From a virus (Duplodnaviria; Heunggongvirae; Uroviricota; Caudoviricetes): 4,204 bases of DNA. The DNA is taken from IMG/VR virus record IMGVR_UViG_2548876940_000010, positions 1 to 4,204 of that record. One strand, given 5' to 3'. A program made the position numbers and the translations under genes. The notes beneath the pieces were generated by a model, which saw only the letters and a list, made by a program, of their open reading frames with translations, ran no database searches and was not told the origin of the DNA. Positions within the stretch are counted from its first letter, which is position 1. The number at the start of each line of letters is the position of its first letter. This document shows, one piece after another, positions 1 through 4,204 of this stretch.

Positions 1-17
1 GAAGTAATACCCGCACG

Positions 18-296
18 TTACCTCCAGATGCGTTGCTGGAATGTGCGGGACGGACGTGGTGGGCGCTCGGAGTAAGGAAGCCTGACGGAGATTATCCAGT
101 GACGATAATCGAGGCTGAGGGCTTTCTTAATCTCGTATCCGTGTCTGCGGTAGCACTGAATTAGCCACTCGGCCTGTTCTTCAGTGCATGGGGGATGCTG
201 GAACCAGTCAGATTTGAAAGTGCGGGAACGCCGCCCGTGCCTGCTGGCAAAGACGGCAGAATCATCAGAATTGTGTAATTTGGTATCGTGCGCCAT
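18..296 (-). CDS. Hypothetical small basic protein (92 aa from the only in-frame ATG); function unknown
   Basis: Minus-strand ORF ending at TAA (18-20). The track ORF starts at a TTG (375-377) that lies inside the U-tract of the upstream terminator, so the only in-frame ATG (294-296) is the more plausible start, though its SD is weak (AGAGA). Protein is Arg/His/Trp-rich with no recognised motif. It sits where the nin-region genes begin in lambdoid phages. Confidence 0.4.
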   Translation of the reverse strand: MAHDTKLHNSDDSAVFASRHGRRSRTFKSDWFQHPPCTEEQAEWLIQCYRRHGYEIKKALSLDYRHWIISVRLPYSERPPRPSRTFQQRIWR

Positions 297-347
297 CGGT
301 TGTCTCTGCTGGCGCAGCAGGTGCCAGTTGTTCAGGCTGGCGTGCGA

Positions 348-377
348 ATTGTAAACCAGAATGCCAGGAAAAAACAA
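348..377 (-). promoter_or_regulatory. Candidate sigma70 promoter for the 18..296 ORF (TTGTTT -35, 18-nt spacer, TACAAT -10)
   Basis: On the minus strand, TTGTTT (complement of 372-377) and TACAAT (complement of 348-353) are separated by 18 nt. The -35 lies within the U-tract of the hok terminator. Sequence-pattern match only. Confidence 0.3.
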
Positions 378-395
378 AACCCGCCGAAGCGGGTT
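368..395 (-). terminator. Rho-independent terminator ending the hok transcript
   Basis: On the minus strand: perfect 7-bp stem AACCCGC/GCGGGUU (378-384 pairs with 389-395), UUCG tetraloop (385-388), immediately followed by UUGUUUUUUCC (377 down to 367). Lies about 70 nt downstream of the hok stop codon. Confidence 0.7.
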
Positions 396-399
396 AAGT

Positions 400-414
400 G
401 CGGGTGCGTTGAGG
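400..414 (-). promoter_or_regulatory. fbi-like 3' element of hok mRNA, complementary to the 5' end (tac) of the same transcript
   Basis: The minus-strand RNA here reads CCUCAACGCACCCGC, which pairs with the predicted 5' end GCGGGUGCUUGAGG (790..777) as 14 bp with one bulged base. This matches the fold-back-inhibition arrangement described for plasmid R1 hok mRNA. Confidence 0.5.
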
Positions 415-463
415 ATGCCTGATTCATCAGAGGTGGCGAGGGATTTCTCCCTCGCCGGGTCTC

Positions 464-619
464 TTACTCCTCAGGTTCGTAAGCTGTGAAGACAGCGACC
501 TCCGTCTGGCCGGTTCGGATTCGTACCTCGCAGAGGTCTTTCCTCGTTACCAGTGCCGTCACTATGACGGTTAAACAGATGACGATCAGGGCGATTAACA
601 TCGCCTTTTGCTGCTTCAT
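464..619 (-). CDS. hok: Hok/Gef-family type I toxin (51 aa, small membrane-depolarising peptide), HokD/RelF-like
   Basis: ATG at 617-619 (minus) preceded by SD AAGGAG at about 9 nt; stop TAA at 464-466. Product MKQQKAMLIALIVICLTVIVTALVTRKDLCEVRIRTGQTEVAVFTAYEPEE aligns nearly residue-for-residue with E. coli HokC/Gef and HokD as recalled from memory. It has the expected N-terminal transmembrane helix and the conserved TRKDLCEV...GQTEVAVF...YE core. Confidence 0.9.
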   Translation of the reverse strand: MKQQKAMLIALIVICLTVIVTALVTRKDLCEVRIRTGQTEVAVFTAYEPEE

Positions 620-676
620 AGCCTGCTTCTCCTTGCCTTTCGGCGCGTAAGAGGCTAACCTACATATGTCTAGCAT
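464..676 (-). CDS. mok: Mok-like reading frame (70 aa), an in-frame N-terminal extension of hok used for translational coupling
   Basis: ATG at 674-676 (minus) with GAGG about 7 nt upstream. The N-terminal MLDICRLASYAPKGKEKQA parallels the MokC extension MLNTCRVPLTDRKVKEKRA recalled from E. coli K-12. Same frame and stop as hok. Confidence 0.6.
   Translation of the reverse strand: MLDICRLASYAPKGKEKQAMKQQKAMLIALIVICLTVIVTALVTRKDLCEVRIRTGQTEVAVFTAYEPEE
633..661 (+). promoter_or_regulatory. Predicted Sok antisense RNA promoter (TTGCCT -35, 17-nt spacer, TAACCT -10)
   Basis: Plus-strand hexamers at 633-638 and 656-661 with a 17-nt spacer, located inside the mok N-terminal coding region. Position and sequence align with the R1 sok promoter (TTGCGC, 17 nt, TATCCT) as recalled from memory. 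The -10 is weak by consensus. Confidence 0.4.
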
Positions 677-740
677 GAAATTGGCCTCAGATTAATGTTA
701 GGCGTCTTGCAGGACGCGTAATGTTAACTGGGGCTTTTCT
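668..740 (+). ncRNA. sok: Predicted Sok-like antisense RNA; ends approximate
   Basis: Plus-strand segment downstream of the predicted promoter, antisense to the mok start codon (674-676) and mok SD (about 685-688) on the hok mRNA. Contains a 5-bp stem-loop (702-706 pairs with 713-717) and a U-rich stretch CUUUUCUCU (about 734-742). No canonical GC-stem plus U-tract terminator is evident, so the 3' end is uncertain. Confidence 0.4.
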
Positions 741-794
741 CTGTCTGCCTTACGGTGGCATGCCCGAGGCAGACAGCCTCAAGCACCCGCAGCA

Positions 795-822
795 ATTCTA
801 CTTAACTCTCGCTTTACCGCAA
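795..822 (-). promoter_or_regulatory. Predicted hok/mok promoter (TTGCGG -35, 16-nt spacer, TAGAAT -10), TSS near 788-790
   Basis: Minus-strand TTGCGG (complement of 817-822) and TAGAAT (complement of 795-800). The predicted transcript start GCGGGUGCUUGAGGCUGUCUGCCUC closely resembles the R1 hok mRNA 5' end GGCGCUUGAGGCUUUCUGCCUC (from memory), including the tac hairpin GAGGC-UGUCU-GCCUC. Transcript length to the terminator is about 420 nt, comparable to the roughly 400-nt R1 hok mRNA. Confidence 0.5.
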
Positions 823-864
823 ACCGTTTTTACCCGATATAGGAATTCCCATATCGTAATGAAT

Positions 865-969
865 TCAGTTCCCTAGTCGATCCATCAAAAACACAACCAG
901 GCAGTAAACGCCCACAACAGCAATAACAGCCAGCGCACCTTCTATTGCCAGTGAAATATCATCCGACAT
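865..969 (-). CDS. Small hydrophobic protein (34 aa, predicted single transmembrane helix); not in the supplied ORF track
   Basis: ATG at 967-969 (minus) preceded by a near-consensus SD (AAGGAGGG, 4-5 nt spacing); stop TGA at 865-867. Hand translation: MSDDISLAIEGALAVIAVVGVYCLVVFLMDRLGN, an acidic N-terminus followed by about 20 consecutive hydrophobic residues. No homolog recognised. Confidence 0.45.
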   Translation of the reverse strand: MSDDISLAIEGALAVIAVVGVYCLVVFLMDRLGN

Positions 970-1087
970 ATTCCCTCCTTTGGTGTGAATCCCGGCGAAC
1001 GTTTTTACCCCCACCGACAAATAACATATACTAAAAAATCAATAGCTATAGCAACGCCTGTAATTGCAAAGGCTTCAGGCCAGATCA

Positions 1088-1729
1088 TTAGCGCACCTCC
1101 TGCGGCGGTTCTGGTAGCGGCATCCAGTCGGTTACATTGCGGCTCTGTGTTTCGAAAAATTCATCACCATTACGGACTACATCAAAAAACTCACCGTCTC
1201 GATATTGCGCATAAAGAACGAATGCGCCATCACATAAAATAATTACGTGCTGACCATCATCCGGCATTCGCTCACTACAGCTTATCCAACCATCCGGAGT
1301 TACCGGATAGTTGGTTGACGTTTCCGAGATTTCCCGAAAATTATTGGTTGACGAACCCTTATTTTCCCGAAAGTTTCCAGCCTGAAGCATGGCGGCGCTG
1401 TCTGGCGGGGCAGCATATAGCGGCACGTATATTTCCGGTTCCTTATCAGCACCGGGTTGCTCTTCCAGTGAGAATGTCTTTCCGGTAAATCGATTCATAT
1501 AAAGCACGGGCTCTGCTTCCAGCGAAGCCTGAGCAACAAGGGCCAGTGCTAAATCCAACTCAATTGCCTCGAGAGAATTTTTGAATGCTGTCTGTTTTAC
1601 TGCAAATTTCATCGCCTTTACATTTTCACTAACATGACTGATTAACTGCTCTTTTGTAAAAGTGGTCATCTCATTCTCCTTTGATGCGAATGCCAGCGAC
1701 AATTGAAGCCTGATAGCTAATTCACTCAC
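1088..1729 (-). CDS. Phage protein with C-terminal DUF551-like domain; function unknown
   Basis: 213-aa ORF. The C-terminal segment GWISCSERMPDDGQHVIILCDGAFVLYAQYRDGEFF...VTDWMPLPEPP matches the DUF551 pattern recalled for enterobacterial phage proteins (W-I-S...LP..G..V......A.Y.DG.......VT.WMPLPEPP). Start is ambiguous: a GTG at 1727-1729 overlaps the upstream stop (GTGA) with AGGAGG 7 nt upstream, or an ATG at 1667-1669 with AAGGAG 6 nt upstream would give 193 aa. Confidence 0.7.
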   Translation of the reverse strand: MSELAIRLQLSLAFASKENEMTTFTKEQLISHVSENVKAMKFAVKQTAFKNSLEAIELDLALALVAQASLEAEPVLYMNRFTGKTFSLEEQPGADKEPEIYVPLYAAPPDSAAMLQAGNFRENKGSSTNNFREISETSTNYPVTPDGWISCSERMPDDGQHVIILCDGAFVLYAQYRDGEFFDVVRNGDEFFETQSRNVTDWMPLPEPPQEVR

Positions 1730-2121
1730 AGTACCGCCTCCTGAAAATTGCCCTGATAGAACGCCAGTACACGCAGCATAACTTCACTCTTCCGGCACTC
1801 GCCACAGATTATGTTCTGTTGTCTGTCGTAGCGGCGTATTTCTCCGTCTGGTAACTTTCGAATCAATGTCTGGTCGGTTGCTTTCTCCGCTGCCTTACGC
1901 CATACGCGATACACCTGTTCTGATGTAAAAACACCATATTTACCGGGCATGTATAAATCGCCACAAGCCAGTACATCCACAAGGCAACGTCTGACTGAAT
2001 GCCAGCCTGCTCCCGTCGCTCTCTCCAGTTGTGATATCGTCATGCGTTCATTTTTGCGTACCAGCCCGATAATTCGGGCCTTCAGTTCTTCACGCTGTTC
2101 GTGTGTAAAAGGTTTCGCCAT
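1726..2121 (-). CDS. Lambda Ren-like protein (131 aa): predicted winged-helix N-terminus plus conserved C-terminal C-x2-C-R...RVLA.Y motif
   Basis: ATG at 2119-2121 with GGAGG 7 nt upstream; stop TGA at 1726-1728. The C-terminus ICGECRKSEVMLRVLAFYQG resembles the lambda Ren C-terminus FKECRQSAAMKRVLAVYGVKR as recalled from memory. Lambda ren also lies just downstream of the replication genes. Assignment is memory-based. Confidence 0.6.
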   Translation of the reverse strand: MAKPFTHEQREELKARIIGLVRKNERMTISQLERATGAGWHSVRRCLVDVLACGDLYMPGKYGVFTSEQVYRVWRKAAEKATDQTLIRKLPDGEIRRYDRQQNIICGECRKSEVMLRVLAFYQGNFQEAVL

Positions 2122-2136
2122 AAGCGCCTCCGGCTA

Positions 2137-2907
2137 TCACTTTTCCGATACAACACGGCGGGAAGAATCAGTAATCTGTCGAACAATATCCCGGTGCTTG
2201 TTCAGCTCCCGCAGAGCGGCGCAGACTCGCTCCCACTTCTGAACATCACTTTTCGCCCTGCGCAGCGCCAGGTTTGCCCTGCGAAGGGACGGAAAAATCA
2301 GCTCATCTGCTTGCGTTTCGGTAAACGATGGCAACGGCTGCACAATGTCCGCCACAGTTTCTGTTTTAATTTCTTCCTGTGTTGCGGCTTCCCGGACTGG
2401 TAACGCAGCACCTGCTGGCTGAGGAAAGGCCTTACCATCATTTTTCGTTACCGGCGCGGCTTTCGGATCTGCTGGTAAATTACCCCCCGACATGCAGTAA
2501 CGAAATTTACCGTTCTGATTAACGCGTGCCAGCCGCCCCGTTGCGGTTACCACCGCCAGCGTGGAAGCAACCTTGCGAGTACTGACGCCGAACTTACCCG
2601 CCAGTTCCTCACACGTTTTAGCACCATCCTGACCGATAAACTCAACCATCATGTCTGCGGTAACTTTTGGAGCGACCTCTTCGGTTACCACATCCGGCGC
2701 TTCAGGTTGTAGTGCCTGCCCTTCGGTTACCCCGGCTTCACCTTCGACAGCCAGAAACCAGGTGTGACCCGTTTTATCAACAACGCCATTTTTTTTGAGT
2801 TCCCACAGTTCGTTAAGAACTTCTTCACGGCTGATATCAAGCCGCGCCGCCAGTTCAACAGAATTGGCTTTTCCCATCGCTTTCAGTGCATGCAATACAG
2901 TTTCCAT
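2137..2907 (-). CDS. Phage hypothetical protein (256 aa) with two winged-helix-like segments and a basic C-terminal helical tail; function unknown
   Basis: ATG at 2905-2907 with GAGGT upstream; stop TGA at 2137-2139. Two HTH-like segments (SVELAARLDISREEVLNELWELKKNG and CEELAGKFGVSTRKVASTLAVVTATGRLARV) are separated from the C-terminus by a Pro/Ala-rich linker. Long, clean ORF tightly spaced with its neighbours (25 nt from the DnaC-like stop, 15 nt to the Ren-like start). Possibly DUF1627-like, but this is not verifiable without a search. Confidence 0.75.
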   Translation of the reverse strand: METVLHALKAMGKANSVELAARLDISREEVLNELWELKKNGVVDKTGHTWFLAVEGEAGVTEGQALQPEAPDVVTEEVAPKVTADMMVEFIGQDGAKTCEELAGKFGVSTRKVASTLAVVTATGRLARVNQNGKFRYCMSGGNLPADPKAAPVTKNDGKAFPQPAGAALPVREAATQEEIKTETVADIVQPLPSFTETQADELIFPSLRRANLALRRAKSDVQKWERVCAALRELNKHRDIVRQITDSSRRVVSEK

Positions 2908-2932
2908 CGAAAATTTACCTCGTCAAAAATTC

Positions 2933-3673
2933 TCACATACCCTGACGTCCAACGTTTGACCGCCAGCTCTCCCAGTTAAAATTCACCCAACGACCACCAT
3001 TCATGGTCATACGGTCCATCACCCGATCTCCGAGGAGTGTGCTCATCGCTGCGTGATTCAGGTTCGTCAGCATTCCGACACTACGCATCGAAGCCGTTCT
3101 GCGGTCGACTATCTGGTTCAGCGTGACCTGCTCGTTGCGCGTATCCCGCTGCATGCCAATTTCATCAAGGACCAGAAGGTCAACTCCACAAAGCTCCTGT
3201 AAAAATTTTTCCCCGGACTGGCCGTTGTCGTAGCCGTCATGCAACACGCTCATGACATCGGACACGGTGACGATAATCACGCTTCTCCCCTTCGCCATCA
3301 GCCGATTGCCAATCGCTGCTGCCAGGTGATTTTTACCGGTACCAGGTTTACCGCTGAACACGAAGTTTGTACATCCGGTCATCAATTCATCGGCAATGGA
3401 TTTCGCCTGGCTCAGAGCATGGCGCTGACCGTCGTTCTGCACCCGGTAGTTCCCGAATGAGCACTTCCTGTGAAGCGGCTGGATGCCCGCACGGTTCAGG
3501 ATTTTTTCAACCCGCACCTGATGATTCAGGCGGTTAATCTCCTCGCTGCGTTTTCGTCCTTCAGCAAGTTGCCATTCCCGCCACTCCTCCACCGTCCGGT
3601 ACGGTGGAACCGCCCCCTGTGGTGCAAGTCTGCGAATACGTTCAAGAACCCCAACTGCCGCAATGTTTTTCAT
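2933..3673 (-). CDS. dnaC: DnaC-family AAA+ helicase loader (prophage replication protein, DnaC/YdaV-like)
   Basis: 246-aa ORF, ATG at 3671-3673 (minus). Walker A FSGKPGTGKNHLAAAIG and Walker B LLVLDEIG are present. Colinear similarity to E. coli DnaC as recalled (MKN..., RSGI.PLH..CSF.NY, FSGKPGTGKNHLAAAI, QIVDRR, GMLTN.N, LLG.RVMDRM, W..FNW.S.RS). The start lies 7 nt after the stop of the upstream DnaT-like gene, the same arrangement as the chromosomal dnaT-dnaC pair. Confidence 0.93.
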   Translation of the reverse strand: MKNIAAVGVLERIRRLAPQGAVPPYRTVEEWREWQLAEGRKRSEEINRLNHQVRVEKILNRAGIQPLHRKCSFGNYRVQNDGQRHALSQAKSIADELMTGCTNFVFSGKPGTGKNHLAAAIGNRLMAKGRSVIIVTVSDVMSVLHDGYDNGQSGEKFLQELCGVDLLVLDEIGMQRDTRNEQVTLNQIVDRRTASMRSVGMLTNLNHAAMSTLLGDRVMDRMTMNGGRWVNFNWESWRSNVGRQGM

Positions 3674-3679
3674 GACACG

Positions 3680-4204
3680 TCACCCCCTGAATCCCGGCGG
3701 TATTTCAGTGTCCGGTTCAGAAATATGATTCACACAACGCTGGTTGTTCGTGCCGCTTACCGGGAGCAACCAGGGGTTTTCAAAATTCCGGTCCGGCCCA
3801 AAAAACGTCGTCGCTCGCTGAACAAATTCCGTTCCCGCTTTCCCGGTCGCCGCCAGGTATCTTGCGTAACGCCTCACACCATCCAGCATGGTCTCTGGTG
3901 GCACCCCCTCGCGCAATCTGGCCTTCCAGGCACTGAAAGCGGATTTCTTCGGGTTTGCCCCGGCACGCAACGGGTATTCCCGCCAGACCTGTTCGAACAC
4001 ATCCGGATAATCCACTCGTCCCACAGGCTGCCCGGTGTTTTCCGGGGCTACCCGATCGGCTTCCCGCTGAATGGCGGAATCGGCTTCAGGCTGCTGCAGT
4101 TGGAGTGATTGCTCCGGCCTTGCGGTCATCACCTGCTGCACAGCGCCCGAATCGGCTTCCGGTGTCGTGCCTGCTGGCTGACCAGGATTGACGGTCTGAA
4201 CATC
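3680..4204 (-). CDS. Phage replication protein with DnaT-like C-terminal domain (primosomal protein I-like); 5' end lies outside the window
   Basis: The frame is open from the window edge (4204) to the TGA at 3680-3682; the M in the track is an internal GTG. The C-terminus ...NHISEPDTEIPPGFRG matches the DnaT C-terminus ...NTVSEPDSQIPPGFRG (from memory). It is coupled to the DnaC-like gene. True start and full length cannot be determined from this window. Confidence 0.8.
   Translation of the reverse strand, partial: DVQTVNPGQPAGTTPEADSGAVQQVMTARPEQSLQLQQPEADSAIQREADRVAPENTGQPVGRVDYPDVFEQVWREYPLRAGANPKKSAFSAWKARLREGVPPETMLDGVRRYARYLAATGKAGTEFVQRATTFFGPDRNFENPWLLPVSGTNNQRCVNHISEPDTEIPPGFRG

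Follow-up and report, generated by a model that had tools for sequence, protein, structure and literature searches.

A Rac-/lambda-like Escherichia coli prophage with a complete and probably functional hok/mok/sok toxin-antitoxin locus of the HokD/HokW subfamily

Relationship to described hok systems

Among close prophage relatives of the locus described here, only hokW-sokW of the Sakai prophage 5 (Sp5; PMC8621323) has been examined by direct experiment. The pair, which is also found in 933W-type Stx2 phages, acts as a toxin-antitoxin system for which RNase III and Hfq are partly needed (PMC8621323). Upon RecA-dependent induction SokW is lost and HokW is made (Takada et al. 2021, PMC8621323); the presence of hokW-sokW then speeds lysis and phage release, with release from a deletion mutant being around twofold lower (PMC8621323). 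Other well-described members are hokD (relF) in the relBE-hokD operon of the K-12 Qin prophage, the chromosomal hokC/mokC/sokC (gef) locus and the parB locus (hok/mok/sok) of plasmid R1.

In the window (i.e. the whole 4,204-nt stretch of viral DNA that was analysed), the region 822..369 on the (-) strand very likely represents a type I toxin-antitoxin module of the hok/mok/sok kind, complete and probably functional, which belongs to the HokD/HokW (Gef-like) subfamily. The module shows 91.5 % nucleotide identity over 431 nt with hokW-sokW of Stx2 converting phage I, and its 70-aa Mok-Hok ORF is 90 % identical to that of the hokW locus in the same phage. The two loci share an in-frame mok, the Sok -35 and -10 hexamers and a leader with an extended Sok hairpin, and the 71 nt predicted for Sok here equal the reported complementarity of SokW to the hokW 5' UTR (PMC8621323). 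They differ in the mok start region, i.e. the Sok 5' tail, where substitutions are found, in one compensatory pair of the 5' hairpin and in five residues at the Hok C-terminus (TAYEPEE here, VDYESEK in HokW). Furthermore, hokW follows the tail genes and is close to attP/int, whereas the present locus occupies the replication-nin/Q interval and is co-oriented with the early-right genes.

The relationship to K-12 hokD is of a different kind. While the hok coding sequence is identical to that of the window in a three-way alignment, and only about six positions differ between the hok Shine-Dalgarno (SD) sequence and the terminator, an interval that also contains the 3' stem-loop and fbi, the part of the K-12 locus that can be aligned starts only about 15 nt ahead of the hok ATG and ends at the terminator. 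Since homology is limited to this stretch, K-12 hokD lacks the leader, the mok start and sok; in place of the promoter, tac, ucb, mok start and Sok gene stands relBE. This agrees with the initial annotation, according to which K-12 hokD has no mok/sok control region of its own. Conversely, the relBE-hokD arrangement was not encountered in the window, which contains a full leader and no relBE near hok. The K-12 arrangement is a truncated derivative, and the prophage locus is the complete form.

The hokC/mokC/sokC locus has the same architecture, with an in-frame mok, an identical tac sequence and an fbi with a one-nucleotide bulge, and its Mok is about 70-73 % identical; in contrast, the GC-rich stretch of 18-20 nt that lengthens the Sok hairpin is absent from its leader, its terminator is a different one and it is located on the core chromosome. 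The same elements (tac, metastable hairpin, ucb, mok SD, dcb, fbi and Sok) also make up the R1 locus, for which the conformational switch is predicted alike, but R1 is a plasmid and the locus described here belongs to a prophage. In addition, HokW, and hence the near-identical Hok of the window, shares only about 44 % of its residues with R1 Hok, and mok of R1 is out of frame with hok, unlike the in-frame mok found here.

Assignment and architecture of the locus

Searches against profile models, which had been suggested in the initial annotation for both the peptide and the RNA, gave clear results. The 51-aa Hok matched Pfam PF01848 HOK_GEF with 82.9 bits (cut-off 22, E 1.2e-23), the region 788..614 (-) matched the full length (1-157) of Rfam model RF01794 with 114.3 bits (gathering score 59, E 2e-26), and the Mok-Hok ORF matched PHROG phrog_251, 'MokW-like host killing', with 114.7 bits. 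Only NCBIfam NF007279, 'type I toxin-antitoxin system Hok family toxin', gave 48.5 bits for Hok and thus remained below its cut-off of 73. The model is evidently geared to a different subgroup of Hok proteins, and given the Pfam, Rfam and PHROG scores as well as the 100 % identity with HokD, the miss was not counted against membership. RefSeq names the near-identical protein HokD despite the sub-cut-off NF007279 score. Other weak Rfam matches (ceN48, speF and CsrC) fell well short of their gathering scores and were disregarded.

The features of the locus are compiled in Table 1. The initial annotation had proposed a complete locus comprising a promoter with a 5' end like that of R1 hok mRNA, an in-frame mok, a 3' fbi complementary to the 5' end, a terminator with a UUCG tetraloop and a plausible antisense promoter for Sok, and all of these elements were recovered, with the toxin gene encoded on the (-) strand. 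Its description of the locus as regulatorily intact is likewise backed by the profile matches, the folds, the covariation, the way in which near-identical DNA is annotated and the genes around the locus. Two details needed adjustment. Hok had been called nearly identical to HokD, and while the relationship holds, the identity to K-12 HokD is in fact complete (51/51 residues). The sequence named 'tac hairpin' is present as described, yet it corresponds to the metastable hairpin that the tac region forms at the 5' end; the tac stem proper of the processed RNA consists of nt 1-8 paired with ucb nt 53-59. The role of this hairpin as the metastable one is assigned by analogy with R1 (PMC9841398).

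Table 1. Predicted elements of the hok/mok/sok locus and their positions in the window
Element	Position	Strand	Sequence or description	Basis
hok/mok promoter	795..822	(-)	-35 TTGCGG (822..817), 16-nt spacer, -10 TAGAAT (800..795)	Putative activity
Full-length hok (mok-hok) mRNA	369..788	(-)	About 415-420 nt, from +1 to the U tail of the terminator	Predicted ends
tac (translational activator)	777..788	(-)	GGGUGCUUGAGG; mRNA 5' end	Fold and Rfam consensus
Putative 5' metastable hairpin of the nascent transcript	766..780	(-)	GAGGC-UGUCU-GCCUC	Exact inverted repeat
Long hairpin	739..778	(-)	CUGUCUGCCU / AGGCAGACAG; mRNA nt 11-50	Full-length and truncated folds
ucb / anti-SD	730..736	(-)	AAGCCCC; mRNA nt 53-59; pairs with mok SD or tac	
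mok Shine-Dalgarno	685..688	(-)	GAGG; 8 nt upstream of the mok AUG	
mok ORF	464..676	(-)	70 codons in frame with hok; 19 N-terminal residues, then Hok	
dcb	651..656	(-)	AGCCUC; partner of mok SD in the processed RNA	Rfam consensus alignment
hok CDS	464..619	(-)	51 aa; SD AAGGAG (634..629) upstream	PF01848 match
Tyr47 codon	479..481	(-)	UAC, followed by G; reported TadA recoding position	Sequence
3' UTR stem-loop	435..456	(-)	GGCGAGGGAGAAAUCCCUCGCC	Helix 17, 90.3 % of cells paired
fbi (fold-back inhibitory element)	402..414	(-)	CCUCAACGCACCC; pairs with nt 1-12	Full-length MFE
Intrinsic terminator	395..378 and 377..369	(-)	AACCCGC-UUCG-GCGGGUU, with tail UUGUUUUUU	Terminator scan
Sok promoter	633..661	(+)	-35 TTGCCT (633-638), 17 nt, -10 TAACCT (656-661)	
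Predicted Sok RNA	668..738	(+)	About 71 nt; hairpin 683-734, U run 735-738	Predicted ends

The mok frame extends to or beyond the hok start in most of 44 homologues, and near-identical DNA carries the annotation hokD in RefSeq. HokD itself has served as a known-toxic control, and a site of A-to-I recoding from Tyr to Cys by TadA has been reported in hokC/D/E (bioRxiv 10.1101/2025.08.07.668861). Three homologues have UGC at the position of Tyr47.

Position 788 probably corresponds to the +1 of hok mRNA, since position 1 of the RF01794 model aligns there. The -10 hexamer ends 6 nt upstream of this nucleotide, whereas the -35 hexamer is weak, with three of six consensus matches. In all 44 homologues a TAnAAT-like -10 was found at a fixed distance from GGG(U/C)GCUU, even though the flanks further upstream are unrelated. 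Both the hok and the Sok promoter were missed by a scan for consensus promoters, for hok because of the poor -35 match. As both -10 boxes are conserved in the 44 homologues, and as sokW is silenced by mutation of the same -10 hexamer (TAACCT to GAGCCG, primer YO-421; PMC8621323), the missing hits were judged to reflect a threshold effect. The weak -35 box and the negative scan are all that would favour a chance likeness or a decayed pseudogene, a reading whose probability we regard as negligible: both reading frames are intact, Hok is 100 % identical to HokD, and the Rfam (E 2e-26) and Pfam (E 1e-23) scores together with the covariation described below exclude a chance resemblance.

Downstream of hok, the 435..456 stem-loop shows five pairs with changes on both sides in the homologue alignment and, by analogy with R1 (PMC9841398), probably protects the 3' end of the processed mRNA. 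In all but a few of the 47 loci scored, fbi is situated 45-52 nt past the stop codon, and the terminator is kept in the prophage-type copies as well as in K-12 hokD. A kinship of the hok 3' UTR with isrK (a Salmonella Gifsy-1 sRNA) was also considered, and was set aside as a generic resemblance between arrangements of a hairpin plus a terminator. The isrK model (RF01394) matched 455..374 below threshold (27.7 bits against 50) and did not match four homologous loci, and a distant-mode phage search with the 3' UTR returned no Gifsy-1 among the matches other than two Salmonella-phage records; nor did a literature search find a paper that links the hok 3' UTR with isrK.

RNA folding, Sok and the proposed mechanism

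The full-length mRNA folds with a minimum free energy (MFE) of -175.8 kcal/mol (z = -7.7) into a structure in which tac pairs with fbi and ucb sequesters the mok SD. The tac/fbi duplex alone reaches -21.5 kcal/mol in RNAduplex, compared with -14.8 kcal/mol when the 5' ends are shuffled. In the fold of the 3'-truncated RNA, tac switches to pairing with ucb, as it does in the Rfam consensus. While tac/ucb is formed in this truncated MFE structure, the canonical SD/dcb hairpin is not exactly reproduced, and its assignment comes from the Rfam alignment.

These structures were compared across 44 homologues from Escherichia, Shigella, Kluyvera, Photorhabdus, Pantoea, Erwinia, Citrobacter and Pseudocitrobacter. 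Standard pairs of the full-length fold were found in 88.1 % of cells, as opposed to 38-46 % in slid controls, and 37 pairs had changed on both sides, compared with 9-24 in these controls. The tac/fbi helix is paired in 92 %, with covariation at nt 4 (UA in 29 and CG in 12 homologues); this nucleotide is bulged in the tac/ucb stem and paired in tac/fbi. Within the long hairpin, alignment columns 15/48 contain AU 29, UA 6, GU 5 and GC 3 times, and the same compensatory A-U/G-C exchange also distinguishes the locus from hokW. The pairs of the tac/ucb stem form in 43 to all 44 homologues each, without any variation, and the outer SD/dcb pairs (GAGGC/GCCUC) form in 42-44 of the 44. As their core pairs are invariant, covariation is uninformative for these two stems.

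On the opposite strand, a Sok gene is predicted that faces the mok start in cis-antisense orientation and has a promoter and a terminator of its own. Both promoter hexamers and their spacing are kept in the 44 homologues (TTGCCT/TTGACC and TAACCT/TAATCT). The predicted RNA folds with -34.5 kcal/mol (z -5.35) and leaves a single-stranded 5' tail opposite the mok start region. The dcb element overlaps the complement of the Sok -10 box.

The mechanism has been shown for R1 and in part for hokW-sokW, and we infer by analogy that it also applies to the prophage copy. A weak constitutive promoter would give rise to a stable mRNA of about 418 nt, in which tac at the 5' end is paired with fbi at the 3' end and the mok SD is covered by ucb; owing to these two interactions, the full-length mRNA would be neither translated nor bound by Sok. 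Slow exonucleolytic trimming of the 3' end up to the 456..435 stem-loop would then remove fbi, so that tac could pair with ucb and the mok SD would be exposed in the SD/dcb hairpin. Translation of the in-frame mok would lead to the synthesis of Hok, unless the short-lived Sok RNA of about 71 nt, made from a stronger antisense promoter, binds the processed RNA where mok translation is initiated and thereby blocks this region and directs cleavage by RNase III. As soon as the locus ceases to be transcribed or Sok disappears, Hok would be made and would depolarise the inner membrane.

Distribution and physiological role

Upstream of the locus, the window encodes a replication initiator, a DnaC-like loader and DUF1627, DUF977/Ren-like and DUF551 proteins, and in a 99.6 %-identical locus of strain O103:H2 12009 the downstream genes encode DUF968, RusA and a Q antiterminator. 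The replication-type neighbours support the placement in a prophage early region proposed in the initial annotation, and there is little doubt that the locus sits in an E. coli prophage of the Rac-/lambda-like type, with the replication genes on one side and the nin/Q region on the other.

A Ren-like exclusion gene 1.1 kb upstream, as well as the general observation that prophages often carry defence genes, could suggest that the locus mainly serves abortive infection, i.e. the exclusion of superinfecting lytic phages, whose shut-off of host transcription would deplete Sok and free Hok. R1 hok/sok on a high-copy plasmid reduced the plating efficiency of T4 by 42 % and its plaque size by around 85 % (cited in PMC8621323). 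However, this effect was modest and required the high copy number, Hok and Mok match no defence model in a PADLOC-DB search, and hok genes are not enriched near defence systems according to a recent preprint (bioRxiv 10.1101/2025.08.07.668861). We therefore consider abortive infection as the main role very improbable.

The locus is not unusual. Similar DNA, annotated as hokD, was found in 4720 of 5426 complete E. coli genomes, with a median of two and up to ten copies, and 78 phage records contain similar DNA annotated as MokW, hok/mok or host killer. A published catalogue comprises as many as 44,248 Hok homologues and reports their enrichment in prophages. The window thus carries the standard prophage form found in most E. 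coli genomes, and nothing about the locus is new, as the family and its prophage-borne subfamily have already been annotated (hokD, MokW, phrog_251).

The number of copies also bears on whether the module stabilizes the prophage by post-segregational killing, in which case excision or loss of the prophage would leave a long-lived mRNA from which Hok is made and kills the cell. This is the classical function of plasmid hok/sok, but it is not known from any prophage hok locus, and most genomes contain several near-identical copies, whose Sok RNAs could protect against each other's toxins. Moreover, deletion of hokW-sokW had no growth phenotype in the absence of induction (PMC8621323). As the principal function, post-segregational killing thus appears distinctly unlikely to us; selfish stabilization of the prophage is possible as a secondary role.

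Among 62 distinct prophage-type copies, the coding and core regulatory sequences are nearly invariant, and variability concentrates in a hotspot at the Sok 5' tail and mok start (mRNA nt 101-125). This constancy argues against a structurally intact, physiologically silent passenger, selfish or 'fossil', that is transcribed and repressed by Sok and never kills under natural conditions, as does the maintenance of all regulatory helices across genera with compensatory changes. The relative hokW-sokW, furthermore, makes HokW and alters lysis and phage yield at induction. On the other hand, silence is what has been concluded for several chromosomal hok loci, the K-12 copy has shed its control region with the host unharmed, and the UAC codon of Tyr47 implies that Hok may be fully toxic only once A-to-I editing has turned this residue into Cys. 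On balance, we judge a silent passenger unlikely. In published work, the hokA, hokB and hokC loci, whose regulation looks intact, showed neither post-segregational killing nor a response to rifampicin, an observation that runs against a functional reading.

Most likely, by analogy with hokW-sokW, Sok would be lost at prophage induction and Hok would then assist early lysis and phage release. A role in prophage maintenance or abortive infection had been offered in the initial annotation as a conjecture, but the Sp5 experiment points to faster lysis and release instead. Regardless, the induction behaviour of hokW need not transfer to the early-right copy, since hokW is located elsewhere, near attP/int.

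Two further ideas, which taken together we regard as doubtful, concern the way in which such a role might be wired. First, being embedded in and co-oriented with the early-right transcription unit of a Rac-like prophage, the locus could act as a sensor of induction: de-repression would cause read-through over hok and head-on into the Sok promoter, and the resulting transcriptional interference would shut Sok off and turn Hok into an induction-coupled accessory lysis factor. If true, this wiring would be unlike plasmid post-segregational killing and would explain the RecA-dependent loss of SokW. Second, the hotspot at nt 101-125 could reflect a diversification that prevents cross-protection among co-resident prophage copies, rendering these orthogonal.

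Considering that a 91.5 %-identical relative has already been tested experimentally, the locus carries little weight as a discovery, and as to what prophage hok/sok does for phage or host, this copy is no more telling than those already known. The useful outcome is an annotation of every regulatory element at the level of coordinates, together with the confirmation that the textbook hokD of K-12 is the truncated form of a widespread complete locus.

The hok/mok/sok locus and its prophage surroundings

Both profile searches proposed in the initial annotation returned matches, i.e. the minus-strand segment 788..614 to the Rfam hok/sok family RF01794, a model built on the hok-sense leader, over its entire length (114.3 bits, gathering score 59; E 2e-26), and the product of the hok ORF to Pfam HOK_GEF (82.9 bits). 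The toxin, described there as nearly identical to HokD, does resemble it but is in fact the same as the K-12 protein in 51/51 residues. The remaining parts of the proposed locus, i.e. the hok promoter, the 5' hairpin, the in-frame mok, the 3' fold-back (fbi) element, the UUCG-loop terminator and the antisense promoter for Sok, were likewise located (Table).

Features of the hok/mok/sok locus and of neighbouring genes
Feature	Position	Strand	Basis or remark
Replication initiator, C-terminal part	4141..3680	-	Pfam/PHROGs
DnaC-like helicase loader	3673..2933	-	Pfam/PHROGs
DUF1627	2907..2137	-	Pfam/PHROGs
DUF977 / 'Ren-like exclusion protein'	2121..1726	-	PHROG phrog_142, 148 bits
DUF551	1669..1088	-	Pfam/PHROGs
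Tiny hydrophobic ORF, 27 aa, MIWPEAFAITGVAIAIDFLVYVICRWG	1088..1005	-	between DUF551 and hok promoter
Tiny hydrophobic ORF, 34 aa, MSDDISLAIEGALAVIAVVGVYCLVVFLMDRLGN	969..865	-	between DUF551 and hok promoter
hok promoter -35, TTGCGG	822..817	-	weak box
hok promoter -10, TAGAAT	800..795	-	good box
5' hairpin GAGGC-UGUCU-GCCUC	780..766	-	sequence
Predicted Sok RNA, 71 nt	668-738	+	
mok ORF, 70 codons	676..464	-	same frame as hok
Sok promoter -35, TTGCCT	633-638	+	sequence; 17 nt to -10
Sok promoter -10, TAACCT	656-661	+	sequence
hok ORF, 51 aa	619..464	-	
fbi element CCUCAACGCACCC	414..402	-	sequence
UUCG-loop terminator	395..378	-	terminator scan; U tail to 369
92-aa ORF, function unassigned	296..18	-	beyond hok locus

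A simple consensus scan reported neither promoter. The 44 homologous loci nevertheless share a TAnAAT-like box at an exactly constant distance from the conserved GGG(U/C)GCUU 5' end, with unrelated flanks upstream of this box; both Sok promoter hexamers are also conserved.

The hok Tyr47 codon, UAC(G) at 481..479 on the minus strand, lies inside a conserved UUACGAA. At this position, A-to-I (TadA) recoding of Tyr to Cys has been described for hokC/D/E, the recoded residue being the second cysteine of a disulfide (bioRxiv 10.1101/2025.08.07.668861), and three homologues (L050, L046 and L059) encode Cys directly (UGC). The site is possibly an extra safety layer, absent from the initial annotation.

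A sub-threshold match to isrK (RF01394, a Salmonella Gifsy-1 sRNA family) covers the hok 3' UTR stem-loop and terminator (455..374, minus strand; 27.7 bits versus 50, E 0.0035). It did not recur in four homologous loci, and neither phage records nor the literature yielded a link between the two; it is set aside as probably a generic hairpin-plus-terminator resemblance.

Every substantial ORF of the window lies on the minus strand; by their Pfam and PHROGs matches, these genes make up the early region of a lambdoid or Rac-like prophage. The corresponding stretch of E. coli O103:H2 12009 is 99.6 % identical, with RacR, a YdaT-family gene and replication genes upstream and DUF968, RusA, a Q antiterminator and lysis genes downstream; E. 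coli chromosomes match the full-length window at 97.6 % and bases 1-3742 at up to 99.1 %. The DUF977 gene upstream of hok adds to this region a second candidate for an exclusion or moron gene. The ATG of the 27-aa ORF overlaps the DUF551 stop codon, and its product gave no significant match in NCBIfam or PHROGs; the 34-aa ORF, labelled 'hypothetical' in RefSeq, gave none in Pfam, NCBIfam, PHROGs or PADLOC.

RNA folding and covariation among homologues

The full-length RNA (788..374) has a predicted folding energy of -175.8 kcal/mol versus -129.7 ± 6.0 for shuffles (z -7.7). In this structure fbi pairs with nt 1-12, in line with the complementarity noticed earlier, and the mok Shine-Dalgarno (SD) sequence with GCCCC of ucb (nt 53-59). 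With the 3' end removed, nt 1-8 are predicted to pair with ucb instead, matching the Rfam consensus. A closed-to-open switch of this kind is described for plasmid R1 (PMC9841398) and likewise appears in the predicted folds of the window RNA. The canonical hairpin between SD and its partner dcb was not reproduced exactly by the truncated-RNA fold; it is backed by the covariance-model alignment, its pairs forming in 42-44 of 44 homologues, depending on the pair. The predicted Sok RNA (z -5.35) would have its single-stranded 5' tail opposite the start of mok, followed by a long hairpin and then a U run.

Prophage-type (hokD/hokW) leaders contain a GC-rich insertion of 18-20 nt, CGCGUCCUGCAAGACGC (window ~719..700, mRNA nt ~70-89), that is missing from hokC, from the Photorhabdus loci and from the Rfam consensus and that extends the hairpin acting as Sok terminator on the opposite strand.

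Scanning one genome per species yielded 61 loci from Escherichia, Shigella, Kluyvera, Photorhabdus, Pantoea, Erwinia, Citrobacter and Pseudocitrobacter. In an alignment-free duplex search, a sequence complementary to the 5' end turned up 45-52 nt past the hok stop in all but a few of 47 scored loci, and it tracks the 5' sequence, i.e. GGGUGC... with ...GCACCC in E. coli and GGGCGC...GAGA with UCUC...GCGCCC in Photorhabdus. On a whole-mRNA alignment of 44 sequences, 88.1 % of cells were standard-paired in the full-length structure versus 38-46 % with slid partners, 37 pairs had changed on both sides versus 9-24, and the observed covariation score was reached in 0/500 shuffles. The tac/ucb stem leaves mRNA nt 4 as a bulge, whereas tac/fbi pairs it; its covariation (U-A in 29, C-G in 12) is therefore specific evidence for end-pairing.

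The mok reading frame varies within the family. It extends to or beyond the hok start in most of the 44 homologues, sharing the hok frame in most loci (the window, hokW and hokC among them), in the +1 frame with 55-68 codons in Kluyvera, Pseudocitrobacter and some Escherichia loci, and a 19-codon ORF terminating at the hok start in a few.

Some loci of other genera are arranged in tandem: three consecutive RF01794 matches lie on a contig of Photorhabdus temperata (L028 2913-4263), and Pseudocitrobacter faecalis (L050 2340-3246) has two adjoining complete loci. Near-identical E. coli-type loci on contigs L005, L011, L039, L051 and L057, labelled Veillonella parvula MAG, Xanthomonas pisi, Acinetobacter idrijaensis, 'Candidatus Scatousia' MAG and Haemophilus MAG, appear to reflect contamination or mis-binning and not the real host range; these contigs are mostly short (275 bp to 3 kb; Veillonella 22.9 kb).

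Among 62 distinct prophage-type copies (≥85 % identical, a sample biased to query-like Mok proteins), the hok CDS, fbi and the remaining Sok-complementary region are almost invariant, and entropy peaks internally at 688..664 (mRNA nt 101-125) and 758..749 (nt 31-40), i.e. where mok starts and the Sok 5' tail has its target, and in the apical loop of the 5' hairpin. Either specificity diversification of co-resident copies or merely relaxed constraint could underlie these peaks; from the hotspot at nt 101-125, it is tempting to speculate that the Sok recognition tail has diversified among such copies.

Distribution and comparison with K-12 hokD

This kind of locus is already known. By megablast, 368-822 is matched in 4720 of 5426 complete E. 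coli genomes (at ≥80 % coverage in 3953), at a median of two and a maximum of ten places per genome, and the matching genes bear the name 'type I toxin-antitoxin system toxin HokD'. The locus also occurs in 78 phage records, under labels including MokW, 'host killer' and 'gef: phage maintenance protein' and as mok/hok in phage Rac, has at least 594 relatives in IMG/VR, and has a dedicated PHROGs family (phrog_251, 'MokW-like host killing'). A recent preprint catalogued 44,248 Hok homologues, enriched in prophages (23 % observed versus 5 % expected), and used HokD as a toxic control (bioRxiv 10.1101/2025.08.07.668861).

As the initial annotation had stated, K-12 hokD lacks the mok/sok control region retained here: it aligns only from CAGGAGAAGCAGGCUAUG, about 15 nt 5' of the hok ATG, through the CDS, 3' stem-loop, fbi and terminator, with relE in place of the upstream sequence. 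The complete form is common, and K-12 hokD is a derivative. In this truncated locus (L002 5026-5304), fbi and the 3' stem-loop are intact although the 5' pairing partner, tac, is gone; the 3' regulatory half is a surviving relic.

Mechanism and physiological role

All elements being present and their pairings evolutionarily conserved, the claim of a complete, regulatorily intact locus holds. We conclude with high confidence that it is an intact hok/mok/sok module working like that of R1, and infer its transcription, processing, toxicity and RNA half-lives. The hok mRNA would be inert with its ends paired, 3' trimming would trigger the tac/ucb switch, and translation of Hok would be coupled to mok; antisense Sok would block the mRNA, followed by RNase III decay.

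The closest experimental precedent is hokW-sokW of Sakai prophage Sp5 (Takada et al. 2021, PMC8621323), whose equivalent in Stx2 phage I shares 91.5 % DNA and 90 % Mok-Hok identity with the window. In that study, HokW was toxic and was neutralised by SokW from its own promoter, with partial contributions of RNase III and Hfq and a complementarity of 71 nt between SokW and the 5' UTR. The hexamer mutated in the promoter-less sokW construct (TAACCT to GAGCCG, primer YO-421) is the same as the predicted Sok -10 of the window. Upon RecA-dependent prophage induction SokW is lost and HokW appears, and deletion of hokW-sokW delayed growth arrest by ~40 min and halved phage release (PMC8621323).

Alternatively, the locus might stabilise the prophage by post-segregational killing or act in abortive infection; against the latter, Hok matches no PADLOC model, and the preprint reports no enrichment of hok near defence systems (bioRxiv 10.1101/2025.08.07.668861). 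It might also be physiologically silent, as reported for chromosomal hokA/B/C. Its physiological role is uncertain; among analogies, induction-coupled Hok production, which may speed lysis, has the best support. More speculatively, read-through from the early-right operon might silence Sok on induction.

Follow-up and report, generated by a model that had tools for sequence, protein, structure and literature searches.

A probably complete hok/sok-family module in a lambdoid prophage region and the alternative pairings of its predicted hok mRNA

The hok/sok (parB) locus of plasmid R1 is the reference for the tac/fbi, ucb/dcb, and metastable-hairpin elements of the hok/sok family of type I toxin–antitoxin modules, and the model built on these elements is summarised in PMC9841398, which cites Thisted 1995, Franch 1997, Gultyaev 1997, and Steif & Meyer 2012. 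R1 hok mRNA passes from a metastable nascent hairpin to a closed full-length RNA, in which tac pairs with fbi and the Shine–Dalgarno (SD) sequence lies under ucb, and then, upon 3' processing, to an open tac/ucb form that is both translatable and accessible to the antisense RNA Sok (PMC9841398). The fold-back lock, the alternative tac stem, and the metastable hairpin were established for R1, and their conservation in the family by coupled covariation, in the 1990s. Among prophage-borne relatives, hokW-sokW of Sakai prophage 5 (Sp5 / VT2-Sakai, 933W-type Stx2 phages) has been shown experimentally to be a functional type I toxin–antitoxin system, and shorter hokW RNA species were seen and left without assignment (PMC8621323). 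The locus described here has ~92% nucleotide identity to hokW-sokW across the module.

The window, by which we mean the whole 4204-bp stretch of DNA analysed, carries all its genes on the minus strand: a replisome organizer fragment, an IstB/DnaC-like ATPase, and DUF1627, DUF977, and DUF551 proteins, followed by a small gene and an intergenic region. This gene content resembles that of the replication/nin region in lambdoid (Rac/Qin-like) E. coli prophages, with the hok module flanked by the replication genes on one side and by the DUF968/RusA nin-like genes on the other, and the best genome match to the window has 99.1% identity. The hok toxin open reading frame (464–619, minus strand; 51 codons; SD sequence GGAG at 629–632) matches Pfam PF01848 HOK_GEF with E = 2.9e-23 and 81.6 bits against a cutoff of 22. 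RefSeq names this gene “type I toxin-antitoxin system toxin HokD” (hokD), because the Hok protein is the same as that of K-12 HokD. The 5' leader (614–788, minus strand) matches the whole of Rfam model RF01794 (positions 1–157) at 114.3 bits (gathering score 59; E = 2e-26), and these two matches bear out the hok mRNA that an earlier, sequence-only reading of this DNA had predicted. RF01794 is labelled “sok”, yet the model is built on the hok-mRNA-sense leader. As judged from the letters, the −10 box, tac, its metastable partner, ucb, the mok SD sequence and ATG, the Sok promoter and terminator, the hok open reading frame, the 3' hairpin, fbi, and the hok terminator all appear intact in the window. 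We therefore regard it as very probable that positions 368–800 of the minus strand are a complete hok/sok-family type I toxin–antitoxin module in a lambdoid prophage, and that the pairing of its mRNA ends is part of the RNA folding programme already known for the family.

The probable extent of the transcript matters for every pairing considered below. A −10-like hexamer ends 6 nt before column 1 of our alignment of hok mRNAs (A3, described below; column 1 is G788 in the window) in 28 diverse hok loci, with variants such as TATAAT, TAAGAT, TACAAT, and others elsewhere in the family. The hexamer of the window is TAGAAT (795–800, minus strand), whose function as the hok −10 box is presumed from its sequence and conserved position, and a weak −35 candidate, TTGCGG (817–822, minus strand), is separated from it by a 16-nt spacer. 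Since this conserved box ends 6 nt before G788, the 5' end of the hok RNA is most likely at G788 or G787. A consensus sigma-70 promoter scan of the window called no site for hok or sok, and the assignments of both promoters rest on conserved position and homology. The R1 hok mRNA begins GGCGCUUGAGG, which corresponds to alignment column 2. From the promoter spacing, the terminator, and the Rfam leader match that starts at 788, the full-length hok mRNA is predicted to span ~417 nt (372–788, minus strand), with its 3' end predicted to fall in the U-tract past an intrinsic terminator (368–395, minus strand; stem 395–378, UUCG loop, U-rich tail), the hairpin of which is also present in the minimum-free-energy (MFE) fold.

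It had been noticed from the sequence that plus-strand 400–414 (gcgggtgcgttgagg) is an imperfect inverted repeat of 777–790, allowing 14 bp with one bulge, and this complementarity is indeed present; a repeat finder returns a perfect 9-nt core at 399–407/783–791. In the minus-strand RNA, the helix runs from G790–C400 to C783–G407 (8 bp), passes a bulged C408, and continues from U782–A409 to G777–C414 (6 bp). It joins the 5' tac element GGGUGCUUGAGG (777–788, minus strand; A3 columns 1–12), which has three alternative partners, to the fold-back inhibitory element fbi, CCUCAA-C-GCACCC(GC) (400–414, minus strand). The MFE fold of 368–790 on the minus strand contains exactly this end helix (−181.9 kcal/mol; z = −8.8 against dinucleotide shuffles), and every pair of the helix has an ensemble probability of 0.97–1.00, with the RNA started at either 790 or 788. 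Forcing fbi 402–414 to stay unpaired costs 12.2 kcal/mol and leaves the 5' end in the tac stem. The complementarity to fbi runs on to 790/791 in the DNA, but a transcript start at G788 or G787 reduces the helix to 11–12 bp plus the bulge in place of 14, and pairs 789/401 and 790/400 may be absent from the transcript. The proposed 14-bp closing helix is thus found in the sequence and in the MFE fold, with pair probabilities of at least 0.97, but is probably shorter in the RNA itself.

Could such complementarity be a chance match within a GC-rich, structured region, with no role at all? We compared it with dinucleotide shuffles of the 3' UTR and of the 5' end, made separately and 3000 times each. 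The 14-mer forms a duplex of −26.9 kcal/mol with its own 96-nt 3' UTR, an energy reached by 0/3000 UTR shuffles and 0/3000 5'-end shuffles. The 12-mer that begins at the likelier RNA start reaches −21.1 kcal/mol, which was matched in 7/3000 and 9/3000 shuffles, and a second site at −18.6 kcal/mol lies outside the mRNA; both observations leave some room for chance. However, the partner lies at the same position in most other hok loci across genera, and compensatory changes are present (see below), so that we give a chance origin next to no credence. The end pairing is real and non-random.

Two further partners compete for the 5' end in the predicted folds. One gives the metastable 5' hairpin of the nascent transcript (760–786, minus strand; 11 bp, 786–776 with 770–760; loop UGUCU), which is the MFE structure of the first 30–50 nt at −18.8 kcal/mol. 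The segment GAGGC-UGUCU-GCCUC (780–776, 775–771, and 770–766), which the sequence-only reading had called a short tac hairpin, is present, but it lies inside this 11-bp hairpin, and in the nomenclature of PMC9841398 it is part of the metastable hairpin and misnamed as tac. The other partner gives the tac stem-loop of the processed (active) form (730–788, minus strand), which is both the RF01794 consensus structure and the MFE structure of 5' fragments of at least 60 nt (−34.2 kcal/mol). At its base, 788–786 and 784–781 pair with ucb (the upstream box), AAGCCCC at 736–730; its apical stem, 776–764 with 755–741, includes the 9-bp stem 741–749/768–776, whose 18-nt loop contains GGCATGCC at 757–764. 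This 9-bp stem with its palindrome-bearing loop had been listed among the mutually exclusive hairpins; it exists, but as the apical tac stem it excludes only the metastable hairpin and coexists with the end pairing in the full-length MFE fold, where the apical stem is retained while the 5' end sits on fbi.

Mutual exclusion of folds does hold for the 5' end itself, since folding the full-length and the 3'-truncated RNA moves it from fbi to ucb. The switch follows removal of the 3' ~40–60 nt, and in RNAs truncated at 420–430, just 3' of a hairpin at 435–456, the 5' end is back in the tac stem with ucb. In the full-length form, ucb is predicted to pair with the SD region of mok. The direct path from the metastable hairpin to the tac stem has a barrier of ~10–15 kcal/mol in the folding model, which is consistent with a kinetic trap.

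The mok-like reading frame (464–676, minus strand; 70 codons) begins with an ATG at 676–674, 8 nt downstream of an SD sequence, GAGG, at 685–688. It is in frame with hok, its ATG lying 57 nt upstream of hok, and across the family an ATG is kept 57–58 nt upstream; by homology with R1, hok would be translated through mok. In the full-length ensemble, the nucleotides of the mok SD sequence are paired with the ucb region, with an unpaired probability of 0.00–0.01 except for the A. The ensemble accessibility of this SD sequence was not clearly different before and after truncation, and the thermodynamic model does not make it clearly open. As a side observation, the hokD/hokW/hokC clade combines a conserved C408 bulge in tac/fbi with an in-frame mok, whose translation would give a 70-aa, N-terminally extended Hok.

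On the opposite strand, a Sok antisense RNA of ~71 nt is predicted (668–738, plus strand), with a −35 element TTGCCT at 633–638 and a −10 element TAACCT at 656–661 separated by a 17-nt spacer. It folds into a long hairpin (683–729) followed by a U-run, at −34.3 kcal/mol and z = −5.5, and its length equals that of the sokW complementarity, reported as 71 nt (PMC8621323). Up to nine prophage copies per genome have near-identical tac, fbi, and Sok-target sequences in common. The 9-bp stem with a GAAA loop that had been pointed out in the 3' UTR is there with 9/9 pairs (435–443 with 448–456; 435–456, minus strand), and by comparison with R1 it would form the 3' terminus of the processed mRNA and block 3'-to-5' exonucleases (PMC9841398). 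A match of Rfam isrK to the hok 3' UTR (27.7 bits, gathering score 50) was considered as a sign that IsrK arose from a hok 3' UTR and was rejected as a generic hairpin-plus-terminator likeness. In a Salmonella prophage locus whose hok is degenerate, a search for isrK gave no match, and a different origin has been proposed for IsrK (PMC8825220). Weak Rfam matches to ceN48, the speF leader, and CsrC, far under their gathering scores, were taken as chance.

A course of folding modelled on these structures can be proposed, in which the refolding steps are computed and the processing and translation steps follow R1 by homology. The first ~30 nt would fold as the 11-bp metastable hairpin, and at ~60 nt the thermodynamically better tac stem-loop, with the 5' end on ucb, would become available. 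In the complete RNA, fbi 402–414 would capture the 5' end by pairing with it over 12 bp with one bulge, a fold computed to be ~12 kcal/mol better than the best fold without it, and this tac/fbi closure would free ucb to cover the mok SD sequence. If the RNA behaves as in R1, the closed full-length form would be stable, untranslatable, and refractory to Sok, and slow 3' exonucleolytic trimming would remove fbi and halt at the 435–456 hairpin. With the 3' end deleted up to that hairpin, the 5' end is computed to return to ucb. The refolded RNA, again by homology with R1, would either pair with Sok and be cleaved by RNase III or, where Sok has decayed, be translated through mok to yield the Hok membrane toxin.

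The comparative analysis drew on a homologue search with a three-member Hok alignment and one genome per species, which gave 80 hok loci. From these, 50 distinct full-length mRNAs with the CUUGAGGC core were aligned with MAFFT (alignment A3), a set that excludes decayed copies by virtue of the motif used for selection. The best downstream partner of the 5' 12-mer starts 34–47 nt past the hok stop codon in 45/50 loci, across Escherichia, Shigella, Kluyvera, Citrobacter, Photorhabdus, Pantoea, Enterobacter, Buttiauxella, Leclercia, and other genera, and the loci that depart from this are copies with visible damage or gaps. Columns 1–12 are almost invariant save for the covarying positions 4, 11, and 12, and five pairs of the upper helix are almost invariant G–C or C–G. 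Column 4 pairs with column 457 as C–G in 23 loci, U–A in 22, U–G in 3, and otherwise in 1; with its metastable partner, column 28, it forms U–A in 24 and C–G in 15. When the 5' nucleotide is tabulated with both of its partners, the triples UAA (22) and CGG (13) are found. Column 12 pairs with column 20 in the metastable hairpin as G–C in 21 loci, G–U in 19, and A–U in 10, and the G-to-A changes at columns 11 and 12 are compensated in both partners.

The lower helix varies in the same manner once it is read in the proper register, with GAGA/UCUC in Photorhabdus and GAAG/CUUC in Citrobacter instead of GAGG/CCUC, and with G–U wobbles in the hokC clade. These G–U pairs argue for selection at the RNA level on the minus strand. 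The C408 bulge is found only in the hokD/W/C clade, and for this reason MAFFT places the lower helix out of register between clades; we therefore counted both registers explicitly alongside the triples. Since few columns vary and the register is shifted, paired cells for tac/fbi come to 82% and 76% overall, barely higher than the 81% and 73% of column shuffles. Likewise, RNAalifold on the whole-mRNA MAFFT alignment did not return the tac/fbi helix and chose the competing tac/ucb stem, owing to the one-column register shift and to the competition for the same 5' nucleotides. The other helices are mostly paired across the 50 loci: 88.8% of cells for the metastable hairpin, with double changes in 3 pairs; 88.5% for the tac stem, with covariation in the apical stem; and 87.8% for the 3' hairpin, with double changes in 5 pairs. 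The tac/ucb basal helix is 95.7% paired yet invariant, with no covariation.

Covarying positions are few (3–4) and clade-structured, and the independent events behind them may number as few as 2–4. The pattern, as read from the alignment, nevertheless reproduces the “coupled covariation” signature of the family. Gultyaev and colleagues reportedly put forward such “coupled covariations” in 1997 as an argument for a conserved folding pathway. The sequence-only reading had likened the closure to the tac/fbi interaction of R1 and had named a lack of compensatory conservation as the outcome that would count against it; what we find is the opposite, with a closed full-length fold, a partner position kept in 45/50 loci, and compensatory changes in both the end pairing and the nascent hairpin.

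The same comparison bears on whether the inverted repeat at 399–407/783–791 acts as DNA, as the terminal repeats that bound a small mobile cassette with hok/sok, or as a recombination site. The two arms of the repeat lie almost exactly at the ends of the module, the 9-nt perfect core reaches 1–3 nt past the probable transcription start, and hok modules are found at different sites in different phages and plasmids, all of which could be expected of such an element. However, other clades pair through G–U wobbles, which at the DNA level and in the opposite strand would amount to A–C mismatches. The 5' nucleotides of the helix also covary with a second partner close by, and only an RNA folding pathway accounts for this. 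Complementarity upstream of the start (789–791/399–401) is not conserved in other clades, and K-12-type hokD has the 3' arm without the 5' arm. A DNA-level role is very unlikely, and we retain the reading of the repeat as the tac/fbi pairing of the hok mRNA.

Whether that pairing still works as a switch in this copy is a separate question, since the module might be a decaying or silent prophage copy whose pairing is a fossil that descent and recent spread have preserved. Inactivation is common among chromosomal hok loci, and our own set contains damaged ones, with a mutated 5' end in L004 and the 3' complement missing from L019, L050, and L066; in K-12-type relBE-hokD loci, none of tac, ucb, mok, and sok is present. 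Copies related to the 433-nt mRNA region occur in 4015/5426 complete E. coli genomes (median 2, maximum 9 per genome), and related hok copies are found on P1-like and other plasmids as well; with as many as nine related copies in one genome, each single copy would be under relaxed selection. Against this, all elements of the module are intact in the window, copies at 99.5% identity are widespread, and in two stems the changes relative to hokW compensate each other, a sign of purifying selection on structure, while hokW is itself functional (PMC8621323). We consider decay unlikely and favour an intact module that follows the known folding programme. A further suggestion, which we hold to be doubtful, is that the hokD/hokW/hokC clade is a kinetic variant of the hok switch and not a simple copy of R1, in which the bulge, the fused mok, and the shared sequences tune the timing of activation to prophage induction or allow cross-talk through Sok. 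If so, the Sok of one prophage could silence the hok mRNAs of others in a cross-talking network.

The fold-back feature is already known, and is textbook knowledge for this very common, annotated family. What our analysis adds to it are the exact coordinates of the elements and a corrected RNA start and nomenclature, which should be of use for annotation and for the study of hokW-type modules in lambdoid prophages, Stx prophages among them. In hokW-sokW, the −10 box and promoter, tac GGGUGCUUGAGG, the metastable hairpin, and fbi UCCUCAACGCACCCGC are identical to those of the window, the Hok protein is nearly identical, mok is likewise in frame, and the Sok-complementary region is ~71 nt (PMC8621323). 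The two differ in the loop of the tac stem-loop and by substitutions that are compensated in the apical stem and the 3' hairpin. After fbi, the window has a clean intrinsic terminator whereas the Sp5 sequence diverges, and the genomic positions of the two modules are different. The hokC (gef) locus and other chromosomal loci share the same 5' 12-mer, the same bulge in fbi (UCUUCAACGCACCC), and an in-frame mok, but their Hok proteins are 80–82% identical to that of the window, the lower helix has G–U wobbles in place of G–C, the hairpin targeted by Sok is shorter, and some copies, for example L019, have a disrupted 3' region.

R1 and the window are alike in the order of their elements, in the three alternative partners of the 5' end, in the CUUGAGGC core, in the 3' hairpin before fbi, in the placement of fbi ~40–50 nt past the stop codon, and in an antisense Sok opposite the mok start region (PMC9841398). 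However, R1 Hok is only ~43% identical to the window's Hok; the R1-type helix has no bulge, has an internal mismatch, and starts one column later; R1-type mok is in the +1 frame with its ATG 58 nt upstream, in place of the in-frame mok at 57 nt; and the R1-like tac stem-loop is ~20–30 nt longer. At the other extreme, K-12 hokD (relF) of the Qin prophage relBE-hokD locus encodes a Hok protein 100% identical to that of the window, and the 3' UTR hairpin, fbi, and terminator of K-12-type hokD are near-identical as well. There, relE lies immediately upstream of hokD in place of the regulatory leader, which leaves an orphan fbi; the hokD/hokW-type prophage copy described here, unlike K-12 hokD, has the full intact regulatory set.

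In the K-12-type relBE-hokD loci (L005, L010, L027 and L031 of the one-genome-per-species scan), the hairpin of the hok 3' UTR, the fold-back element (fbi) and the terminator are nearly unchanged, and relE occupies the place of the 5'-end element (tac), the upstream box (ucb), mok and sok; their fbi is thus an "orphan" element whose 5' partner is absent. E. coli ECMA0423 has a second copy (L004), with an identical Hok, that keeps its 3' UTR and fbi intact and is mutated at the 5' end, where CTGCATGTGGCTATGTGCC replaces GGGTGCTTGAGGCTGTCTGCC; this locus exemplifies a hok copy with a decayed tac element.

In the DNA of the window, the tac/fbi complementarity extends 1-3 nt beyond the probable RNA start (789-791 with 399-401). 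The minus strand carries two copies of ACCCGC between 389 and 405, one in fbi (405-400) and one in the terminator 5' arm (394-389), and GCGGGU likewise occurs in two places, the terminator 3' arm (379-384, minus strand) and the mRNA 5' end. Because ACCCGC is present twice, either GCGGGU could pair with either copy.

A sub-threshold match to the Rfam family isrK (RF01394) at 374-455 on the minus strand takes in the 3' hairpin, fbi and the terminator (27.7 bits against a gathering score of 50, E = 0.0035). The match probably reflects a generic hairpin-plus-terminator resemblance; L082, where a Salmonella prophage carries a degenerate hok, gives no isrK match.

Directly upstream of the hok -35 region lies a near-perfect 22-bp palindrome (835-856; CGATATAGGAA followed without spacer by TTCCCATATCG, 10 of 11 positions complementary). 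It is not an obvious terminator, since neither strand has a U-run after it, and it could be a protein-binding site. Two small hydrophobic ORFs on the minus strand, of 34-51 aa (865-1020) and 27 aa (1005-1088), immediately precede the hok module. No Pfam family matches either of them, and within these two regions the RefSeq annotation is confined to 865-969 (as hypothetical); they may encode small membrane peptides.

Enterobacterial hok genes were also found on contigs labelled Veillonella parvula MAG, Acinetobacter idrijaensis, Xanthomonas pisi, Ferruginibacter MAG, Streptomyces morookaense and Oscillibacter (L011, L021, L028, L063, L064 and L065). Several of the encoded Hok proteins are 96-100% identical to that of the window and others are R1-type, and their presence on these contigs is probably due to assembly contamination or mis-binning.

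The mok frame of the window (464-676, minus strand) opens with an ATG that precedes the hok ATG by 57 nt in the same frame, and initiation there would yield a predicted 70-aa Hok extended at its N-terminus. Among the loci of our alignment of 50 distinct full-length hok mRNAs, this in-frame, 57-nt arrangement is found in the hokD/W/C clade and the Photorhabdus clade, whereas in loci resembling that of plasmid R1 the distance between the mok and hok ATGs is 58 nt, which puts mok in the +1 frame.

Follow-up and report, generated by a model that had tools for sequence, protein, structure and literature searches.

An exact octamer repeat lies in the two arms of a predicted wobble-rich hairpin of a probable Sok antitoxin RNA gene in an Escherichia coli lambdoid prophage

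Positions 633-742 of a 4,204-nt stretch of viral DNA (hereafter the window) raise two questions: whether they encode a Sok antisense RNA, and what the exact 8-mer repeat that they contain does in such an RNA. The initial annotation, made from the letters alone, had proposed a plus-strand Sok transcript in which the repeat flanks a small stem-loop. We conclude, with a probability of about 0.9, that this segment is the Sok antisense antitoxin RNA gene of a complete hokD/hokW-type hok/mok/sok type I toxin-antitoxin locus in an E. coli lambdoid prophage. The system is already known and this copy is an ordinary member of its family; what our analysis adds is a small structural clarification. Table 1 lists the features of the locus.

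Table 1. Coordinates in the window of the hok/mok/sok features, with the basis of each assignment
Feature	Position	Strand	Basis or remark
Sok promoter, -35 hexamer TTGCCT	633..638	+	Sequence; aligned with R1-type TTGCGC; identical in 933W sokW
Sok promoter, -10 hexamer TAACCT	656..661	+	Sequence, 17 nt past the -35; aligned with R1-type TATCCT
Predicted Sok RNA, ~71 nt	668..738	+	Both ends by homology to 933W sokW (PMC8621323: 71 nt)
Sok single-stranded 5' tail, presumed recognition element	668..682	+	Antisense to the mok AUG and SD-AUG spacer
Predicted Sok terminator hairpin, 23 bp	683..735	+	Fold; covariation; RNAalifold
Hairpin base	683-690/728-735	+	GGCCUCAG paired with CUGGGGCU; CCUCAG/CUGGGG
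Hairpin middle	692-700/719-727	+	UUAAUGUUA (692-700) paired with UAAUGUUAA (719-727); holds both TAATGTTA copies
Hairpin apical stem	702-707/712-717	+	GCGUCU/GGACGC, loop UGCA
U-rich tract UUUCUCU, predicted Sok 3'-end site	736..742	+	GGGGCTTT conserved in homologues; annotated sokW 3' end = 738
hok toxin gene, 51 aa, HokD/HokW type	464..619	-	Pfam HOK_GEF; RefSeq HokD at equivalent gene
mok frame, 70 codons, ATG 674-676	464..676	-	ORF list; in frame with hok
mok SD GAGG	685..688	-	Sequence; under the base of the Sok hairpin
Full-length hok mRNA	374..788	-	tac GGGUGCUUGAGG (777-788) pairs with fbi (402-414); terminator called by the scan at 378-395
Putative hok promoter TTGCGG (817-822), 16-nt spacer, TAGAAT (795-800)	795..822	-	Inference from sequence; 6 nt upstream of 788

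The window is a stretch of lambdoid prophage with all genes on the minus strand, in the order replication initiator, DnaC/IstB-like ATPase, DUF1627, DUF977, DUF551, two tiny ORFs, hok and one more ORF. The same gene order is found in E. coli O103:H2 12009 (NC_013353.1), which around 1,280,300-1,280,700 is 100% identical to the window over positions 600-800 and where RefSeq annotates the 51-aa product as type I toxin HokD; the RefSeq annotation of this identical locus holds no sok feature. Of 5426 complete E. coli genomes, 4720 carry related sequence; the copy number per genome has a median of 2 and reaches 10 at most. A literature search on the name 'sokD' returned nothing specific.

The two tiny ORFs between hok and the DUF551 gene (865-1020, 51 aa, and 1005-1088, 27 aa, both on the minus strand) are hydrophobic, and the first had no match in the Pfam scan; RefSeq gives one short hypothetical protein at this region of O103:H2 12009. 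A plus-strand ORF at 721-876 (51 aa) was taken as spurious, since it has no Pfam match and is antisense to the hok leader (tac stem). Near-identical hok loci (L007, L013, L041) also occur on contigs labelled Veillonella parvula MAG (L007), Xanthomonas pisi and Acinetobacter idrijaensis. L013 and L041 are very short contigs, and L007 lies on a 22.9-kb scaffold. These labels most likely reflect contamination or mis-binned E. coli phage DNA.

On the toxin side, the hok product matches Pfam PF01848 (HOK_GEF) with 82.9 bits against a cut-off of 22, and the hok leader (614-788, minus strand) scores 114 bits with Rfam RF01794, whose gathering score is 59. In the MFE fold of the 415-nt hok mRNA, nucleotides 1-12 pair with the complement of 402-414, that is, tac with fbi (z = -7.7). 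The mok SD has the same sequence as that of plasmid R1 (PMC9841398). The reading frames are arranged differently: in R1, mok and hok lie in different frames with starts 58 nt apart (PMC9841398), whereas in the window 57 nt separate the mok AUG (674-676) from the hok AUG (617-619), and the two share a frame. Judged from this arrangement, initiation at the mok AUG would yield a 70-aa, N-terminally extended Hok rather than a separate overlapping peptide. Most tblastn matches span residues 1-69 in a single frame. Rfam matches to isrK, ceN48, speF and CsrC, all under their gathering scores, were rejected. The isrK match (374-455, minus strand; 27.7 bits against 50, E = 0.0035) coincides with the 3' stem-loops and terminator of the hok mRNA, and most likely reflects a generic stem-loop-plus-terminator shape.

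The closest characterized relative that we found is hokW-sokW of phage 933W and Sakai prophage Sp5 (GenBank AF125520), with about 92% DNA identity to the locus in the window. In 933W, mokW is likewise in frame with hokW, and sokW is annotated as a 71-nt misc_RNA at 827-897 of our 933W sequence (L002), which corresponds without gaps to positions 668-738 of the window. The hexamers of the sokW promoter and their spacing are identical to those of the window, and sokW shares the long hairpin, both copies of TAATGTTA and the U tract. The hairpins differ in G683A (G·U to A-U), in G701A at the internal mismatch and in one base of the loop. Both loci reside in lambdoid prophages; that of the window lies between the replication genes and the DUF968/RusA/antiterminator block, that of 933W near the right end.

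The function of sokW has been studied directly. It is a 71-nt RNA complementary to the 5' UTR of hokW (PMC8621323); HokW is toxic, and expression of sokW from its native promoter is protective (Takada et al. 2021, PMC8621323). Supplied in trans, sokW partly restores protection; northern blots detect the RNA, which is lost on mitomycin C treatment (PMC8621323). RNase III and Hfq are partly required for its activity (PMC8621323), and the partial Hfq dependence is a difference from R1 Sok. The antitoxin tests proposed by the initial annotation have thus been done on a 92%-identical relative of the window's allele (PMC8621323). By analogy, Sok of the window would be expressed, unstable and able to neutralise Hok in trans, properties shown for the 92%-identical sokW only.

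A more distant relative is Sok of plasmid R1, and HokW and R1 Hok share only 44% identity. R1 Sok is a 64-nt RNA with an 11-nt 5' tail and a stable stem-loop (PMC1635323). For the comparison with R1, the hok leader query was confirmed to be 100% identical to real IncF plasmids. The order of elements is the same in R1 Sok and in Sok of the window: a 5' tail, one long stem-loop whose base reads CCUC.../...GGGG, and a U-rich tail. An alignment with R1 Sok, suggested at the outset as a check, bears out the proposed relationship: the TTGCGC/TATCCT promoter and the CCUC...GGGGCU.U tract of R1 coincide with their counterparts in the window. Compared with R1, Sok of the window is longer (about 71 nt), has a tail of about 15 nt and carries a GC-rich extension of the apical stem. 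This clade-specific extension might explain the reported dependence of SokW on Hfq and RNase III.

The promoter described in the initial annotation is present at 633-661, with the hexamers and the 17-nt spacing given there, and its alignment with the R1 sok promoter (TTGCGC-17-TATCCT, at the homologous position) was also correct. In the alignments with R1 and 933W, the antisense promoter occupies the same place inside mok. The -35 hexamer overlaps the hok SD on the opposite strand (AAGGAG, 629-634) and is kept in 94 of the 118 viral-contig loci that share the Sok hairpin; the A at position 2 and the T at position 6 of the -10 hexamer are invariant in 49 of 49 homologues. Taken alone, the hexamers are not significant. 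They match the consensus at 7 of 12 positions, a consensus promoter scan did not call them, and the window contains 44 promoter-like sites of equal or better quality. We did not take the silence of the promoter and terminator scans as evidence of absence, given a promoter with only 7 of 12 matches and a terminator helix with a bulge and an internal mismatch. In the identical sokW promoter, mutation of the -10 region abolished antitoxin activity (PMC8621323).

By homology, the Sok RNA is predicted to start about 7 nt past TAACCT, near G668. The plus-strand RNA was rightly described as antisense to the mok SD (685-688) and start codon (674-676), in agreement with the sokW annotation and the identical hexamers; R1 Sok is likewise antisense to the mok SD and AUG. 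Positions 668-738 cover both elements and stop short of the hok SD. Fold and covariation give the RNA a simple architecture, with a single-stranded 5' tail, one stable stem-loop and a U tail.

It is in the structure of the stem-loop that our results depart from the initial annotation. The 8-mer TAATGTTA does occur twice, at exactly 693-700 and 719-726, the small stem-loop GCGUC(U)/(G)GACGC with loop UGCA is found at 702-717, and the U-rich run CTTTTCTCT is present at 734-742. The repeat does not, however, flank a lone 5-bp stem. The two copies are base-paired to each other over all 8 positions, and the helix extends on both sides of them, so that repeat and small stem are parts of one 23-bp hairpin (683-735). 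Their appearance as a direct repeat comes from the fact that UAAUGUUA, read as RNA, can pair with itself by way of U·G and G·U wobbles. The base of the hairpin consists of five G-C pairs (684-686/732-734, 688/730 and 690/728), one A-U pair (689/729) and two G·U wobbles (683/735 and 687/731), U735 being counted as part of the stem. The fold of 668-745 (plus strand) has an energy of -34.3 kcal/mol (z = -5.9), and none of 200 shuffles was as stable.

This hairpin also bears on the claim that no canonical terminator follows the stem, which had weighed the apical stem alone. The long hairpin is followed directly by UUUUCUCU, which has 6 U in 8 nt, and the two together form a predicted intrinsic (Rho-independent) terminator. 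A bulge and an internal mismatch in the helix kept a simple terminator scan from calling it. Taken alone, the 8-mer repeat is not significant: 4% of shuffled versions of 633-742 contain an exact 8-mer direct repeat within 60 nt, and the window holds 19 such pairs. The feature above chance is the whole 683-735 hairpin, which had gone unnoticed.

To assess the conservation of the hairpin we used 49 distinct homologues from Escherichia, Shigella, Kluyvera, Citrobacter, Photorhabdus, Pantoea and Erwinia. Over this set the helix of the window retains standard pairs in 94% of cells, and 8 pairs are changed on both sides. None of 500 shuffles reached the observed pairing and covariation, and sliding the partner by 1-3 columns lowered the pairing to 34-53%. 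RNAalifold, run with no input structure and with R1-type Sok included, recovered a 13-bp basal stem with 5 compensatory pairs. The long hairpin is present in 20 of the 49 homologues; the remainder, like R1, have a shorter one. On this distribution, the GC-rich apical part is a clade-specific extension. The apical stem-loop GGCGUCUUGCAGGACGCG (701-718, plus strand) is lacking in the Rfam consensus, in R1 and in 29 of the 49 homologues, and the long-hairpin clade comprises E. coli and Shigella prophages, Kluyvera and IncY plasmids.

A rival explanation of the repeat is that the TAATGTTA pair is a true duplication scar, left when a palindromic segment GGCGTCTTGCAGGACGCG was inserted or duplicated in an ancestral short Sok hairpin, and that the pairing is incidental. 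The window does have 16-20 extra apical nucleotides relative to the Rfam consensus and to short-hairpin homologues (PPompW, Photorhabdus, hokC-like copies), and the two copies bracket exactly this extra segment. We nevertheless consider this origin unlikely. Besides the full pairing of the copies and its continuation on both sides, and the frequency of comparable repeats in shuffles, the most divergent long-hairpin members (L065, L036, L052) have a repeat identity of 5/8 and still pair at 6-7 of 8 positions, with compensatory changes (A-U to G-C, and a G·G mismatch to A-U); the stem is therefore favoured over the repeat. The empty site CCTCAGATTAATGTTAACTGGGG has 0 matches in the viral_contigs set, against more than 120 contigs with the full hairpin. 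Insertion with target-site duplication was rejected on the same grounds, as pairing outlasts repeat identity and no empty site was found in viral_contigs. Whatever the history of duplication, selection now acts on the pairing.

The bases of the promoter and hairpin also belong to the mok coding sequence and to the hok mRNA leader, and part of their conservation could stem from the other strand. A second rival explanation holds that the region is conserved solely as the minus-strand hok leader and that it makes no functional plus-strand RNA, sok being decayed or silent. In its favour, the sole Rfam match is to the minus strand, the promoter, judged by consensus, is weak and was not called by the scan, RefSeq shows no sok feature, and several K-12 chromosomal hok loci are reportedly inactive (bioRxiv 10.1101/2025.08.07.668861). 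The two strands, however, differ markedly in the helix that they can form. G·U or U·G pairs make up 20% of the paired cells in the Sok sense, and one U·G pair is kept unchanged in all 49 homologues. In the hok mRNA the wobbles of Sok are replaced by C·A mismatches, and the helix, strong in Sok, is consequently weak there: the pairing of hairpin cells is 94% in the Sok sense and 75% in the hok sense. In the window the hairpin segment folds with -30.8 kcal/mol on the Sok strand and -17.8 on the hok strand, a difference of 13 kcal/mol, and in every one of the 49 homologues the Sok strand gives the stabler fold, the mean difference being 8.4 kcal/mol. A U tract follows the hairpin on the plus strand only, and the sokW promoter, which is active in experiments, has the same hexamers. 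The hok elements are all intact, and a silent sok would therefore be expected to be lethal. The strand asymmetry argues that the structure of the plus-strand RNA is itself under selection and that conservation goes beyond the hok leader alone. We regard a region conserved for the minus strand only as highly improbable.

The strand of the Rfam match says nothing about Sok. RF01794 is named 'sok antitoxin (CssrC)' and matches the same DNA (614-788 of the window, minus strand, 114 bits), but its model is written in the sense of the hok mRNA, from the tac 5' end to the hok AUG, over 157 positions. In 933W it matches 773-947 on the minus strand (L002), opposite to the sokW of GenBank, and in an R1-type plasmid it matches 300-476 on the plus strand (L066), the same strand as the hok coding sequence. 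What RF01794 describes is therefore the hok leader rather than the 71-nt Sok RNA, and because it was built in the hok-sense orientation the strand of a match is uninformative on Sok.

Within the Sok antitoxin RNA that we thus favour, the initial annotation had placed the repeats in the likely target region of Sok. They do lie inside the complementarity, but recognition in R1 runs through the 5' tail (PMC1635323): the single-stranded tail of Sok meets a loop in the refolded hok mRNA. By this analogy, the recognition element of the window's Sok is likely the 5' tail at 668-682 and not the repeats. In the MFE fold, 668-672 and 681-682 are unpaired, and a few pairs link 673-680 with 736-744, which extends past the homology-assigned 3' end at 738. 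The first bases of Sok are complementary to the 7-nt loop CUAGACA of the target hairpin predicted in the fold of the hok leader.

The tail is also the least conserved segment of the locus, with a mean pairwise identity of 0.65 compared with 0.85-0.89 for promoter and hairpin. In 118 viral-contig loci whose 52-nt hairpin is identical, the 15-nt tail takes 13 different forms, of which that of the window is the second commonest (30 of 118). One genome, S. flexneri CP182556.1, carries three different Sok tails (L005, L009, L012). The most variable tail bases are those complementary to the target loop. This variation looks like diversified specificity between co-resident copies, and the diversity of Sok tails may already be recognised in the field. 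Even sokW differs from the window at 5 of the 15 tail positions (GUCUAGCAUGAAAUU against GUUCAGCAUGGAUUG), and cross-recognition between the two is therefore uncertain. A further reading, which we put forward tentatively and with considerable doubt, is that Soks of the long-hairpin prophage hokD/hokW clade would be modular, with a constant promoter and strand-asymmetric wobble terminator joined to a hypervariable specificity tail.

The structure of the hairpin, its conservation and covariation, its strand asymmetry and the homology to sokW and R1 Sok are observations made here; for the window's own allele we infer the exact ends, the expression and the tail-loop recognition. With these elements the following course of events may be proposed. 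Transcription from TTGCCT-17-TAACCT would begin near G668 and produce a Sok RNA with a single-stranded 5' tail of about 15 nt (668-682). The 23-bp hairpin, with the two TAATGTTA copies as the 5' and 3' arms of its middle part, and UUUUCUCU would bring about termination and stabilisation of Sok near 738. The helix would be strong in Sok and weak in the hok mRNA, so that the hok mRNA would have to refold. By analogy with R1 (mechanism summarized in PMC9841398), the tail would contact the loop of the target hairpin in the processed hok mRNA, and the duplex would spread across the mok SD and AUG. Translation of mok, and hence the coupled translation of hok, would be blocked, and RNase III would cleave the duplex between Sok and hok mRNA.

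The relevance of these results is mostly one of annotation hygiene. This is a textbook hok/sok locus; for its near-identical relative sokW, annotation dates from 1999 and validation from 2021. RefSeq leaves Sok unannotated at such loci. RF01794 can mislead automated annotation, since a 'sok' placed by it would have the wrong strand and more than twice the proper length. The wobble helix of Sok also shows how the two strands of a single DNA segment can specify hairpins of different stability, one strong and the other weak. If the modular reading were true, up to about 10 hok/sok copies could reside together in one E. coli genome without cross-talk.

Follow-up and report, generated by a model that had tools for sequence, protein, structure and literature searches.

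Three accessory genes after the replication genes of a lambdoid Escherichia coli prophage probably belong to two separable modules

We found that the three closely spaced genes between the replication genes and hok in this 4,204-nucleotide stretch of viral DNA (the window) are part of an ordinary prophage mosaic and do not form a three-gene defence cassette. The reading that we prefer, to which we give a probability of roughly 0.55, is that they represent two separable modules, placed where, in a Rac/Sp-type lambdoid E. coli prophage, the replication genes end distally and the mosaic accessory region begins; the structure of this arrangement is read from position and linkage, and its functional steps are ones that we infer. 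The stretch would belong to the early-right operon of such a prophage. The first module would be a positional pair of predicted winged-helix proteins, a YdaW-family DUF1627 protein and a DUF977 homologue of lambda Ren, following the helicase loader at the place that ren holds in lambda. The second would be a DUF551 protein of mosaic build, whose helical N-terminal part is exchangeable and whose C-terminus is a small, acidic beta-domain that is portable; this C-domain is probably inherited together with the small hydrophobic ORF and hok/sok that lie downstream. The features are given below in the order in which the minus strand reads them.

2933–3673 (−): DnaC/IstB-like helicase loader, YdaV-like (Pfam IstB_IS21, E 1.5e-19; phrog_50 DnaC-like loader, E 1.2e-81)
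2137–2907 (−): DUF1627/YdaW-family protein, 256 aa (PF07789, E 7.5e-100; phrog_630, E 1.6e-131)
2122–2136 (−): 15-nt spacer TAGCCGGAGGCGCTT, from the DUF1627 stop TGA at 2137–2139 to the DUF977 ATG at 2121
1726–2121 (−): DUF977/‘LygF’ protein, 131 aa (PF06163, E 9.4e-73; phrog_142 ‘Ren-like’, E 1.7e-43)
1670–1725 (−): 56-nt gap between the DUF977 and DUF551 genes when the latter starts at ATG 1669, with an AAGGAG ribosome site at 1676–1681
1088–1669 (−): DUF551 protein, 193 aa from this ATG or 213 aa from GTG 1729 (PF04448, E 6.8e-21; phrog_60, phrog_660 and phrog_5117)
1311–1375 (−): imperfect 33-nt tandem repeat, 75% identity, encoding NFRENKGSSTN / NFREISETSTN in the linker that leads into the DUF551 domain
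865–1020 (−): small hydrophobic ORF, 34 aa (ATG 969) or 51 aa (TTG 1020), a 105-nt hypothetical protein in RefSeq
464–788 (−): hok/mok toxin ORF (464–676; PF01848, E 2.9e-23) and sok region (614–788; Rfam sok, 114.3 bits with a gathering score of 59)

The three ORFs are real genes of prophage families that are already catalogued. Their assignment to DUF1627, DUF977 and DUF551 was upheld, as all Pfam scores lay far above the curated cut-offs: 331.6 bits against 28.1 for DUF1627 (PF07789, model positions 1–155 of 155), 243.1 against 22.1 for DUF977 (PF06163, positions 1–134 of 134) and 75.4 against 22 for DUF551 (PF04448, positions 1–68 of 68, at the C-terminus). Their location between the replication module and hok was likewise confirmed, with the loader at 2933–3673 being the last replication gene and its stop 25 nt upstream of the DUF1627 start, and hok at 464–676. 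The flanking genes are an O-like initiator, the DnaC-like loader, hokD, DUF968, RusA and Q. The window is 99.6–99.7% identical at the nucleotide level to prophages of E. coli O157:H7 and O39:NM. Of 5426 complete genomes, 3614 have matches to parts of the region (copies per genome: median 2, maximum 16), and these genes are among the commonest prophage genes in E. coli; the families are already known, and we saw no surprising biology in them. At the nucleotide level the three-gene block was found in 381 of the 5426 genomes (E. coli), the DUF1627–DUF977 pair in 412 and the DUF551–hok segment in 383. The window’s own allele set thus moves as a block at this level, which we read as clonal inheritance, and identity of at least 99% in most full-length nucleotide matches points to clonal spread.

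Linkage among relatives was different for the pair and for the third gene. DUF977 directly followed DUF1627 in 73 of 77 loci, a fraction that, like the other locus fractions given here, describes linkage among close relatives (the 80 closest IMG/VR relatives per query, redundant E. coli prophages with some contigs in two sets) and not a phylogenetically corrected frequency. That these two genes are neighbours, as had been proposed, was therefore borne out. Their offset is a constant +786 nt in relatives, and the 15-nt spacer and gene order are kept across diverged alleles. Of 131 related loci, 127 have a helicase loader that ends no more than 80 nt before the DUF1627/DUF977 unit, of the DnaC-like kind in 77 and of the lambda-P-like kind (PF06992) in 48, and in 14 related loci DUF977 came directly after a loader of one or the other kind, with DUF1627 intercalated in the window. 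Two loci (L067 and L195) have a different HTH ORF after DUF1627, in the place of DUF977. In deposited phage genomes, DUF1627 and DUF977 are present together in 12, DUF977 alone in 13 and DUF1627 alone in 12. Inducible phages with the pair include Rac-SA53, POCJ13 and phiSTEC1589-Stx1c, and mEp460 and Evi are examples with DUF977 alone. The DUF977 alleles, at about 100, 62 and 50% identity, were seen together with either type of loader and every DUF1627 allele, in 22 combinations over 131 loci. Such free reassortment speaks against a role that depends on specific partners in the replication machinery.

The DUF551 gene directly followed DUF977 in only 11 of 72 loci anchored on DUF1627 and in 38 of 74 anchored on DUF977, and a DUF551-like gene lay within 3.5 kb in 15 of 51 loci. 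The C-domain goes instead with what lies downstream of it: the small ORF was straight downstream in 58 of 67 loci, and hok was at most 700 nt away in 53 of 67. Diverged relatives do not keep the three families together in one order, and the proposal that the three genes are one unit did not survive this comparison. The earlier note had itself named independent occurrence in other prophages as the observation that would speak against its unit; such occurrence was found for the DUF551 gene, and for DUF1627 and DUF977 in part.

The case for a unit had also drawn on the junctions between the genes. In the list of ORFs, the three minus-strand frames run from 2137 to 2907 (256 aa), 1726 to 2121 (131 aa) and 1088 to 1729 (213 aa, the longest ORF), so that the first two are separated by 15 nt and the last two overlap in a GTGA at 1726–1729, from which co-translation had been suggested. 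The 15-nt gap at 2122–2136 is real. Within it lie a GGAGG ribosome site and an additional TAG stop, in the reading frame that both genes share. Read-through fusions of DUF1627 and DUF977 occur as rare singletons (P0274 and P0036). The GTGA is in the sequence as well, but it makes an overlap only with GTG 1729 as start codon, and the stretch 1670–1725 is then read as 20 extra codons. ATG 1669 is in frame, has AAGGAG 6 nt upstream and is where the NCBI annotation starts (193/194-aa forms), and the PHROG profiles of homologues of this gene begin at its methionine. At one locus (L192) the ribosome site and ATG are kept, with the last 28 nt shared, and everything upstream, including the GTG region, is unrelated. 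By these comparisons ATG 1669 appears better supported than GTG 1729 as the start of the DUF551 gene, and the overlap is probably an artefact of choosing the longest ORF. The 28 nt at 1670–1697 are what is left of an Ead/Ea22-like gene, the 3′ end that encodes ‘...AGIRIKGE’ and a stop codon; the same peptide also ends Ead_Ea22-family ORFs at two loci (L027 and L195), and the relic marks a mosaic joint.

Co-translation as one unit was consequently not upheld. Each gene has its own ribosome site (for DUF1627 a GAGGT 9 nt upstream of ATG 2907), and the neighbouring replication genes are packed just as tightly, with 6 nt at the O–P junction and 25 nt between P and DUF1627. The overlapping or abutting stop and start codons expected for translational coupling are probably absent, as one junction is a 15-nt gap with GGAGG and a double stop and the overlap at the other arises only from GTG 1729. 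A consensus scan found no promoter-like sites on the minus strand, including 1088–2907, and a further one no terminator-like sites on the minus strand from 915 to 4204. GC content in the region is 45–55%, like that of the flanks and with no anomaly. By these scans, the promoter, terminator and deviant composition of a moron are not seen within 1088–2907. PADLOC defence models gave only weak matches to the HTH parts (CARF, Csa3 and CasR; E at best 1.2e-5) and none to the DUF551 protein, and a repeat search of the genes and the adjoining sequence found no iteron-like elements and no recurring elements that resemble binding sites. A speF-leader match at 2651–2756 scored 19 bits (gathering score 37) and was disregarded.

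The 131-aa protein had been called Ren-like, and this was corroborated both by phrog_142 (E 1.7e-43), the PHROG family that also holds lambda Ren (NP_040633.1, 96 aa), and by direct comparison with Ren (BLASTP E 2e-6; hhalign probability 96%, E 4.8e-9 over Ren residues 20–93). These alignments identify the DUF977 protein as a true homologue of lambda Ren. The two proteins are about 29% identical, differ by an insertion of about 27 residues (helix 68–86), and have in common a conserved C-terminal segment, LPDGEIRRY...CxECRxSxxMxRVLAFY, of which ECRxSxxMxRVLAxY is found in both. The DUF977 protein is basic (pI 9.5), with a predicted winged helix at residues 7–66 (nt 1924–2103) followed by helix 68–86, and AF2 pLDDT exceeds 90 at residues 10–70. 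Some of its residues are invariant across alleles down to about 50% protein identity. In lambda, P is followed by ren, and DUF977 likewise closes the replication module in the same operon, standing straight after the loader in several relatives; unlike lambda, the window has the DUF1627 gene between loader and Ren homologue, and its loader is DnaC/IstB-like and not lambda P.

Phage records label DUF977 proteins LygF or Ren-like. The ‘LygF’/DUF977 proteins of Rac-SA53, the Shigella phages POCJ13 and 75/02 Stx, mEp460 and others belong to the same Pfam family and occupy the same gene position, but are different alleles, 47–57% identical to that of the window, and about half of these phages lack DUF1627. 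In a literature search for ‘LygF’, no study of what the phage protein does was found. When the DUF977 model was compared with viral structures by Foldseek, only generic winged-helix matches came up. Both HTH proteins weakly resemble Z-alpha profiles, and this similarity to Z-DNA-binding domains is not significant (E 0.02–0.18). A scan of one genome per species with DUF977 patterns gave 13 loci, all in Escherichia or Shigella, a narrow host range that is a lower bound because the patterns were strict. The same scan also matched gut metagenome bins, which look like mis-binned E. coli contigs.

The 256-aa DUF1627 protein consists of an HTH-like region at residues 3–52 (nt 2752–2901), an acidic linker, a second HTH-like region at residues 87–134 (nt 2506–2649) and a basic helical C-terminus. 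Its description as a two-winged-helix protein holds insofar as there are two HTH-like regions, but the profile matches to them (HTH_11, HTH_PafC and FeoC in Pfam) are all sub-threshold. An alignment that would relate the two regions by internal duplication was sought and none was obtained. The protein also gives a weak match to phrog_142; we do not claim that DUF1627 and DUF977 are paralogues, as the profile probability between them is only 18.6%. YdaW (b1361) of the K-12 Rac prophage is 58% identical to the DUF1627 protein across residues 1–154, and ydaW, in the ydaS-T-U-V-W operon, likewise comes after a DnaC-like loader gene, ydaV. The next gene in intact Rac-type phages is lygF (DUF977), which matches the order in the window. 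Unlike the window protein, K-12 YdaW is only 186 aa, being cut by the Rac deletion and lacking the C-terminal part of DUF1627. This truncated form was reported as a blocker of the retron-Sen2 toxin RcaT in an overexpression screen, which gives some outside support to the counter-defence idea, and our literature search found no follow-up of this blocking.

The DUF1627 coding sequence contains an A8 homopolymer at 2789–2796 (−), in codons K-K-N. This tract is A8 in 62 loci and A7 in 11, in two sequence backgrounds, and every frameshifted relative that was checked has its 1-nt deletion exactly there; the copy in O157:H7 SS NE 1040-1 is flagged as frameshifted in RefSeq. As DUF1627 is frameshifted in some O157:H7 strains and truncated in K-12, and phages with a single one of the genes are viable, the pair appears to be dispensable. 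Both genes also occur in inducible or plaque-forming phages.

The DUF551 protein is acidic (pI 4.5, and 4.1 for the DUF551 domain), and the acidity of the domain argues against DNA binding. Its AF2 model has a long N-terminal helix, a low-confidence linker (pLDDT below 50 at residues 45–124) and a C-terminal five-stranded beta domain (92–96), with the DUF551 domain at residues 127–190 (nt 1100–1291). Across 146 representative proteins the domain is C-terminal in 139, behind an unrelated N-terminus of 0–304 aa, and it keeps its invariant residues; in 27 clusters built at 50% identity, the C-domain matches that of the window at 90% identity or more. A peptide of the NFRENKGSSTN type precedes the domain in variant proteins as well. 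Fusion partners include Ead_Ea22, dATP/dGTP pyrophosphohydrolase, RecT and Lar, the fusion to the Lar restriction-alleviation domain being a singleton. YfdS (prophage CPS-53), the Ea22 ‘V2’ variant of Stx phages and MazZ-type pyrophosphohydrolase fusions have the same C-terminal DUF551 on exchangeable N-terminal modules; unlike these proteins, the window’s has an N-terminal half that belongs to no Pfam family and matches only PHROGs of unknown function. DUF551 has been described as portable (PMC10834534). For YfdS, as a protein and not for its DUF551 domain, sensitivity to H2O2 has been reported, as has its place in a cluster that inhibits initiation of chromosomal replication when overexpressed. 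On these comparisons the DUF551 gene appears to be a product of domain shuffling that is tied to the hok module.

Fold searches with DUF551, and its domain profile against PDB sequences, gave nothing significant. A ubiquitin-like match in the DUF551 protein (E 1.5e-5) was inflated by four ubiquitin repeats of about 6 bits each and was put down to chance; the stretch concerned falls in the low-confidence linker of the model. A word-index search for homologues returned only sequences at least 97% identical, useless for alignment, and was replaced by a search of a representative library. The small hydrophobic ORF at 865–1020 gave no family match in Pfam or PHROG; it had been overlooked in the earlier note.

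The linkage of the DUF551 C-domain to downstream genes, its frequent separation from DUF977, and the isolated occurrences of DUF1627 and DUF977 make it improbable that the three genes are co-translated as one cassette, with an anti-exclusion or counter-defence function, that lies as cargo between the replication module and hok. Such a cassette would fit their tight packing on one strand, the Ren homology of the DUF977 protein, the reported blocking of a retron toxin by ydaW, the presence of the exact block in 381 complete E. coli genomes and the singleton DUF551–Lar fusion. Set against this, the start/stop overlap is probably a product of ORF calling, the adjoining replication genes are equally tight, there is no promoter, terminator or GC anomaly private to the genes, and the PADLOC matches are generic and at the HTH level only. 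We regard as very improbable the opposite extreme, in which the genes are drifting, largely dispensable prophage remnants whose order reflects the shared ancestry of a few successful lineages. Frameshifts at the A8 tract, the truncation of ydaW in K-12 Rac, the near-identity of most full-length matches with the clonal spread that it indicates, and the narrow host range of DUF977 (a lower bound, from strict patterns) would all be expected of remnants; intact ORFs across alleles down to about 50% protein identity, invariant residues in DUF977 and the DUF551 domain, presence in inducible or plaque-forming phages, and a spacer and gene order conserved over diverged alleles would not.

It is possible, although we think it doubtful, that DUF1627 and DUF977 serve the phage as ordinary regulators that bind DNA, or as accessory factors in replication, with no role in exclusion or defence, and that DUF551 is unrelated filler; the pair might, for example, bind the origin or early promoters and tune replication or the early-to-late transition. 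To our knowledge, the only known phenotype of Ren concerns Rex exclusion, which speaks against this reading, as do the reassortment of alleles with loader type, unexpected for a machinery-specific partner, the viability of phages without one or the other gene, and the lack of repeated binding-site-like elements in or next to the genes. The winged-helix/HTH content and the basic character of DUF977 and of the C-terminal part of DUF1627 point the other way, as does a placement right after the loader that is invariant across two unrelated loader families, and another HTH ORF occupies the DUF977 place in some relatives. YdaW is among the listed predicted E. coli transcription factors. In lambda, the RexA/RexB study found by two-hybrid that the Rex proteins interact with O and Ren, and its authors describe ren as transcribed from PR and ‘likely involved in DNA replication’.

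Under the two-module reading, the three genes would be transcribed with the replication genes in lytic growth, and the two winged-helix proteins would work at the phage replication complex or its DNA, or close by. Reasoning from lambda Ren, we suggest tentatively that the pair might keep the replication complex from triggering Rex-type abortive-infection systems. The DUF551 domain could conceivably be a protein-binding adaptor joining varied N-terminal modules to a common partner, and we hold this part of the reading just as loosely. An extension that we judge unlikely is that YdaW-like and Ren-like proteins are a general accessory of replication modules that shields against abortive infection. 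Sitting on the replication complex or on phage DNA, they would hide a signal sensed by such systems, which would be Rex-type for Ren and, as the blocker screen suggests, retron-toxin systems for YdaW. If so, the free reassortment of alleles would be the trace of an arms race against host sensors, rather than of co-evolution with replication proteins. The sensible unit to test is the loader-adjacent pair, or the Ren homologue alone, rather than the three genes, and natural phages with one, the other or both of the genes are available for comparison.

All substantial ORFs in the window lie on the minus strand, and their family assignment by Pfam and PHROG is unambiguous. Listed in order of transcription, they are:

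3680 onward, minus strand: O-like initiator (O by lambda naming), C-terminal part
2933-3673, minus strand: DnaC/IstB-like helicase loader (P)
2137-2907, minus strand: DUF1627 (YdaW-like) protein, 256 aa
1726-2121, minus strand: DUF977 protein, 131 aa
1088-1669 or 1088-1729, minus strand: DUF551 protein
865-969/1020, minus strand: small hydrophobic ORF
464-788, minus strand: hok/mok with sok (sok by Rfam)
18-377, minus strand: rem-like ORF

The coordinates, lengths and domain labels earlier proposed for the DUF1627, DUF977 and DUF551 genes were borne out by the ORFs and the profile searches. We found that the window is 99.6-99.7% identical at the nucleotide level to Escherichia coli O157:H7 and O39:NM prophages, which carry the same genes followed by DUF968, RusA and Q, with YdaS/YdaT-like regulators on the upstream side. 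These matches and flanking genes identify the window as early-right operon sequence from a lambdoid prophage of the Rac/Sp type. Its components all belong to described families and their exact sequences are already in RefSeq, where all three proteins carry DUF names; the ydaV-ydaW-lygF arrangement is likewise already annotated in Rac-type phages. A site scan of the coding strand identified no promoter-like or terminator-like site private to the three genes, and the base composition of the region is ordinary.

The earlier note had read the three genes, from their spacing, as one co-translated unit, possibly an anti-exclusion or host-interaction cassette. The 15-nt spacer between DUF1627 and DUF977 is indeed present (TAGCCGGAGGCGCTT) and includes both a ribosome site (GGAGG) and an additional stop codon in frame. 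The GTGA overlap at 1726-1729 is also present, but it requires that DUF551 start at GTG 1729, and the in-frame ATG 1669 is favoured because it has an AAGGAG site 6 nt upstream, is the start in the NCBI annotation (giving 193/194-aa forms, the 213/214-aa forms coming from other gene callers) and supplies the methionine at which homologue PHROG profiles start, and because, in the related prophage locus L192, the last 28 nt are kept together with ribosome site and ATG, but the sequence at the GTG position is unrelated. GTG 1729 also has an AGGAGG site, 7 nt ahead of it and within the DUF977 gene, so ATG 1669 is the probable and not the certain start. Other junctions in the window are just as tight (O-P gap 6 nt, P-DUF1627 gap 25 nt), so tight spacing is not special to these genes; together with the dependence of the overlap on GTG 1729, this leaves the argument for co-translation unsupported. 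The 28 nt preceding the DUF551 ATG (1670-1697) are the leftover 3′ end of an Ead/Ea22-like gene, encoding ...AGIRIKGE and a stop codon 1 nt before the ATG. This gene is intact at the equivalent position in two related loci, L027 and L195, and 1670-1697 marks a recombination joint of mosaic modules.

We retrieved, for each protein, its 80 closest IMG/VR loci and located every window protein on them; these samples consist of close, redundant relatives with some contigs in two sets. DUF977 directly followed DUF1627 in 73 of 77 evaluable loci, always at +786 nt and with the same spacer length and frame. Viewed from DUF977, the upstream gene was DUF1627 in 55/71 loci, a DnaC-like loader in 8/71 and something else, mostly a lambda-P-like loader, in 8/71. 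DUF551 directly followed DUF977 in 11 of 72 loci of the DUF1627-anchored set and 38 of 74 of the DUF977-anchored set; its C-terminal domain was followed by the same small ORF in 58/67 loci and by hok in 53/67. DUF977 is present in 25 deposited phage genomes and DUF1627 in 24, with only 12 having both. The window's own alleles recur as a block, with the three genes in 381 complete genomes, the DUF1627-DUF977 pair in 412 and the DUF551-to-hok segment in 383. Since most of these copies are at least 99% identical, we take this to reflect a few prophages spreading clonally, not a functional link. Co-occurrence held for the pair as adjacency among close relatives, less so across phage genomes, and DUF551 was linked downstream instead. 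The proposed three-gene cassette is not supported, and the genes resolve into a loader-adjacent pair and a DUF551 gene that is itself mosaic and linked with the hok module.

In 127 of 131 loci, the DUF1627/DUF977 unit has a helicase-loader gene ending within 80 nt on its upstream side, an arrangement that resembles lambda, in which ren lies directly after P. This loader is DnaC-like in 77 loci and lambda-P-like (PF06992) in 48, the latter type being accompanied by an initiator with a DnaT domain in L027, L148 and L195, the loci examined. Allele classes of loader, DUF1627 and DUF977 occur in 22 different combinations; the pair has a conserved position, but its partners are not co-adapted. In L067 (2085-2489) and L195 (4100-4504), the place of DUF977, behind a DUF1627 variant with a different C-terminal end, is occupied by an unrelated ORF that encodes about 100-134 aa and has HTH_7-like repeats, and the slot after DUF1627 is therefore open to alternative small DNA-binding proteins. 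In nearly all relatives, DUF1627 and DUF977 are in one frame and separated by 5 codons, and a few rare singleton database proteins (P0274, P0036 and P0320) are fusions of the two via a mutated stop. These are probably sequencing or mutational accidents, though formally a domain-fusion link; given the TGA-TAG double stop in the window, we do not infer read-through.

The Ren-like label for the 131-aa protein held up, and comparison with lambda Ren (BLASTP E 2e-6; hhalign probability 96%, E 4.8e-9) shows that DUF977 is a genuine homologue. The two share an HTH region and a C-terminal ECRxSxxMxRVLAxY segment; DUF977 has an inserted helix. DUF977 is basic (pI 9.5). In its AlphaFold model (mean pLDDT 79), residues 7-66 form a confidently predicted winged helix and 68-86 a further helix, with the C-terminus less certain; a fold search with this model returned only generic winged-helix proteins. 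Many phage records name the family LygF, and a literature search on that name did not find a functional study. DUF977 appears restricted to Escherichia and Shigella. Four DUF977 loci (L233, L235, L237 and L238) lie on short contigs that were assigned to metagenome-assembled genomes of Collinsella, Veillonella and Bacillota, and these look like mis-binned E. coli prophage contigs.

The DUF1627 protein has two HTH-like regions by sub-threshold profile matches, an acidic linker and a basic helical C-terminus, and is 58% identical to the truncated K-12 YdaW. All frameshifts seen in relatives fall in an A8 homopolymer of its coding sequence (2789-2796, minus strand), which is A7 in 11 loci versus A8 in 62, on two sequence backgrounds; RefSeq flags the O157:H7 SS NE 1040-1 copy as frameshifted. 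These could reflect slipped-strand inactivation, transcriptional slippage or homopolymer sequencing error. PasA and PasC, two prophage sRNAs, are reported in a 2026 preprint to have a DUF1627 protein, RusA and TerB as conserved neighbours at distances up to 10 kb, with sok also frequent nearby (bioRxiv 10.64898/2026.05.13.724894). All three neighbours are present in the related O157:H7 locus L001, and no Pas sRNA was located in the window. Separately, PP818812.1 (Actinobacillus phage vB_Apl-pPE4; stated host Actinobacillus pleuropneumoniae) is 88% identical in nucleotides to parts of the window and 78% identical in its DUF1627 gene, which suggests a mis-assigned host or contamination, or recent transfer.

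The function of Ren has long been unexplained, and these genes are very abundant in E. coli prophages. The three genes would be expressed with the replication genes in lytic growth and not from the repressed prophage, which suits a helper of the lytic phase better than an exclusion function expressed from the prophage. The Ren homologue may be a winged-helix protein that acts on or close to the phage replication complex and prevents it from setting off Rex-type abortive infection. We favour this role for DUF977, at a probability of roughly 0.3-0.35, because of homology, position and the reported two-hybrid interactions of Rex proteins with O and Ren (RexA/RexB study); the proposed anti-exclusion role stands as an analogy. 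For DUF1627, a report of ydaW among overexpression blockers of retron-Sen2 toxin, a screen result with the truncated protein, points the same way.

The main rival, a plain regulatory or replication-accessory role without a defence link, is rated nearly as likely. The RexA/RexB study itself calls ren 'likely involved in DNA replication'. That alleles reassort freely across loader types speaks against a partner specific to the machinery, and would be in keeping with a protein that acts on DNA or on some host or defence component.

The DUF551 protein is acidic (pI 4.5). Its N-terminal half is exchanged between relatives: 38 loci have the same one, 12 have one that is 30-60% identical, and 20 have an unrelated one. 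Its model has a long N-terminal helix, a low-confidence linker with an 11-residue tandem repeat, and a five-stranded beta C-terminal domain (pLDDT 92-96) that gave no significant structural or sequence match in the PDB. The repeat is encoded at:

1311-1375, minus strand: imperfect 33-nt tandem repeat encoding NFRENKGSSTN / NFREISETSTN, at the end of the linker (predicted to be disordered) that leads into the DUF551 domain

Proteins with unrelated N-termini also carry this peptide ahead of their DUF551 domain. In a representative library, the domain had 1841 cluster matches at E ≤0.001 and was C-terminal in 139 of 146 proteins, after 0-304 residues of unrelated sequence; 27 clusters have a domain matching that of the window at 90% identity or more. 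The flanks of the domain are conserved (PDGWISCSERMP ... THWMPLPEPPQ) around a variable centre. Pfam recognised a partner in only 14 of 140 other members scanned, and the 15 family matches, counted per family and not per protein, were Ead_Ea22 (8), dATP/dGTP pyrophosphohydrolase (3), RecT, Lar, DUF5448 and DUF5490 (1 each). This survey agrees with the Ea22 structure paper, which describes DUF551 as a portable domain (PMC10834534). An acidic small beta domain on exchangeable N-termini suggests, at low confidence, a protein-binding adaptor and justifies no narrower assignment.

The small hydrophobic ORF (865-1020; 34 aa from ATG 969, MSDDISLAIEGALAVIAVVGVYCLVVFLMDRLGN) has no Pfam or PHROG family match, sits directly between the DUF551 C-terminal domain and hok in 58/67 loci, and contains a terminator-like hairpin (914-898) in its 3′ part. 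Just downstream of hok, 374-455 (minus strand) gave a weak Rfam match to IsrK, an Hfq-binding sRNA, that falls below the gathering score (27.7 bits against 50; E 0.0035). This region overlaps a strong terminator hairpin at 395-378, and the match could be no more than the 3′ end of the hok mRNA.
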